In this document: piece after piece, positions 1 to 14,508 of the stretch
Numbering within the stretch: the first letter of the stretch is position 1
Layout of the letters: each line of letters opens with the position of its first letter
DNA from: a virus
UHGV virus genome: UHGV-0180765
Direction: 5' to 3' (one strand)
DNA length: 14,508 nucleotides
Notes under the pieces: generated by a model
The model's database searches: none
What the model saw: the letters and a program-made list of their open reading frames with translations, nothing else
What the model was told of the DNA's origin: nothing
Made by a program: the position numbers and the translations under genes

Positions 1-27
1 ACTTATCCTTCTGCGCGGTTTTCGTGT

Positions 28-585
28 CTATACGATGCATGGATTACTCCGGATACCGCCAATCACCAGCCTGCCGTGCGGGTCGTCGTAAGCCAGTGCC
101 TGCTGCTGACCGAGTATTTTGTTGATTACCTCAATCACCGTTTCACCGTGATCAGGCTGAACATCAGGAATAACACCCGACGGCGCACCGCTGTTCACCA
201 CCTCAATGCCGAAAGGCGCAGCAAGCGCCTGCGCAATCTGCACCAGCGAGCGTCCGTTAAACTGTGTCGGTTCGGCTGCACAGTCAATCAGGTCAGCCGT
301 CAGACTACGTCCGGCAATACCGGTGCTGACCGAACGGGAATCGTAACGAACGGGCGTCGCCTCCACCCAGCCGGTGATCACCAGCTCATCACCAATCAGC
401 ACTTCCACTTTTGAACCGTTTTTAATGCGCGGCTGAAGCGTGGTGATACCCTCATCTCCCGGCCACTGGCGGGTGATCTCCACACTGAAATCCCGCGCCA
501 GCCGTTCAATACCGGCACCGATGCGCACCGATGTCCAGCCATTCCACTCCCGGCCATTTACCCGTAGCGTGACATTGTCGTTCAT
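28..585 (-). CDS. putative phage tail/baseplate protein (possibly a short or truncated Mu P / P2 gpD-like hub); assignment weak
   Basis: 185-aa ORF whose ATG (583-585) overlaps the stop of the upstream 507-aa ORF (ATGA coupling). Composition and gene order suggest a tail-module protein. It ends at a stop 27 nt from the window edge, much shorter than hub proteins of this family, so it may be frameshifted or truncated. No alignment was possible. Confidence 0.3.
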   Translation of the reverse strand: MNDNVTLRVNGREWNGWTSVRIGAGIERLARDFSVEITRQWPGDEGITTLQPRIKNGSKVEVLIGDELVITGWVEATPVRYDSRSVSTGIAGRSLTADLIDCAAEPTQFNGRSLVQIAQALAAPFGIEVVNSGAPSGVIPDVQPDHGETVIEVINKILGQQQALAYDDPHGRLVIGGIRSNPCIV

Positions 586-2105
586 TGCACTGGCACCTTC
601 AGAGGGATCACCGGCACAAAGCCGGGATGCGTAATGGCATTACGCCGGATAATGTCCGCGTCACGCGCCGCGTTATCAAACCAGGTCGCCGCCAGCACCA
701 GCGCGGGTAAAACCTCATCCGGTGTGCGCTGAATGATCCGTGCAGACTGTTCAAGGCGCGTGTTGATATCCGCATTCAGATCTGCTTTCACCCGGCGCAG
801 CGCCAGAAACAGCGCATCGCTGGTTGTACGGGACAACTCCTTATCAATTGCCGTATTCAGTGTGTCGCGAATGTCAGTCAGTTCTTCCCACGTCGGCAGG
901 TCAACCGTGTTTTTCACCGCCGGTGCATTGTTCAGTGCCGGATGCGTGACGGAAGGCCAGCCAGTGCTCTGCGCGGGTGTTGTTGCCTGCCCCACTGCGG
1001 AATTCTGCATCACCGCGGAAGTTGTTGGCGCAGGCAATCGGGTGACGGCATACGCCGCTTCGCTGATTGCGGTCGTACGAAGGGTGCTGGCAACCACGTT
1101 ACGCTGCTGCGTCGCCGTGGCGGTGGTTTTACTGTCCGTTTTCCAGACGCCGCGCGGTTGCAGATCGCTGCCGAGGCTGACACCGGAAAGCGTTTTGATC
1201 ATGGTGACCAGGTCGCTGGCGTTACCATAAAGGCGTTTCCCGGTACGCCACATTTTCTGCACCTGCTCAACGAAATTTTTGCCTGACGATGGCGGCGGCA
1301 GAAGTACCGAGATATCCCCCTGCAACAGCCTGGCGGCATCCGATACGGCAGAATCCACCACTTTCATCGCATCAGAAACATACCCAAGCATTGTGCTGGC
1401 ATTACCGATAACGTCGTTCTGCACGAAATCCGCCACACCATCGATACTGAAACCGCTGAAGCTGTCACTGATGCGGTCATCCAGTGCAGAACAGGATGAC
1501 ATCAGCGTCTGCGCCGTCGCCGCACCTGATGTGGGGTAAGAGAGTTCTCCTGCTTCGACAAACTTCAGGTCAAAGCGGACAATACGCCCTTCACTTTTCG
1601 ATGTGCTGACCCGAACTTCCCCGTCAACACAGACTTTCAGCTCACCATATGTCGGGTGGACAAGCGTGCCGGGACCGGGTTTATTCAGCGCTTCAATCAG
1701 GCGATCGCGCTGGTCAAAGCAGTCATCTCCCACCACATAAGCTGTGATGGACGGGCGGAAAGTGACTTTTCCCAGATCTTCGGTATGGCGTAACGACTGG
1801 ATAGTGGTGATATCACCGGTTACGACATCAACCAGGTCTTTGGTTTCATAACCGAGATATGTGTGTTTGAGAGCATCTTTTACCCAAGCTGGAGTGGCGA
1901 ACGTTTTACCCCTGCTGATGAGGTATTCACTGATTTCGCTGTACCACATGTGGCTGAGTGCATTCTGGGAAAGACTGCGTCTCTCGCGCCACGGTTTAAG
2001 CACCATGCGAAAGCATTTGCCGTCCTCCAGATAAGGCTGGATCTGCCGACCGATAGCGGTGAAGTTACCGCGATGCAATTTGATACCATCTTGTGGGAGG
2101 TTCAC
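582..2105 (-). CDS. putative Mu gp N-like DNA circulation / tail assembly protein
   Basis: 507-aa ORF with GTG start at 2105 preceded by GGAGGTG (RBS); Ser/Thr/Ala-rich central region; translationally coupled to the downstream 185-aa ORF. Size and gene order resemble the Mu N-P pair found in Mu-like tail modules of SfV-type phages. Family call is from memory and synteny only. Confidence 0.4.
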
Positions 2106-2380
2106 GCTTCACCTCCGCAGAGGTCAAACGTTGGATGCAAGATATCGCAGGTGCATTTCTGCATCTGTGACTGGTTGAAAGGTGTTCTGATTGTCGTTTG
2201 CACTTTGAGTCCCCTCAAAGCGCAGAAGTCACCGGAGTTGTTCAGGCTCCGATGACATGATTATGGCGAGTTGATTATGATGAATCAATAGGTTCTTATG
2301 TCAAATGGACACTAGATCCAAAGGAGGGTAACAATTATCATAGCCAATGAGATTAATCTCATTTTTAATAAGGAAATTTC

Positions 2381-3799
2381 ATGAAATATTTCTCAACTGG
2401 TTTTTATGTTTCAAACTCCACATCTCTAGCTGAGATCTTTAATGAATGTTTTTCTTGGGTAAACGACTCACCACATACAACTTTTATTCCAGCACAATTA
2501 GTATGTGATTATAAAAGCGAGGAGTACTTCATAGAGTCTAAAAATGAAAGAATTGATATAATAACTTATAAAAACAAAGATACTAGTTTAGGCTGTTTTA
2601 GGTATTCGAAAATATCTGAGCCACACAAATGGGTAACAGATATTTCAATTAATAAAAATCTCAAAACTGATACCATGTGGATTCAGGTGGAATCTAGCGT
2701 TGTAAGCCAAGATGCAGCTTATCTAGCCCCGCAACCTAAGAAACCATTAGTTGTTATGAGATTGATTGATAAATTTCCTGGTGGTCTTGATGATATTTTC
2801 AAGGTGTCAGTCGAACCTCATTCCTTAGATGATACTGATGAACATTTAAATATAGCAGCTAAAGTTATAAATGGTGAAACTGACAACAGACTACCAATAA
2901 TATACGTTAGCTCCAAGTATTTTTTTAATGAACATGCTCACAATATCATCCCAGAACGCCTTGCAAGAAAGGTATGCGGATTAGCACATGTATTAATTGA
3001 GCCTAGCAATAGACTATTTTCTATTAAGCTAAAAAATGAGACAAATGCTAAAAATGCCTATGCTGGTGCTGTTGGTATCTATTGGCCACGGGGTCAAAAT
3101 ATCAGTTTTTATCGCCGTGGTGAGAAAACCGCAAAAGAATTTGAAGATGAGTTATTTGATGATGTTGTAAGAGCTACGACTACAATGGCTCCTGTCTCAG
3201 ATAGTGGATGGAGTGAGATACAAACCAGAAAAACGAAAGACTCTATTAACTCACTCAAAGAAAGAGGAGAATACACACGCGAACTGATGGCGCTTTACGA
3301 AGCCGATAATGTTGCGAAAGATGACCAAATAGAAGATCTTAAGCATAAGATCTCCTCTTTAGAGCACAGAGTACGCACTCTTCAATCACAAGCTTCAGCC
3401 CAAGGAAGCATTGCGCTTAATGCTGGTGAAGAGACTGACTTTTTTGATGGAGAAATCAAAAATATAATTATTGACGCACTAAAAACTGCCATAAAAAATA
3501 AAAATGAATTTGGTAGAAGCTACCATATCTTATCATCCCTAATTGCCAATAATGAATACAATAAAGAAACCGAGAGTCGCCGCCAATTACTTAAAAGGAC
3601 TTTAACAGGTTACAGAAGCATGGATAGCGCAACACAAAGAAATTTAAAGGACTTAGGTTTCAGTGCGTCAAGCGATGGAAAACACTGGAAGTTAACATAT
3701 AATGAAGACCCTCGATATTCCTATATTTTACCTAAAACAGGAAGTGACCACAGAGGTTCTTTAAATGCTATCTCGGATATAGCAAATATTATTTTCTAA
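2381..3799 (+). CDS. hypothetical protein, low-GC orphan gene (function unknown; candidate accessory/defence cargo)
   Basis: 472-aa ORF with AAGGAAA RBS 4-5 nt before ATG 2381. Strongly AT-rich relative to the flanking lambda-like genes (by eye, not computed). Opposite strand to both flanking operons. Predicted coiled-coil segment in the middle (LKHKISSLEHRVRTLQSQ). No family recognised. Confidence 0.7.
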   Translation: MKYFSTGFYVSNSTSLAEIFNECFSWVNDSPHTTFIPAQLVCDYKSEEYFIESKNERIDIITYKNKDTSLGCFRYSKISEPHKWVTDISINKNLKTDTMWIQVESSVVSQDAAYLAPQPKKPLVVMRLIDKFPGGLDDIFKVSVEPHSLDDTDEHLNIAAKVINGETDNRLPIIYVSSKYFFNEHAHNIIPERLARKVCGLAHVLIEPSNRLFSIKLKNETNAKNAYAGAVGIYWPRGQNISFYRRGEKTAKEFEDELFDDVVRATTTMAPVSDSGWSEIQTRKTKDSINSLKERGEYTRELMALYEADNVAKDDQIEDLKHKISSLEHRVRTLQSQASAQGSIALNAGEETDFFDGEIKNIIIDALKTAIKNKNEFGRSYHILSSLIANNEYNKETESRRQLLKRTLTGYRSMDSATQRNLKDLGFSASSDGKHWKLTYNEDPRYSYILPKTGSDHRGSLNAISDIANIIF

Positions 3800-3806
3800 T
3801 AAATTT

Positions 3807-3834
3807 CAATAGCACTCACAAATGAGTGCTATTG
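3807..3834. terminator. strong hairpin between convergent genes (putative bidirectional terminator)
   Basis: Inverted repeat caatagcactca / tgagtgctattg with 4-nt loop (caaa), 12 nt after the stop of the 472-aa ORF and 17 nt from the stop of the convergent 84-aa ORF. T-tracts on both sides are weak. Confidence 0.5.
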
Positions 3835-3850
3835 TTGCCACTGAATTATT

Positions 3851-4105
3851 CTATTTAAATTCAACTTTTATCCCTTTGTTTAGCAGGGCATCAGAAACTG
3901 CCTTTTTTGTAACATTTATCCCTGCAAGCAATGCTTTATGCATTGGTCCCTTAAAAATCTCTACTTCTTCTTCAGTGAGTTTAGGCAATGTAATATAAAT
4001 AACATCTTTCATCTGCTTGTTTTTATAGCATGAGCTTCTTGTGTGCTTACAATCGATATTTTCTTTATTTCCCAAAACATCATCCCCTTTATAATTCAGT
4101 TCCAC
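3851..4105 (-). CDS. hypothetical small protein (AT-rich), doubtful
   Basis: 84-aa ORF from GTG 4105 with no obvious RBS; an internal ATG at 4012 (53-aa product) has only a weak RBS. It lies in the low-GC island directly downstream of ren in the pR-direction transcript. Coding status uncertain. Confidence 0.3.
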   Translation of the reverse strand: MELNYKGDDVLGNKENIDCKHTRSSCYKNKQMKDVIYITLPKLTEEEVEIFKGPMHKALLAGINVTKKAVSDALLNKGIKVEFK

Positions 4106-4169
4106 ACATCAATTATTTAGTTATCACGAATGTCGTAAAACTAAAATTAGTAACAATAATTGCTCATAC

Positions 4170-4457
4170 CTACCCTCTTCCATATAAAGCCAACACCCGC
4201 TTCATCGCGGCACTTTGACGACACTCCTTAAAAATCAGATTCGTGCTCACCTTTCCTTCCCGTTCTTCTCTGGTAGCGAACCGGTAATACACCGTTCGCC
4301 AGACCTTACCATCAACGACCAGGATTCCTGCCCGCGCCATTTTAGCCGCAGCCTGATTTATGCTGGTTACGGTTGCGCCTGTTACCGCGGCAACGTCCTG
4401 CGCACAGAAGTTCTTATGAGTCCCCAGGTAATGAATAATTGCCTCTTTGCCCGTCAT
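4170..4457 (-). CDS. ren: Ren protein (lambda Ren family)
   Basis: 95-aa product MTGKEAIIHYLGTHKNFCAQDVAAVTGATVTSINQAAAKMARAG... matches lambda Ren as I recall it over essentially its full length. Its start overlaps the P stop (ATGA), as in lambda. Confidence 0.85.
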   Translation of the reverse strand: MTGKEAIIHYLGTHKNFCAQDVAAVTGATVTSINQAAAKMARAGILVVDGKVWRTVYYRFATREEREGKVSTNLIFKECRQSAAMKRVLALYGRG

Positions 4458-5155
4458 ACACTTGCTCCTTTCAGCCCAAACTTCGCTTTGATTTCTGCGA
4501 TCTTCGCCAGAGACTGAACACGATTAAGCGGTCTCCCGCCCATAACAGGAAGTTGTTTTACTGGTTCCGGTATCGCCTCACCACGGTTAATTCGCGCTGT
4601 CATACAGGCCAGTTCATCGGCAGCCTTGCGCCGTAATTCCGCATCAGTCAGCGCATTGGCCCGCATGTTCTGATACAGGTTGGTAACCAGCCAGTAGTGC
4701 GCGTTTGATTTCCACGGATAAGACTCTGCATCCGGATACAGGCCACGTTTCCGGCAATACTCGTAAACCATATCAACCAGCTCGCTGGCGTTTGGCAGCC
4801 CGGCGGTAACGGATGCTTCTTCCCGGCACCAGGCAACAAACTGCCCGGGTGATGGCAGGAATGGTCGATTCTGCCGACGGGCTACGCGCATTCCTGCGTT
4901 AACCTGTTCCATCGTGGTGATCCCGTTTTCCCGGAAAGCCAGAACCCACTGGCGGCGGATTTCGTTCAGTTCGTTCTGGTCCCGGTTAGCCAGGCTCGCC
5001 GGGAAAGTTGCCAGTAACTGGCTGAACACACCATTGATGATCTGCGCTACCTGTTGTACCTGCGGCTTTTCGTCGTACTGTTCCGGCATGTTGTTGGCGA
5101 TCCGGCGCATCTGCTCACGGTCAAAGTTAACCATCTGTGCGGCGATGTTTTTCAT
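4454..5155 (-). CDS. P: replication protein P (DnaB helicase loader)
   Basis: 233-aa product MKNIAAQMVNFDREQMRRIANNMPEQYDEKPQVQQVAQIINGVF... matches lambda P as recalled, at the same length. Its start overlaps the O stop (ATGA). Confidence 0.9.
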   Translation of the reverse strand: MKNIAAQMVNFDREQMRRIANNMPEQYDEKPQVQQVAQIINGVFSQLLATFPASLANRDQNELNEIRRQWVLAFRENGITTMEQVNAGMRVARRQNRPFLPSPGQFVAWCREEASVTAGLPNASELVDMVYEYCRKRGLYPDAESYPWKSNAHYWLVTNLYQNMRANALTDAELRRKAADELACMTARINRGEAIPEPVKQLPVMGGRPLNRVQSLAKIAEIKAKFGLKGASV

Positions 5156-6081
5156 AAATCCACCCCGTAAATCCAGTCAGTGTTTGTCAGGTCGAGTTTT
5201 GATTTTCCGGCTGTCACGCCAGCCTGTTGCTTGTTACGGTTGATTTCGAGTTGGGTCCACTTGTCGCGGAGTTTGGCCGGACTTAGCACGTTACCGGACC
5301 AGAAGTTGTCCTGGCATGCCCAGCGGAACAGCACGCACATGTCGCGGTGGTTACGGCCGTCACGTTCACGCATCAGGCGGATATCGTTAGCCCACCCTGC
5401 AAAATTCGGTTTTCTGGCTGATGGCGCGATGGTCTTCACCATGTCAAACATCCACTCTGCGGCGGTCAGGTCTTCTGCTGTCCCCCACTTGCTGCCACTC
5501 TGAATTGCAGCATCCGGTTTAACCACAGGAAGATCGTCTTCTGGTTGGTCAGAGGATTCGCCAGAATTCTCGGACGAAAAAGGTTTTATATTGTCTTTTG
5601 TTAGTTTGTCTTTTGTGTTTACCTGATTCGGGTAAACGCCTTTACCTGATTTGGGTAAACTTTTCTTACCTGATTCAGGTAAATTTACCTCTTTCAGGTA
5701 AACTTTATTTTTCTTACCTGATTCGGGTAATGTTGACCATTCACTGACCACATTATTAATGCCTATATTCCGCCCGCTCTGAATAAAAATCCCACGCTTT
5801 ACCAGAGCACTTTTTGCAGCAGAACACTTGTGCGGCAATATCCCGGTCAACTCGGAAAGTTGCTCGTTGCTCACCCAATCCAGTTTTTTATTAAAGCCAT
5901 ATGTTTTGCGCATGACAGCCAGGAAGACCAGAAGCTGGTGCTGTGTTAATCCGGCCAGCATTACAGCTTCCAGCAACTCATTTGCAATGCGCGTATAACC
6001 ATCATCGAGATCTGCCACGCGCGGCTCCTTTTGTGCCGCATCCGGCACAGGAAAATTGAATATCTCAGCAGTGTTTGCCAT
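5152..6081 (-). CDS. O: replication initiator O (hybrid: non-lambda N-terminal iteron-binding domain, lambda-like C-terminal P-interaction domain)
   Basis: Start placed at ATG 6079-6081, preceded by GGAGG plus 4 nt; the N-terminus MANTAEIFNF... parallels lambda O MTNTAKILNF.... The C-terminal half (SSENSGESSDQPEDDL...WIYGVDL) matches lambda O as recalled. The ori iterons lie inside the gene. The ORF track's longer start at 6171 is less likely. Confidence 0.85.
   Translation of the reverse strand: MANTAEIFNFPVPDAAQKEPRVADLDDGYTRIANELLEAVMLAGLTQHQLLVFLAVMRKTYGFNKKLDWVSNEQLSELTGILPHKCSAAKSALVKRGIFIQSGRNIGINNVVSEWSTLPESGKKNKVYLKEVNLPESGKKSLPKSGKGVYPNQVNTKDKLTKDNIKPFSSENSGESSDQPEDDLPVVKPDAAIQSGSKWGTAEDLTAAEWMFDMVKTIAPSARKPNFAGWANDIRLMRERDGRNHRDMCVLFRWACQDNFWSGNVLSPAKLRDKWTQLEINRNKQQAGVTAGKSKLDLTNTDWIYGVDL
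5618..5732. repeat. replication origin iterons (five ~19-bp direct repeats) with adjacent T-rich tract
   Basis: Five copies of TTACCTGATTCGGGTAA-like repeats starting near 5618, 5641, 5666, 5685 and 5714, each internally palindromic (TTACC...GGTAA). They are followed at 5591-5617 by a duplicated ttgtcttttg T-rich tract. Located inside the O linker region, as lambda ori is. Confidence 0.75.
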
Positions 6082-6167
6082 AATTCCTCCCGCAATGAGT
6101 GTGTTACGATTTGCACCTGAAAGTCGGTTCTGTTCCCGCAGACCGACTTTCGCCATTTTTGAACCTG

Positions 6168-6707
6168 TCATATTGCCCCCAACATGGTGGTAACCATCGC
6201 CATCAATGGACCAGCCAGATCCGGGTCCACACGAAACATCGACACAATACCTTCACTCATCTCCTTCAGTTTCTGGTGGCGTGGTGCGTTGAGAATGACA
6301 GCCTGTTTTGCCTCACTGAGTTCCTTTTCCATTTCAGCCAACCGAGTCATGAAGCTATCCTGCTCAACCAGGTAACCGCGATATTCCAGCGGTAGTACCG
6401 CCAGAATTGCCGGGGTCAGTTCACGCACGTTATTTCGGTATTTTTCAGAATCGAATTTGTTATCGAGGAAGCGGAACAGCTTCTGGCGTGCACGGCTGAC
6501 ATCATCAGGGAAATCGATGGTGCCGCCGCCCTGCTCCCGATACTCATTCACAATGAGTGCGGCAACAACATCCTGATTATCTGCAGCCGACCAGGCGCGG
6601 ACGGCATCACGGATTTTTTCGTGGCCTGGCACCTGTTTTGTTTGAGAACGATTTATCACCGCAGTCGGGCTAAATCCGCTAGTCTGTTGGTATGTAAGTG
6701 GTTGCAT
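6168..6707 (-). CDS. YdaT-like protein (CII-position regulator)
   Basis: 179-aa ORF with AAGGAG RBS 6 nt before ATG 6707. Lies between the cro-like gene and O, where cII sits in lambda. Motifs EYREQGGG and TPAILAVLPLEYR resemble the Rac prophage YdaT family as I recall it. Family call is from memory. Confidence 0.5.
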   Translation of the reverse strand: MQPLTYQQTSGFSPTAVINRSQTKQVPGHEKIRDAVRAWSAADNQDVVAALIVNEYREQGGGTIDFPDDVSRARQKLFRFLDNKFDSEKYRNNVRELTPAILAVLPLEYRGYLVEQDSFMTRLAEMEKELSEAKQAVILNAPRHQKLKEMSEGIVSMFRVDPDLAGPLMAMVTTMLGAI

Positions 6708-6752
6708 AATTGACTCCTTTAGTTTGAATTGACTGTTAAGTTGATTGCTTAT

Positions 6753-6765
6753 TGTTAAAGAGCGT
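6753..6765 (-). promoter_or_regulatory. boxA-like element (nutR-type) downstream of the cro-like gene
   Basis: The minus strand reads CGCTCTTTAACAA, the boxA consensus, 12 nt after the cro-like stop codon, where nutR sits in lambda. No convincing boxB hairpin was found next to it. Confidence 0.45.
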
Positions 6766-6776
6766 GAAATGGAAAT

Positions 6777-7007
6777 TTAAGCTGCGTTCTTTTCGGTGTG
6801 TGGAAACAACTTCGGAAGATCCGGGCGAATCTGGTATGCCTTCACTACTCCACCAGTAGCCGTAACAATGCTGCCGACATGTTCAGGGGATACCTTTGCT
6901 TTGTTGTGAAGCCACTTATAGACGGCCTGCTGTGAAACTTCGCAGGCAGCGCCCAGTTTCTTTTGTGAACCAACGATATTGATCGCTGTTTTGATAGCTG
7001 GGTTCAT
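6777..7007 (-). CDS. Cro/YdaS-family helix-turn-helix regulator
   Basis: 76-aa ORF with GGAGG RBS 5 nt before ATG 7007; an HTH-like segment (GSQKKLGAACEVSQQAVYKW); divergent from the CI-like repressor gene across an operator region. Confidence 0.6.
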   Translation of the reverse strand: MNPAIKTAINIVGSQKKLGAACEVSQQAVYKWLHNKAKVSPEHVGSIVTATGGVVKAYQIRPDLPKLFPHTEKNAA

Positions 7008-7111
7008 AACAACCTCCGTGGTTAATTCGAATCAAGATTAAAACTATGGTTGTTTTTAGTCAACAACCATTTTCGTTTGATAGAATAAAACCTTGGTTGT
7101 ACATTTGGACT
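7008..7111. promoter_or_regulatory. oR-type operator region with divergent pR (minus) and pRM (plus) promoters
   Basis: Perfect inverted repeat ATGGTTGTT-7nt-AACAACCAT at 7046-7070, plus further TGGTTGT/ACAACCA half-sites at 7008-7014, 7019-7025 (degenerate) and 7094-7100. Candidate pRM: -35 TTGATA 7077-7082, 17-nt spacer, -10 TACATT 7100-7105, placing the transcript start at or next to the cI ATG (leaderless, as for lambda pRM). Candidate pR on the minus strand: -35 TTGACT (plus 7058-7063) and -10 TTTAAT (plus 7037-7042). Confidence 0.6.
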
Positions 7112-7801
7112 ATGAAAACAACACTCTCAGAAAGACTTAAAGAAGCCAGATTAGCGCGAGGCCTTACACAAAAGGCGCTTGGGGATTTGGTCGGGGTTAG
7201 CCAAGCTGCTATTCAGAAAATCGAAACAGGGAAAGCTAACCAAACAACTAAAATCGTGGAGATCGCGAACGCTTTGGGTGTGCGCGCAGAATGGTTATCT
7301 TCTGGCGTTGGAAATATGTCAGACAGTACAGTGCAACCAATACCATCAACTGTCAGCCATTCCAAATACTTTAAGATTGACGTTCTTGATATAGAAGTGA
7401 GTGCCGGGCCGGGAGTCATCAACCGTGAGTTTGTAGAAGTTCTACGCTCGGTTGAGTACTCGTTTGACGATGCTCGTCACATGTTCGATGGTAGGAAGGC
7501 AGAAAATATCCGCATCATTAACGTACGCGGTGACAGCATGTCAGGAACGATCGAACCAGGTGATCTGCTGTTCGTTGATATCACGGTTAAATCTTTCGAC
7601 GGTGATGGCATCTATGCGTTTCTGTACGACGACACCGCCCATGTAAAGCGCCTGCAAATGATGAAGGATAAGCTGCTGGTTATCTCTGATAACAAGAGCT
7701 ACTCACCGTGGGACCCGATCGAGAAAGACGAGATGAACCGGGTGTTTATCTTCGGGAAAGTTATTGGGAGCATGCCGCAAACATATAGGAAGCATGGTTA
7801 G
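7112..7801 (+). CDS. CI-type prophage repressor (XRE HTH + S24 LexA-like autopeptidase domain)
   Basis: 229-aa product from ATG 7112 (MKTTLSERLKEARLARGLTQKALGDLVGVSQAAIQKIE...). N-terminal HTH; C-terminal S24 motifs GDSM (Ser nucleophile) and VKRL (Lys). The upstream extension to 7046 in the ORF track is spurious, as its ATG is part of the operator palindrome. Confidence 0.85.
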   Translation: MKTTLSERLKEARLARGLTQKALGDLVGVSQAAIQKIETGKANQTTKIVEIANALGVRAEWLSSGVGNMSDSTVQPIPSTVSHSKYFKIDVLDIEVSAGPGVINREFVEVLRSVEYSFDDARHMFDGRKAENIRIINVRGDSMSGTIEPGDLLFVDITVKSFDGDGIYAFLYDDTAHVKRLQMMKDKLLVISDNKSYSPWDPIEKDEMNRVFIFGKVIGSMPQTYRKHG

Positions 7802-7872
7802 CTAAAACACAAGATAGACTTACCTACAAACAACCACCAGTTAAAATAAATAAAAATCAAAGAGATAATGTC

Positions 7873-8784
7873 ATGAGCCATCAGTCCGCCCACCAACAAG
7901 AAATGTCTTTATTTCCTGTAAAAGAAGTTGAAGTAAACGGTGTACAAATGGGTGTTCTCAATGATGGAACTCCATTTTTGAGTCTCCGTGGATTATCTAG
8001 GTTATGTGGGGTCGATCACACCACACTTTTACCTCTCACCACCAACTGGTCAATAGAAAAGAATAAACCCAGAGGAAGGAGAATTGCGGAGCTTCTTTCA
8101 GAGAATGGTTTTAAAGGTGATCAATTATATTCCGTTGTCGGCGGAGGCGCATTTGGTGATACACATGCCTATCCAGATGCCGTATGCATGGCAATTCTTG
8201 AATATTATGCTTTCGATGCCACACAGGTTGATAGCACTATAGCCAGGAAAAATTACCGCCTATTAGCACGTCAAACACTTCGAGACTATATATACAAAAG
8301 TGTAGGTATTGACCCGAGAAATCCAATTAGTGGCGCCTGGAAATGTTTTCAAGAGCGAATATTGCTTAATGACAAAATTCCTGCAGGTTTCTTCAGTGTT
8401 TTTAGAGAGATGGTCGATATCACAGTTCCACTTATCAATGCAGGATTTGAGCTTGGCCCAAAAACAGTACCTGATATTAGTGTGGGTGGACGATGGGCAA
8501 TCCACTGGAAGAAAAACAATCTTAGTGAAAAATATGGCGATGTGAAAAAATATCCACATGAATATCCAGATTGGTTTCCTCAAAGTAAAGCAGGAAAAGT
8601 TCCTGCCAATATTTATCCGGAAGAGGCTTTAGGTGAATTTCGCAGATGGCTAAGAGAAGAATACATTCCAAAGGGTTTCAAAGATTATCTTGCTGATAAA
8701 GTTCAGCAGAAAGTAATTGAAAATACTAAGGCTATTGAAGTTTTAGAAAATTTGCAGCGCCCAAATCTCCCTAAGGCTCGTTAA
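7873..8784 (+). CDS. hypothetical protein encoded between repressor and pL (rexAB-equivalent position); function unknown
   Basis: 303-aa ORF, AT-rich relative to cI (by eye), followed by its own intrinsic terminator. The N-terminal ~60 residues (LFPVKEVEVNGVQMGVLNDGTPFLSLRGLSRLCGV) loosely resemble the pattern of Bro-N/ORF6N-type phage DNA-binding domains; this is an impression, not an alignment. C-terminus is Tyr/Trp/Pro-rich. Confidence 0.7.
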   Translation: MSHQSAHQQEMSLFPVKEVEVNGVQMGVLNDGTPFLSLRGLSRLCGVDHTTLLPLTTNWSIEKNKPRGRRIAELLSENGFKGDQLYSVVGGGAFGDTHAYPDAVCMAILEYYAFDATQVDSTIARKNYRLLARQTLRDYIYKSVGIDPRNPISGAWKCFQERILLNDKIPAGFFSVFREMVDITVPLINAGFELGPKTVPDISVGGRWAIHWKKNNLSEKYGDVKKYPHEYPDWFPQSKAGKVPANIYPEEALGEFRRWLREEYIPKGFKDYLADKVQQKVIENTKAIEVLENLQRPNLPKAR

Positions 8785-8791
8785 TTCTCAT

Positions 8792-8818
8792 CCCGGCTGC
8801 CATGCCGGGTTTCTTTTG
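8792..8818 (+). terminator. intrinsic (rho-independent) terminator after the 303-aa gene
   Basis: Stem CCCGGC (8792-8797), loop tgccat, stem GCCGGG (8804-8809), then TTTCTTTTG, beginning 8 nt after the stop codon. Confidence 0.65.
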
Positions 8819-8904
8819 CCTTCTCCTCATCACACACCGTTCAAAAAACCACCACGACCTCGCTTCAGTTATCGCTATGCGATGCAAGTCACAAAATAAA
8901 TCCA

Positions 8905-8990
8905 TCTTAAATACAACCAGTTATATCTAAAACAACCAACAAAACAACTTTTGTTGTTGACGATAAAACAACTATAGTTTTAAATGAATT
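8905..8990 (+). promoter_or_regulatory. putative oL/pL region
   Basis: The oR half-site recurs here (ACAACCA at 8913-8919 and 8932-8938; palindrome AACAACttttGTTGTT at 8943-8958). Candidate promoter: -35 TTGACG 8957-8962, 17-nt spacer, -10 TTAAAT 8980-8985, directed toward gam/bet/exo. Operator-like repeats overlap the promoter. Confidence 0.45.
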
Positions 8991-9262
8991 CATCGCAACA
9001 ACACAACGATACGGCAATCACCTGATTCACCGTTGCGATGACCGCTTAGATCCGCAGCTTGAATTTCAGCAGGCTCCGGGGAGTGCGAGGGGTGAAGCGG
9101 ACGCGTGAACGTCGGTGTGACCAGCTGAAATCAACTCAACACTTCATACCTCAGTCGCTTCAACGAGGCGGCTTAGTTATGACAACCGGCGGCCATCCAC
9201 CGCCTGAATACGCGCAGAAGTCTCTATATGTTCAGCAGCCCAGCTTACGGGCAGGAGTTTTT

Positions 9263-9469
9263 ATGGTTCATCAACATTACGGAACGCAGACCGTTAATCG
9301 AGGTGCGGTCATGCCAGGAATGCTGGTCAAACACAAAGATGGTACCTGGACTGCATCAGCTAATTTACGCGGACGGCTATATCTGCATCGCGGCATCGAG
9401 CGCACTTATACCCGTGATTTGCTCGTGGAAGTTTTTCTCGACGGACGCGGTAACGGCCTGAATCACTAA
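9263..9469 (+). CDS. hypothetical small protein upstream of gam (kil/cIII position); may be the C-terminal part of a longer N-like ORF
   Basis: ATG 9263 is preceded by AGGAG plus 5 nt; 68 aa. The same frame is open back to 9059 (TTG), with GTG at 9092, giving an Arg-rich N-terminus (RGVRGVKRTRERR). Start choice and identity unresolved. Confidence 0.35.
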
Positions 9470-9544
9470 TCCCCTTTCCTGTTTTCCTAATCAGCCTGGC
9501 ATTTCGCGGGCGATATTTTCACAGCCATTTTCAGGAGTTCAGCC

Positions 9545-9841
9545 ATGAACGCTTATTACATTCAGGATCGTCTTGAGGCTCAGAGCTGGGCACGTCACTA
9601 CCAGCTGATCGCCCGTGAAGAGAAAGAGGCAGAACTGGCAGACGACATGGAAAAAGGTCTTCCACAGCACCTGTTTGAATCACTCTGCATCGATCATTTG
9701 CAACGCCACGGGGCCAGCAAAAAAGCCATTACTCGTGCATTTGATGACGATGTTGAGTTTCAGGAGCGTATGGCAGAACACATCCGGTACATGGTTGAAA
9801 CCATTGCTCACCACCAGGTTGATATTGATTCAGAGGTATAA
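9545..9841 (+). CDS. gam: Gam (RecBCD inhibitor), short form
   Basis: 98-aa product [44 protein letters not shown]... matches lambda GamS as recalled. RBS AGGAG upstream. The GamL extension is interrupted by in-frame stops. Confidence 0.9.
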
Positions 9842-9846
9842 AGCGG

Positions 9847-10632
9847 ATGAGTACAGCACTCGCAACGCTGGCAGGGAAGCTGGCTGAACGTGTCGGCATG
9901 GATTCTGTCGACCCACAGGAACTGATCACCACTCTTCGCCAGACGGCATTTAAAGGTGATGCCAGCGATGCGCAGTTCATCGCATTGTTGATCGTCGCCA
10001 ACCAGTACGGCCTTAATCCGTGGACGAAAGAAATTTACGCCTTCCCTGATAAGCAGAACGGCATCGTTCCGGTGGTGGGCGTTGATGGCTGGTCCCGCAT
10101 CATCAATGAAAACCAGCAGTTTGATGGCATGGACTTTGAGCAGGACAATGAATCCTGTACATGCCGGATTTACCGCAAGGACCGTAATCATCCGATCTGC
10201 GTTACCGAATGGATGGATGAATGCCGCCGCGAACCATTCAAAACTCGCGAAGGCAGAGAAATCACGGGGCCGTGGCAGTCGCATCCCAAACGGATGTTAC
10301 GGCATAAAGCCATGATTCAGTGTGCCCGTCTGGCCTTCGGATTTGCTGGTATCTATGACAAGGATGAAGCCGAGCGCATTGTCGAAAATACTGCATACAC
10401 TGCAGAACGTCAGCCAGAACGCGACATCACTCCGGTTAACGATGAAACCATGCAGGAGATTAACACTCTGCTGATCGCCCTGGATAAAACATGGGATGAC
10501 GACTTATTGCCGCTCTGTTCCCAGATATTTCGCCGCGACATTCGTGCATCGTCAGAACTGACACAGGCCGAAGCAGTGAAAGCTCTTGGATTCCTGAAAC
10601 AAAAAGCCACTGAGCAGAAGGTGGCAGCATGA
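9847..10632 (+). CDS. bet: Bet (Red-beta single-strand annealing protein)
   Basis: 261-aa product [44 protein letters not shown]... matches lambda Bet as recalled along its full length. Confidence 0.95.
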
Positions 10633-11309
10633 CACCGGACATTATCCTGCAGCGTACCGGGATCGACGTGAGAGCTGTCGAGCAGGGGGATGATGCGTGG
10701 CACAAATTACGGCTCGGCGTCATCACCGCTTCAGAAGTTCACAATGTGATAGCAAAACCCCGCTCCGGAAAAAAGTGGCCTGACATGAAAATGTCCTACT
10801 TCCACACCCTGCTGGCTGAGGTTTGCACCGGTGTGGCTCCGGAAGTTAATGCTAAGGCGCTGGCATGGGGAAAACAGTACGAGAACGACGCCAGAACTCT
10901 GTTTGAATTCACTTCCGGCGTGAATGTTACTGAATCCCCGATCATCTATCGCGACGAAAGTATGCGTACCGCCTGCTCTCCCGATGGTTTATGCAGTGAC
11001 GGCAATGGCCTTGAGCTGAAATGCCCGTTTACCTCCCGGGATTTCATGAAATTCCGGCTCGGTGGTTTCGAGGCCATAAAGTCGGCTTACATGGCCCAGG
11101 TGCAGTACAGCATGTGGGTGACGCGAAAAGATGCCTGGTACTTTGCCAACTATGACCCACGAATGAAGCGTGAAGGCCTGCATTATGTCGTGGTTGAGCG
11201 GGATGAAAAGTACATGGCGAATTTTGACGAGATGGTGCCGGAGTTCATCGAAAAAATGGACGAGGCACTGGCTGAAATTGGTTTTGTATTTGGGGAGCAA
11301 TGGCGATGA
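10629..11309 (+). CDS. exo: Exo (Red-alpha 5'-3' exonuclease)
   Basis: 226-aa product [50 protein letters not shown]... matches lambda Exo as recalled. Start overlaps the bet stop (ATGA). Confidence 0.95.
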
Positions 11310-11464
11310 AGCATCCTCGCGATAATATCCGGGTAGGCGCGATCACTTTCATCTACTCCGTTACAAAGCGAGGCTGGGTATTTCCCGGCCTTTCTGTTAT
11401 CAGAAATCCACTGAAAGCACAGCGGCTGGCTGAGGAGATAAATAATAAACGGGAGAGTGTATGA
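11306..11464 (+). CDS. small hypothetical protein (52 aa), translationally coupled between exo and the downstream gene
   Basis: Not in the ORF track (too short). ATG 11306 overlaps the exo stop (ATGA) and its stop overlaps the next gene's ATG (ATGA at 11461-11464). Product [52 protein letters not shown]. Occupies the position of lambda orf60a. Confidence 0.45.
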
Positions 11465-12213
11465 TTCATTTTCACGGTGGTCCAATAACTCCCGATACCT
11501 GTGCGTTGAAAGCCTGGAAAGGCAGACACGCATTCATCAGTTTTGCTAATCCAGCTCAGATTGATCTGGCTTCCGAAGTCACCCAATCATTTGCTCTTGA
11601 TAATGGTGCATTCACATTCTGGACAAAAAACAAGGCCGTAGACTGGAATGAATATTACAGATTTGTTGAACGCTGGGGTAATCACCCTCGTTTCTCATTC
11701 GCGGTTATCCCGGATGTTATCGGCGGAACCAGTGAAGAGAATGACGCCCTGATTGCGGCATGGCCTCACGGTAAATTTATTGGTGCTCCGGTGTGGCACA
11801 TGAACGAACCAGATGAGCGATTTATTCGTCTGTGCCATGAGTTTCCCCGCGTCTGCATCGGCTCGATGGGGGAATACGATGCAAAACGACCGAGAGCGTG
11901 TCGGGCTAAACTACGCGATCTTATACGTCATGTTGTAGATCAGTACGGCTACCCAATCACCAAGATTCATGGGTTACGGATGTTAAATAAAGACATTTTT
12001 ACTCATGTACCGCTTTCGTCTGCAGACAGCACGAACGTCGCAAGAAATATAGGCATCGACAAATCCTGGGTAGGTTCGCCATATGCTCCCGCAAGTAAAG
12101 AAACCCGTACGCAAGTTCTTGTGGAACGCATTGAATCATTCAACAGTGCCAGTTCACTTAATTACAACGCTGAACGGGACGTCTTTACCCCTCAACTGGC
12201 ATTCGAAGTGTGA
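11461..12213 (+). CDS. TGT-superfamily (tRNA-guanine transglycosylase-like) protein; candidate DpdA-like DNA transglycosylase
   Basis: 250-aa ORF with GGGAGAG RBS. Four segments, in the order seen in tRNA-guanine transglycosylases, resemble conserved TGT motifs as I recall them: LDNGAF (cf. TDSGGFQ, catalytic Asp), VIGGTSEEN (cf. VQGGMYENL), CIGSMGE (cf. AIGGLSVGE), ADSTNVARNIG (cf. FDCVMPTRNARNG, second catalytic Asp). No CxCxxC...H zinc cluster visible. Not confirmed by alignment. Confidence 0.6.
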   Translation: MIHFHGGPITPDTCALKAWKGRHAFISFANPAQIDLASEVTQSFALDNGAFTFWTKNKAVDWNEYYRFVERWGNHPRFSFAVIPDVIGGTSEENDALIAAWPHGKFIGAPVWHMNEPDERFIRLCHEFPRVCIGSMGEYDAKRPRACRAKLRDLIRHVVDQYGYPITKIHGLRMLNKDIFTHVPLSSADSTNVARNIGIDKSWVGSPYAPASKETRTQVLVERIESFNSASSLNYNAERDVFTPQLAFEV

Positions 12214-12220
12214 GGCCAAT

Positions 12221-12436
12221 ATGACAATAGAACATAATAACGCCCTTCGCAGCATAGCCCGTCAGGCTAATTCTGAAATCAAAAAAGCCAGACAGCAGTT
12301 TCCGGATAAAAACGTCGATGACATTTGCCGTAGCGTACTGAAGAAGCACCGCGAAACGGTAACGCTGATGGGATTCACACCGACTCATTTAAGCCTGGCG
12401 ATCGGCATGTTAAACGGCGTCTTTAAGGAGCGATGA
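12221..12436 (+). CDS. hypothetical small protein (71 aa)
   Basis: ATG 12221 is 5 nt after GAGG and 8 nt after the stop of the preceding gene. The longer track ORF from 12083 overlaps the upstream gene in another frame and is less likely. Confidence 0.5.
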   Translation: MTIEHNNALRSIARQANSEIKKARQQFPDKNVDDICRSVLKKHRETVTLMGFTPTHLSLAIGMLNGVFKER

Positions 12437-12458
12437 ACATGAAAAGCAAAATCATCAG

Positions 12459-12480
12459 GGAGCTACAGGCTCCTTTTTTA
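12459..12480 (+). terminator. intrinsic terminator within the early-left operon
   Basis: Stem GGAGC (12459-12463), loop tacag, stem GCTCC (12469-12473), followed by TTTTTTATT. Lies between the 71-aa gene and the TraR-like gene. Confidence 0.5.
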
Positions 12481-12534
12481 TTATTCGCATTCACCCTCAA
12501 GCGTATTAACCAACAATTCAGGGATTAATGGAAG

Positions 12535-12753
12535 ATGGCAGACATCATTGATTCAGCATCAGAAATCGAAGAATTACAGCGCAATACAGCAATAAAAATG
12601 CGTCGTCTGAACCACCAGGTTATATCTGCCACTCATTGTTGTGAGTGTGGCGATCCCATAGATGAACGAAGACGCCTGGCCGTTCAGGGTTGTCGGACTT
12701 GTGCAAGTTGCCAGGAGGAGATCGAACTTAAGAACAAACAATGGGGATTGTGA
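12535..12753 (+). CDS. TraR/DksA-family C4 zinc-finger protein
   Basis: 72-aa product with CCECGDPI...(x17)...CRTCASC, the CxxC-x17-CxxC arrangement of TraR/DksA-type small phage/plasmid proteins. Confidence 0.7.
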   Translation: MADIIDSASEIEELQRNTAIKMRRLNHQVISATHCCECGDPIDERRRLAVQGCRTCASCQEEIELKNKQWGL

Positions 12754-12800
12754 TGGCCTCAAAGCAGCAAATTTCAACATCGTCCAACTGAGGTGTAAAA

Positions 12801-13079
12801 ATGTTCAGAATCATTTTTCCTAACACCTGGTACATCGACCACCACGGCACTCCCTGCAAAATCCTGCGTTCTACCCACAACAAAGTTCACTACATCCGAA
12901 AAGGCAGAACATGTATCGCCAGCATGTTCCGCTTTAATCATGACTTTGAACCTGTGAATAAAGCTGATGCAGATCGGATAGCAGAAGAGATCGAAACGGC
13001 AGAACACATTAAGAAGTTACGTGACATGCGTTCAAAAAGCAGAGGTAACCATGGAATCATACAGCCTCACACTCGATGA
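12801..13079 (+). CDS. hypothetical protein (ea-region, upstream of xis)
   Basis: 92-aa ORF with GAGG RBS 8 nt before ATG 12801; its end overlaps the xis start by 29 nt in another frame. Confidence 0.5.
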   Translation: MFRIIFPNTWYIDHHGTPCKILRSTHNKVHYIRKGRTCIASMFRFNHDFEPVNKADADRIAEEIETAEHIKKLRDMRSKSRGNHGIIQPHTR

Positions 13080-13401
13080 GGCCTGTCAGTTTCTCAAGAT
13101 ATCCAGACCTACCGCTACCAACTGGATACGAACAGGCCGCCTACAGGCAACACGCAAAGACCCCACTAAACTAAAATCTCCTTACCTCACAACACGACAA
13201 GCCTGCATTGCGGCGCTTCAGTCTCCGCTGCATACTGTCCAGGTGAGCGCGGGTGATGGCATAACAGAGGAAAGAAAATGTCACTCTTCCGCAGAGGTGA
13301 AATATGGTACGCCAGTTTCACATTGCCGAACGGTAAAAGATTTAAACAGTCTCTTGGAACAAAGGACAAAAGGCAGGCGACAGAGCTCCATGACAAGCTA
13401 A
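13051..13401 (+). CDS. xis: excisionase (P22 Xis type)
   Basis: 116-aa product from ATG 13051 ([38 protein letters not shown]...) resembles P22 Xis as recalled; its 3' part overlaps the int start. Confidence 0.8.
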
Positions 13402-14441
13402 AGGCTGAAGCATGGCGGGTCAGCAAACTTGGTGAAATACCTGATATGACGTTCGAGGAGGCGTGTATCAGGTGGCTCGAAGAGAAAGCACATAAAAAAT
13501 CACTGGACGATGACAAAAGCCGGATCGGATTCTGGCTTCAACATTTCGCAGGAATGCAACTAAGAGACATTACTGAATCAAAAATTTATTCAGCAATGCA
13601 GAAAATGACGAACCGGCGTCATGAGGAAAACTGGAAACTCAGGGCAGAAGCATGCAGAAAAAAAGGGAAACCTGTTCCAGAATACACGCCAAAACCAGCG
13701 TCCGTTGCAACGAAGGCTACGCATCTTTCATTTATAAAGGCCCTACTAAGAGCCGCAGAGCGTGAATGGAAAATGCTGGATAAGGCACCAATTATTAAAG
13801 TGCCTCAACCAAAGAATAAACGGATCCGCTGGCTGGAGCCCCATGAAGCACAAAGGCTGATTGATGAATGTCCGGAGCCATTAAAGTCTGTTGTTGAATT
13901 TGCACTGGCAACAGGCTTAAGACGCTCGAACATCATCAACCTTGAATGGCAACAAATAGATATGCAGCGCCGGGTGGCATGGATAAACCCGGAAGAGAGT
14001 AAATCAAACCGCGCAATCGGCGTTGCGCTGAATGATACTGCATGTCGCGTTTTGAAAAAACAAATCGGGAATCATCACCGTTGGGTATTTGTGTACAAGG
14101 AAAGCTGTACCAAACCAGACGGAACGAAAGCGCCAACAGTAAGGAAGATGCGGTATGACGCAAACACAGCCTGGAAAGCGGCGCTGAGACGGGCTGGTAT
14201 TGATGATTTCAGATTTCACGACTTGAGACACACCTGGGCAAGTTGGCTGGTTCAAGCCGGAGTCCCGTTGTCAGTGTTACAGGAAATGGGAGGCTGGGAG
14301 TCTATCGAAATGGTTCGTCGATATGCTCACCTTGCACCTAATCACCTTACCGAACACGCACGGCAAATAGACTCGATCCTGAACCCATCGGTCCCAAATT
14401 TGTCCCAGTCAAAAAATAAGGAAGGTACTAATGATGTGTAA
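13278..14441 (+). CDS. int: tyrosine integrase (P22 Int type)
   Basis: 387-aa product [47 protein letters not shown]... with tyrosine-recombinase motifs near the C-terminus ([17 protein letters not shown]). Resembles P22 Int as recalled. RBS AGAGGA upstream. Transcribed toward the tRNA 14 nt beyond its stop. Confidence 0.95.
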
Positions 14442-14455
14442 CTTATTGATTTAAA

Positions 14456-14508
14456 TGGTGCCGATAATAGGAGTCGAACCTACGACCTTCGCATTACGAA
14501 TGCGCTGC
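14456..14508 (-). tRNA. thrW: tRNA-Thr (anticodon CGU), 3' 53 nt only; continues beyond the window
   Basis: The reverse complement of the window end reads ...GCGCATTCGTAATGCGAAGGTCGTAGGTTCGACTCCTATTATCGGCACCA: anticodon loop TTCGTAA (anticodon CGT), T-arm GTAGG-TTCGACT-CCTAT, acceptor 3' strand, discriminator A and CCA. The 3' end points toward int, the usual att arrangement. Confidence 0.8.

Follow-up and report, generated by a model that had tools for sequence, protein, structure and literature searches.

Anatomy of a defective SfV/e14-type prophage and a candidate TA breakpoint hotspot in its gene N

The window (the whole stretch of 14,508 nt analysed in this study) very probably represents one end of a defective SfV/e14-type temperate phage, in which about 19 kb of roughly 38 kb was removed from a single prophage by two deletions at short homologies. 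In phages of this type, the early region is lambda-like, the contractile tail is Mu-like, and integration takes place at the tRNA-Thr gene thrW. The anatomy of the remnant, the endpoints of its deletions, and the deletion sizes were established by base-level alignment. The element is ordinary, save that TA sites found at both deletion ends also bound deletions in unrelated E. coli. Taken alone, it is one more defective prophage. The case nevertheless shows how a lambda-like early region comes to adjoin Mu-like tail fragments, and that deletions in such remnants can create chimeric ORFs, which should not be annotated as tail genes.

The retained end of the prophage

The features of the window are as follows, by position and strand.

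1..40, minus: 5' end of a tail-fibre gene (gp53-like), start codon at 38-40, continuing leftward off the window
28..585, minus: truncated Mu-P/gp44-like baseplate hub ORF, 185 aa, ATG start
44..55, minus: last 12 nt of ymfQ/gp48 including the stop codon, the sole remainder of that gene
53..55: junction 2, left by the 3,131-bp deletion, microhomology TAT (late-gene strand)
582..2105, minus: chimeric ORF YbcN(1-~108)::N(43-442), 507 aa, GTG start
582..1786, minus: N-derived part of the chimera, codons 43-442, Mu N-like DNA circulation/tail protein
1782..1786: junction 1, left by the 15,871-bp deletion, 5-bp microhomology GGTAT (plus strand), which is ATACC on the late-gene strand
1787..2105, minus: ybcN-derived part of the chimera, first ~107-108 of 151 codons, gene in the NinB position
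2381..3799, plus: 472-aa ORF within a low-GC (33-40%) island, read against the direction of pR transcription
4170-4457, minus: ren, by protein family matches
4454-5155, minus: lambda-type P, by protein family matches
5152-6171, minus: lambda-type O, by protein family matches
~5600-5735: five ori iterons, TTACC(C/T)GAAWSAGGTAA
6168-6707, minus: YdaT/CII-like gene (Pfam/PHROG)
6777-7007, minus: Cro-like gene (Pfam/PHROG)
7046-7801, plus: CI-type S24 repressor gene (Pfam/PHROG)
7873-8784, plus: BstA abortive-infection gene (PADLOC, E 7e-122)
9263-9469, plus: kil, by family matches and gene calls
9545-9841, plus: gam, by family matches and gene calls
9847-10632, plus: bet/RecT, by family matches and gene calls
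10629-11309, plus: exo/YqaJ, by family matches and gene calls
13278-14441, plus: integrase gene (SfV/P22-type), 387 aa, PF00589
14438-14501: att core repeat of 64 bp, repeated at the other prophage end in the intact relative L007 (7649-7712)
14456-14508, minus: 3' part of the tRNA-Thr gene thrW at the prophage end; a tRNA-Thr gene stands at the matching place in L007

The genes kept are int, the Red genes exo/bet/gam, kil, the CI/Cro immunity genes, BstA, O/P with the origin, ren, and the 472-aa cargo gene. The window matches SfI through int, and its att core duplicates the 3' end of thrW. According to a published report (PMC3636060), SfI has homology to SfV, e14, and lambda, and thrW is its integration site. 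No Q, lysis, terminase, or head genes were found within the 14,508-nt window. The genes for an HNH endonuclease, a P27-type terminase, an HK97-type head, the sheath, the tube, and the baseplate that are missing from the window fall within the two stretches of L007 (15,871 and 3,131 bp) that the window skips. As it has no complete late region, the element is a remnant and not a functional member of the SfV/e14 type; it cannot produce particles or lyse its host. The original prediction had held that nin, Q, lysis, and head genes are all absent. This is correct for Q, lysis, and head, but not for nin, since part of ybcN (in the NinB position) remains.

The same prediction had pointed to a low-GC island between the Mu-like gene pair and ren. 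The island is present; however, it is a normal cargo gene of intact relatives and not a deletion scar. Its 472-aa ORF occupies the same place in the intact relatives JS01 and YZ22MPE54, and the gene is widespread, sitting in a cargo hotspot between ren and ybcN. The protein matched no Pfam or NCBIfam family and no PDB sequence, and its AF2 model (pLDDT 83) matched no PDB fold at E <= 0.001; a weak PADLOC match to HEC-07 (1e-9) was the only one obtained. BstA and the 472-aa gene, both kept in the remnant, are likely host-benefit genes. The source of the window is a 15-kb metagenome contig, and the fibre/gtr/attR side and the host strain are outside it. This parent contig stops about 480 nt to the left of the window, within the fibre gene, for which a 165-aa ORF was called on the contig.

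Two deletions and the reading frames they left

E. coli YZ22MPE54 carries an intact prophage at thrW (L007), which holds both halves of the window element in one prophage. Its gene order runs from int to P, ren, an 84-aa ORF, the 472-aa ORF, ybcN, nin, Q, and lysis, and then on to HNH, terminase, head, sheath, tape measure, N, P, baseplate, fibre, and gtr. Together with SfV, SfI, SfII, and SfIV, this prophage resembles the window element in its thrW integrase and attachment site, in gene order, and in N/P (97-99% identity). These phages and the YZ22MPE54 prophage are complete, measure 37-40 kb, and use cos packaging, whereas the window element lacks about 19 kb comprising all lysis, packaging, head, and sheath genes and most baseplate genes. 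The ybcN-to-P stretch of the window is 99-100% identical to intact prophages, and its closest full-length match is JS01, which has a lambda-type and not a Mu-type tail. Alignment to an intact relative had been suggested as a way to map the deletion endpoints, and with YZ22MPE54 both could be placed to the base. The two clean deletions (15,871 and 3,131 bp) that emerged bear out the proposed large internal deletion and cryptic remnant. No IS was present at either junction of the element.

Deletion 1 joins ybcN at about codon 108 to N at codon 43, as seen in three-way alignments. Lost with it (15,871 bp) were what remained of nin, Q, the genes for lysis, the HNH endonuclease, the terminase, portal, protease, and capsid, as well as the head-tail connectors, sheath, tube, and tape measure; by chance, the YbcN::N chimera it left is in frame. 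Deletion 2 connects P codon 177 with the final 12 nt of ymfQ/gp48 (three-way alignment; the blastn pieces overlap at 53-55). It removed the P C-terminus, gp45, gp46, gp47, and gp48, so that the truncated P ORF now abuts the fibre gene.

The 507-aa ORF, found on the minus strand at 582..2105 as predicted, is an in-frame fusion made by deletion 1 and not a native N gene. The predicted reading frame of the chimera uses the native ribosome-binding site and GTG start of ybcN (start context GGAGGTGAAGCGTG). Its ybcN part (1787-2105) is 100% identical to ybcN of E. coli JS01 and 99.2% identical to L007. The NCBIfam model NF007281 (YbcN) matched over positions 1-113 of 151, with 187 bits against a cut-off of 164; YbcN is not of full length, as the C-terminal 43 residues of the 151-residue protein are deleted. 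The N part (582-1786) shows 97.8% identity to L007 15685-16889 and 98.3% to SfV 11794-12998. Across window positions 53-1786, the DNA is 98.3% identical to SfV orf15/orf16; the annotation of these two genes in the SfV record notes their similarity to Mu N and Mu P. A profile search against the Mu DNA circulation model, recommended in the original prediction, matched DNA_circ_N (PF07157) with an E-value of 1.7e-16. The domain is incomplete: profile positions 36-88 of 88 were matched, and native N codons 1-42 are replaced by YbcN residues. Among PHROG profiles, phrog_72 (E 1e-31) covers residues 1-116 and phrog_184 covers residues 107-505. At 507 aa, the ORF exceeds the real length of N, which is 442-447 aa (translated). 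The supposed resemblance to Mu N therefore holds for N codons 43-442, at 98% to SfV orf15, but the ORF itself is a YbcN fusion and not N. A match to a nin-region family had been named as a finding that would speak against a tail protein. Such a match exists for half of the case, in YbcN residues 1-~108, yet it marks the deletion endpoint and refutes nothing.

The 185-aa ORF lies on the minus strand at 28..585 and is coupled to the 507-aa ORF by a 4-nt ATGA overlap (...GTGCAATGAACG...), again as predicted. N and P thus keep the order of SfV and their overlap, with both genes truncated. The ORF consists of P codons 1-177 followed by eight out-of-frame codons that read into the start of the fibre gene. 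When the protein was searched against the gpD/gp44 hub families, GpP-like_1st (PF21683, E 1e-23) and Gp44-like_2nd (PF22255, E 2e-27) were the only Pfam matches; the hub domain set is incomplete, and a full-length relative (L019) also carries GpP_4th. These Pfam matches and the identity to SfV orf15/orf16 confirm a Mu-like gene pair near lambda-type replication genes (ren at 4170-4457, P/O at 4454-6171). The hub ORF is indeed short, with 185 aa against 359 aa in native orf16, and the SfV match stops at window position 53; however, the cause is the second, separate deletion and not the edge of the window. Window positions 1-55 are 100% identical to L007 11973-12027, a segment that includes the start of the fibre CDS (12012), and the same stretch is exact in the closed genome LR-46. 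In L007, ymfQ spans 12016-12600, of which the window covers 12016-12027.

TA breakpoints in gene N

Gene N contains two TA dinucleotides 23 bp apart (SfV positions 11772/11795), TA|CCCGAAC (site A) and TA|CCGAAG (site B), and junction 1 coincides with the recurrent breakpoint at site B. About 25 different junctions in other, unrelated assemblies join either flank of the two TAs to different partners, in a catalogue that came in part from searches seeded on the N site itself. TA was inside the microhomology at 10 of 15 mapped junctions, compared with 0.88 expected (P ~1e-9). The left and right flanks at the N sites overlap by the 2-bp TA, and one remnant retains just the 25 nt between the two. 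In the closed genome LR-46, a junction of like kind lies at the N site used in the window. Many sites outside N, in P, gp46, gp47, ymfQ, portal, and the tape-measure gene, likewise showed a preference for TA. An unrelated remnant (L034) has the right-hand boundary of junction 2, TA|TCCGGAG, in its own junction, which reads CCCTATA|TCCGGAGTAATCCATGCATCG. When a 600-nt query across the N sites was searched against complete genomes, none of the 60 sampled rows began at site A or B, indicating that such truncations are apparently uncommon among complete genomes. Pattern scans of JGI metagenomes and GTDB representatives gave no non-native DNA beside site B, and a scan of viral contigs gave no site A junctions.

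Both deletions of the window end at TA sites that recur as boundaries in other strains. This reuse points to a break at a TA(Y)CCG-like sequence, which would then be followed by microhomology joining. It is tentatively proposed that the decay of SfV/e14-type prophages is non-random, with a candidate break or recombination activity that prefers TA in a TA(Y)CCG-like context. The strongest hotspot would possibly be a two-sided one formed by two repeats in N, A|TACCCGAAC and A|TACCGAAG. The breaking agent could be phage-encoded, for example a cos-adjacent HNH endonuclease; members of this family reportedly nick AC^C(S)G-type sites. If the proposal is true, the SfV-type phage carries the seed of its own inactivation, and the domestication of E. 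coli/Shigella prophages would be partly programmed and predictable, with e14 of K-12 as one product.

Several known activities were considered for the hotspot and rejected. Recombination by Pin/Gin/Cin at quasi-sites does not fit, as the e14 Pin crossover sites read TTCTCCCAAACC-AA-GGTTT and the junctions cross at TA and not at AA; the junction nearest to pin is about 100 nt from a Pin crossover site. Terminase cutting at a pseudo-cos was dismissed as well, since the 10-nt cohesive end of SfI/SfV, TGCCCGCCCC (PMC3636060), is unlike TA|CCGAAG or TA|TCCGGAG. Site B agrees with P22 pac at 13 of 22 bases, but 39 plus-strand positions of SfV score at least 13. A hairpin or cruciform at the hotspot was discounted by a single-strand DNA fold z of -0.5, and a resemblance of the N sites to the thrW att core, judged by eye, was unconvincing. 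Moron insertions between the tape-measure gene and N are intergenic and away from the sites. As a separate observation, site A shares TACCCGAA with the half-site of an ori iteron, a weak lead toward a pseudo-iteron for the O protein; it ranks 48 of 76,802 by the iteron PWM, with about 35 better non-iteron sites.

The breakpoints might instead mark where an IS once occupied the TA in N, before transposase and the IS-excision enhancer (IEE) cut it out. IEE is reported in >33% of E. coli assemblies; it has end-joining activity, stimulates excision of elements of the IS3, IS1, and IS30 families, and reportedly causes deletions beside the IS that range from a few nt to >40 kb and are closed by microhomology (PMC9943667). 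This description matches the observed combination of one exact end with partners that vary on both sides and the absence of any remaining IS, and the 2-bp TA overlap of the flanks resembles a 2-bp target duplication. An IS origin is nevertheless unlikely: pattern scans covering IMG/VR, the JGI metagenomes, and the GTDB representatives (few E. coli are among them) showed no IS at either N site, and the TA preference in P, portal, and the other genes named above would need a separate IS for each.

The position of the first junction could also be reached by a deletion between neighbouring or tandem prophages, running from ybcN of one to N of the next. SfV-like tandem prophages do exist in the ET201 chromosome, and a deletion spanning them would yield an identical junction; moreover, the lambda-type tail of JS01, the best match to the ybcN-to-P stretch, implies that the halves can differ in history. 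This course of events is improbable, however, considering that YZ22MPE54 holds both halves at 97-99% identity in one prophage with the same int and att, that deletion within a single prophage requires fewer events, and that order and strand match a simple deletion.

It is quite improbable that the N-P fragments were kept for a new function, such as tail interference against superinfecting SfV-like phages. The reading frame does continue across the fusion, with the native ybcN start signals kept, and at least four other in-frame X::N(43-442) fusions exist. But out-of-frame junctions occur at the same base too (L008, L012, L018, and LR-46), which places the choice of site in the DNA and not in selection on the protein. 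In addition, an in-frame outcome has a chance of 1/3, and half of the hub and the N-terminal half of the DNA_circ_N domain are missing. We infer that the two fragments have no function of their own.

That the junctions are assembly artefacts, in which a lambdoid prophage was misjoined to an unrelated SfV-like prophage, is hardly credible. The DNA itself comes from a single contig of 15,029 bp, assembled from a metagenome by MEGAHIT at k119, and neither junction is present in 5,426 complete E. coli genomes. Yet the 5 and 3 bp shared at the joins are far too short for path merging in a k=119 graph. Moreover, exact copies of the 507-aa and 185-aa proteins occur on four contigs from at least three samples (ENA and independent Logan assemblies, the longest 33 kb), and closed genomes show like junctions, LR-46 at the same N site and K-12 e14 at a TA boundary elsewhere.

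Comparison with other defective elements

Nick sites of rolling-circle origins are deletion hotspots in M13 and pC194, and deletions fixed at such a nick or break have one exact end, a variable other end, and little or no homology, as is the case here. The same pattern is found in IS excision by IEE (PMC9943667). The gene N sites differ from these systems in that both flanks are used and overlap by TA, and no IS, origin, or nickase site is known in N.

Among the defective lambdoid prophages of K-12, DLP12, Rac, and Qin keep some immunity, recombination, and cargo genes after the loss of morphogenesis genes. They have lambda-type tails or none, occupy other att sites, and their decay is mostly IS-linked, in contrast to the two junctions described here, neither of which has an IS. 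DLP12 shares the ybcN, rusA, and quuD-type nin genes. In a separate case, the closed genome LR-46 has an early region without O and P.

The e14 element of K-12 (L022) has reportedly been compared with SfV. Like the window element, it is of SfV type, has a lambda-like early region and Mu-like baseplate/fibre remnants, and is defective by internal deletions. Unlike the window element, e14 has another int and occupies icd; nothing of its tail genes N and P is left, and O, replication P, and ren are gone too. The window element lies at thrW, where its replication genes and Red genes persist along with N(43-442) and P(1-177). The portal|gp47 junction of e14 crosses at GGTA/TA, and the native sequence on its left, GTGGTA|CCGAAGC, shares the 8-mer TACCGAAG with site B of N.

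Two deletions mapped on an intact prophage

The window carries two short-homology deletions in one prophage, with endpoints at recurrent TA sites. They affect a pair of overlapping genes, which appear in a six-frame ORF list as follows:

582-2105, minus strand: long ORF, 507 aa, GTG start
28-585, minus strand: short ORF, 185 aa

The two share 4 nt, GTGCAATGAACG on the coding strand (ATGA coupling). Pfam matched the C-terminal half of DNA_circ_N in the long ORF (profile positions 36-88 of 88) and Mu P/gp44 hub domains 1 and 2 in the short one. Window 53-1786 is 98.3% identical in DNA to SfV orf15/orf16, for which the SfV record notes similarity to Mu N and to Mu P. The original prediction of a coupled N-P pair was thus borne out. 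Its question of nin-region family versus tail protein was answered by both: PHROG profiles assigned residues 1-116 of the long ORF to the NinB/Orf family (phrog_72, E 1e-31) and residues 107-505 to a baseplate-hub/DNA-circulation family (phrog_184, E 7e-118), and NCBIfam NF007281 (YbcN family) matched above its curated cut-off over 1-113 of 151 profile positions. Window 1782-4500, running from ybcN through hypothetical genes and ren to P, is 99-100% identical to intact E. coli prophages, and this match shares 5 nt of the window with the SfV-like match. Because the matches are split, and native N has 442-447 aa and native YbcN 151 aa, the 507-aa ORF is YbcN(1-~108) with N(43-442) fused to it in frame. 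The chimera has kept the ribosome-binding site and GTG start of native ybcN. In the strict sense it lies outside the N family, as part of the N-terminal domain has been lost; the 185-aa ORF amounts to half a hub.

E. coli YZ22MPE54 contains a complete prophage at the tRNA-Thr gene thrW, whose gene order agrees with the window over every stretch that the window retains (int ... P, ren, 84-aa ORF, 472-aa ORF, ybcN). After ybcN follow ninE, DUF1364, rusA, ylcG, Q, holin, lysozyme, spanins, HNH, terS and terL; then portal, protease, capsid, connectors, sheath, tube, tape measure, N and P; and after tail P, gp45, gp46, gp47, ymfQ, fibre, tfa and gtrABC. By blastn, the window falls on this locus (L007) in three collinear pieces:

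window 1-55: L007 11973-12027
window 53-1786: L007 15156-16889
window 1782-6708: L007 32756-37682

It follows that deletion 1 (ybcN|N) removed 15,871 bp, with a 5-bp overlap, ATACC on the late-gene strand, and deletion 2 (P|ymfQ) removed 3,131 bp, with a 3-bp overlap, TAT. Both junctions were aligned three ways, with the two native sequences visible on either side. P codons 1-177 are followed by the last 12 nt of ymfQ and the fibre gene start, with a stop 8 codons on; the hub ORF is short because deletion 2 cuts P after codon 177. About 19.0 of roughly 38.3 kb were lost. Window 14438-14501 recurs at the far end of the reference prophage, abutting thrW, which shows that the window extends to the element's integrase end.

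The predicted large internal deletion, cryptic remnant and shortened hub are accordingly supported, with endpoints now mapped on an intact genome and with corrections: the 507-aa ORF is a fusion, the short hub results from deletion 2, and the low-GC island is cargo. The element is a rare new member of a well-known kind, the defective SfV/e14-type prophage; with its late region gone, it does not count as a functional phage of that family.

Identical copies of the 507-aa and 185-aa proteins were found on four contigs that come from no fewer than 3 samples (ENA MEGAHIT and Logan assemblies; longest 33 kb), and an assembler cannot make a false join from a 3-5-bp overlap in a k=119 graph. Neither junction was found in 5,426 complete E. 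coli genomes, so this particular remnant is rare. Two short-homology deletions within one prophage very probably account for its structure; a deletion across two tandem prophages, an arrangement that exists in E. coli ET201, requires more events and is very improbable. In ET201 (NZ_CP100994.1 3585590-3620917), an SfV-like prophage end (fibre, baseplate, N) adjoins the integrase end of a second such prophage, and the annotation marks many genes as frameshifted.

Recurrent breakpoints in gene N

The remnant alone is ordinary; what is surprising, and directly testable, is the recurrence of TA-anchored breakpoints. In the 90% cluster of the chimera protein, other fusions have an Rz-type spanin, DUF1364/YbcO or RusA as N-terminal partner and join at the same N residue (...|TEDLGK); a head-closure fusion joins 8 codons upstream (...Y|PNRDKPY). 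In the DNA of further loci, N-derived sequence always starts at one of two sites, 23 bp apart, each preceded by A:

Site B, SfV 11795, 5'-TACCGAAGA; upstream partners ybcN (window), mid-terL (L010), terL 3' end with a different N allele (L018), tape measure (LR-46, a complete genome) and a TerB-like moron (L008)
Site A, SfV 11772, 5'-TACCCGAAC; upstream partners sheath (L012) and the early-left region of a prophage at another att site (L011)

In a reverse class, verified in the DNA of nine loci (L024-L030, L033, L034), N(1-42) (...DKPY) or N(1-35) (...THEY) has no fewer than 12 different downstream partners. Left flanks end ...CCCTATA and right flanks start TACC..., so TA, and nothing more, is common to both flanks, the pattern expected of a 2-nt staggered cut or a 2-bp target duplication. 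All that is left in L034 is the 25-nt piece between the two sites, and its right junction is the ymfQ-end boundary TA|TCCGGAG, shared with window junction 2. In K-12 e14, the portal|gp47 junction has its crossover at GGTA. The native sequence on its left is a further TACCGAAG, which that strand of the 38-kb reference contains just three times; the right boundary of the junction is shared with L018.

TA lay inside the microhomology at 10 of the 15 junctions where it could be assigned by hand, whereas pairs of positions drawn at random in this DNA would give 0.88 (P about 1e-9); part of the catalogue came from site-anchored queries (window-protein cluster, DNA patterns), and events in related strains may be of common descent. 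The arms that were kept often have the form TA(N0-2)CC(G). Searches open to any position in the first ~60 N codons placed nearly all junctions on the two TAs, the exceptions being P0102 (one or two bases off), P0053 (codon 85) and AF56 (near codon 24). Complete genomes rarely have N truncated at these sites (0 of 60 sampled rows start at site A or B).

Other rearrangements occur in related loci. E. coli AR_0119 (L023 7204-7208) has a 357-bp sheath-gene deletion (L007rc 27052|27405) crossing GCTGGTG/GGTGCTG, a Chi-like sequence and among the few junctions without TA. L008 (IMGVR_UViG_2737471841_000009) encodes a 245-aa ORF at 5582-6319 (-) that fuses a CII-like N-terminus to a Q-like antiterminator C-terminus, which would mean that another deletion removed the cII-to-Q stretch. 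The short tape measure-N spacer holds unrelated inserted genes in E. coli AR_0055, RM9088, Z0117EC0116, CNREC_004-43 and OkiPb01685 (L014-L017, L020): a 164-aa hypothetical, a PH-domain protein, an opposite-strand OB-fold protein, and 225-aa and 176-aa hypotheticals. Beyond the pin invertase, some far ends carry a GIY-YIG (LEM-3-like) nuclease or GmrSD/DUF262 gene (L024 4905-5678, L027 4288-6177 and L030 5725-7614, all minus strand).

Possible origin of the breaks

We infer that a defined DNA end forms at TA and may then be joined to a variable partner through 1-5 nt of homology. Phage HNH endonucleases encoded beside cos are site-specific nickases with sites of the AC^CG, AC^CSG and AY^S type (PMC3592412). 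An HNH gene of the cos-adjacent type is present in the SfV-like prophages compared. An HNH endonuclease as the breaking agent is a lead rather than a result, and the nicks described for this family fall one base away from the boundary inferred at the N sites. IS excision aided by IEE has been documented to leave one-sided, IS-free microhomology deletions (PMC9943667); it is an unlikely source of these breakpoints, and pattern scans of IMG/VR, JGI metagenomes and GTDB representatives found no IS at the sites. Pin-type invertase sites, cos, a P22-type pac site, hairpins and att core likeness do not fit, and likeness to O-protein iterons is weak.

Cargo, immunity and replication genes

To the right of the tail ORFs, the window continues with ren, lambda-type P, O, a YdaT/CII-like gene, cro and a CI-type repressor gene, and further on BstA, kil, gam, bet, exo and integrase. 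Family matches to ren, P and O confirm the predicted company of lambda-type replication genes. The window has no Q, lysis, terminase or head gene, as predicted for Q, lysis and head; the claimed absence of nin genes is not complete, since YbcN(1-~108), of the NinB/Orf family, remains.

The low-GC island between ren and ybcN contains one long ORF:

2381-3799, plus strand: low-GC ORF, 472 aa

Since intact prophages hold this ORF at the same place, the island is cargo and not a scar. The slot (window 2106-4169; compared in L002, L006 and L007) has a phospholipase D-like gene, a P22AR-C and DNA pol III theta pair, or TagO in other strains; as strains differ in this way, the gap is a cargo hotspot. 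Relatives of the 472-aa protein form a ~470-aa family in Enterobacterales, Pseudomonas and Caulobacter. It matched no Pfam or NCBIfam family and nothing in the PDB by sequence or fold, and matched PADLOC HEC-07 weakly (1e-9). A confident AF2 model (pLDDT 83.4, pTM 0.62) predicts a central coiled coil. The ORF is a candidate for a defence or cargo function.

The CI-type repressor gene is closely followed by a full-length BstA gene for abortive infection, 7873-8784 (+) (PADLOC E 7e-122). In the immunity region (6709-7349 and 7801-8791), the window differs from the YZ22MPE54 prophage, to which it is otherwise nearly identical. Five origin iterons, TTACC(C/T)GAAWSAGGTAA, lie within the O gene at ~5600-5735 (-) and are followed by an A-rich stretch; their half-site core, TACCCGAA, is also present at N site A.

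Follow-up and report, generated by a model that had tools for sequence, protein, structure and literature searches.

The 507-amino-acid open reading frame (ORF) of this stretch of viral DNA (UHGV-0180765; 14,508 nt, here called the window) raises the question of why one predicted protein should carry the marks of two kinds of phage gene. The original prediction had left two readings side by side, a Mu N-like tail protein (the working call) and an unusual NinB-domain fusion. Very probably, judging from nucleotide parentage, the ORF is an accidental in-frame fusion pseudogene produced by prophage decay, and for annotation it would best be labelled as such (ybcN'::'N), neither as a tail protein nor as a NinB-domain protein. 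Its parts are:

582–2105, minus strand: chimeric 507-aa ORF ybcN'::'N, GTG start (ORF list; PHROG 72, PHROG 184 and PF07157 matches)
1782–2105, minus strand: ybcN-derived part, codons 1–108 of 151 (JS01 identity, NF007281, alignment)
582–1786, minus strand: N-derived part, codons 44–442, of SfV orf15 / SfI gp17 type (BLAST, parent translation, PDB match)
1782–1786, minus strand: predicted deletion junction 1, with a 5-nt microhomology, ATACC (three-way alignment, overlapping BLAST ends, the parents' native continuations)

Residues 1–108 are 100% identical to YbcN, a 151-aa NinB homologue of the phage-82/DLP12 type. The RSLSQN motif on which the NinB resemblance had been based is residues 43–48, in a segment at residues 39–54; it is a conserved Orf/NinB motif, aligned to RSLDQN of lambda NinB (Orf residues 41–46), with a pairwise match that is not significant (BLASTP E = 0.29, 23% identity). 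Profiles are more sensitive to the relationship: PHROG 72 (“NinB/Orf recombination mediator”) matches residues 1–116 with E = 1e-31, and NCBIfam NF007281 (PRK09741, the YbcN subfamily) matches residues 1–113 at 187 bits (cut-off, 164 bits; profile positions 1–113 of 151). The conserved core of the Orf family is lambda R41, Q45, N46, and W50, the last being Trp or His (PMC4118853); in the lambda NinB alignment these positions are occupied in the ORF by R43, Q47, N48, and H52, so that the R-x3-Q-N…H core lining the Orf dimer channel is kept. By these profile scores and core residues, the similarity that had been noticed reflects a real though remote homology to Orf/NinB. Despite its strong divergence, the YbcN protein of DLP12 and phage 82 genuinely belongs to the Orf family and binds both ssDNA and SSB, a placement that rested on PSI-BLAST and biochemistry (Curtis et al., 2014; PMC4118853). 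The sub-threshold score of the Pfam NinB family (PF05772: E = 0.039 for the fragment; E = 4e-4 for intact YbcN, 20.6 bits vs. 23.8) is to be expected, since the YbcN branch has diverged (PMC4118853); a Pfam search, as originally suggested, does find DNA_circ_N, but taken alone it misses the NinB part. Residues 1–113 had no PDB sequence match at E ≤ 10 by phmmer, for which the lambda Orf structure is too distant.

The part stops short, however, of a whole protein. Orf/NinB proteins are complete at ~130–160 aa, including the C-terminal helices; unlike YbcN, the fusion leaves YbcN sequence at residue 108 of 151, without the segment aligned to the last helices of lambda Orf, and has 399 foreign residues appended. 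The length excess over NinB that had been pointed out is real.

Residues 109–507 equal SfV orf15 / SfI gp17 from codon 44 on (97.5–98.8% DNA identity), and are ~98–99% identical to the N-like proteins of E. coli and Shigella prophages. PHROG 184 (baseplate hub, Mu N type) matches residues 107–505 (profile positions 44–408 of 411), while PF07157 (DNA_circ_N) matches only residues 106–158 (positions 36–88 of 88); the helix-rich C-terminal domain matches PHROG 17109 over all of its positions (1–204 of 204). Against the PDB, phmmer aligns the N-derived part to Mu N (9ki1) as far as its C-terminus, query residue 5 falling on chain residue 62 and the match running to 485/495 (E = 5e-5). Mu gp43 (N) is the hexameric tail-tube initiator, with an N-terminal tube-like domain that builds a 24-stranded beta-barrel and a helix-rich/LysM domain that touches the wedges (PMC11915804). 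The helix-rich C-terminal domain homologous to Mu N is present here. The tube-like domain, unlike that of Mu gp43, is incomplete, with parent residues 1–43 (DNA_circ_N positions 1–35 of 88) missing. As in Mu and SfV, a gp44/P-type hub gene comes after the N part, but here it is truncated, and tape-measure, tube, and sheath genes are absent at the locus, so that no tape-measure gene stands before N.

An ordinary Mu N-like tail protein with a divergent N-terminal extension, resembling NinB by chance, might be suspected from the whole-protein Pfam search, which gives only DNA_circ_N at E ≤ 0.01, and from the lack of a significant direct BLASTP match to lambda NinB. The identity of residues 1–108 to YbcN, together with the NF007281 and PHROG 72 scores, speaks against it, as does the DNA upstream of 1786, which leads into lambda-type ren-P-O genes and not into a tape-measure gene; its probability is close to nil. 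No full-length N-family alignment was obtained, nor a NinB-only reading. The tail-protein call accordingly fits residues 109–507 (PHROG 184, PF07157) but not the YbcN residues before them, while the NinB call fits residues 1–108 but not as a domain architecture, the partners being incomplete and joined at what appears to be a deletion scar.

At the protein level the ORF is YbcN(1–108) + N(44–442), and its matches in complete E. coli genomes form two sets that abut at window 1782–1786. On one side, window 1782–7500 shares 99.98% identity with a lambda-like prophage in E. coli JS01, which has an intact 151-codon ybcN followed by ninE-ybcO-rusA-ylcG-quuD. On the other, window 53–1786 is 97.5–98.8% identical to SfV, SfI, SfII, SfIV, and many E. 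coli prophages over their “DNA circularization” and hub genes. The parents read …CGCC-ATACC-TCCGAT in ybcN and …CCCT-ATACC-GAAGAT in N, with the switch inside ATACC. Because the two sides are 100 and 97.5–98.8% identical to intact parents and meet at a 5-nt microhomology, the join reads as a deletion scar, not as an evolved domain architecture; nucleotide parentage places the boundary more precisely than a structure model could.

The window is a MEGAHIT metagenome contig (k119_594, 15,029 bp, ENA ERZ19693231), which brings up a chimeric assembly joining reads of two prophages as a possible source of the join. This seems highly improbable: a 5-nt overlap cannot mislead an assembler working at k = 119, and the contig was found in three samples, so junction 1 does not appear to be an assembly artefact. 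The exact 507-aa protein is also present in Logan assemblies (4 metagenome or Logan contigs in all, the largest 33 kb), and junctions of this kind are also present in isolate assemblies and the closed genome LR-46. Neither the 5426 complete E. coli genomes nor the phage records searched include one that spans the ORF or its junction, and the junction 39-mer is absent from GTDB species representatives.

A selected multidomain protein, in which a NinB/Orf DNA-binding domain was recruited onto a Mu N-type DNA-end-binding tail protein, would account for a frame kept open over 507 codons; both parent proteins handle DNA, and the Orf core motif is retained. Both domains are nevertheless cut within folded units (PF07157 from position 36, YbcN to 108 of 151), ~98–100% identity to the unfused parents leaves no time signal of co-evolution, and the same event deletes all head, sheath, tube, and lysis genes. 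Only 4 contigs carry the fusion, which all 5426 complete genomes lack, and the same N breakpoint is joined elsewhere to unrelated partners, one of them out of frame (see below). Recruitment of this kind is very unlikely.

The surroundings of the fusion, interpreted here as a decay product, bear on how it arose:

1–40, minus strand: short tail-fibre gene, first 13 codons, ATG at 40 (100% match to SfI 16916–16970 and SfV 16656–16710)
28–585, minus strand: truncated Mu-P/gp44-type baseplate hub, 185 aa (PF21683 and PF22255 only; cluster comparison)
53–55, minus strand: predicted deletion junction 2, with a TAT microhomology (alignment; BLAST vs. SfI and SfV)
2106–2380, minus strand: upstream region of ybcN, including an orf33 remnant (92.9% match to X92588, phage 82)
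4170–6171, minus strand: ren, P, and O replication module (Pfam Phage_lambda_P and Phage_rep_O; JS01 annotation)
13278–14501, plus strand: P22/SfV-type integrase, 387 aa, at the left prophage end (BLAST vs. SfI)
14456–14501: 46-bp att core, equal to the annotated attP core of SfI (21231–21276)

The context described in the original prediction, with ren upstream and a tail protein downstream, was confirmed, the latter as a Mu P-type baseplate hub. Since ren, P, and O lie upstream in the same rightward (pR) direction, ybcN' is in nin position: the order O-P-ren-(cargo)-ybcN' is that of JS01 and phage 82, in the latter of which the gene is named orf151. The ORF would lie in the repressed early-right operon, with O-P-ren and the cargo gene, which has the opposite orientation, upstream of it. 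In the stretch upstream of ybcN, the phage 82 record (X92588) annotates putative -35 and -10 sequences and a regulator-binding repeat; JS01 has a partial hypothetical gene annotated in this region.

In SfI/SfV/e14-type phages, early genes of lambda type occur together with a head like that of HK97 and a contractile tail like that of Mu. The layout of SfI (NC_027339) begins int-xis-exo-bet-gam…cI-cro-cII-O-P-ren-ninB…Q-lysis and continues terminase-head-sheath-tube-tape measure-N-P-V-W-J-fibres-gtr-attP, an architecture shared by the BEN5202 prophage; its ninB and N-like genes have the same order and orientation as their counterparts in the window. Window 9463–14501 matches SfI 26268–21231 with 98.1% identity, ending exactly at the attP core. 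From this collinearity we infer that the window is one SfI/SfV-type prophage at thrW, with a ybcN-type nin module and SfI-type gene order.

The single-prophage origin is argued from collinearity because the undeleted parent was not found: among 5426 complete E. coli genomes and 50,697 phage records there was no parent prophage with both this ybcN module and this N allele, and SfI itself carries a lambda-type ninB, not ybcN. The junction might then lie between two prophages of one chromosome, or result from recombination with incoming phage DNA. No single reference has both modules, the ybcN module being closest to a lambda-tailed attLambda prophage (JS01) and the tail module to SfV-like phages, and E. 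coli genomes often hold prophages of both kinds. One argument against two prophages is that the integrase/att end and the exo-bet-gam region are SfI-like, at the identity given above, and that the order and direction of the genes match a single SfI-type prophage exactly; another is that a deletion between distant prophages would cost hundreds of kb of chromosome. Since lambdoid phages freely exchange their early modules, an SfI-like phage with a ybcN-type nin region would moreover be unremarkable. An origin from two prophages or two phages is on balance unlikely.

With one prophage as the preferred source, the ancestor would have been a temperate SfI/SfV/e14-type phage integrated at a P22/SfV-type att site. 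A single illegitimate recombination over ATACC would join codon 108 of ybcN to codon 44 of N, removing ~17–20 kb (~16.9 kb in SfI coordinates) that held the rest of the nin region, Q, lysis, terminase, head, sheath, tube, and tape-measure genes; the join would be in frame by chance, so that gene finders call one 507-aa protein. The baseplate hub gene would have been cut in half by a further deletion, of 3.1 kb, at the TAT microhomology. At junction 2, hub codon 178 meets DNA from 15 nt ahead of the short tail-fibre gene, leaving 178 native residues out of the 359 of full-length relatives, followed by seven read-through residues (RSNPCIV) and a stop. The loss corresponds to SfI 13788–16915 (3128 bp), which holds the V, W, J, and gp48 homologues besides the remainder of the hub gene; past the edge of the window the contig carries the tail-fibre gene on as a 165-aa partial ORF.

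The prophage is defective: genes for Q, lysis, the head, the sheath, the tube, and the tape measure are all missing. It resembles the decayed E. coli prophages e14, KpLE1/CPS-53, and DLP12 in being a mosaic that has lost morphogenesis genes through internal deletions at short microhomologies, and in keeping its integrase, immunity, and cargo genes; unlike them, its ybcN'::'N junction was in no complete genome searched. As an object, the fusion is a product of ordinary prophage decay, a new instance of a well-known kind.

Its product is most likely an inert remnant, non-functional in both roles, because both halves are without essential parts. The fusion would retain the Orf core with the R-x3-Q-N motif and would miss the final 43 residues of YbcN, aligned with C-terminal helices of lambda Orf; the C-terminal helix of lambda Orf contributes to DNA binding (PMC4118853). 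It would retain the helix-rich/LysM part of the tube initiator, but with the first 43 residues of the tube-like domain gone it could not complete the barrel, and no tube, sheath, or tape measure would be left as partners. Some residual function may persist, for example if the Orf core still binds SSB or ssDNA, and the N-derived reading frame is open over 399 codons. Transcription, if any, would be with the pR early-right operon once the repressor is lost; in lysogens the ybcN-rusA operon shows little expression (PMC4118853).

The event that produced the fusion may not be a plain chance deletion, since its N-side breakpoint is non-random. The same nucleotides of the N gene, …TA/CCGAAGATCTGGG (a slash marks the breakpoint here and below), form the endpoint of at least 12 independent prophage deletions that differ in their upstream partner, and otherwise intact prophages contain comparable fusions, each made in one step, between N and further genes upstream of it. 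The chimeras were gathered from the 90% cluster of the protein and by a homologue search, with the N part starting at …/TEDLGK. The upstream partners are:

YbcN (this window)
YbcO (P0004)
RusA (P0005)
Rz, two alleles (P0002, P0010)
large terminase (P0063)
major capsid protein (P0094)
sheath, at two positions (P0047, P0045)
tape measure (P0043/P0044; closed genome LR-46)
a protein without identification (P0046)
an out-of-frame partner (IMG/VR contig L017)

All nine junctions read at the DNA level have the form …N-TA/CCGAAGATCTGGGAAAAGTCAC. The microhomologies are short (ATACC, TACCG, ATA, TA, or only T), and most of the native partner sites read TA(N)CC. A second recurrent end lies 23 nt upstream, before YPNRDK (gaa/TACCCGAA), with two partners (P0012, P0052), and a third at codon 130 (ggt/GCGGCGACGG) with four, namely portal, tape measure, capsid, and sheath, of which two have been verified at the DNA level. 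Only two in-frame fusions fall at other positions within the first 130 codons of N; the probability of at least 11 of 19 ends falling on one codon by chance is ~5e-17.

In every case the partner of N lies upstream of it, on the same strand and in normal gene order, the prophage around the scar being otherwise intact, and in none of the fusions checked was a remainder of the partner gene present downstream of N. On these grounds the N fusions appear to be independent one-sided deletions, of ~1.4 to ~20 kb, anchored at one nucleotide; insertion of a mobile unit was rejected, as it would be expected to leave the missing partner remainder downstream. Ascertainment that depends on reading frame can also be set aside, given the out-of-frame example. 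A single common ancestor of the right-hand segment is unlikely, because its allele group is frequent, taking in 217 of the 1102 records at ≥99% identity, one of the hot-spot events is on a 2%-divergent N allele, and one, P0046, carries an Ile variant. Truncated forms of N are rare in complete genomes; a degenerate hot-spot pattern had one match in IMG/VR and was absent from JGI metagenome contigs.

The recurrent endpoints point to a site-directed break or nick. The favoured candidate is a defined DNA end, which might be created by nicking or breakage at a specific site or where a nuclease or replication meets a roadblock; through microhomology-mediated end joining or template switching, such an end would then be joined to DNA lying upstream. 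It is possible, though doubtful as a specific claim, that the N-gene end …CCCTA-TA/CC-GAAGATCTGGG is a sequence-directed break or nick site that repeatedly seeds one-sided, prophage-inactivating deletions in SfV/e14-type prophages across E. coli, and that the weaker twin site 23 nt upstream (TA/CCCGAA) and the third site at codon 130 (GGT/GCGGCG) act likewise. If so, a nuclease or nickase encoded by phage, host, or defence system, or a replication or exonuclease roadblock, would shape prophage decay with single-nucleotide precision, and the 507-aa ORF of the window would be one product of a site-directed deletion process. Unlike the fusion itself, a recurrent breakpoint in a tail gene is not routine: it raises the question of whether a specific enzyme or DNA feature, as opposed to random illegitimate recombination, sets breakpoints, and offers a testable handle on prophage inactivation in nature.

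Fixed-endpoint deletions at site-specific nicks are known in the illegitimate-recombination literature from the rolling-circle origins of M13 and pC194. By analogy, the N-gene deletions resemble these in having one endpoint fixed to the nucleotide, the other variable, and joins at short imperfect homologies. The likeness is in pattern only, since at the N-gene site, unlike in M13 and pC194, neither a nicking enzyme nor an origin is known or can be detected. Judged from the sequence, resemblance to a cos region, lambda Int arm sites, invertase sites, Chi, or a type I-E PAM can be set aside, since neither the position nor the side that is kept would suit any of them. No hairpin was predicted at the N breakpoint (z-scores of 0.03 and 0.32 for the two strands). 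Within the retained side, 9 nt in, there is an imperfect palindrome, GGAAAAGTCACTTTCC.

Contigs ending at nt 321–323 of ybcN were considered as a possible second hot spot. They are probably assembly forks, because ybcN is intact in 2931 of the 2954 complete genomes that have it.

In the N gene, no fewer than 12 deletions that arose independently and join different partners from upstream end at the same point, …TA/CCGAAGATCTGGG at codon 43/44 (the slash marks the endpoint). The native sequence at most of the partner sites is TA(N)CC. Two other recurrent deletion endpoints are found in the same gene, one of them 23 nt upstream of this main site and the other at codon 130.

Recurrent deletion endpoints in the N gene.
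…TA/CCGAAGATCTGGG, main site: window 1782-1786 and loci L010, L012, L014-L017, L019, and L020; partners ybcN, ybcO, rusA, Rz (two alleles), terL, capsid, sheath (two positions), tape measure, the P0046 protein, and one partner joined out of frame.
gaa/TACCCGAA, upstream site: SfV (L008) 11772-11776; two partners (P0012, P0052).
ggt/GCGGCGACGG, codon 130: SfV (L008) 12057; four partners (P0086, P0087, P0089, P0090).
Loci with the TACCCGAA and GCGGCGACGG endpoints: L021, L022.

An imperfect palindrome, GGAAAAGTCACTTTCC (window 1758-1773, minus strand; SfV 11808-11823), lies 9 nt into the retained side, counted from the main site. Only one other GGAAA-N4-8-TTTCC arrangement occurs in SfV, where about 0.2 sites per genome are expected by chance; it is in the hub gene (13564-13579), 35 nt past the left end of a second deletion in the window.

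On the ybcN side, contigs from four independent assemblies (L024-L027) end at ybcN nt 321-323, 3-5 nt short of the window's junction position. These ends probably reflect an assembly fork between ybcN copies, since the gene is intact in 2931 of the 2954 complete genomes carrying it.

The second deletion leaves the Mu-P-type hub with the first 178 of its 359 residues and takes out the homologues of V, W, J, and gp48; precisely this truncation was seen on no contigs other than those that carry the window's own sequence. Other SfV-like prophage remnants have further in-frame scars, and multiple small deletions seem to be characteristic of the family.

Second deletion of the window and additional scars in related prophages.
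Window 53-55: second deletion scar, with TAT microhomology, within the truncated hub ORF (28-585).
L017 2634-3101: fusion of the hub N-terminus to V.
L016 10201-11061: hub-J fusion.
L022 2868-3035: sheath with its N-terminus replaced.

Intact N-like proteins also vary: P0051, P0054, P0055, and P0056 differ from one another by two to four tandem copies of a 14-aa unit near residue 350, giving length variants of 442-499 aa. Some prophages in complete E. coli genomes (H125-H131) have an extra gene inserted between the tape-measure and N-like genes, not far upstream of the hot spot, encoding a PH-domain, OB-fold, or hypothetical protein.

Three further genes lie elsewhere in the window.

2381-3799, plus strand: 472-aa ORF between ren and ybcN, on the opposite strand to these.
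7873-8784, plus strand: 303-aa protein, adjoining the cI-like repressor gene.
11461-12213, plus strand: 250-aa ORF, counterpart of SfI gp34.

The SfI gp34 record is labeled “queuine tRNA-ribosyltransferase,” and the 250-aa ORF, for which a PADLOC search gave no match, may be a DpdA-like DNA-modification gene. The 472-aa ORF, which is low in GC (34-39%) and common across E. coli (cluster of 270 members), looks like a moron or defense cargo gene; Pfam and NCBIfam searches gave no match, and PADLOC a weak one to the candidate defense family HEC-07 (E = 1e-9). The 303-aa protein, which PADLOC matches to BstA at E = 7e-122, is a BstA abortive-infection defense protein.

Follow-up and report, generated by a model that had tools for sequence, protein, structure and literature searches.

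Between ren and ninB of a lambda-like prophage lies an AT-rich island that holds a large open reading frame (ORF), on the strand opposite to the genes around it. The locus raises the question of what this island is, and of what its 472-aa product might do for the lysogen that carries it. Here, the island was analysed within the 14,508-nt stretch of the viral genome UHGV-0180765 that contains it (hereafter the window), using composition, comparison with other genomes, profile searches and structure prediction. The features discussed are collected in Table 1.

Table 1 Features of the island and its surroundings (positions in the window; a dot marks features to which no strand is assigned)
Feature	Position	Strand	Remarks
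In-frame chimera of a NinB/YbcN N-terminus and a Mu-like DNA-circularisation / baseplate-hub protein	582-2105	-	left flank; junction at about 1774-1786
Low-GC region	2250-4170	.	34.8% GC, vs 49.2% in the rest of the window
Sigma-70-like promoter candidates	2252-2335	+	ATGACA-18-TATGAT (2252-2281) and TGGACA-18-AACAAT (2306-2335); consensus matches only
Swapped cargo cassette, ren-ninB slot	~2294-4178	.	homology to other lambdoid prophages stops at 2293 and restarts at 4179-4191
Perfect 12-bp palindrome GAGATTAATCTC	2349-2360	.	directly 5' of the ribosome-binding site
Shine-Dalgarno sequence AAGGA	2370-2374	+	6 nt 5' of the ATG
Gene for 472-aa HEC-07-like / HicA-domain protein	2381-3799	+	antisense to the pR early-right operon
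aa 1-131, helix-grip (START/Bet v 1-like) domain, beta-alpha-alpha-beta(6)-alpha	2381-2773	+	conserved W26, S30, W84, T86
aa ~132-270, thioredoxin-fold domain without CxxC	2774-3190	+	conserved D137, P172, H203, E207
aa 277-335, long helices / coiled coil	3209-3385	+	AF2 model; aa 336-357 form a low-confidence linker after it
aa 358-415, three-helix region	3452-3625	+	invariant E358, R379; AF2 model and family alignment
aa 416-472, HicA-like alpha-beta-beta-beta-alpha domain	3626-3796	+	fold and profile matches
His435 codon (G433-K-H435)	3683-3685	+	aligns with catalytic His23 of E. coli HicA (hhalign)
Perfect hairpin between convergent ORFs	3807-3834	.	12-bp stem, 4-nt loop; -17 kcal/mol, z = -4.9
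84-aa ORF	3851-4105	-	same orientation as the pR operon; coding status doubtful
ren, resident lambdoid gene	4170-4457	-	right flank; PHROG 142, E = 3.6e-41
bstA, known abortive-infection defence gene	7873-8784	+	downstream of cI-like repressor; PADLOC BstA, E = 7e-122

A cargo cassette in the ren-ninB slot

A first, sequence-only reading of the window had described an abrupt shift to AT-rich composition at about 2250, with a return near the ren stop codon at 4170, and the calculated composition agrees with it. Near 2250 the GC content, until then about 0.50-0.56, drops to 0.22-0.40, and it rises again at about 4165-4175; the island (0.348, vs 0.492 for the rest of the window) is essentially the 1.9-kb segment with the lowest GC content. 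GC content at third codon positions (GC3) is 0.27 in the large ORF, compared with 0.50-0.60 in ren, P, O, bet and exo. Homology to other prophages restarts only beyond the ren stop codon, and the final 3-7 codons of ren are therefore specific to the cassette. The proposed comparison with related prophages at the same site shows a variable slot: in other lambdoid prophages it is empty, or filled by emrE-ybcK-ybcL-ybcM, by two hypothetical proteins, or by an IS5 and a DUF4041 protein. The identical cassette is found in 24 of 5,426 complete E. coli genomes, 2,867 of which carry ren. The marks of moron or cargo DNA are present, these being foreign composition, expression signals of its own (Shine-Dalgarno sequence, promoter-like sites and hairpin), location on the opposite strand and a variable position. 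The AT-rich island is a cargo cassette that was swapped into a slot already known to vary among lambda-like prophages.

Two details of the setting need to be corrected. The large ORF does lie on the strand opposite to its flanks, as had been noted; the flanks are, however, not two operons but the single pR early-right operon (O-P-ren ... ninB). The island had also been placed at a deletion junction, which in fact falls inside ninB/ybcN, about 500 bp to the left of the cassette. Prophages whose ninB-nin region is intact also have the same island, JS01 among them with lysis and head genes too, and in VCSW7 it stands beside a different ybcN truncation; on these grounds a connection of the island with the deletion was rejected.

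The ORF predicted at 2381-3799 exists in the ORF calls, with a dN/dS of 0.12 relative to the VCSW7 copy, and a pN of 0.15 with a (saturated) pS of 0.77 relative to the copy in a P4-like island. It is a gene under purifying selection. The ribosome-binding site and the long downstream hairpin that had been read from the letters are both there; the hairpin has no good T-run beside it on either strand, and is probably a transcript-end or insulator element. The "repeat-rich" upstream region, on the other hand, amounts to two short palindromes, GAGATTAATCTC and TTGATT-N6-AATCAA, and a repeat search reported no repeat family there. The first of these may be an operator; it is not common to the copies of the gene in other contexts, between which similarity begins at 2370.

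The small ORF converging on the large one is likewise present in the ORF list. It accompanies the cassette in E. coli and is absent beside homologues elsewhere. In VCSW7 it has a 12-bp in-frame indel, which is compatible with coding and not decisive. No match was found for it in Pfam, PADLOC, PHROGs or NCBIfam, nor in phages, and it is always named "hypothetical" in sequence records, apart from one RefSeq record that calls it "phospholipase D-like", a name that no Pfam match supports. As a partner or antitoxin of the large protein it was rejected, on its lack of a family match in these four collections and its absence beside homologues elsewhere.

Domain architecture of the 472-aa protein

The AlphaFold (AF2) model of the protein has a pLDDT of 83.5, and agrees with the three-part layout suggested beforehand, of an N-terminal region, a coiled coil and a C-terminal region. 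The N-terminal region is resolved by the model into a helix-grip domain and a thioredoxin-fold domain, and the C-terminal region into a three-helix region and a small terminal domain. The coiled-coil region gave coiled-coil noise only when searched against Pfam and the PDB, as did the family profile against PDB sequences. For the three-helix region, one possibility is that it acts as an inhibitor in cis of the terminal domain. Neither a Walker A motif nor a transmembrane segment is present, as had been stated, and a CxxC motif is missing too; the Kyte-Doolittle maximum is 0.75. An ATPase or a membrane protein is ruled out by the joint absence of Walker A and of a hydrophobic segment.

Within the family, conservation peaks in motifs of the thioredoxin-fold domain (LPIVYVS, GLAHVxVEP and YGGAVGIYWP). 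It is strongest in this domain and not in the putative RNase domain, an observation that counts against the reading of the protein as a defence RNase, and which could mean that the protein has another primary activity.

The C-terminal domain resembles HicA toxins

The initial impression that the protein has no assignable motif is superseded by a conserved Gly-x-His of HicA type, formed by G433 and H435. H435 is found in every family member examined (152/152), at a median identity to the window protein of 28%, and several charged residues of the domain, basic and acidic, vary little or not at all. In HicA toxins the Gly-x-His is needed both for toxicity and for RNase activity (PMC11594946). The domain has the dsRBD-like alpha-beta-beta-beta-alpha fold of HicA, and its best matches in a structural search are HicA toxins, with no RelE among the top 60. 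The PADLOC HicA-like profile matches 16 of 24 C-terminal slices of family members (best 9.8e-7; 0.0055 for the slice of the window protein itself). In Pfam, HicA_toxin is the top family for such slices, six of the 24 matching weakly (best E = 0.0042); the window protein has no match to the Pfam HicA model (PF07927) above its gathering score, and a profile of the C-terminal domain found no significant match in the PDB. No HicB antitoxin gene was found adjacent to the gene, nor any neighbour conserved across homologues. The fold, the profile matches and the aligned histidine suggest that the 472-aa protein ends in a HicA-like RNase domain, which would be expected to act as a ribonuclease.

The N-terminal two thirds match HEC-07 profiles

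A PADLOC scan, one of the checks that had been proposed, matched the N-terminal two thirds of the protein to the HEC-07 profiles (PDLC04158/04159/04161), and detected BstA in the same prophage, 4 kb from the cassette. The HEC-07 match has an E-value of 1e-9 (35.9 bits) and aligns aa 83-340 with profile positions 107-372 of 553, or 48% of the profile. All ten distant family members tested (10/10) match too, with E-values down to 1.7e-16 and always over profile positions of about 36-372. Beyond position ~372, which is the effector part of HEC-07, neither the window protein nor these ten relatives have a match.

HEC-07 (Hma-embedded candidate 07) is a single-gene system described by Payne et al., and one of seven systems that cut plaquing in E. 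coli (bioRxiv 10.1101/2024.01.29.577857). It consists of an AdoMetDC-like domain, a thioredoxin-like domain without CxxC and a RelE-like RNase with a conserved histidine, H543; its support comes from plaque assays in that preprint, without reported mutants (bioRxiv 10.1101/2024.01.29.577857). The window protein has the same succession of an N-terminal alpha/beta domain and a CxxC-less thioredoxin-like domain. A search with a profile of the N-terminal part, for relatives that carry other effectors, returned the same family only. We infer that the gene is an effector-swapped relative of HEC-07, a single chain of sensor and HicA RNase that would be expressed from the lysogen.

Distribution and genomic context of the family

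The protein had been taken for an orphan, but 74 clusters of relatives were found at the 90% identity level, and representatives at 50% number more than 3,500. At least 132 species have a homologue. The family consists of proteins of about 465 aa from many bacterial phyla; with E <= 1e-30 required, over 1,000 of the clusters at 50% identity remain, from Pseudomonadota, Planctomycetota, Acidobacteriota, Verrucomicrobiota and others. It has no name in Pfam or NCBIfam, in hundreds of Enterobacterales assemblies the protein has no annotation beyond "hypothetical", and a literature search by protein accession found no paper on it. There was no tblastn match among 50,697 phage records and no structural match in BFVD at E <= 0.001, which rules out a common phage gene.

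Most family members are found outside prophages. At two chromosomal sites, relatives are located beside an island with a P4-like integrase and DUF927; others are inside an integrative and conjugative element (ICE), or on ColE1-type plasmids of 5.9 kb, of which they are the main cargo; relatives in Pseudomonas are set among toxin-antitoxin genes. Similarity between copies is limited to the large ORF, and no neighbouring gene is conserved, the 126 neighbouring ORFs giving 123 Pfam families, each found in no more than three. Around distant homologues most neighbours are housekeeping genes, and many of these homologues have ordinary chromosomal surroundings with no mobile element visible. Some adjoin MADS (mad3, mad6, mad8), CBASS or restriction-modification genes. 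A near-versus-far comparison with PADLOC gave no clean enrichment, the defence matches (nearest: MADS, CBASS, methyltransferase) occurring also 5-8 kb away, and enrichment in defence islands is suggestive only, because the comparison has no proper background.

Possible function

The proposal that this is a self-contained moron of foreign composition, and a candidate defence or exclusion gene, fares well: the slot is variable, the protein matches HEC-07 and has a HicA-like end, the gene is solitary mobile cargo, and bstA is nearby. Our main reading, to which we give a probability of roughly 0.6, is that the island is a cargo cassette of about 1.9 kb in the lambdoid ren-ninB slot, whose product is a stand-alone, single-chain anti-phage protein, with an N-terminal module homologous to HEC-07 and a C-terminal HicA-like ribonuclease as effector. 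The defence activity would then proceed as follows. In the lysogen, where the pR operon is repressed, the gene would be transcribed antisense to it from a promoter of its own. The protein, probably a coiled-coil dimer, would keep its HicA domain inactive in cis, making a separate HicB unnecessary. On infection, the N-terminal module would sense a cue from the phage and free the RNase, and ribosome-independent cleavage of RNA through G433-x-H435 would shut down translation, so that infection is aborted or restricted. Besides the peak of conservation in the thioredoxin-fold domain, several findings weigh against this reading: the HEC-07 match takes in about half of the profile and leaves out the effector, HEC-07 itself is supported by plaque assays alone, distant homologues have mostly housekeeping neighbours, and defence genes are not cleanly enriched near them.

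Whether the same holds for the family at large is, in our judgement, an even call. The unnamed broad family would then be one of single-chain immune proteins, in which a HEC-07-type sensor drives a HicA rather than a RelE RNase. This would be a natural swap of effector between unrelated toxin folds and the first defence with a HicA effector and no HicB, and the most conserved site, in the thioredoxin-fold domain, would serve in trigger recognition or as a clamp.

Other functions can be proposed. A toxin domain of HicA type without a separate antitoxin would also suit a fused toxin-antitoxin or addiction module, selected not for phage defence but for stabilising a mobile element or for competition, by post-segregational or inter-element killing. 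The 5.9-kb plasmids, the ICE and the integrative island, and the toxin-antitoxin surroundings in Pseudomonas point the same way, and the idea of single-gene toxin-antitoxin modules has been raised for fused HicA proteins (bioRxiv 10.1101/2023.12.08.570793). We nevertheless regard this as unlikely: addiction depends on differential stability, which a single polypeptide does not obviously provide, the plaquing-reducing HEC-07 has a homologous N-terminal module, and many distant homologues are in chromosomal settings without a visible mobile element. A similarly low probability is given to a non-toxic accessory protein with a regulatory or metabolic role, in which RNA binding is all that the HicA-like dsRBD fold does, or the real activity, as a ligand binder or an enzyme, lies in the START-like and thioredoxin-fold domains. 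The location of the top conserved motifs (D137, P172, H203, E207, GIYWP) in the thioredoxin-fold domain favours it, as do the ligands that START/Bet v 1 folds typically bind, the weakness of the HicA similarity by sequence and the many housekeeping neighbours. Against this, the Gly-x-His and several charged residues of the C-terminal domain are kept at about 28% identity, homology is shared with HEC-07, and a patchy (24 of 5,426 E. coli), AT-rich gene on mobile elements fits accessory immunity better than metabolism.

A gene serving the phage itself, by superinfection exclusion of close relatives or as an anti-defence or host-takeover factor in its own lytic cycle, would agree with the early-right location beside ren, which is itself annotated as exclusion-related. 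We consider this very improbable, given that the large ORF is oriented against pR transcription and is therefore outside the lytic programme, that no homologue was found in the 50,697 phage records and no significant structural match in BFVD, and that most family members are not in prophages.

If the anti-phage reading is confirmed, a widespread single-gene defence family would be added whose effector is a HicA RNase without HicB, and the long-debated biology of HicA toxins would be tied directly to phage immunity. One sensor scaffold, common with HEC-07, would couple to RelE-like or to HicA-like nucleases, and would therefore be a good system for studying phage recognition by the sensor and release of the toxin in cis. 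In terms of E. coli genomics, a slot for defence cargo would be recognised between ren and ninB of lambdoid prophages, besides the slot adjacent to cI that is occupied by bstA here. A functional hypothesis is gained for a "hypothetical" protein of hundreds of Enterobacterales assemblies. Because HEC-07 is already in PADLOC, the gene is a plausible candidate and not a surprise of kind.

Comparison with known systems

Among the defence morons of lambdoid phages, rexAB, sieB and bstA are likewise expressed in the lysogen (as is predicted for the window gene), have a foreign composition and their own signals, and occupy a fixed variable slot. Their protein families are unrelated to that of the window protein, and the slot differs, being next to cI rather than between ren and ninB.

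With the HicA toxins of type II HicAB systems (PF07927 / COG1724), the C-terminal 55-60 residues share the fold and the alignment of the Gly-x-His, although the sequence similarity falls below the Pfam threshold. Canonical HicA is a stand-alone protein of 50-100 aa neutralised by an adjacent HicB, whereas the HicA-like domain here is the last part of a 472-aa chain, and no HicB gene lies close by. The fused HicA proteins of Gerdes classes 11-14, and fused toxin-antitoxin defences such as CapRel(SJ46), are also single-gene loci in which a toxin domain is in cis with a larger regulatory or sensor region, and the proposed logic is alike, a phage cue relieving autoinhibition. The N-terminal parts of classes 11-14 are HicB/RNase H-like, all-helical (340-440 aa) or SMC (bioRxiv 10.1101/2023.12.08.570793); none is described with the START-like and thioredoxin-fold domains of the window protein. 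The toxin of CapRel differs from the HicA-like domain, being a tRNA pyrophosphokinase.

HEC-07 itself differs from the window protein in its effector, a RelE-family RNase in place of the HicA-like domain, and in its location, being embedded in an Hma (helicase-methylase-ATPase) system while the window gene lies in a prophage slot. The two also have features in common: each is encoded by a single gene, has a length in the range of about 470-550 aa and closes with a small RNase domain of toxin type that contains a conserved histidine, and their N-terminal alpha/beta, CxxC-less thioredoxin-like and helical/coiled-coil regions are homologous by profile match.

Composition of the island and its gene

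The AT-rich island lies between ren and ninB of a lambda-like prophage. In a sliding-window profile, GC drops near 2250, from about 0.50-0.56 to 0.22-0.40, and recovers at about 4165-4175. The island (2250-4170) has 34.8% GC against 49.2% for the rest of the window, in which practically no other 1.9-kb stretch is as low in GC. The 472-codon ORF has a GC3 of 0.27, against 0.50-0.60 for ren, P, O, bet and exo. Calculation thus confirms the foreign composition proposed in the sequence-only reading, and the large ORF, strong ribosome-binding site, small convergent ORF and downstream hairpin that it listed are all found; the "repeat-rich" upstream region comes down to two short palindromes.

Features of the island and of the encoded 472-aa protein
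Feature	Position	Strand	Remark
472-codon ORF	2381-3799	+	
Ribosome-binding site	2370-2374	+	AAGGA
Candidate promoters of the 472-aa gene	2252-2281 and 2306-2335		consensus matches only
Hairpin, perfect 12 bp/4 nt	3807-3834		-17 kcal/mol, z = -4.9
Convergent 84-codon ORF	3851-4105	-	
β-α-α-β6-α	aa 1-131		AlphaFold2 model
α/β domain	aa ~132-270		AlphaFold2 model
Long helices	aa 277-335		AlphaFold2 model; followed by a short disordered linker
Three helices	aa 358-415		AlphaFold2 model
α-β-β-β-α	aa 416-472		AlphaFold2 model

The 472-codon ORF is a real gene. It differs from the copy in E. coli VCSW7 by 19 nucleotides and 6 amino acids (dN/dS 0.12), and from a 77%-identical copy with pN 0.15 and pS 0.77, synonymous sites being saturated. 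The VCSW7 copy of the 84-aa ORF (3052-3318 of the NZ_CP082357.1 locus) has a 12-bp in-frame insertion just upstream of an internal ATG (MKDVIYITLPKL...), from which a shorter product of 53 aa could be made. In one RefSeq record the 84-aa ORF is labelled "phospholipase D-like", for which Pfam gives no support.

Prophage setting

From 1774 rightwards, 9.7 kb of the window matches a lambdoid prophage in E. coli JS01 with 99.4% identity, the order there being cI-like repressor, cro-like, ydaT-like, O, P, ren, island, ybcN (ninB), ninE, ybcO, rusA and Q. O, P, ren and ninB are all on the minus strand, and therefore both flanks belong to a single operon, the pR early-right operon, rather than to the two operons previously supposed; the 472-aa gene is antisense to it. 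Comparison with other lambdoid prophages gives exchange points at 2293 and 4179-4191, so that the swapped segment is approximately 2294-4178, substituting for the last few codons of ren. The site is variable in related prophages: in EC-JS426 it is empty, with ninB directly after ren, while ren is followed by two hypothetical genes in JS316, by DLP12-type emrE-ybcK-ybcL-ybcM cargo in CEC96047, and by IS5 and a DUF4041 protein in NMBU-W13E19. In the slot with IS5 (527-3297 of the NZ_CP043406.1 locus) the DUF4041 protein has 500 aa and lies on the opposite strand; it may be a further defence-type cargo. Of 5,426 complete E. coli genomes, ren is found in 2,867 and the island in just 24, every time at the same site and with 95-99.9% identity.

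The 303-aa ORF at 7873-8784 (plus strand; GC 0.40, GC3 0.29), directly downstream of the cI-like S24 repressor, is BstA (PADLOC E = 7e-122), a known prophage abortive-infection defence protein; in related prophages its place is taken by a DUF6932 protein, a HipA-family kinase or other genes. The other cargo slot of the prophage is therefore already occupied by a recognised defence gene. The ydaT-like gene (6168-6707, minus strand; "toxin YdaT domain-containing protein") is in the cII position between the cro-like gene and O, in agreement with related prophages.

The island had also been placed at a deletion junction. ORF 582-2105 (minus strand) has the N-terminus of NinB/YbcN (aa 1-110) fused in frame to a Mu-like DNA-circularisation/baseplate-hub protein, the two homologies meeting at 1774-1786, and with this joint the late genes of the lambdoid prophage are lost. 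It is spanned by none of the 5,426 complete genomes, and is therefore either a strain-specific deletion or recombination, or else an assembly chimera. Since some 500 bp separate the joint from the cassette, which also occurs in prophages whose ninB-nin region is intact, the two are independent and that placement is ruled out. In VCSW7 (1-1405 of the NZ_CP082357.1 locus) the same island adjoins ybcN truncated in another way and joined to a fragment of a tail-fibre gene; here a second decay event, independent of the first, has kept the immunity, replication and cargo region.

Family breadth and genomic neighbourhoods

The gene, taken for an orphan at first, belongs to a large family. Word-indexed searching yielded 74 clusters, about 470 aa in length, from Enterobacterales, Pseudomonas, Caulobacter and others, and the family profile, in an exhaustive HMMER search, detected 3,508 representatives (50% identity) at E <= 1e-3, with 1,044 at E <= 1e-30; the best 150 of the 3,508 are mostly full-length, at about 465 aa. 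The 132 loci confirmed in GTDB species genomes come from Pseudomonadota, Planctomycetota, Acidobacteriota, Verrucomicrobiota, Gemmatimonadota and Nitrospira. Without exception the proteins are named "hypothetical protein", and the 472-aa protein has no significant match in Pfam or NCBIfam.

Between copies in different contexts, similarity is limited to the ORF (2370-3803). Close relatives are found in several mobile settings: as solitary cargo adjoining a P4-like integrase/DUF927 island at two different chromosomal sites, within an ICE of Dickeya, on 5.9-kb ColE1-type mobilizable plasmids of Klebsiella, whose main cargo they are, and, in Pseudomonas, among Fic, HipA and BrnA toxin-antitoxin genes. 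On the Klebsiella plasmids (NZ_CP028803.2, 3836-5838) the 48%-identical homologue lies directly downstream of a TraY-domain/RelE-ParE toxin-antitoxin pair on the same strand, and might form one operon with it. There is no conserved partner gene. Around 32 distant homologues, the 123 Pfam families in the 126 flanking ORFs each occur in at most three ORFs. MADS (mad3/6/8), CBASS or methyltransferase genes lie directly beside some distant homologues. Comparable defence matches come from ORFs at a distance of 5-8 kb, and most neighbours are housekeeping genes; the enrichment of defence genes is suggestive only.

Protein architecture

The AlphaFold2 model, using 38 homologues, is rated confident (pLDDT 83.5, pTM 0.61). 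The protein has no Walker A motif and no transmembrane-like segment, as had been noted, and CxxC is likewise absent. Conservation peaks in the thioredoxin-fold domain (LPIVYVS, GLAHVxVEP, YGGAVGIYWP; D137, P172, H203, E207), and invariant E358 and R379 precede the HicA domain.

For the C-terminal domain (aa 416-472) the sequence points to a HicA-like toxin. Of 24 C-terminal slices, 16 match the HicA-like profile of PADLOC (best 9.8e-7, and 0.0055 for the window's own slice), as do seven of ten distant full-length members; Pfam HicA_toxin is the most frequent weak match (6/24 slices). In hhalign, the family-invariant His435 (motif G433-K-H435) pairs with His23 of a sequence that we take to be E. 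coli HicA, which itself matches PHROG "toxin" family 353 at 8.7e-11. H435 is kept in all 152 members, at a median identity of 28%, and K437, D443, R445, K452, D456, R458 and N462 are nearly invariant. HicA toxins need their Gly-x-His motif in order to be toxic and to act as RNases, and HicB buries it (PMC11594946).

In PADLOC the whole protein matches only HEC-07, a single-gene defence system (E = 1e-9; aa 83-340 on profile positions 107-372 of 553). All ten distant members tested match HEC-07 profiles, with E down to 1.7e-16, always within positions ~36-372 and never in the C-terminal third.

Proposed function

The earlier suggestion of a defence moron is supported. Architecture, homologies and conservation of the catalytic motif are shown; the most likely course of expression and activation, given next, is an inference. 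In a lysogen, where pR is repressed, the gene would be transcribed from its own candidate promoter, with the hairpin ending or insulating the transcript. The protein, probably a coiled-coil dimer, would silence its own HicA domain in cis until a phage-derived cue, sensed by the START-like/thioredoxin-fold module, frees the RNase to degrade RNA and so stop translation. During lytic growth of its own prophage, read-through from pR would be antisense to the gene, which would fit lysogen-specific expression.

The gene could instead serve mobile elements as an addiction or competition module, or encode a non-toxic accessory protein binding RNA or a ligand; we consider both unlikely, and to the same degree. 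An exclusion or anti-defence gene serving the phage is more improbable still. All three are less well supported than defence, given the homology to HEC-07, the invariant G-x-H, a gene orientation opposed to the lytic operon, and the lack of matches to the protein in the phage sequence and structure collections searched.

Comparison with known defence systems

HEC-07, one of the "Hma-embedded candidates" and among the seven systems reported to lower plaquing in E. coli, is described as an AdoMetDC-like N-terminal domain followed by a CxxC-less thioredoxin-like domain and, at the C-terminus, a RelE-family RNase that has a conserved histidine; no mutants are reported (Payne et al., bioRxiv 10.1101/2024.01.29.577857). 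From the confinement of the matches to positions ~36-372 it follows that the N-terminal two thirds are shared, whereas the present family ends in a different toxin-type RNase fold. A search with an N-terminal-only family profile recovered no true HEC-07 sequences, and this comparison therefore relies on profile coordinates and the published description. Because the RelE effector was looked for and not found, the gene is best classed with systems of the HEC-07 kind as a new variant ending in HicA, not as HEC-07 proper. Its proposed activation is modelled on fused toxin-antitoxin defences of the CapRel(SJ46) type, a logic also discussed for fused HicA proteins. It is a clear candidate, from a large unnamed family, within the already recognised class of single-gene RNase defences.

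Follow-up and report, generated by a model that had tools for sequence, protein, structure and literature searches.

Repeats upstream of a HEC-07-like candidate defence gene in a defective lambdoid prophage appear to mark a junction of phage backbone and imported cargo

The intergenic DNA upstream of a 472-aa gene in a defective lambdoid (DLP12/phage-82-like) E. coli prophage holds three repeats, which an earlier note on this DNA had grouped into one controlled promoter of that gene. Our analyses of the surrounding sequence (the window, viz. the whole stretch of 14,508 nt that was analysed) indicate that these repeats belong to two different units. The left unit (2256-2288) is the end of a conserved lambdoid linker lying before ylcH(orf33)-ybcN(ninB), and it carries a minus-strand promoter-like element of the sigma-70 type that points away from the 472-aa gene. 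The right unit (from about 2289) is imported DNA, to all appearances a "moron"-type cassette, inserted antisense in the ren-ninB slot and consisting of a predicted promoter, a leader, the 472-aa gene and a probable terminator hairpin. For the palindrome that lies in this leader, we favour, at roughly even confidence, a reading in which the gene has its own promoter and the palindrome works chiefly at the RNA level, folding into a hairpin in the leader with which the transcript begins. The main value of these results is for annotation, as what had been supposed to be the promoter region of an orphan gene is the junction of the phage backbone and an imported cargo; the grouping of the three repeats into a single promoter is thereby corrected, in a manner that would not surprise a specialist. 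The features on which the following account is based are summarized in Table 1.

Table 1. Coordinates of genes, repeats and predicted signals in the window.
Feature	Position	Strand	Characteristics
ylcH/orf33 remnant	2102-2203	-	
ybcN/ninB, start	2105	-	
Backbone inverted repeat GTCACCGGAG-N9-CTCCGaTGAC	2228-2256	-	arms 2228-2237 and 2247-2256; just downstream of the leftward -10; abuts the start of the region described in the earlier note and lies outside it
Promoter-like ATGACA-18-TATGAT	2252-2281	+	best plus-strand consensus match (10/12); spans the backbone/cargo junction
TGATTATG, first copy	2258-2265		
Putative -10 ATTATG (CATAAT on the minus strand) of ylcH(orf33)-ybcN(ninB)	2260-2265	-	"minus_10_signal, putative" in X92588; inside the first TGATTATG copy
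Inverted repeat TTGATT-N6-AATCAA	2271-2288		arms 2271-2276 and 2283-2288, 6 nt between them; at the backbone/cargo boundary; also in L002, L004 copy A and phage 82, all without the 472-aa gene there
TGATTATG, second copy	2272-2279		in the spacer of the leftward promoter-like element; overlaps the TTGATT arm
Putative -35 AATCAA (TTGATT on the minus strand)	2283-2288	-	17 nt from the -10; "minus_35_signal, putative" in X92588
Alternative register TGGACA-18-AACAAT	2306-2335	+	consensus match
Candidate cargo promoter TAGATC-17-TATCAT	2313-2341	+	prediction; predicted start at or a few nt before the palindrome
Perfect 18-bp palindrome AATGAGATT/AATCTCATT	2346-2363	+	arms 2346-2354 and 2355-2363 (9+9 nt, 100% complementary, spacer 0); as RNA, a 7-bp stem with a 4-nt loop; ends 6 nt before the Shine-Dalgarno; dG -5.0 kcal/mol, z -4.2
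Palindrome core GAGATTAATCTC, 12 bp	2349-2360		
Shine-Dalgarno AAGGA of the 472-aa gene	2370-2374	+	read directly; kept in orthologues
472-aa gene, HEC-07-like candidate single-gene anti-phage defence	2381-3799	+	AT-rich cargo antisense to the early-right operon; PADLOC match
Hairpin with 12-bp stem, -18.9 kcal/mol	3807-3834		8 nt past the stop codon; terminator-like in the scan
84-aa ORF	3851-4105	-	
ren	4170-4457	-	
P	4454-5155	-	
O	5152-6171	-	
ydaT	6168-6707	-	
cro-like gene	6777-7007	-	

The early-right operon of the prophage, which comprises a cro-like gene, O, P, ren and finally ylcH/ybcN, is encoded on the minus strand, and the 472-aa ORF on the plus strand. Everything to the left of this ORF is likewise on the minus strand, with no plus-strand gene among it, and therefore the 472-aa gene cannot be read through from the phage operon. 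The view of the earlier note that the gene has a promoter of its own is in agreement with this arrangement, and also with the observation that about 90-100 nt of the DNA ahead of the gene accompany it when it moves among unrelated mobile elements. These features indicate that the gene must have its own promoter, and the sites that it might use are given below as predictions. The ylcH of the window starts with GTG, and it is termed a pseudogene in a 100%-identical record from E. coli JS01.

The extent of the imported DNA is evident both from base composition and from comparisons with related loci. The GC content falls from 0.52 to 0.32 at about position 2250 and rises again near 4200 (0.31-0.42 inside, about 0.52 in the flanks). 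In a prophage that lacks the 472-aa gene (L002), homology to the window stops at 2279 and restarts at 4191, with different small ORFs found between ren and ylcH, and the backbone "linker" of another lambdoid prophage (L057; window positions 2126-2273) is 90% identical to that of the window. Approached from the cargo side, nucleotide homology with the orthologue of a P2-like phage begins at 2280 and that with orthologues in other elements at 2296-2346. By these alignments the border of backbone and cargo is placed at 2280-2289, within the TTGATT/AATCAA inverted repeat, and the AT-rich cargo, antisense in the ren-ninB slot, extends from about 2280/2289 to about 3840. Carriers of the gene in the ren-ninB setting make up 24 of 5426 complete E. 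coli genomes, and the flanking backbone is found in about 3700. No target-site duplication or transposon ends were seen at the borders of the cassette. Locus L004 holds the segment 2135-2278 twice, flanking two extra genes, and because of these two copies the segment behaves as a module-boundary linker and the borders look like the product of module exchange at a conserved linker.

The 472-aa protein is a candidate for anti-phage defence, since it resembles HEC-07 (PADLOC-DB PDLC04161), a single-gene system whose architecture is reported to combine AdoMetDC-like, thioredoxin-like and RelE-like domains and a representative of which lowered plaquing in E. coli (Payne et al., bioRxiv 10.1101/2024.01.29.577857). 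The resemblance is based on a PADLOC HMM match (E = 1e-9, 35.9 bits) that is partial, residues 83-340 being aligned with positions 107-372 of a 553-position profile, and the protein itself has 472 aa. Besides this match, nothing firm was found for the protein in Pfam, NCBIfam, a PDB profile search or Foldseek, and neither Pfam nor NCBIfam has a family for it. In the AlphaFold (AF2) model (pLDDT 81), a beta-rich domain at the N-terminus is followed by an alpha/beta domain that is thioredoxin/PDI-like, a coiled coil, and a small C-terminal alpha-beta-beta-beta-alpha domain which contains the invariant H435. As modelled, the beta-rich N-terminus, the thioredoxin/PDI-like middle and a C-terminal domain with an invariant histidine would be points of likeness to HEC-07, as is the occurrence of both as single genes in cargo sites of the defence type. 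Foldseek matches are weak (PDI/thioredoxin-like and SRPBCC-like, none at E <= 0.001), and at the sequence level the C-terminal domain is only faintly RNase-like (HicA_toxin in 2 of 15 members, E = 0.03).

The family to which the protein belongs is small and comprises 74 clusters at 90% identity, all of about 470 aa. Its members are found in the same antisense ren/P-ninB slot of other lambdoid prophages (L055 from Edwardsiella and L057 from Scandinavium), next to the integrase in P4-like satellites (L047-L054), between gpA and the portal gene of a P2-like phage (L067), within a P2-like tail cluster (L066), on an ICE (L058) and on 5.9-kb plasmids of Klebsiella; a tblastn search of 50,697 deposited phage records (INPHARED) revealed the gene in none of them. 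This distribution of relatives is that expected of defence cargo, and by it the lambdoid ren-ninB slot joins the P2 and P4-satellite hotspots as a cargo site of the 472-aa family.

The start of the cassette and the junction before it contain several promoter-like sequences, all of which are consensus matches of 8-10/12. The best of them on the plus strand, ATGACA-18-TATGAT, loses its -10 when other cargos are present and the whole site is missing from the orthologues in other elements; it is a junction hybrid found only in this context. The candidate TAGATC-17-TATCAT lies within the cargo itself, and four loci (the window, L055, L007 and L067) share ACTAGAT and TAT(C/T)AT with an equal distance between them. 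Its predicted start is at about -5 to +2 relative to the first base of the palindrome stem. At the other end, the hairpin that follows the 472-aa gene is likely the 3' end or terminator of the cassette, and most orthologues have a strong, non-homologous hairpin 6-12 nt past the stop codon. The promoter candidate and the hairpins past the stop codons lead us to define the unit as a cassette of promoter, leader, ORF and terminator. The minimal mobile unit of this HEC-07-like gene would accordingly consist of the ORF, the terminator hairpin and some 90 nt ahead of the ORF that hold promoter and leader, a definition which helps the cloning of the gene under its native control.

The morons of lambdoid phages such as HK97 and HK022 are reportedly autonomous insertions of promoter, gene and terminator with a deviant base composition. 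The right unit is similar to these in that it sits between ren and ylcH/ninB, which are closer together in relatives, in that its GC content is 32-36% against 52%, and in that its own promoter-like region precedes the gene and a strong hairpin follows the stop codon. It differs from them in being antisense to the early-right operon and in the occurrence of the same cassette in P2-like phages, P4-like satellites, an ICE and small plasmids, and its expression from the prophage is putative. On this comparison the right unit appears to be a new instance of a familiar kind, viz. a moron-type cassette with its own promoter and leader hairpin.

All three of the repeats described in the earlier note were found where it had placed them, both by direct reading of the sequence and with a repeat finder. 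The Shine-Dalgarno sequence and the ATG at 2381 also agree with that description. The palindrome ahead of them had been described as 12 bp in length; it is present and perfect, but this size was too small, as the repeat finder extends the dyad to 18 bp, which makes it the longest perfect palindrome of the 14.5-kb window. Chance estimates were obtained by dinucleotide-preserving shuffles in which arms of at least 9 nt were scored. Such arms arose in 22 of 300 shuffles of the whole window, in 9 of 1000 of the AT-rich island and in 0 of 1000 of the intergenic DNA (2106-2380). The 8-nt direct repeat (P of about 0.04-0.09 by shuffle) is unremarkable when taken alone because the window has 17 such repeats, or about 1.2 per kb. 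For the 6-N6-6 inverted repeat, P is 0.33 in the single sequence, and comparison still shows its conservation over six lambdoid backbones.

In related loci the palindrome takes the form AATGAGA-N4-TCTYATT, of which there is one copy per locus, invariably a short distance upstream of the 472-aa ORF. The arms AATGAGA/TCTYATT are retained in six orthologous lineages and enclose 4 nt that vary (Table 2), and the element ends 5-7 nt before the Shine-Dalgarno in every lineage that bears it. The bearing loci constitute one clade of at least about 70% protein identity. In a nested clade of P4 satellites (L005, L006, L047) the element is missing and the upstream region has been replaced; L055 has a decayed version; and no such element was found in the outgroups L057, L058, L179 and L180 or in two extra orthologues (P0011 and P0015). 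The element is considered dispensable because of its absence from the P4-satellite clade and from the distant relatives and its decay in L055.

Table 2. Arms and centre of the palindrome element in the loci that bear it.
Locus	5' arm	Centre	3' arm
Window, L003	AATGAGA	TTAA	TCTCATT
L007	AATGAGA	AAAC	TCTCATT
L067	AATGGGA	ATAA	TCTCATT
L060	AATGAGA	ATAT	TCTTATA
L008, L107	AATGAGA	ATAG	TCTTATT
L059	TATAGGA	AACA	TCTTATT

The pattern of substitutions within the element provides information regarding the molecule in which it might act. In the alignment, 89% of the cells are paired, against 37-73% when the partners are slid, and three pairs of the stem show changes on both sides; the set from which this covariation is derived consists of 9-11 related sequences with about 4-5 independent events, and 17-20 of 500 shuffles reach the observed values. 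In the well-aligned hairpin lineages, all of the one-sided changes in the arms produce G.U pairs (A->G in the 5' arm, twice, and C->U in the 3' arm), and a G->A change in L059 turns a G.U pair into A-U. The internal arm changes of the well-aligned lineages thus preserve pairing on the sense RNA only. RNAalifold predicts the palindrome as the sole helix of the consensus, with stem energies of -5 to -8 kcal/mol across the orthologues; the 41-nt leader as a whole folds no better than its shuffles (z -0.97), and a search of the region 2000-4300 against Rfam found no family at E <= 1.

We prefer a role of the palindrome in the transcript because the wobble pattern is strand-specific and because the distance to the Shine-Dalgarno is fixed (5-7 nt) while that to the -10-like hexamers varies. 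According to this reading, transcription of the 472-aa gene would begin at or just before the palindrome, from a sigma-70 promoter of its own that is weak to moderate in strength and most probably TAGATC-17-TATCAT. The palindrome would then form a stem-loop of 7-9 bp with which the mRNA begins, 5-7 nt ahead of the Shine-Dalgarno, and by shielding the short AU-rich leader from 5'-end-dependent decay this hairpin would set a steady, low level of expression of a potentially toxic defence protein of the RNase type.

Stabilising stem-loops at the 5' termini of bacterial mRNAs, for example the hairpin in the ompA 5' UTR, block 5'-end-dependent decay by RNase E/RppH. The palindrome is similar to these in that its stem-loop is predicted to lie a few nt from the 5' end of the transcript and just upstream of the ribosome-binding site, and in that its structure is maintained by wobble and compensatory changes. 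It differs in that its stem is short and AU-rich, that its arm sequence is more conserved than the structure demands, and that the transcript start is a predicted one. Several other observations run counter to the hairpin reading, viz. that a start at 2348-2349 would leave part of the 5' arm untranscribed, that the stem is weak (-5 kcal/mol), and that the support from covariation is modest. The conserved leader element offers a small system, open to clean tests, in which to study how a prophage expresses a defence gene that may be toxic.

The main alternative, which we regard as less likely, is that the palindrome is a DNA operator, across which a dimeric repressor encoded by the host or elsewhere would bind AATGAGA-N4-TCTCATT at the start of transcription and so restrain the defence gene. 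In favour of this, all 18 bp of the dyad are symmetric in the window, and strong conservation is confined to the arms, the 4-nt centre and the two flanks being variable; in L003, for instance, the bases adjoining both ends differ from those of the window and the 18 bp are identical. A repressor bound there would sit at a classic position, the predicted -10 hexamers either overlapping the palindrome or ending 5-12 nt ahead of it. The spacing of the element, however, is tied to the Shine-Dalgarno and not to these hexamers, and the C->T change in the 3' arm (four loci of two lineages) and the A->G change in the 5' arm (two loci) degrade the symmetry of the half-sites while RNA pairing is kept. 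The arm changes accord with an RNA hairpin no less well than with an operator. A phage-specific repressor is made unlikely by the occurrence of the cassette in lambdoid, P2-like and other elements of several genera, no regulator gene accompanies the cassette in any of the contexts compared, and the consensus sites of CRP, FNR, ArgR, Fur, LexA and Lrp misfit in spacing or sequence.

The earlier note had also proposed that the regulator be identified by a search for further copies of the palindrome. No second copy was found in the window with up to 3 mismatches allowed, and none elsewhere in the 178 loci compared. A scan of IMG/VR for the palindrome together with the Shine-Dalgarno gave 51 matches, about 13 of which are this cassette and the rest about 13 unrelated sequence types, so that the matches outside the family are roughly at the level of chance by a rough estimate. 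A regulon was rejected on this basis.

It is also unlikely that the palindrome is without a dedicated role, whether as a remnant that was inherited, as a weak insulator or terminator that blocks read-in, or as a part of a leaderless or upstream mini-ORF. Consistent with such a view, it has been lost or replaced in several lineages that keep the gene, and yet in the others it is kept over about 25-30% of protein divergence with the adjacent non-coding bases scrambled. The weak hairpin is followed by a tail of 5 U and has a faint look of a terminator; an intrinsic terminator or attenuator was rejected here, as the palindrome is not called by the scan, its stem is weak and the run of U lacks conservation. 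Similarly, the ATG at 2347 begins a frame of 28 codons, but this mini-ORF ranges from 6 to 28 codons among the loci, is conserved in neither length nor sequence, and has no ATG in L059.

The arm AATGAGA is far better conserved than a purely structural stem would need, an observation that points to sequence-specific recognition. A more speculative and decidedly unlikely proposal is that AATGAGA-N4-TCTYATT is a dedicated cis-regulatory switch, read sequence-specifically as DNA or RNA by a conserved enterobacterial factor or by the RNase-type domain of the HEC-07-like protein itself, which would keep expression within safe limits until infection and then release it; the antisense placement by the nin element could also couple expression inversely to the early transcription of the prophage.

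Several known sites were compared with the repeats on the basis of their consensus sequences and were rejected. The Fur box GATAATGATAATCATTATC agrees with 2273-2291 at 10 of 19 positions without an indel, the FNR consensus (TTGAT-N4-ATCAA) has the wrong spacing, the window having N8, and CRP (TGTGA-N6-TCACA) and the ARG box (TGAAT-N4-ATTCA) each match at 3/5 per half-site, the latter as a single box. Sites for IHF, Lrp and LexA do not fit. The binding site of HusR (YnfL) is between ybcO and rusA, not at this locus.

The two left repeats, in contrast to the palindrome, are part of the phage backbone. An alignment of the junction in six contexts (viz. the window, L002, L004 copy A, L057, phage 82, and phi80) shows that ATTATG (2260-2265) and ATCAA (2284-2288) are invariant, with a constant minus-strand arrangement of TTGAT(T/A), 17 nt and CATAAT; beyond these hexamers, the rightward cargo of the other five is unrelated. 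The promoter scan likewise reports TTGATT-17-CATAAT on the minus strand. In the GenBank record of phage 82 (X92588), AATCAA and ATTATG are annotated as the putative -35 and -10 of a leftward promoter for orf33/ninB (orf33-orf151-rus-Q), and the adjacent inverted repeat, which corresponds to 2228-2256 of the window, is labelled a "possible regulator-binding site". Across the six lambdoid backbones, 94% of the cells of TTGATT-N6-AATCAA are paired, the phi80 version TTGATA-N6-TATCAA representing one compensatory change with both sides altered. The second copy of TGATTATG is not conserved (phage 82 has TGATTTCC, phi80 TGATAGTG and L057 TGGCAAAA) and appears to be incidental.

The direct repeat and TTGATT/AATCAA had been taken in the earlier note for regulator-binding sites of the 472-aa gene. 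They are present where that gene is absent (L002, L004 copy A, phage 82, and phi80), they coincide with the putative leftward signals of X92588, and the motifs of the left unit are absent from the 472-aa orthologues outside lambdoid phages (P2-like, P4-like, ICE and others). Because of this conservation in the backbone without the gene and this absence from non-lambdoid orthologues, the left repeats are placed outside the gene's own control region; they would serve, or at least belong to, the nin genes of the phage on the other strand, for which the promoter is putative. That all three repeats are regulator-binding sites of one controlled promoter of the 472-aa gene is therefore highly improbable and already largely refuted by comparison: they do lie no more than 125 nt upstream of the ATG, and ATGACA-18-TATGAT overlaps both copies of TGATTATG, but two of them reside in backbone that is conserved without the gene, match the annotated signals of an opposite-strand promoter and are missing from the other settings of the orthologues, and one TGATTATG copy varies even among lambdoid phages.

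For the left unit, a putative annotation thus already exists in the record of phage 82 (X92588; Mahdi, Sharples, Mandal and Lloyd 1996, J Mol Biol 257:561). The two phages share the -35 TTGATT, the -10 CATAAT, the 17-nt length of the spacer, the downstream inverted repeat and, following it, the orf33 ribosome-binding site, and their sequences are 83% identical over a 171-nt alignment. They differ past the -35, where the DNA of the window is the imported 472-aa cassette and not phage 82 sequence, and in the downstream inverted repeat, which in the window has one mismatch (9/10 pairs formed); in the phi80 version of this repeat the stem is compensatorily substituted and the loop is conserved.

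The conserved lambdoid segment that lies beside the 472-aa gene contains two inverted repeats whose stems differ among related phages and whose loops are retained. The first of these is a hairpin with the Shine-Dalgarno sequence of orf33/ylcH (GGGGA, 2214 to 2210) in its loop, and this loop is unchanged across the window, phage 82, and phi80 despite the differing stems (viz. CTTTGAG/CTCAAAG, TAAACG/CGTTTA, and ATTTAAG/CTTAAAT, respectively). These stem differences are compensatory changes in an RNA or DNA structure of the phage backbone. The second is annotated in the phage 82 record X92588 as a "possible regulator-binding site", and its phi80 version has the same loop within another stem (TCTGCCAG/CTGGCAGA), with changes on both sides at three pairs. 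The coordinates of these and other features are summarized in the Table below.

Table. Additional features of the window and their characteristics.
Feature	Position	Strand	Characteristics
507-aa mechanical ORF	582-2105	minus	Junction at 1782-1786
Hairpin with orf33/ylcH Shine-Dalgarno in loop	2192-2231	minus	Repeat finding; comparison with phage 82 and phi80
10-bp inverted repeat	2228-2256		Conserved 9-nt loop TTGTTCAGG; just downstream of leftward -10
Second promoter-like site, TTGACA-16-CATCAT	2299-2304 and 2277-2282	minus	10/12 consensus match
17-nt direct repeat, TCAATAGGTTCTTATGT / TCAACTGGTTTTTATGT	2285-2301 and 2393-2409		82% identity
C-terminal domain of 472-aa protein (residues 411-472)	3611-3796		Match to phrog_2053, E = 9e-8
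84-aa ORF	3851-4105	minus (phage-operon strand)	Convergent with 472-aa gene

Two other elements near the cargo border are probably due to chance. The second promoter-like site combines a perfect -35 within the cargo with a -10 within the backbone spacer, and it is probably fortuitous because this -35 is not conserved in the P2-like phage L067. The 17-nt direct repeat, one copy of which lies in the upstream region while the other forms codons 5-10 of the 472-aa gene, is likewise probably a chance two-copy match. The layout of the palindrome-bearing orthologue locus L007 (viz. a -10-like hexamer, a 4-nt gap, a hairpin, and a Shine-Dalgarno sequence, in this order) was also found in an unrelated group of phages (L183, L192, L194, L202, L210, L213, L216, L225, and L228; IMG/VR contigs of 14-240 kb), which carry TATTAT-ATAC-AATGAGA-AATC-TCTTATT-N-AAAGGAGG upstream of a gene for a Q-rich protein (~319 aa in the contigs with a complete ORF). 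Given that ~13 non-family sequence types were recovered, this shared layout may be a coincidence.

In the compared locus L004, the backbone linker corresponding to 2135-2278 of the window is present in two copies (1483-1978 and 3770-3913), which flank two extra genes, encoding a hypothetical protein and a P22AR C-terminal-domain protein, inserted with ybcN on one side and the 472-aa cassette on the other. This arrangement has the appearance of modules shuffled through recombination at the repeated linker. The 507-aa ORF of the window is a chimera, in which residues 1 to ~108 are from ybcN/NinB and the remainder from a Mu-like DNA-circulation/baseplate-hub protein; the lambdoid DNA match runs from 1782 rightwards and the Mu-like tail DNA match extends up to 1786. 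This junction did not occur in any of the 5426 complete E. coli genomes searched, and therefore either the Q, lysis, and head region has been lost from the prophage or the source was mis-assembled. The ybcN gene of the lambdoid prophage L003 has a different truncation from that in the window and is fused to a tail-fibre pseudogene.

The 84-aa ORF had no match in family searches. ORFs of similar size and position occur near the 472-aa gene in the lambdoid prophages L003, L055, and L057, and such companions are not present beside the gene in P2-like or P4-like settings. The phage protein family matched by the C-terminal domain of the 472-aa protein is of unknown function, and the invariant residues of this domain are H435, D443, R445, Y446, K452, S455, D456, R458, G459, and N462. 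Its G-K-H-W-K-L motif resembles the G-S-N-H-L-K-L motif of E. coli HicA.

Follow-up and report, generated by a model that had tools for sequence, protein, structure and literature searches.

A YdaS/YdaT-family Cro/CII module and an orphan consensus boxA in the early region of a probable phi80/HK639-like lambdoid prophage

Introduction

The viral genome UHGV-0180765 was analysed as a single window of 14,508 nucleotides, in which two small genes lie between the right operator and the replication gene O. They encode a 76-aa helix-turn-helix (HTH) protein and a 179-aa YdaT-like protein, and a boxA sequence stands between them. The locus raises two questions: is the pair a lysis-lysogeny switch or a growth inhibitor, and what does a boxA signify in this position? 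An initial annotation, made from the sequence without database searches, left the role of the pair undecided and took the boxA to suggest N-type antitermination of the right operon, while noting that neither a clear boxB hairpin nor an N gene could be found.

YdaT is a tetramer that binds TTGATT-N6-AATCAA (PMC9986795) and activates a PRE-like promoter (PMC8630535). In the Rac prophage, YdaT activates a reverse, PRE-like promoter for racR and occupies DNA over PydaST and the start of ydaS as well (PMC11879457). Members of the family have a POU-like HTH domain and, for tetramer formation, a long C-terminal helix. Isolated boxA elements can act outside phage antitermination: at suhB, a boxA is functional alone in a comparable context, near a start codon (PMC5725501).

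Results

The gene order runs from a divergent cI through cro, ydaT, O, P and ren, the last five genes making up the pR operon. The cI repressor gene (7112-7801, plus strand) encodes an HTH and an S24 peptidase domain (Peptidase_S24, 1e-18; HTH_3, 5e-13); its start was taken as the RefSeq start of the identical JS01 copy, and its transcript is probably leaderless. The cro-like gene (6777..7007, minus strand) is first in the pR operon, divergent from cI and with operators shared with it. On reading the sequence, pR (7035..7070, minus strand) appears as TTGACT-17-TAATCT from 7063 to 7035, with an operator in the form of a 9-bp inverted repeat, ATGGTTGTT-N7-AACAACCAT (7046-7070); the evidence for this layout includes inverted repeat I2 and direct repeat D1. 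A pRM-like promoter reads TTGATA-17-TACATT (7077-7105, plus strand).

Profile matches identify the product of the cro-like gene as an all-alpha HTH protein of YdaS or P22-Cro-like type. It matches Pfam YdaS_toxin (PF15943, E 4.1e-17), more weakly P22_Cro (8e-5) and HTH_3, as well as phrog_35 'transcriptional repressor' (1.5e-27) and PDB entry 3bd1 'Cro protein' (E 7e-4), and is 57-68% identical to the Cro proteins of HK639, PA28, SH2026Stx1, UPF_BP1 and phiEt88. By these matches it belongs to the YdaS/P22-Cro family and not to lambda Cro.

The cII-like gene (6168..6707, minus strand) has the cro-like gene on one side and the replication genes on the other, is oriented divergently from the repressor gene and has a Shine-Dalgarno sequence AAGGAG 7 nt upstream of its ATG. 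Its stop codon overlaps the start of O in an ATGA, an arrangement of translational coupling. A profile search, which the initial annotation had named as the means of checking its YdaT assignment, bore that assignment out: the 179-aa protein matches YdaT_toxin (PF06254, E 4.7e-30; 104 bits, where the cut-off is 21) and, over residues 17-179, phrog_163 'CII-like transcriptional activator' (E 2.4e-67). Among named relatives, phi80 cII (66.7% identical) and HK639 cII (52%) come nearest. Structures of YdaT are matched more distantly (8bt1, from CP-933P, E 3.6e-4; 3c4r, E 7e-4), the 179-aa protein sharing only about 30% identity with the YdaT proteins studied biochemically and being some 40 aa longer than those of CP-933P and Rac. 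The recognition-helix motif QK(L/I)FR(F/W)LD is aligned with 8bt1, ARQKLFRFLD facing ARNTQKIFRWLD in the recognition helix with its DNA-contacting Arg (for helix alpha3 and the role of R57, see PMC9986795 and PMC11879457). A single-sequence AF2 model was all-alpha, with a pLDDT of 39.8 that is too low for use. Judged by its sequence, the protein is a YdaT-type CII of the phi80/HK639 type and not a lambda CII. The initial description of an HTH protein and a YdaT-like protein in place of lambda Cro and CII was thus correct, and matched the exact open reading frames.

Downstream, replication gene O (5152..6171, minus strand; Pfam Phage_rep_O, 5.9e-34) contains five ori iterons (5618-5732). On the other side of the immunity region, pL (TTGACG-17-TTAAAT, 8957-8985, plus strand), together with its leader of about 190 nt (8957..9178, plus strand), in which there is no N gene, nutL boxA or put RNA, opens straight into kil (9179/9263-9469, plus strand). 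Phage 4A7, which is heteroimmune, has this leader conserved, beginning at about +1.

The module is common and already known. About 28-41% of the complete genomes of E. coli carry it at 95-100% identity: 2225 of 5426 match positions 6100-7900, and the cro-boxA-ydaT junction occurs in 1515 of the 5426. Near-identical copies are present in plaque-forming phages; DNA 96-98% identical is found in IdasGreatGrand, PhiR34_1, PhiR47_2, PhiR5_1 and PhiR26_1, where the genes are annotated cI, Cro and cII. The gene pair is therefore the phi80/HK639-type Cro/CII module, and is so annotated in near-identical phages.

The 69-nt spacer between the two genes (6708..6776, minus strand) is G-poor (15 C, 6 G) and, by composition and folding, unstructured; the minimum free energy (MFE) of 91 nt across it is -4.1 kcal/mol (z -0.2), and it is the only stretch of the pR transcript in which C exceeds G. 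Within it lies a single exact match to the consensus boxA, CGCTCTTTAACAA (6752..6764, minus strand). The initial annotation was right about its presence behind the cro-like stop codon and one base off in its position, given as 6753-6765. The boxA begins 12 nt past that stop codon, and 44 nt separate its end from the ydaT-like ATG; its core GCTCTTTAACA (6753-6763, minus strand) lies 44-45 nt from the ATG at 6707. All 13 positions agree, and the functional consensus given in PMC5725501, GYTCTTTAANA, is matched without exception; the criterion used there is a perfect match at most 50 nt upstream of a start codon. By its sequence this is a real boxA.

No boxB accompanies it: the 50 nt from boxA fold with an MFE of only -0.8 kcal/mol and form no stable hairpin, compared with -11.8 and -6.9 kcal/mol for the nutR sites of PA28 and SH2026Stx1, and z-scores in the boxB search ranged from -0.2 to -1.1. 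No second boxA within 2 mismatches, and hence no nutL, exists anywhere in the window. No N family was found in Pfam or PHROGs, and no N gene stands first in the pL operon. One candidate was rejected, an N-like arginine-rich motif (...KRTRERR...) in an open reading frame of the pL leader, which begins at TTG, matches no family and carries a TAG in IdasGreatGrand. A covariance model of put RNA, built from only three sequences (HK022 putL, HK022 putR and HK639 putL), found nothing above 6.3 bits in the window, in IdasGreatGrand or in 4A7, and an Rfam scan of the whole window (E<=1) returned only a partial tRNA and two chance matches. The absence of both boxB and N, as first reported, was thereby confirmed.

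Comparison with relatives bears on the origin of the boxA. In the 933W-like Stx phages PA28 and SH2026Stx1, whose cro genes are homologous (67% and 57% identical), a consensus boxA (CGCTCTTTAACA/CGCTCTTTATCAA) follows 7 nt past the stop, placing it within 7-12 nt of cro in all three elements, in the same position as their nutR boxA; there it is succeeded by a boxB hairpin 6-11 nt further on, which this element lacks. Since the homologous cro of these N-encoding Stx phages is followed by boxA and boxB together, the boxA in our window is very probably what remains of a nutR that came together with cro from an N-dependent relative, namely its boxA half, a reading that rests on synteny with cro genes 57-67% identical. 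An anchored alignment in search of a decayed boxB was weak against PA28 (p 0.025) and SH2026Stx1 (p 0.086), and the best such alignment suggests clean loss of spacer and boxB rather than decay.

All 80 IMG/VR loci and 1459 of the 1515 genome copies are at least 99% identical, and because nearly all copies are so alike, conservation of boxA is uninformative. A divergent class of genome copies differs by a 12-nt duplication outside boxA, and a point mutation within it occurs in one of 72 IMG/VR copies. No boxA was found upstream of divergent ydaT homologues (53-72% identical) at 10 loci of other Enterobacteriaceae, locus L015 excluded, where the cro-like gene abuts ydaT. The 4A7 group, whose cII, O and P are 98% identical and whose pL leader is the same, has a 30-nt spacer without boxA.

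Sites for the CII-like protein were sought throughout the window. Next to its gene there is no intact TTGATT-N6-AATCAA; sites nearby carry 2-3 mismatches. One, TTGATTGCTTATTGTTAA (6741..6758, plus strand), overlaps boxA and has a perfect left half with 3 mismatches in total; TTGAYT half-sites also occur at 6710, 6729 and 6741, and this cluster is missing from the spacer of 4A7 despite the 98% identical cII. As a YdaT-box, the site over boxA is a weak candidate. Another candidate, with 2 mismatches, covers the pR transcript start (7018..7035, plus strand). In HK639 and at loci L012 and L014, a sequence resembling the YdaT-box stands at +48 of the coding region; it was dismissed, being explained by conserved codons, and a 2-codon gap accounts for its absence from the window. 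On the plus strand, CATAAT (6705-6710) overlaps the ydaT start codon, but no -35 that could serve it is present and HK639 does not conserve it. Near the cro and cII genes, no PRE-type promoter or binding site could be pinpointed.

A perfect YdaT-box, TTGATT-N6-AATCAA with 0 mismatches, is instead situated 4.4 kb from the cII-like gene (2271-2288), where it constitutes the -35 and spacer of a near-consensus promoter, TTGATT-17-CATAAT (2260..2288, minus strand), reading into ylcH'/ninB. In an alignment of ninB promoters (A4; phage 82, phi80, HK639 and 4A7) the half-sites and ATAAT are invariant and the spacer is variable. That the experimentally defined YdaT-box falls on a conserved promoter ahead of ninB...Q suggests that YdaT-type CII proteins may have a second target here, one so far overlooked. 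A perfect YdaT-box over the promoter upstream of ninB is also present in DLP12 of K-12.

Discussion

We consider it highly probable that a phi80/HK639-like lambdoid prophage has its rightward early control module in this region, with a boxA that stands outside any N system. The basis in sequence is family membership, gene order and the layout of operators and promoters. On this reading cro (a YdaS-family HTH gene), cII (YdaT family), O, P and ren are transcribed from pR. By analogy with Rac and CP-933P, the 76-aa protein would be a lytic repressor competing with cI at oR, and the 179-aa protein a tetrameric HTH activator. Soon after infection or derepression the latter would bind TTGATT-like repeats and start leftward transcription from a PRE-type promoter, antisense across cro and on into cI; any toxicity would be a side effect of over-expression and not the function.

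A rival reading, that the pair is a toxin-antitoxin or growth-inhibitor system, draws on the Pfam names 'YdaS_toxin' and 'YdaT_toxin' and to the toxicity of over-expressed Rac YdaS and YdaT (PMC5700377, PMC5700373, PMC11879457). That toxicity is indirect, however, running through rcsA (PMC11879457), while CP-933P YdaT is not toxic and the CP-933P pair was shown to be no toxin-antitoxin system but an analogue of Cro and CII (PMC8630535, PMC9986795). In the window, moreover, the pair fills the cro/cII slot of an immunity region extending from a cI-type S24 repressor to O, within a five-gene pR operon; it is found in viable temperate phages, and PADLOC gave no match. We regard the toxin reading as very improbable, and the choice between regulator and growth inhibitor, presented earlier as open, as one that the literature largely settles (PMC8630535, PMC9986795, PMC11879457).

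Placed beside known systems, the lysis-lysogeny module most resembles those of phi80 and HK639 (cro or 'gene 30' with a 181-aa cII), with which it shares gene order and protein families. HK639, whose Cro is 62% identical to the 76-aa protein, also lacks N; according to its GenBank annotation it has a putL-like antiterminator RNA downstream of pL, and it has no boxA after cro, the reverse of the situation here. Phi80, by contrast, has an annotated N gene. With the YdaS/YdaT of CP-933P and Rac (8bt1, 3c4r) the pair shares its Pfam families, its slot between repressor and replication genes and its recognition-helix motif. With lambda Cro, CII and PRE it shares position and logic, an early lytic repressor from pR followed by an activator for the establishment of lysogeny; the lambda proteins nevertheless belong to different families, and unlike lambda this element has no TTGC-N6-TTGC site, no cIII in its left operon and no tR1/nutR unit between the two genes.

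The boxA admits several explanations. Chance has nothing more in its favour than an AT-rich context, and is scarcely credible: from base composition, the exact 13-mer is expected 5e-4 times per window, counting both strands, and about 1e-6 times in its own 60-nt zone, the 12-mer appeared in one of 200 shuffles, and homologous cro genes have a boxA in the same place. A lambda-type nutR governing the right operon would fit the boxA sequence and its position directly after cro, but it is nearly as improbable, for no hairpin lies 3' of boxA, no other boxA within 2 mismatches occurs in the window, the pL leader included, no N-like family is represented in the left operon, and a stop codon cuts the Arg-rich leader frame in the functional phage IdasGreatGrand, which like JS01 has no annotated N. 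PA28, by comparison, has an annotated N gene, whereas this element is without N, boxB and nutL, and for that reason its boxA is not part of an N system. With these three of the four defining parts sought and absent, N-type antitermination of the right operon, as originally proposed, is not supported.

A further explanation is that the orphan boxA still works without N, as a Nus-factor site where NusB-NusE, together with NusA, NusG and SuhB, assemble on the RNA made from pR. The outcome might resemble that at suhB, with translation of the cII-like gene repressed and Rho termination promoted, or that in rrn operons, with RNA polymerase made resistant to Rho; either outcome would tie the lysis-lysogeny decision to the availability of host Nus factors. 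An E. coli transcript with a consensus boxA should bind NusB-NusE, and the consensus binds NusB:NusE more tightly than the lambda boxA does (PMC2800207). The site shares with rrn leaders and the suhB 5' UTR a perfect GYTCTTTAANA in a pyrimidine-rich, G-poor context less than 50 nt from a start codon, a boxA moved up to 100 nt from the Shine-Dalgarno sequence still repressed suhB, and one E. coli prophage 'cII' gene is included in the list of PMC5725501. Unlike those sites, it sits within a polycistronic phage mRNA, past a translated gene. The spacer resembles a rut site, being the only unstructured, C>G stretch of its transcript; the 13-mer has been kept though boxB is gone, and the junction persists in numerous genomes and in active phages. 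Against this, the 4A7 group, HK639 and the more distant ydaT modules lack the boxA, so that it is dispensable for this phage type, while near-identical copies, one of them mutated in boxA, give no information from conservation. Overall, a working Nus-factor site is a plausible minority reading; a measurable N-independent effect of boxA on cII translation or Rho termination comes slightly closer to an even chance, and the joint proposition, that the boxA is such a site and that YdaT-type CII proteins may control the nin/Q promoter, is rather unlikely.

Several consequences follow for annotation and for phage biology. The labels 'toxin YdaT' and 'YdaS_toxin' misname a lysis-lysogeny switch that over a quarter of complete E. 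coli genomes carry, and a boxA after cro should not count as evidence for an N system. If the nin/Q promoter is indeed a target, YdaT-type CII proteins, Rac YdaT in K-12 included, would parallel lambda CII at paQ. An N-less phage left with a consensus boxA also offers a natural experiment on how Nus factors act on an mRNA without N. If that boxA is functional, it would govern cII translation and Rho-dependent polarity on O and P, or confer rrn-like Rho resistance, and the lysis-lysogeny decision would be coupled to the Nus and ribosome-biogenesis state of the host.

Identity and role of the gene pair

The window, whose minus strand corresponds to 'rightward' on the lambda map, contains a lambdoid prophage, adjoined by the 3' half of a tRNA gene. 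Its immunity region comprises a cI-type repressor gene (7112–7801, plus strand; HTH and S24 peptidase domains), a pR/oR region with a 9-bp inverted-repeat operator and, divergent from cI on the minus strand, a 76-aa ORF (6777–7007), a 69-nt spacer and a 179-aa ORF (6168–6707), the stop codon of which overlaps the start of replication gene O (5152–6171, minus strand), followed by P and ren. Five palindromic iterons of approximately 20 nt (TTTACCTGATTCGGGTAAAC) within gene O (5618–5732) are the replication origin; a weak Rfam match to 'rliD' at the same position is spurious.

The initial annotation described the two ORFs as an HTH protein paired with a YdaT-like protein, and Pfam profiles agree, assigning the 76-aa protein to the YdaS family (PF15943, E 4.1e-17) and the 179-aa protein to the YdaT family (PF06254, E 4.7e-30). 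For the 76-aa protein there are also matches to phrog_35 'transcriptional repressor' and to 3bd1, a solved structure of a prophage Cro, and a weak one to P22_Cro; the 179-aa protein also matches phrog_163 'CII-like transcriptional activator' (E 2.4e-67) and 8bt1, the structure of CP-933P YdaT (E 3.6e-4), in an alignment that takes in the recognition helix. A single-sequence AF2 model of the 179-aa protein was too poor for use. Its closest named relatives are the cII proteins of phi80 (66.7% identity), mEp237 (66.5%), and HK225 and HK639 (52%); phi80 cII is truncated in the old phi80 record, its real start (MHSLAYQ...) agreeing with HK639 and the 179-aa protein. The gene pair is cro/cII of a phi80/HK639-type immunity region. 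Five temperate phages that have been isolated (IdasGreatGrand, PhiR34_1, PhiR47_2, PhiR5_1 and PhiR26_1) carry DNA 96–98% identical to 6100–7801, and in their records the genes are annotated cI, Cro and cII or 'CII-like transcriptional activator'. A match to 6100–7900 occurs in 2225 of 5426 complete E. coli genomes, and the cro-boxA-ydaT junction in 1515 of them. This part of the initial finding is correct, but it is already known and very common.

Whether such proteins are regulators or growth inhibitors, treated as open in the initial annotation, has largely been answered by experiments on CP-933P and Rac YdaT, more distant members of the family than the cII proteins of phi80 and HK639, in favour of Cro/CII-type regulators (PMC8630535, PMC9986795, PMC11879457). 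CP-933P YdaS and YdaT act as Cro and CII analogues and not as a toxin-antitoxin system, YdaT being non-toxic and activating a PRE-like promoter between ydaS and ydaT (PMC8630535). YdaT is a POU-like HTH tetramer that binds TTGATT-N6-AATCAA (PMC9986795), hereafter the YdaT-box. Rac YdaT binds this sequence at the start codon of its own gene and switches on racR from a reverse promoter; its over-expression is toxic by way of rcsA (PMC11879457).

Candidate targets of the CII-like protein

The PRE-type promoter and CII operator of this module were sought around the genes and were not located; nor does an intact YdaT-box lie near the two genes, where there are degenerate copies only. One YdaT-box-like site (6741–6758), with a perfect TTGATT half-site and three mismatches, overlaps boxA, and another (7018–7035), with two mismatches, lies over the pR transcript start. 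TTGAYT half-sites are clustered in the cro-cII spacer; this cluster is missing from phage 4A7, which has a 98% identical cII, a different cro upstream and a spacer of just 30 nt.

A perfect YdaT-box, TTGATTATGATGAATCAA, was observed at 2271–2288, forming the -35 element and spacer of a near-consensus promoter (TTGATT-17-CATAAT, 2260–2288) that reads into ylcH'/ninB. Its counterpart in E. coli K-12 DLP12 (1886–1903 of L113, the record for that region) lies upstream of ylcH-ybcN. Six lineages (the window, phage 82, phi80, HK639, 4A7 and K-12 DLP12) agree exactly in both half-sites and in the ATAAT, and each has an N6 spacer of its own. In those phage records checked that reveal the cII type (all but the partial phage 82 record), similarity through the nin promoter always accompanied a YdaT-type cII. 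The site, which goes unmentioned in the Rac YdaT paper (PMC11879457), may be a second CII/YdaT target with a paQ-like role; an equally valid candidate for binding it, as its operator, is a regulator whose gene belongs to the nin operon.

Other features of the prophage

Directly downstream of cI, in the rex position, is a gene for the abortive-infection defence protein BstA (303 aa, 7873–8784, plus strand; PADLOC E 7e-122, phrog_6287 E 7.5e-141), with its own intrinsic terminator at 8792–8809. A single ORF (582–2105, minus strand) joins NinB (residues 1–116) in frame with a Mu-like baseplate-hub/DNA-circularisation protein (107–507), which implies deletion of the rest of nin, Q, and the lysis and head genes; with Q, lysis and head genes missing, the prophage is defective. 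Between ren and the ninB leader, a 472-aa gene (2381–3799, plus strand) has been inserted in antisense orientation; it lacks a Pfam match, weakly resembles PADLOC candidate HEC-07 (E 1e-9) and is likely to be a moron or to act in defence. A 250-aa protein of the left operon (11461–12213, plus strand) matches phrog_887 'queuine tRNA-ribosyltransferase' (E 4e-99) and may be a DpdA-like DNA-modification gene. The tRNA 3' half (14459–14508, minus strand; Rfam tRNA, 33 bits), which runs off the end of the window, adjoins the integrase gene (13278–14441, plus strand); ARAGORN made no call on this truncated gene. With the anticodon loop read as CGU, it would be a thrW-like tRNA-Thr.

The pL leader (about 190 nt, 8993–9178, plus strand) is conserved from about +1 between heteroimmune phages, 4A7 and the IdasGreatGrand type, although their promoters and operators differ; HK225 and phi80 share only its last ~60 nt with the window. 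It contains no conserved ORF, N, boxA, HK022-type put or known antiterminator, and its copies offer no sequence variation for structure testing. It could have an unrecognised leader RNA function.

An orphan boxA behind cro

The boxA 13-mer CGCTCTTTAACAA occurs exactly once, at 6752–6764 on the minus strand, one base from the coordinates first annotated (6753–6765), beginning 12 nt past the cro-like stop and ending 44 nt ahead of the ydaT-like ATG. At an expectation of 5e-4 exact occurrences per window, it is not a chance match. The N-type antitermination of the right operon proposed in the initial annotation is not supported, three of the four defining parts of a lambda-type N/nut system being missing. 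No boxB follows boxA, the 50 nt from its start folding to -0.8 kcal/mol, compared with -11.8 and -6.9 kcal/mol for nutR of PA28 and SH2026Stx1, and longer folds around boxA are no better than those of shuffled sequence. No nutL was found, there being no other boxA at two or fewer mismatches in the whole window. No N gene was found either: pL (8957–8985, TTGACG-17-TTAAAT) is followed by its leader and then kil, no left-operon ORF matches an N family, and N is annotated neither in IdasGreatGrand nor in JS01, a prophage identical to this one; the initial annotation had likewise reported no clear boxB hairpin or N gene. An Arg-rich stretch (KRTRERR) in a pL-leader frame was rejected as N-like because IdasGreatGrand, a functional phage, has a stop codon in that frame. 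Nor is there a put RNA, the HK022/HK639 alternative: a covariance model trained on three such RNAs, which recovered its training sequences at 67–96 bits, found none in the window, IdasGreatGrand or 4A7.

Homologues of cro (57–68% identity) sit ahead of elements that differ phage by phage: nutR, putR, boxA only, or nothing. PA28, which has an annotated N gene, and SH2026Stx1 carry boxA 7 nt past the cro stop and then a boxB hairpin; UPF_BP1 (L099, this Salmonella phage, ~2740–2805) and phiEt88 (L109, this Erwinia phage, ~2745–2810), with cro genes 66–68% identical to that of the window, have an HK022-type putR directly after cro; HK639, 4A7 and one Klebsiella phage have no post-cro element. The boxA of PA28 and SH2026Stx1 nutR matches that of the window in its place relative to the homologous cro 3' end, and the simplest reading is that cro and boxA come from a module carrying a nutR, and that its boxB/tR1/cII part was replaced or lost on fusion to a YdaT-type cII. 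By anchored alignment there is a weak indication (p 0.025) that spacer and boxB were lost cleanly. Divergent ydaT modules of other Enterobacteriaceae have no boxA, so the element does not belong to YdaT modules in general. We regard the boxA of the window as an orphan consensus boxA, probably derived from a nutR.

All copies of the junction are practically identical, and their conservation therefore carries no information on boxA activity. A measurable N-independent effect, residual or adopted, strikes us as possible, though somewhat less likely than not. The element fits the functional consensus GYTCTTTAANA perfectly, lies less than 50 nt from a start codon and falls within the 69-nt spacer (15 C, 6 G), the only part of the pR transcript that is both poor in G and unstructured. 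In such a context at suhB, a boxA by itself brings in Nus factors, represses translation and favours termination by Rho, an effect retained at distances of up to 100 nt from the SD; the genome-wide boxA list of that study already includes one 'cII' gene of an E. coli prophage (PMC5725501). Absence of boxA from the 4A7 group and HK639, however, argues against a required function. Base pairing is also possible between GCUCUUU of boxA and the Shine-Dalgarno region (AAAGGAGU) upstream of the cII-like ORF; we give this no weight. The orphan consensus boxA is a modest but testable curiosity.

Follow-up and report, generated by a model that had tools for sequence, protein, structure and literature searches.

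A bstA-family gene and a predicted aba element between the cI repressor and the candidate pL of a lambdoid prophage

Gene order and transcription signals around bstA

The window, by which we mean the whole 14,508-nucleotide stretch of viral DNA that was analysed, contains the early region of a lambdoid prophage, as judged from gene calls, Pfam and PHROG. The minus strand carries a YdaS/Cro-like gene (6777-7007), a YdaT/CII-like gene (6168-6707), the replication genes O and P, and ren. A cI-type repressor of 229 residues, recognised by both Pfam and PHROG, is encoded on the plus strand at 7112-7801; it contains HTH_3 (E=5e-13) and Peptidase_S24 (E=1.2e-18) domains, and the same gene, with the same start, is present in the RefSeq annotation of E. 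coli JS01. The gene studied here, bstA, follows on the same strand, and after it come kil, gam, bet and exo. With YdaS, YdaT and KilR, the immunity region is Rac-like.

The bstA open reading frame (7873-8784, plus strand) begins with an ATG 71 bp past the repressor stop codon and encodes 303 residues plus a stop. It is followed by an intrinsic terminator (8792-8815, plus strand), the equivalent of t_imm, formed by a hairpin and a T-run and lying in the conserved backbone. A 6-bp all-GC stem (8792-8809) precedes TTTCTTTT, the fold has an energy of -13.1 kcal/mol (z=-3.6), and none of 200 shuffled sequences equalled it. The record of phage CL707 has a Timm terminator annotated at the equivalent position. 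The layout described in the original prediction, a gene after cI on the same strand that ends in a clean terminator before oL/pL, was recovered in full.

The spacer between cI and bstA (7802-7872, plus strand) contains an SD-like AGAGA (7861-7865) and neither a terminator-like site nor a stable fold (-3.9 kcal/mol, z=+0.8). For the spacer and for the predicted aba region described below (7832-7894), the ideas of a riboregulator and of a concealed terminator were rejected, as RNA folding revealed no structure (-0.5 kcal/mol for the aba region), and Rfam gave no match in or near the bstA locus. The sole promoter-like match upstream of bstA in the promoter scan was a weak TTAAAA-17-GATAAT (9/12) at 7841-7869. 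With a -10 element that ends 4 nt short of the ATG, this site cannot yield a translatable leader and was discarded as a promoter for bstA, and the expectation that the gene has no strong independent promoter was borne out. The spacer without a terminator, the absence of a credible promoter for bstA itself and the strong terminator after the gene form a layout from which we infer that the maintenance promoter pRM drives cI and bstA together; cI is probably the first gene of a lysogenic transcript that also carries bstA.

A candidate oL/pL was recognised at 8913-8985 (plus strand). It comprises ACAACC at 8913 and 8932, a palindrome, AACAACTTTTGTTGTT, and a candidate promoter, TTGACG-17-TTAAAT (8957-8985), that points toward kil-gam-bet-exo; this promoter was recognised by reading the sequence alone, since the scan does not list it because its -10 has no A at position 2. 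A pattern search found four copies of ACAACC in the oR region (7009-7100), two at 8913-8937 and one at 7830. The lone ACAACCA at 7830, which had been regarded as not significant by itself, is indeed a single copy and was rejected as an operator, since relatives of the same clade read GACCACCA there, without ACAACC; it overlaps the left repeat of the predicted aba. On the minus strand, a promoter-like TTGCGA-16-TATAGT (8971-8998), which uses the palindrome AACTATAGTT also found inside the candidate pL, faces back to the terminator and bstA and may be a chance occurrence. The interval 8986-9262, which separates the candidate pL from kil (9263-9469), contained no ORF for an N-like antiterminator and no RNA recognised by Rfam.

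The BstA protein and exchange of its cassette

The product of the gene is clearly a member of the BstA family. It matched PHROG 6287, 'BstA abortive infection system, replication inhibitor', over residues 2-301 (E=7.5e-141), and the PADLOC model for BstA over residues 5-297 (E=7.1e-122). BLASTP against BstA-BTP1 of Salmonella phage BTP1 showed 216 identical residues out of 299 (72%) with one gap (E=8e-171). All 33 columns that are invariant in the family are present in the window protein, and a database search returned 984 homologues, with PF26567 (BstA_C) in 120/120 among the matches listed. PF26567 is annotated on the same gene in related contigs as well as on homologues; its assignment comes from these precomputed annotations and not from the Pfam-A scan, which detected a sub-threshold match to DHQ_synthase alone (E=0.067). 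NCBIfam had no match to the protein, and a profile search of PDB sequences gave none at E<=1. The BstA-aba kind of system was described in 2021 and is already represented in PADLOC and PHROGs; the window allele is a new member of it.

Two domains can be assigned, a KilA-N-like domain at the N-terminus (residues 1-150 or so, 7873-8322, plus strand) and a BstA_C domain (residues 151-303 or so, 8323-8781, plus strand). An AlphaFold model built with 56 homologues (pLDDT 85) has a beta/alpha fold in its N-terminal domain, is helical in the C-terminal part and leaves residues 1-9 disordered (pLDDT <50). A BFVD structure search gave weak matches to KilA-N, Bro-N and antirepressor proteins (TM 0.2-0.3), and the BstA_C domain had no counterpart among the solved structures searched. 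These results agree with the KilA-N(-like) N-terminal domain and uncharacterised C-terminal domain that have been published for the family (PMC8585504). The resemblance of the N-terminus to Bro-N/ORF6N domains that had been proposed is seen in these weak structural matches and not at the level of Pfam, where no Bro-N or ORF6N match was seen at E<=1. A rival reading is that the gene encodes an ordinary phage regulator of the KilA-N, Bro-N or antirepressor class that controls phage genes rather than serving defence. Assignment to such a family was looked for, and the Pfam models for KilA-N, Bro-N, ORF6N and ANT were all unmatched at E<=1. The protein is instead 72% identical, over its full length, to an abortive-infection defence protein proven genetically (PMC8585504), and its gene belongs to the operon of lysogeny, downstream of cI, while a stable lysogen does not express antirepressors. 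According to a section heading of the original paper, BstA of BTP1 is without effect on lysogenic development (PMC8585504). We therefore regard a regulatory role as extremely improbable.

BstA-BTP1 is encoded downstream of cI and is highly expressed in the lysogen, where it provides resistance to P22, ES18, 9NA, lambda, phi80, P1 and T7 by abortive infection (PMC8585504). BstA is found together with the DNA of the infecting phage, replication of that DNA is blocked, and lysis of the cell yields no progeny; two homologues that are 42-48% identical to the BTP1 protein, one from E. coli and one from K. pneumoniae, act alike (PMC8585504). By analogy with these three tested homologues, the window allele would be expected to confer abortive-infection defence, and the proposal that it is a candidate defence gene was strengthened by the PADLOC and BLASTP matches, with function assigned by homology. 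A main role in modulating host virulence or fitness, rather than in phage defence, has been attached to the orthologue, which BTP1 records label st313-td, and earlier reports tied the gene to virulence or anti-virulence (noted in PMC8585504); a region 100% identical to that of the window also occurs in an E. coli strain from chicken liver. Those reports proposed no mechanism, whereas defence was demonstrated for three homologues by means of heterologous expression and mutants with stop codons (PMC8585504). The tight linkage of the family to prophage repressor loci across alpha-, beta- and gammaproteobacteria (PMC8585504) suits a phage-versus-phage function, and we consider a primary role in virulence very unlikely.

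Composition sets bstA apart from its flanks. Its GC content is 0.402 (GC3 0.293), compared to 0.470 (0.509) for cI and 0.499 for the backbone, that is, the window without its two low-GC genes; the impression that the gene is more AT-rich than cI was therefore correct. In a blastn comparison of the window with a related prophage that has the identical repressor (L002), homology was restricted to 5200-7797 and 8792-10600. Prophages with this repressor (WP_000858972.1) and the same pL carry 1553 bp of unrelated DNA in this position, with an ORF of 337 residues, and homology returns at 8792, where the terminator stem begins. The breakpoints at 7797 and 8792 therefore define an exchangeable cassette (7798-8791, plus strand) made up of the spacer, the predicted aba and bstA, with the terminator belonging to the backbone. 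They document the exchange of defence cargo in the slot between cI and t_imm among otherwise identical prophages, and comparison of the cI-pL interval in this way upheld the suggestion that the slot is a hotspot for cargo.

The bstA gene of the window occurs in 3 of 5426 complete E. coli genomes, while thousands share parts of its flanks. Positions 6700-9100 match the E. coli JS01 chromosome at 100% identity; the ORF is labelled 'hypothetical protein' there (WP_000019488.1), and this RefSeq entry can now be named BstA, a defence protein. More than 200 contigs from several Enterobacteriaceae encode the identical protein, and in 10/10 other contigs with it that were examined, representing at least three integration sites, bstA directly follows an S24 repressor gene on the same strand, in keeping with the gene arrangement published for the family (PMC8585504). 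The identical BstA adjoins two repressor alleles, the second of which (230 residues) is carried by three contigs (L092, L093 and L094). Because these three show no homology to the window over 6709-7349 and become homologous from 7350 on, within cI, the same bstA-aba cassette probably serves prophages that are heteroimmune.

Another region of the window, at about 2279-4178, looks like a second hotspot for defence cargo. It contains a 472-residue gene (2381-3799, plus strand) between ren and ybcN, with very low GC (0.357; GC3 0.273) and an orientation opposite to that of its neighbours. The product weakly matches the candidate system HEC-07 in PADLOC (E=1e-9), and its C-terminal part matches a PHROG whose function is not assigned. 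Related prophages carry in this interval a SNIPE/T5orf172 protein, a pair of AAA_21 and RloB genes, a hydrolase with a resolvase, or other genes.

A predicted aba element and repeats across the family

The BTP1 prophage evades its own BstA by means of aba, a 63-bp DNA formed by 29 bp upstream of bstA and the first 34 bp of the gene (PMC8585504). The element works as DNA and in trans needs a high copy number; it requires both terminal CCCGCC direct repeats, and a G->T change in either abolishes function (PMC8585504). Every bstA locus tested protects solely against its own protein (PMC8585504). How BstA and aba act, and whether BstA binds aba, was left open even for BTP1 (PMC8585504).

Alignment with the mapped BTP1 aba places a predicted aba (anti-BstA) element of 63 bp at 7832-7894, across the bstA start codon. 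It is bounded by two direct repeats of CCACCA, the left at 7834-7839 (9-mer context CAACCACCA, 7831-7839) and the right at 7890-7895 (9-mer context CGCCCACCA, 7887-7895), and these lie 56 bp apart, the same spacing as that of the CCCGCC repeats of BTP1. In the DNA alignment, the left CCCGCC of BTP1 stands opposite ACCACC (7833-7838) and the right opposite CCCACC (7889-7894), and the register of both repeats relative to the conserved LFPVKEVEV codons is the same as in BTP1. Both window repeats have an A at the position of the G that is essential for the BTP1 aba, on which basis we predict that the two aba elements are not interchangeable. The right repeat falls within bstA codons 6-8, and would be free to vary since these codons belong to the N-terminal tail, which is disordered. 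At 7861-7863 the window has AGA in place of the ancestral ATG, and its translation begins four codons downstream; this shift accounts for a length of 303 rather than 307 residues.

Taken by itself, the repeat in the window is short (6 nt exact, 7/9 in the wider box), and a repeat of equal length was present in about 75% of shuffled sequences. A search for the longest repeats in the window alone did not single out the aba repeats, and the signal needs comparison across the family. The pattern was therefore examined family-wide, using 80 viral contigs together with phage records and anchoring each locus on the conserved LFPV codons; 40 representatives were kept at <80% ungapped identity. An exact direct repeat of at least 6 nt at a spacing of 55-58 bp was present in 24/40 loci, whereas shuffled sequences averaged 2.3 such loci and never exceeded 7, and other spacing bins in the real sequences held such a repeat in 1-9 loci. 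When 8-mers matching at 7/8 positions or better were counted, 10 loci had them at a spacing of 56 and 12 at a spacing of 57, with ~0.7 expected per spacing.

The box sequences differ between lineages and include CCACCA, CCCGCCA, GCACCA, ACAGCA, GGTCAGCA, GGGCAGCA, TCACCA, ATCCCT, CCGCCAG, GAGCACCAC and ATTGGTCCCCACC. Within a locus the left box agrees with the right one at 6.8/9 positions, and between loci at 5.6/9, and 0/2000 permutations reached the observed value; the terminal repeats therefore co-vary, as would be predicted for a cognate aba. Positional homology with BTP1 and this covariation in the family together lead us to predict that 7832-7894 is the cognate aba element of the window. 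The remaining 16/40 loci had no exact repeat of at least 6 nt at 55-58 bp, and several had just 3-4 nt there, which may indicate that either the repeat architecture is not universal, or the anchoring of loci fails in these exceptions. In two close relatives of the window with 86-88% protein identity (L007 and L009), the left CCACC is found about 90 bp upstream of the LFPV codons, a displacement by 11 bp that widens the spacing from 56 to 67 bp, or by about one helical turn. On balance, we put at about even the chances that an aba architecture can be read across the family, in the form of two direct repeats of ~6-13 bp that lie 55-57 bp apart around the start codon, are specific to each variant and co-vary between left and right. 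No report of a family-wide aba repeat architecture was found in the literature searched, where aba had been mapped in BTP1 only (PMC8585504); in later papers that mention anti-BstA the term was absent from title and abstract and had 1-4 occurrences in the text.

Comparison of recombinant pairs suggested a link between the boxes and one domain of the protein. The window and BTP1 proteins are 57% identical in the N-terminal domain and 88% in the C-terminal domain. Two other family members (L010 and L040) are 97% identical in the C-terminal domain and 63% in the N-terminal domain and have different boxes (CCACCA and CCGCCA), and in a further pair (L049 and L043) the N-terminal domains are 85% and the C-terminal domains 60% identical and the box is the same. 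The link is visible only in the recombinant pairs L010/L040 and L049/L043, and rank correlation of box similarity with N- or C-domain identity over all pairs was not discriminating (0.55 versus 0.60). In these pairs box type follows the N-terminal domain, which is consistent with the hypothesis that the KilA-N-like domain reads aba. The association may simply reflect physical linkage, as aba adjoins the part of bstA that encodes the N-terminal domain and both would be expected to move together in recombination. Should the proposed architecture be real, the window allele would represent a 'CCACCA' immunity type, distinct from the 'CCGCCA' type of BTP1 despite C-terminal domains that are 88% identical, and the repeats would be a specificity determinant read by the N-terminal domain.

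Proposed mechanism and comparison with known systems

From its homology and layout, we think it highly likely that the bstA allele of the window is a single-protein abortive-infection defence, with a cognate aba for self-immunity, of an Enterobacteriaceae lambdoid prophage with Rac-like immunity. The layout suggests that the pRM transcript continues through cI, and BstA would then be present in every lysogen. On infection by an unrelated phage, BstA would gather at the replicating phage DNA and block its replication, as judged by homology to the BstA proteins that Owen et al. (2021) studied from BTP1, E. coli and K. pneumoniae. By the same homology, the infected cell would lyse without releasing progeny, and the population and the prophage would be protected. 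The predicted element at 7832-7894, with its two CCACCA repeats, would act as the cognate aba; when the prophage itself replicates, the multiple copies of aba DNA would neutralise BstA, and its own lytic growth would not be aborted.

Whether this last step matters for the present copy depends on the state of the prophage. At the left end of the window, a 507-residue ORF (582-2105, minus strand) is a chimera, in which the first ~110 codons are the nin-region gene ybcN and the remainder, in frame from 1781 leftward, encodes a Mu-like DNA-circularisation protein. A gp44/GpP-like baseplate gene (28-585) follows, and GC rises to 0.55-0.59. This may indicate that either the prophage is rearranged and defective, or the assembly is chimeric. 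A genuine bstA residing in a rearranged and probably non-inducible prophage, as a domesticated host defence with the aba-like sequence as a relic, is possible though doubtful. In its favour, no Q, lysis or head genes lie between the in-frame ybcN fusion at 1781/1782 and the baseplate genes, the junction at 1781/1782 occurs in no complete E. coli genome, and a related contig (L095) has another junction, at the equivalent of window position 1849, to myovirus head-tail genes. Against it, only 14.5 kb is visible, so that the modules not seen may be located outside it or the junction may have arisen in assembly, and two contigs with the same protein (L089 and L091) have normal nin, Q and lysis genes in the region that is visible. 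The question also concerns the fate of this copy and not the nature of the system, for which abortive-infection defence with cognate aba is the reading we prefer; if the prophage is rearranged, as the left end suggests, aba self-immunity may be irrelevant in this particular prophage. At the opposite end, a gene for a tyrosine integrase (13278-14441) precedes a partial tRNA gene (14459-14508, minus strand), of which the 3' part is present and which is cut by the end of the window; it was detected by Rfam at 33 bits and not by ARAGORN. In related contigs proA and proB adjoin the integrase/tRNA end. The attachment site is probably a tRNA gene; the JS01 prophage, in contrast, sits at ybhC.

Among known proteins, those with a KilA-N/APSES domain for DNA binding (Iyer et al. 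2002) show no Pfam-level match to the window protein and weak fold scores, and BstA_C is unmatched in solved structures. The RexAB system of lambda is alike in its slot between cI and pL that ends at t_imm, in its co-expression with cI and in its abortive-infection outcome; it differs in having no homology to BstA and in being a two-gene module, as against the single gene of the window. The PADLOC scan returned no Rex model, and for this slot gave BstA and a weak HTH model only. RexAB is a two-protein system of a sensor and a membrane channel; BstA, one protein presumed to bind DNA, blocks phage DNA replication. We know of no DNA-encoded self-immunity element in RexAB.

BstA-Ec of E. coli NCTC10963 and BstA-Kp of K. 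pneumoniae 52.145 are closer, being repressor-adjacent members of the same family, and are nevertheless far more distant from BTP1 (42-48% identical) than is the window allele. Each has its own cognate aba, without cross-protection (PMC8585504). The relatives that we compared in their place were phage CL707 (46% identical to the window protein), with the box ATCCCT, and Klebsiella phage RCIP0114 (51%), with the box TGGTCAnCA.

The closest counterpart is BstA-aba of BTP1, which shares with the window 72% protein identity over nearly the full length, the two-domain build, the slot after cI, a terminator of its own, and 63 bp spanning the start codon whose ends carry direct repeats in the same register, at a distance of 56 bp. 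The two differ in their carriers, a P22-like Lederbergvirus for BTP1 and a Rac-like/lambdoid prophage of E. coli type for the window, in the start codon, which lies four codons downstream in the window, and in the unequal conservation of the domains (57% against 88%). They differ also in the repeats, CCCGCC(A) in BTP1 and CCACCA in the window, at the very G whose change to T inactivates the BTP1 aba. The original study left open which domain reads aba and which bases set specificity; with a C-terminal domain near that of BTP1, a different N-terminal domain and the critical base changed in both aba repeats, the window allele is a natural test case for these two points.

Follow-up and report, generated by a model that had tools for sequence, protein, structure and literature searches.

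A structured, non-coding leader ahead of a KilR-type kil gene in the early-left operon of a common N-less lambdoid prophage

What occupies the space between the early-left promoter and gam in a lambdoid prophage whose operon is so compact that only ~553 bp separate the predicted transcript start (~8992) from the gam ATG at 9545, compared with ~2.5 kb in lambda? The locus belongs to the virus genome UHGV-0180765, of which a stretch of 14,508 nucleotides, hereafter the window, was analyzed; its plus strand corresponds to the pL direction of a lambdoid prophage. The compactness, which had already been read from the sequence, is real: pL and gam lie 0.55 kb instead of 2.5 kb apart because N, ral, sieB, ea10 and cIII, which lambda carries, are all absent here. 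The original prediction had further proposed a possible N-like gene with an arginine-rich N-terminus in this interval, a strong start codon within the same frame, and a mosaic junction that breaks the long form of Gam. In our analysis, the interval most probably represents the start of the early-left operon in a common N-less lambdoid prophage similar to the Bievrevirus members Perceval, 4A7 and Lambda_4C10. We assign a probability of about 75% to this explanation as a whole, that is, to a predicted pL, a non-coding leader, kil starting at 9263, a joint to lambda-type DNA that leaves only GamS, and a structured leader module together with its proposed role. The coordinates are compiled in Table 1.

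Table 1. Features in and around the pL–gam interval (window coordinates).
Feature	Position	Strand	Description or basis
cro, YdaS-like	6777-7007	-	YdaT-like cII, O and P genes lie beyond cro
cI	7046-7801	+	
BstA-like gene	7873-8784	+	
Terminator	8792-8809		between BstA-like gene and pL interval
oL operators	8943-8982		perfect AACAAC-N4-GTTGTT at 8943-8958 and related site at 8967-8982; half-sites recur in the cro/cI region
Predicted pL	8957-8985	+	-35 TTGACG 8957-8962, 17-nt spacer, -10 TTAAAT 8980-8985
Hairpin at predicted transcript 5' end	8990-9041	+	10-bp stem, 8990-8999 with 9032-9041
Lineage-specific untranslated leader	9042-9144	+	contains the KRTRERR frame from GTG 9092
P1	9145-9181	+	12-pair hairpin, 9145-9158 with 9168-9181, two conserved internal mismatches
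P2	9188-9204	+	hairpin GGCGG-CCATCCA-CCGCC
Conserved box GCGCAGAAGTCTC	9212-9224	+	alignments
P3	9238-9252	+	small hairpin GCCC-AGCTTAC-GGGC directly ahead of the SD
kil	SD AGGAG 9253-9257; ATG 9263 to TAA 9469	+	68 aa, KilR/phi80 type (FtsZ inhibitor family)
Mosaic joint and lambda-type kil/GamL remnant	9462-9544	+	alignment with lambda and phage D2, translations, terminator scan
Terminator-like hairpin	9494-9511		lambda-type, shared with lambda; gam SD AGGAG at 9533-9537
gam, short form only (GamS, 98 aa)	9545-9841	+	PF06064 match
Order on the plus strand			cI, BstA-like gene, terminator, pL interval, gam, bet, exo, xis, int, tRNA fragment at window end

The 271-nt leader (8992-9262) was found in 2209 of 5426 complete E. 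coli genomes, a genome being counted if at least 80% of the 271 nt were covered. Among phage records, ~15 match the 781 bases around the interval over their full length at 91-97% identity, including PhiR47_2, IdasGreatGrand and Turner besides the three Bievrevirus members named above. In ~170 of the 185 matching phage records the overlap comprises only the last 98 query bases, which are collinear with lambda; the KilR-type arrangement is therefore a minority among phage records. The record of Perceval, an isolated phage of the same type, was examined from int through the early region and the nin/Q/lysis regions to its right end: Q is annotated and N is not. The prophage is very common and its genes at this locus are unexceptional representatives of known families; their arrangement is ordinary phage mosaicism, with the exception of a widely shared leader hairpin module that has no Rfam family.

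Several observations concern the surroundings of the interval. The 303-aa product of the BstA-like gene between cI and pL belongs to the BstA abortive-infection family (phrog_6287, E = 7.5e-141), and relatives carry at this spot genes annotated as GevT/GevA, genes for hypothetical and transmembrane proteins, or no cargo. The 3' part of a tRNA gene at 14459-14508 (minus strand, 33.3 bits) adjoins the integrase gene and is likely the attachment site; a near-identical prophage in strain SK1144 adjoins icd instead. Four to five copies of TTTACCTGATTYGGGTAA-like inverted and direct repeats at 5618-5702, inside the O-like gene, presumably are replication-origin iterons, and a perfect 12-bp inverted repeat with a 4-nt loop at 3807-3834, just past a 472-aa ORF (2381-3799), probably is the terminator of this ORF. 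An sRNA termed svsR maps to the 3' end of cI in NC-SV-like lambdoid prophages (2026 paper, PMC12803456); it was rejected as an explanation of the leader because this end of cI (about 7700-7801 of the window) falls outside the interval.

The beginning of the transcript can be placed by means of the immunity region. The AACAAC/GTTGTT half-sites found upstream of the interval also cluster in the cro/cI intergenic region (7008-7101), and with up to three mismatches the operator motif occurs 18 times in the window, with 8.0 matches expected, clustered in the oL and cro/cI regions. Because the motif is common to both, the sites at 8943-8982 and 7008-7101 are oL and oR of the resident repressor. The former overlap a promoter-like site (8957-8985) that is in register with TTGATA-N17-TATTAT of hetero-immune relatives, both being located 7 nt ahead of TCGCAAC. 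Its -10 element is weak, and a simple consensus promoter scan of the window did not list it, for which reason pL is a prediction only; the transcript is predicted to start at ~8991-8993. Homology between immunity types begins at ~8992-8994, for a third type from O157 strains at ~9026.

The first bases of this transcript may form a hairpin. The 9-bp inverted repeat that had been described right after the predicted start exists, but its arms comprise 10 bp, TCATCGCAAC (8990-8999) and GTTGCGATGA (9032-9041), and the 9-mer GTTGCGATG is located at 9032-9040, not at 9033-9041. By itself the repeat is unremarkable, since 21 inverted repeats with arms of 9 bp or longer and no more than 60 bp between them occur in the window. 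The folded hairpin reaches -14.4 kcal/mol (z = -3.46; none of 200 shuffles was equally stable), and its base marks the point from which the three immunity types are homologous. In the second type, the stem base reads ATGTCGCAAC or ATATCGCAAC, whereby pairing is kept via G-U; one variant (L186) has a mismatch in the stem, and the O157-type relatives lack the first 35 nt, keep only CATCG/CGATG and have largely lost the hairpin. Across the relatives compared, the stem shows no compensatory changes, and the conservation of 8992-9142 says little because all copies are at least 96% identical. It is well established that 5' stem-loops protect mRNA against RNase E, for example in ompA. By analogy, the 5'-terminal fold could shield the transcript from 5'-end-dependent decay, which makes 8990-9041 a modestly supported candidate for a stabilizing hairpin.

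A more far-reaching role can be imagined for the same segment: the first 150 nt of the leader (8992-9142) might act in cis as an antiterminator RNA in place of N, in the manner of put in HK022 and HK639. The terminator read-through brought about by put RNAs is cis-acting and requires the zinc domain of the RNA polymerase beta-prime subunit. The segment is located exactly at the putL place of a phage without N, possesses the stable 5' hairpin and is joined unchanged to three different immunity modules. However, blastn reveals no similarity to the pL-put regions of HK022 or HK639, positions 9042-9144 fold no better than shuffles (z = +0.43), the O157-type relatives do without the first 35 nt, and there is no strong terminator between pL and exo that would need antitermination. 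Before gam, a terminator scan yielded only two terminator-like hairpins, one inside kil (9412-9428) and the lambda-type one at 9494-9511. Moreover, none of 22 kil loci on genome contigs searched via kil contains a diverged copy of 8992-9142 from another species, so that covariation of this segment cannot be tested. We consider the put-like reading highly improbable.

The next part of the leader contains the arginine-rich frame from which the idea of an N gene arose. The frame was described correctly: it is open from 9059 to 9469 (136 aa), and from GTG 9092, with GGAG 8 nt ahead, it reads KRTRERR. As this string resembles an arginine-rich motif and the window holds no other N candidate, GTG 9092 could start an N-like antiterminator whose N-terminus binds a boxB-like hairpin in the leader. 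Conservation speaks against this: of the 36 distinct leaders compared, drawn from phage records and IMG/VR contigs, at least 14 have the frame from 9092 broken by a TAG, a 5-nt duplication or 1-nt indels, with CAG changed to TAG at 9152-9154 in ten leaders, TCAAC duplicated in two and single nucleotides deleted between 9092 and 9263 in another two. A boxA/boxB search after pL and a profile search against N families had been suggested as checks. No boxA (YGCTCTTWA, up to one mismatch) occurs in 8990-9270; residues 1-59 of the 136-aa ORF match nothing in Pfam, PHROGs or NCBIfam, Pfam recognizes no part of the product, and the PHROGs and NCBIfam matches set in only at residue 60-69, in the part that corresponds to Kil, a family that starts at Met 9263. 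Furthermore, RefSeq annotates no gene in the leader, and 9042-9144 has no family or DNA similarity beyond the close lineage. The lambda N/nut system comprises a conserved ~100-aa ORF after pL, boxA plus boxB, and N-family similarity; the locus shares with it an arginine-rich string in an open frame after pL, but the frame is unconserved, boxA/boxB do not follow pL and no profile matches. The 271 nt of the leader up to 9262 are not conserved as coding sequence, and the leader is non-coding. The apparent arginine-rich motif is a chance reading, and an N-like gene, a proposal largely refuted already, is barely credible.

The only perfect boxA of the window, the extended CGCTCTTTAACAA, belongs to the other operon: it occupies the nutR position at 6752-6764 (minus strand), flanked by the stop of the cro-like gene and the start of the cII-like gene, and is conserved in place among same-immunity relatives. 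It is followed by no obvious boxB hairpin and has no counterpart at pL. Its presence may point to host Nus factors that protect the pR operon of this N-less phage against Rho in the manner of rrn operons.

What the frame does encode becomes apparent from its downstream part. The strong internal start noticed earlier at 9263 is real and coincides with the true start of kil: an AGGAG precedes the ATG with a 5-nt spacer, in the same frame as 9059-9469. The product matches phrog_294 ('Kil protein for bacterial septation inhibition', E = 1.3e-37) as well as NCBIfam NF008465 ('FtsZ inhibitor protein'), the profile of which covers residues 1-68 with its positions 1-70 (E = 1.8e-17) at a score of 63 bits, which falls short of the curated cut-off (92). 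The product shares 41% identity with phi80 Kil, the N-termini of seven family members including Rac KilR align at Met1, and RefSeq WP_000233577.1 has the same coordinates, with a 207-nt gene and a start corresponding to 9263. The gene order is kil, gam, bet, exo, and kil is likewise found upstream of gam/recombination genes in phi80, HK225 and KO-TP1. Judging by these matches, the first gene of the operon is a kil of the KilR/phi80 type, read from ATG 9263 and encoding 68 aa. The original prediction was thus right about the start signal, but it did not recognize the ORF as kil and missed the conserved structured leader at 9145-9262. Rac KilR blocks cell division through FtsZ (PMC5793797, PMC12482147), and its expression affects host survival under stress (PMC5793797); by family membership, the product encoded here would be expected to exert an FtsZ-directed division block as well.

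By alignment, the stop codon of kil sits at a recombination joint with lambda-type DNA. Lambda-like sequence had been predicted to begin abruptly around 9470; the alignment to lambda and phage D2 starts at ~9462-9464 (..TCACTAA..), and the interval is accordingly not wholly collinear with the lambda kil-gam region. Upstream of the joint, lambda has its own 47-aa kil, which is unrelated to KilR, overlaps the GamL start and is replaced here, whereas from the joint onward the DNA is collinear, the hairpin at 9494-9511 is common to both, and Gam agrees with lambda GamS at all but 3 of 98 residues. The start and N-terminal codons of GamL have either been lost or been shifted out of frame. Two in-frame stops precede the gam ATG, TAA 9467-9469 (also the kil stop) and TAA 9488-9490, just as had been noticed; the gam frame itself, however, reads SPFLFS*SAWHFAG rather than the proposed SPFPVFL, and the lambda-like ...PFPVFLIS... 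sits in another frame because the T run at 9528-9531 is one T longer than that of lambda. With the GamL N-terminal coding region frame-shifted and stopped, only GamS is encoded, as the original prediction had it: Gam residues 1-98 match PF06064 positions 1-98 (E = 3.4e-64), the 98-aa domain, with no upstream in-frame start. In phage D2 (L012, 1890-2182), the shared leader and its ATG run directly into an interior segment of lambda cIII (MRKLRDGW...), with lambda kil and a long gam behind it. The recombination point of this phage falls precisely where the leader module ends, a place at which its record has Ns.

The module in question (9145-9262) consists of P1, P2, a conserved box, P3 and the SD, and many lambdoid phages carry it ahead of different first genes. 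Positions 9143-9245 match short stretches in phi80, HK639, HK225, a P22-like Salmonella phage, and Klebsiella and Enterobacter phages, in which the element sits just after the intrinsic terminator of the upstream gene (gene N with terminator tL1A in phi80). A pattern scan anchored on TTATGA plus a second hairpin retrieved >120 IMG/VR contigs with 51 distinct core versions; the P2 part of the pattern biases this sample towards P2, while P1 was not in the pattern. The covariance model R1 of the core scores 86.7 bits at 9145-9204 (E = 5e-21), which places the locus among the carriers of the P1-P2 element, together with ~6 of 22 kil loci from other Enterobacteriaceae. Rfam 15 was searched with both gathering and permissive thresholds: no family scored above chance in 8960-9300, the tRNA fragment was the only hit in the window, and the element in HK225, phi80, HK639 and KO-TP1 had no match either; a full-text literature search for the P2 sequence retrieved no paper.

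Within P1, AUG 9179-9181 pairs with CAU 9145-9147, and the GAG at 9165-9167 in the loop is kept across versions. The base of the helix (CAUA with UAUG) is invariant in sequence in all 51 versions. Of the P1 cells in the alignment, 97.9% are paired, and seven pairs show compensatory changes; the covariation score is 0.417, whereas sliding the partners yields 0.083 at most and none of 500 shuffles scored as high. Since 41 cells are G-U/U-G versus 6 A-C/C-A, the pL-sense RNA is the folding strand, and this excess also disfavours an antisense sRNA or a DNA cruciform as the basis of P1. Together, P1 and P2 fold with a z of -3.46 relative to shuffles. In loci found independently via kil, P2 reads GCGG-CTATCCA-CCGC or contains a G-U pair; the box downstream of it, also written GCGCAGAAGTCT, is conserved, and the P3 stem appears as GCC/GGC (55), GCCC/GGGC (26) or GCGC/GCGC (19) among 105 distinct modules. 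The gene after the module, whichever it is, mostly starts 83-102 nt past the P1 AUG and in a minority ~205-230 nt past it. These comparisons identify P1 as a selected RNA helix on the sense strand and the module as portable.

Two further candidate functions were looked at. As for a Rho loading site, the C/G ratios of 1.5-1.7 stay below the 95th percentile of the window (2.0), and we make no such claim. A T run follows P2 in HK639 (L003, 2524-2552) and in L041, L097 and L017, and the HK639 record annotates a terminator here; in those phages P2 may also act as a weak terminator, the window being without a T run after P2.

Could the module be conserved as DNA rather than as RNA? P1-P3 might be linker DNA at module boundaries that is kept as homology for recombination among lambdoid phages: the genes on both flanks are unrelated between phages, the joints coincide with the module ends, and D2 is recombinant right after the module's ATG. 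Yet homology alone does not predict seven compensatory P1 pairs, 97.9% pairing or the preponderance of G-U over A-C cells, and P3 also varies in a pair-preserving manner. We therefore regard a linker without RNA function as unlikely.

The P1 AUG raises another alternative, as public phage records annotate 'Kil' proteins of 96-140 aa that take in leader sequence. According to the annotation of one such record, IdasGreatGrand, Kil would be made as a 96-aa N-terminally extended form from ATG 9179, a codon that is preceded by GAGG at ~10 nt and that shares the frame of kil in the majority of this lineage (27 cases). On the other hand, this AUG is base-paired in P1, Met 9263 is where the family profile begins, and Turner, L088, L064 and L087 have lost the frame; outside this lineage, the ORFs that begin at this AUG span 9-50 codons, run in different frames and terminate ahead of kil (e.g., HK225). 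We judge the extended form very unlikely. A conserved leader peptide or a coupling ORF starting at AUG 9179 was rejected as well, for frame, length and stop position vary.

How, then, might the module act? We propose that it works in cis on the sense RNA: P1 would lock up the upstream AUG (9179) and the GAG(G), the true SD and AUG would be presented in an open stretch past P3, and the module would thereby determine how strongly the toxic first delayed-early gene is translated, how stable its mRNA is, or both. In relatives that encode N, only transcripts reading through the terminator behind the N-like gene would extend into the module. Here, where N and this terminator are absent, kil, gam, bet and exo would be read straight from pL. 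Following this proposal, P1-P2-box-P3 (9145-9262) would be an RNA leader with a regulatory role in cis, one that has no Rfam 15 entry and for which the literature searched yielded no description, spread by recombination among many lambdoid phages of Enterobacteriaceae and present in reduced form before cIII of lambda and HK022. Behind an N-dependent terminator, such a leader would govern how the first delayed-early gene (kil, cIII or others) is translated or how stable its mRNA is, and it would serve here as the sole post-transcriptional check on toxic kil. We advance this reading of the module tentatively and rate its chances at slightly less than even.

Several consequences emerge. Gene calls can be corrected, as several of the public 96-140-aa 'Kil' annotations include untranslated leader. 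Functional lambdoid phages of this type run an early-left operon without N and represent a simple natural case for delayed-early timing without antitermination. With its covariation, the P1-P3 leader offers a testable candidate for the control of kil and cIII expression, and if the cis-regulatory reading is true, the module would be the only post-transcriptional check on a kil gene carried by ~40% of E. coli genomes. What was originally found at this locus is routine; the structured leader is the one item worth follow-up.

The locus can finally be compared with known systems beyond lambda N/nut and lambda kil-gam. The kil product shares with Rac KilR and phi80 Kil the length class (68-73 aa), an alignment from Met1 and the place in the pL operon upstream of recombination genes, but is only 34% identical to Rac KilR. 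Rac further differs in that it carries an unrelated sRNA, KilS, in the kilR 5' UTR (PMC8175672) and no copy of the P1-P2 element; homology of our leader to the Rac kilR leader or to KilS was rejected, as there is no similarity. Immediately upstream of cIII in lambda and HK022, model R1 finds a weak, P2-less counterpart (14.6 and 17.5 bits, respectively). Like P1, this hairpin has the form CATACC...GAG...GTTATG with an AUG at its 3' base, a terminator-like hairpin precedes it, and a short ORF follows that ends at the SD or start of the next gene; it differs in its weak match to the model, in having neither P2 nor P3, and in that the next gene is cIII instead of kil. The lambda hairpin may correspond to one of the sites in the tL2 terminator cluster (Luk and Szybalski 1983). 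With the put RNAs of HK022 and HK639, the leader has in common the setting of an N-less lambdoid phage with a conserved RNA segment right after pL, whereas sequence similarity and, beyond the 5' hairpin, a supported two-hairpin structure are absent here. HK639 carries put and, 1 kb further on, the P1-P2 element, and since both occur in one phage, put and the P1-P2 element are distinct.

Follow-up and report, generated by a model that had tools for sequence, protein, structure and literature searches.

A stand-alone DpdA-like gene chained to the exonuclease gene of a lambda-like prophage

Our analysis of a 14,508-nucleotide stretch of viral DNA (UHGV virus genome UHGV-0180765, the whole of which we call the window) supports the view that a 250-residue protein encoded behind the lambda-type recombination genes is a genuine member of the phage DpdA family, whereas its DNA-modifying activity is only predicted. 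The reading that we favor, and consider probable, is that the protein is a stand-alone phage DpdA, a stripped-down eight-stranded barrel of the tRNA-guanine transglycosylase (TGT) type that would act on double-stranded DNA rather than on tRNA. The protein itself is not new. It is 100% identical to gp34 of phage SfI (YP_009147480), which Hutinet et al. (2019; supplementary file 4, PMC6884629) listed as the gene of a DpdA-only (singleton) phage, and its classification was thus already published in 2019. What we add to that classification are the exact boundaries of the cassette carrying the gene, the frequent adjacency of an orphan DNA methyltransferase, and members of the clade that are coupled to QueE and QueC or to YhhQ.

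The locus belongs to a lambda-like prophage, and the surroundings of the dpdA-like gene are made up of the following features.

10629-11309, + strand: exo (lambda exonuclease with a YqaJ domain; Pfam YqaJ, E 4e-30), the upstream gene of the chain
11306-11464, + strand: 52-residue DUF1317 ORF of the lambda orf60a type, bridging exo and dpdA (Pfam DUF1317, E 2e-31; phrog_1998)
11451-11457, + strand: GGGAGAG, a Shine-Dalgarno-like run 3 nt 5' of the dpdA ATG, recognized by sequence inspection
11461-12213, + strand: dpdA-like gene, an intact ORF of 250 codons for a minimal TGT-superfamily barrel
12221-12436, + strand: 71-residue ORF 3' of dpdA (phrog_303, E 1e-34), the final gene ahead of the terminator-like hairpin
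12457-12485, + strand: hairpin with a T-run resembling a terminator, the first site of its kind past the exo-dpdA chain, by consensus scan only

The initial annotation had described the gene as chained to exo through a 52-residue ORF by two ATGA overlaps, and both can indeed be read in the sequence, at the exo/DUF1317 junction (11306-11309) and at the DUF1317/dpdA junction (11461-11464). It had also given 11306-12213 as the extent of the gene; the end at 12213 holds, but it is the DUF1317 ORF that begins at 11306, and the dpdA-like gene itself starts at 11461. An alternative ATG at 11300 would lengthen the DUF1317 product to 54 residues; the start giving 52 residues is the one used by PGAP in E. 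coli EF7-18-58. No sigma-70-like promoter was detected on the + strand between positions 8700 and 13400, and pL was thus not located. The 71-residue ORF was considered as a partner of dpdA and rejected: it is common in phages that have no dpdA and is therefore probably not a partner.

The assignment to the DpdA family, put forward at first from the sequence alone, is borne out by the identity with the SfI protein, by a strong match to PHROG 887 ('queuine tRNA-ribosyltransferase', E 4e-99) and by hhalign comparisons with the DpdA proteins of two phages that carry preQ0 clusters. Specifically, the family profile A2 aligned with Bas24 DpdA at 99.05% (E 2.2e-18) over about 175 residues, and with Rinkes DpdA at 98.5% (E 3.3e-15). 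The Viral RefSeq name of the protein, queuine tRNA-ribosyltransferase, appears to have been carried over by homology. Two of the searches suggested at the outset, against the Pfam TGT family (PF01702) and against DpdA models, came out negative. Scans of the protein with Pfam, NCBIfam and PADLOC, including the PADLOC DpdA model, returned no TGT or DpdA match, and PF01702 gave nothing at E <= 1 for either the protein or 63 diverse family members. However, neither Rinkes DpdA nor 7-11 DpdA matches PF01702, and because this search is negative even for the DpdA proteins of preQ0-cluster phages, it is an unfair test. Searches of the PDB with phmmer, and with hmmsearch using the family profile, produced chance matches only (HipT, GCN4), and hhalign of the family profile against a single E. 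coli Tgt sequence found no link, a result that did not change when the settings were relaxed and the profile was extended. The link to canonical TGT rests on the fold, on the match of Bas24 DpdA to the bacterial DpdA model and on published HHpred work.

A TIM barrel had been expected for the protein, and this is what structure prediction yielded. The AF2 model (pLDDT 92.3) has eight strands forming a beta/alpha barrel, which in the fold comparison is nearest to TGT-type structures; an earlier, weaker model (pLDDT 74.8) had retrieved generic TIM barrels from the PDB with Foldseek, ArcTGT being found at rank 33. The four motif segments noticed in the sequence, with the catalytic Asp in the right order, proved to be family features: LD47NGAF, IPD85VI, PVWH113 together with IG134S, and SAD189ST show little or no variation across diverse alignments, and the AF2 model places them on the C-terminal side of the barrel, at the ends of strands 3 to 8. 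In alignment A3 (78 sequences, down to 44% identity), D47, D85, H113, G134, H170, L172, D189 and S190 are all invariant. Four of these residues are listed below by the positions of their codons.

11599-11601, + strand: Asp47 of LDNGAF, located where strand 3 ends, never substituted in alignments A2 and A3, and paired with Bas24 LDSGAF
11713-11715, + strand: Asp85 of IPDVI, conserved to at least 90% in A2 and throughout A3, and opposite the Asp of ALDVIG in the Rinkes alignment
11797-11799, + strand: His113 of PVWH, invariant in A3, aligned to PVWH of Rinkes and PCFH of Bas24, at the end of strand 5
12025-12027, + strand: Asp189 of SADST, invariant, aligned to SCD206SS of Bas24

If bacterial DpdA is taken as the guide, Asp47 would be the general acid/base equivalent to Asp95, with Phe51 matching Phe99, while Asp85 would be the base-recognition residue corresponding to Asp130. 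Likewise, His113 is the likely equivalent of His181, and Asp189 is the candidate covalent nucleophile, equivalent to Asp256. The stretch of Bas24 DpdA around SCD206SS gives a match (E 1e-3) to the bacterial DpdA model, at model positions 200-260, and in our protein the invariant His170 sits 19 residues upstream of Asp189. The absence of the zinc-binding C-terminal subdomain, also claimed initially, is plain. There is no CxCxxC motif in the 250 residues, the only Cys being those at positions 14, 125, 132 and 147, and the motif is likewise missing from every other phage DpdA compared; in E. coli Tgt, which has 375 residues, the zinc site is C302-x-C304-xx-C307.

The window was said to hold no preQ0-synthesis genes near dpdA, and neither ORF annotation nor tblastn with QueC, QueD, QueE, FolE and YhhQ seeds revealed any in it; nor did tblastn find a ParB-like DpdB partner there. 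No 7-deazaguanine biosynthesis or salvage genes are present in 80 close viral loci (the related-locus search with alignment A1 returned relatives that are all at least 83% identical). In 37 of these loci an orphan DNA methyltransferase lies no more than 200 nt from dpdA. At about 50% identity, a deazaguanine gene is nearby in two of ten contexts and absent in the other eight. In one of the two (L093), QueE-like and QueC genes come right after the gene of a 51%-identical relative, and the gene in front of it encodes a Lar restriction-alleviation domain protein; in the other (L097), the gene of a 48%-identical relative overlaps that of a YhhQ-like preQ0 transporter. The missing supply genes are not disqualifying, since the published group 3 of Hutinet et al. 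(2019) is defined by the absence of preQ0 genes.

Comparison with the dpdA-less phage ev243 delimits the exchangeable unit.

11464-12238, + strand: swappable cassette, with blastn boundaries at 11463 and 12239 against ev243

Homology of the DUF1317 ORF to the dpdA-less phage extends to base 11463, and at the cassette site ev243 has 283 bp instead, consisting of the end of DUF1317 and a DUF1382 gene. The full cassette occurs in 95 of 5,426 complete E. coli genomes, and some part of the 1,131-bp query is matched in 3,363 of them. The family as a whole comprises about 6,900 clusters (90% identity, E <= 0.001) and is under strong purifying selection, with a median pN/pS of 0.12 (uncorrected pN/pS rather than dN/dS, as synonymous sites are saturated).

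How might a stand-alone DpdA of this kind work? It would be expressed early, in one transcription/translation unit with bet, exo and DUF1317, where the arrangement of the ORFs is observed and the transcription predicted. [quoted passage not shown] The intermediate would then be resolved by a free 7-deazaguanine, either preQ0 or its precursors ADG/CDG, coming from the FolE-QueD-QueE-QueC pathway of the host. The expected result would be sparse, site-selective and post-replicative 7-deazaguanine marks on the phage DNA that may interfere with some restriction systems or with other defences directed at DNA. As the base would be supplied by the host, modification should be low, well under 1% of G. 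There is a precedent for reliance on host preQ0, since the DpdA of phage 9g, expressed alone in E. coli, inserted dPreQ0 derived from host preQ0 into plasmid DNA at 0.03-0.3% of G (Hutinet 2019), and it works there without DpdB. Bulk replacement of G is unlikely because SfI DNA was cut in a published restriction analysis. In favor of our proposal we also count the neighboring methyltransferases, the QueE-QueC and YhhQ couplings and the purifying selection described above. We count against it that bacterial DpdA needs DpdB, which has no counterpart here, that no deazaguanine gene is present in eight of the ten contexts at about 50% identity, that the Pfam, NCBIfam, PADLOC, PDB and E. coli Tgt comparisons gave no link, that little or no modified base was measured in phages 7-11 and Orion, and that this copy seems to reside in a deleted prophage.

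The same fold and the same catalytic residues would also be expected of a DNA base-exchange enzyme or glycosylase serving an end other than 7-deazaguanine self-protection, be it the removal or replacement of modified or damaged guanine, an attack on the deazaguanine DNA of competitor phages, or the countering of a host Dpd-type system. Such an activity would be in keeping with the lack of a nearby supply gene in most family members, with the mere trace of modification in phage 7-11, and with published accounts of the exo-xis region as a place where accessory genes of diverse function reside. However, the coupling to QueE and QueC or to YhhQ in some clade members points to uptake and use of deazaguanine, and we found no literature precedent for this kind of activity in the DpdA family; on balance, we regard it as unlikely. 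That the barrel, in the manner of Cap10, binds a 7-deazaguanine that is carried by, or passed on to, a protein or some other non-DNA target seems very improbable, and PADLOC detected no CBASS match in the window. As for a tRNA-guanine transglycosylase altering host or phage tRNA during infection, both the RefSeq and PHROG names and the TGT superfamily fold would suit it, but the zinc subdomain and a Pfam TGT match are absent, and 250 residues, as compared with the 375 of E. coli Tgt, leave little room for the insertions with which TGT holds the anticodon arm. Moreover, the nearest characterised relatives act on DNA and the host already has a Tgt, and we hold a tRNA substrate to be extremely unlikely.

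A different matter is whether the gene has any effect for the cell in this particular window or is a passenger of a decaying prophage. An ORF at 582-2105 fuses the N-terminus of NinB to a Mu-like DNA-circulation/baseplate protein, which implies that Q, lysis and head genes have been lost, and the copy of dpdA studied here seems to reside within a deleted prophage. On the other hand, its ORF is intact, it encodes the same protein as the viable phage SfI, purifying selection acts strongly on the family, and the prophage appears undamaged on its cI-pL side. A passenger role is, in our judgment, quite improbable.

If the protein is indeed an active stand-alone DpdA, a lambda-like temperate phage could rely on a single small gene and the queuosine pathway of its host to hypermodify its DNA. 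The role of singleton DpdA was left open in 2019 (Hutinet et al.); our literature search turned up neither an experiment on the singleton DpdA of a lambdoid or P22-like phage nor anything after 2019 settling the function of singletons. Since a copy of the gene is present in the tractable phages SfI and PhiR5_1 (E. coli C), the question is directly testable. A more far-reaching and rather doubtful idea is that the stand-alone DpdA proteins of temperate enterobacterial phages are, in general, host-fed writers of rare motif-specific marks, or exchangers of ADG/CDG, and not agents of bulk anti-restriction. Their target might be phage DNA during replication and perhaps, once the prophage is induced, the chromosome of the host, and their purpose a narrower one, such as keeping one type of defence from acting at the sites it recognizes or tagging DNA for the co-expressed Red recombination system.

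Compared with known systems, the protein has no sequence-level link to Tgt (E. coli Tgt, Z. mobilis TGT, archaeal ArcTGT) that our search tools could reveal, lacks the zinc subdomain and is far shorter. Cap10 of type IV CBASS (PDB 9NTN; 325 residues) is a dimer that holds a CD-NTase by its NDG-modified N-terminus, a product of Cap9, and the window contains neither of these partners (Cap9/QueC-like, CD-NTase). Bacterial DpdA (S. Montevideo, PDB 7UI4) is larger (413 residues), contains insertions as well as a zinc site of the form CxCx2Cx22H, and needs the ATPase DpdB; of the hallmarks of the bacterial Dpd system, namely a PADLOC DpdA match, DpdB and the zinc site, our protein has none. With DpdA1 of Queuovirinae (9g, CAjan, Bas24/SeppeHuegi) it has in common LDxGAF, P-x-(W/F)-H, IG(G/S), KLH and S-x-DS, and, like the DpdA1 of Bas24, it has no zinc motif. 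However, Bas24 DpdA (Seuratvirus) is only ~20% identical, has 306 residues with a longer C-terminal part, and is encoded in a folE/queD/queC/yhhQ cluster, whereas the dpdA-like gene here has no such cluster. Mutations in its DpdA allow Bas24 to escape GrwAB, a modification-dependent system. In CAjan, deletion of dpdA leads to the loss of dPreQ0, and up to about 30% of G is replaced in CAjan-type phages. Rinkes gp3, a DpdA of the Rosebush-type mycobacteriophages, is 26% identical by BLASTP (E 3e-11) and has the segments ALDVIG and PVWH; it differs in having 290 residues and in lying in a folE-queC-queD-queE operon, where it adjoins a ParB-like gene. The DNA of Rosebush contains 28% dPreQ0.

The remaining comparison is with the singleton DpdA group 3 of Hutinet et al. 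(2019), which includes SfI, HK106, BTP1, SPN3UB and 7-11, phages that have no preQ0 genes and whose hosts make queuosine. Phage 7-11, the nearest tested relative and the only gamma-proteobacterial singleton measured, contained dADG only, at 0.02% of G (Hutinet et al. 2019); in phage Orion no modified base was found. Identical to the SfI protein, 67.6% identical to those of BTP1 and SPN3UB, and still 37% and 36% identical to those of HK106 and 7-11, respectively, the protein described here is set apart from this group by nothing that we could find.

The window is the early region of a lambda-like prophage, with the following genes around its recombination operon.

Genes of the prophage early region (coordinates, strand, product)
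7046-7801, +, cI-like repressor
7873-8784, +, BstA abortive-infection gene (PADLOC E 7e-122; phrog_6287)
between BstA and bet, +, kil and gam
9847-10632, +, bet (RecT family)
10629-11309, +, exo (YqaJ)
11306-11464, +, 52-aa DUF1317 ORF
11461-12213, +, 250-aa dpdA-like ORF
12221-12436, +, 71-aa ORF
between the 71-aa ORF and int, +, DksA-like gene, DUF4222 gene and xis
13278-14441, +, int

As the initial annotation proposed, exo, the DUF1317 ORF and the 250-aa ORF are chained by two ATGA overlaps (11306-11309 and 11461-11464). The TGT-like gene it described is present, but the start it gave, 11306, is that of the DUF1317 ORF. A GGGAGAG run lies 3 nt 5' of the second ATG, the dpdA start, and the first terminator-like hairpin past the exo-dpdA chain is at 12457-12475, just 3' of the 71-aa ORF. 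Further upstream, BstA comes immediately after the cI-like repressor gene, and a GC-rich, terminator-like hairpin (8792-8809) lies past its 3' end; the BstA position is taken by rexA/rexB in the Shigella flexneri phage SfI and is empty in E. coli EF7-18-58. Between BstA and kil/gam (8810-9545) we recognised neither an N-like antiterminator gene nor a sigma-70-like pL promoter. At the cII position, 6168-6707 (minus strand) matches both the PHROG 'CII-like transcriptional activator' (E 2e-67) and Pfam YdaT_toxin (E 5e-30).

The 250-aa protein is almost certainly a member of the phage DpdA family, as the initial annotation had suspected. It matches PHROG 887 (E 4e-99), and a profile of its diverse relatives aligns with the DpdAs of coliphage Bas24/SeppeHuegi (99% probability, E 2e-18, 173 columns) and mycobacteriophage Rinkes (98.5%, E 3e-15). 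The former is encoded beside queC, yhhQ, queD and folE, the latter within a folE-queC-queD-queE operon; Bas24 DpdA also weakly matches the bacterial DpdA model (E 1e-3) over the segment with the Gly pair and nucleophile Asp. In CAjan, grouped with Rosebush as a preQ0-pathway phage, dpdA deletion abolishes dPreQ0, and the dPreQ0 content of Rosebush DNA is 28% (Hutinet et al., PMC6884629). Searches of the TGT Pfam family (PF01702) and DpdA models, to which the initial annotation had looked for confirmation, gave no match to the protein, and neither it, its profile nor 63 diverse members matched Pfam, NCBIfam, PADLOC or PDB sequences. This failure is uninformative as a refutation, since well-supported phage DpdAs fail Pfam and PDB searches too (Pfam gives nothing for the Rinkes and 7-11 DpdAs, nor PDB for those of Bas24 and Rinkes).

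The identification of the gene as a phage DpdA is correct, and the classification has been known since 2019: SfI (YP_009147480) is among the phages listed as encoding DpdA and nothing else, together with HK106, BTP1, SPN3UB and 7-11, and a cluster of gamma-Proteobacteria phage singleton DpdAs was described with its function left unassigned (Hutinet et al. 2019, PMC6884629). DpdA3 and DpdA4 were defined in later papers, and our literature searches found no study of singleton DpdAs in lambdoid or P22-like phages.

We propose that the protein would act as a DNA guanine transglycosylase fed by a host-made 7-deazaguanine base and expressed early, together with bet and exo. E. coli K-12 produces preQ0 via FolE, QueD, QueE and QueC, and the queuosine genes queA and tgt are present in it. 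Host-fed activity of a stand-alone DpdA has a direct precedent in phage 9g DpdA, which alone in E. coli gave dPreQ0 in plasmid DNA at 0.03-0.3% of G (PMC6884629). Insertion of 7-deazaguanine into DNA by the window protein is somewhat probable; protection from restriction as a result would be less so. Sparse marks would be expected rather than bulk replacement of G, given that phage 7-11, whose DpdA is 36% identical to the window protein, has only dADG at 0.02% of G (PMC6884629) and that restriction enzymes were used in the analysis of SfI DNA.

The dpdA-like gene is a cassette. SfI is 98.1% identical over bases 9800-13300, similarity beginning only at 9463, whereas the dpdA-less relative ev243 matches up to base 11463 and resumes at 12239, having in between 283 bp with the last part of DUF1317 and a gene for DUF1382. 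The complete DUF1317-dpdA-orf71 stretch occurs in 95 of 5,426 complete E. coli genomes; in 3,363, some part of that query matches. SfI, BTP1 and HK106 carry the gene at the same place, between recombination genes and xis-int, with differing neighbours. Among 80 close viral loci, at least 16 upstream and at least 20 downstream ORF families were found, the ATGA overlap of upstream stop with dpdA start being usual, and none had QueC, QueD, QueE, FolE, YhhQ or ParB-like genes. An orphan DNA methyltransferase gene of one of four unrelated families lies within 200 nt of dpdA in 37 of the 80 (by seed: MT-A70 21, phage Dam 13, D12 2, N6_N4 1); this is suggestive only, the region being a general accessory-gene site. 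More telling are ten contexts at 46-56% identity. On a soil-metagenome phage contig (L093, 5174-7992), four closely packed genes follow one another: one whose 276-aa product has a Lar restriction-alleviation domain, dpdA (51% identity), a QueE-like radical-SAM gene overlapping the dpdA 3' end, and QueC; neither QueD nor FolE was seen up to the contig end. A YAcAr (SLOG) gene comes after QueC. In another of the ten contexts (L097, 5531-8667), dpdA (48% identity) overlaps a YhhQ-like (Vut_1) transporter gene, 42% identical to Bas24 YhhQ; DNA polymerase III beta clamp and N6_N4 DNA methyltransferase genes follow. In the remaining eight, dpdA is alone among early or recombination genes. Such settings would also suit a DNA base-exchange or glycosylase role unconnected with self-protection, which we consider improbable; the coupling to QueE and QueC or to YhhQ points the other way.

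That the gene is a dead passenger within a deleted prophage is unlikely. In a single 507-aa ORF (582-2105, minus strand), a NinB/YbcN N-terminus (residues 3-115) is fused to a Mu-like DNA-circulation/baseplate-hub protein (106-504). The junction, near 1781/1782, is not spanned by any complete E. coli genome of the collection, and the fusion implies a deletion of Q, the remainder of nin, the lysis and head genes and most of the tail genes, which probably leaves the prophage defective. Against alleles 83-91% identical, the dpdA-like protein itself is under strong purifying selection (median pN 0.107, median pS 0.85, ratio 0.12), and it belongs to a large family: at 90% identity, 6,182 clusters are hit by the single sequence and 6,932 by the profile, and 1,682 representatives at 50% identity match at E <= 0.001. 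Between ninB' and ren/P, on the opposite strand, lies a 472-aa ORF (2381-3799, plus strand) with no Pfam match; it weakly resembles HEC-07 (E 1e-9), a candidate defence model of PADLOC, and its C-terminus matches phrog_2053. The ORF recurs with 100% conservation in E. coli JS01 under a hypothetical annotation, and may be an accessory gene of the phage that serves in defence.

A first, shallow-alignment structure model was mediocre (pLDDT 74.8); a second, whose alignment took in 78 sequences with identities as low as 44%, is confident (pLDDT 92.3, pTM 0.88) and has eight strands. Compared with 48,164 chains, it ranked Cap10 (9NTN, 16.3), bacterial DpdA (7UI4, 15.7), bacterial TGT (14.2), archaeal TGT (14.1) and PdxJ, the best unrelated barrel (13.5), first to fifth, and QTRT2 (12.9) seventh. 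The margin is modest, with a consistent ranking in both models. Residues invariant in all 78 sequences include D47, G49, A50, D85, H113, G134, H170, L172, R173, D189 and S190, and the second model places the invariant residues at the C-terminal ends of strands 3 to 8. By order and spacing, D95 (acid/base), F99, D130, H181, G206/G207, L236 and D256 (nucleophile) of bacterial DpdA would correspond to D47, F51, D85, H113, G134, L172 and D189.

The remaining readings concern the substrate. SfI gp34, 100% identical to the window protein, is named "queuine tRNA-ribosyltransferase" in viral RefSeq and "hypothetical" by PGAP in E. coli chromosomes; a tRNA enzyme, as the former name has it, is the least probable reading of all. 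E. coli Tgt has a CxCxxC zinc motif, unlike the window protein, which lacks the zinc-binding C-terminal subdomain, as initially noted, and unlike the Bas24, Rinkes, 7-11, HK106 and BTP1 DpdAs. Action on a protein target, as for the type IV CBASS protein Cap10, is very unlikely; Cap10 is likewise without a zinc site, and its catalytic Asp, paired with a His, resembles D189 with H170 of the window protein.
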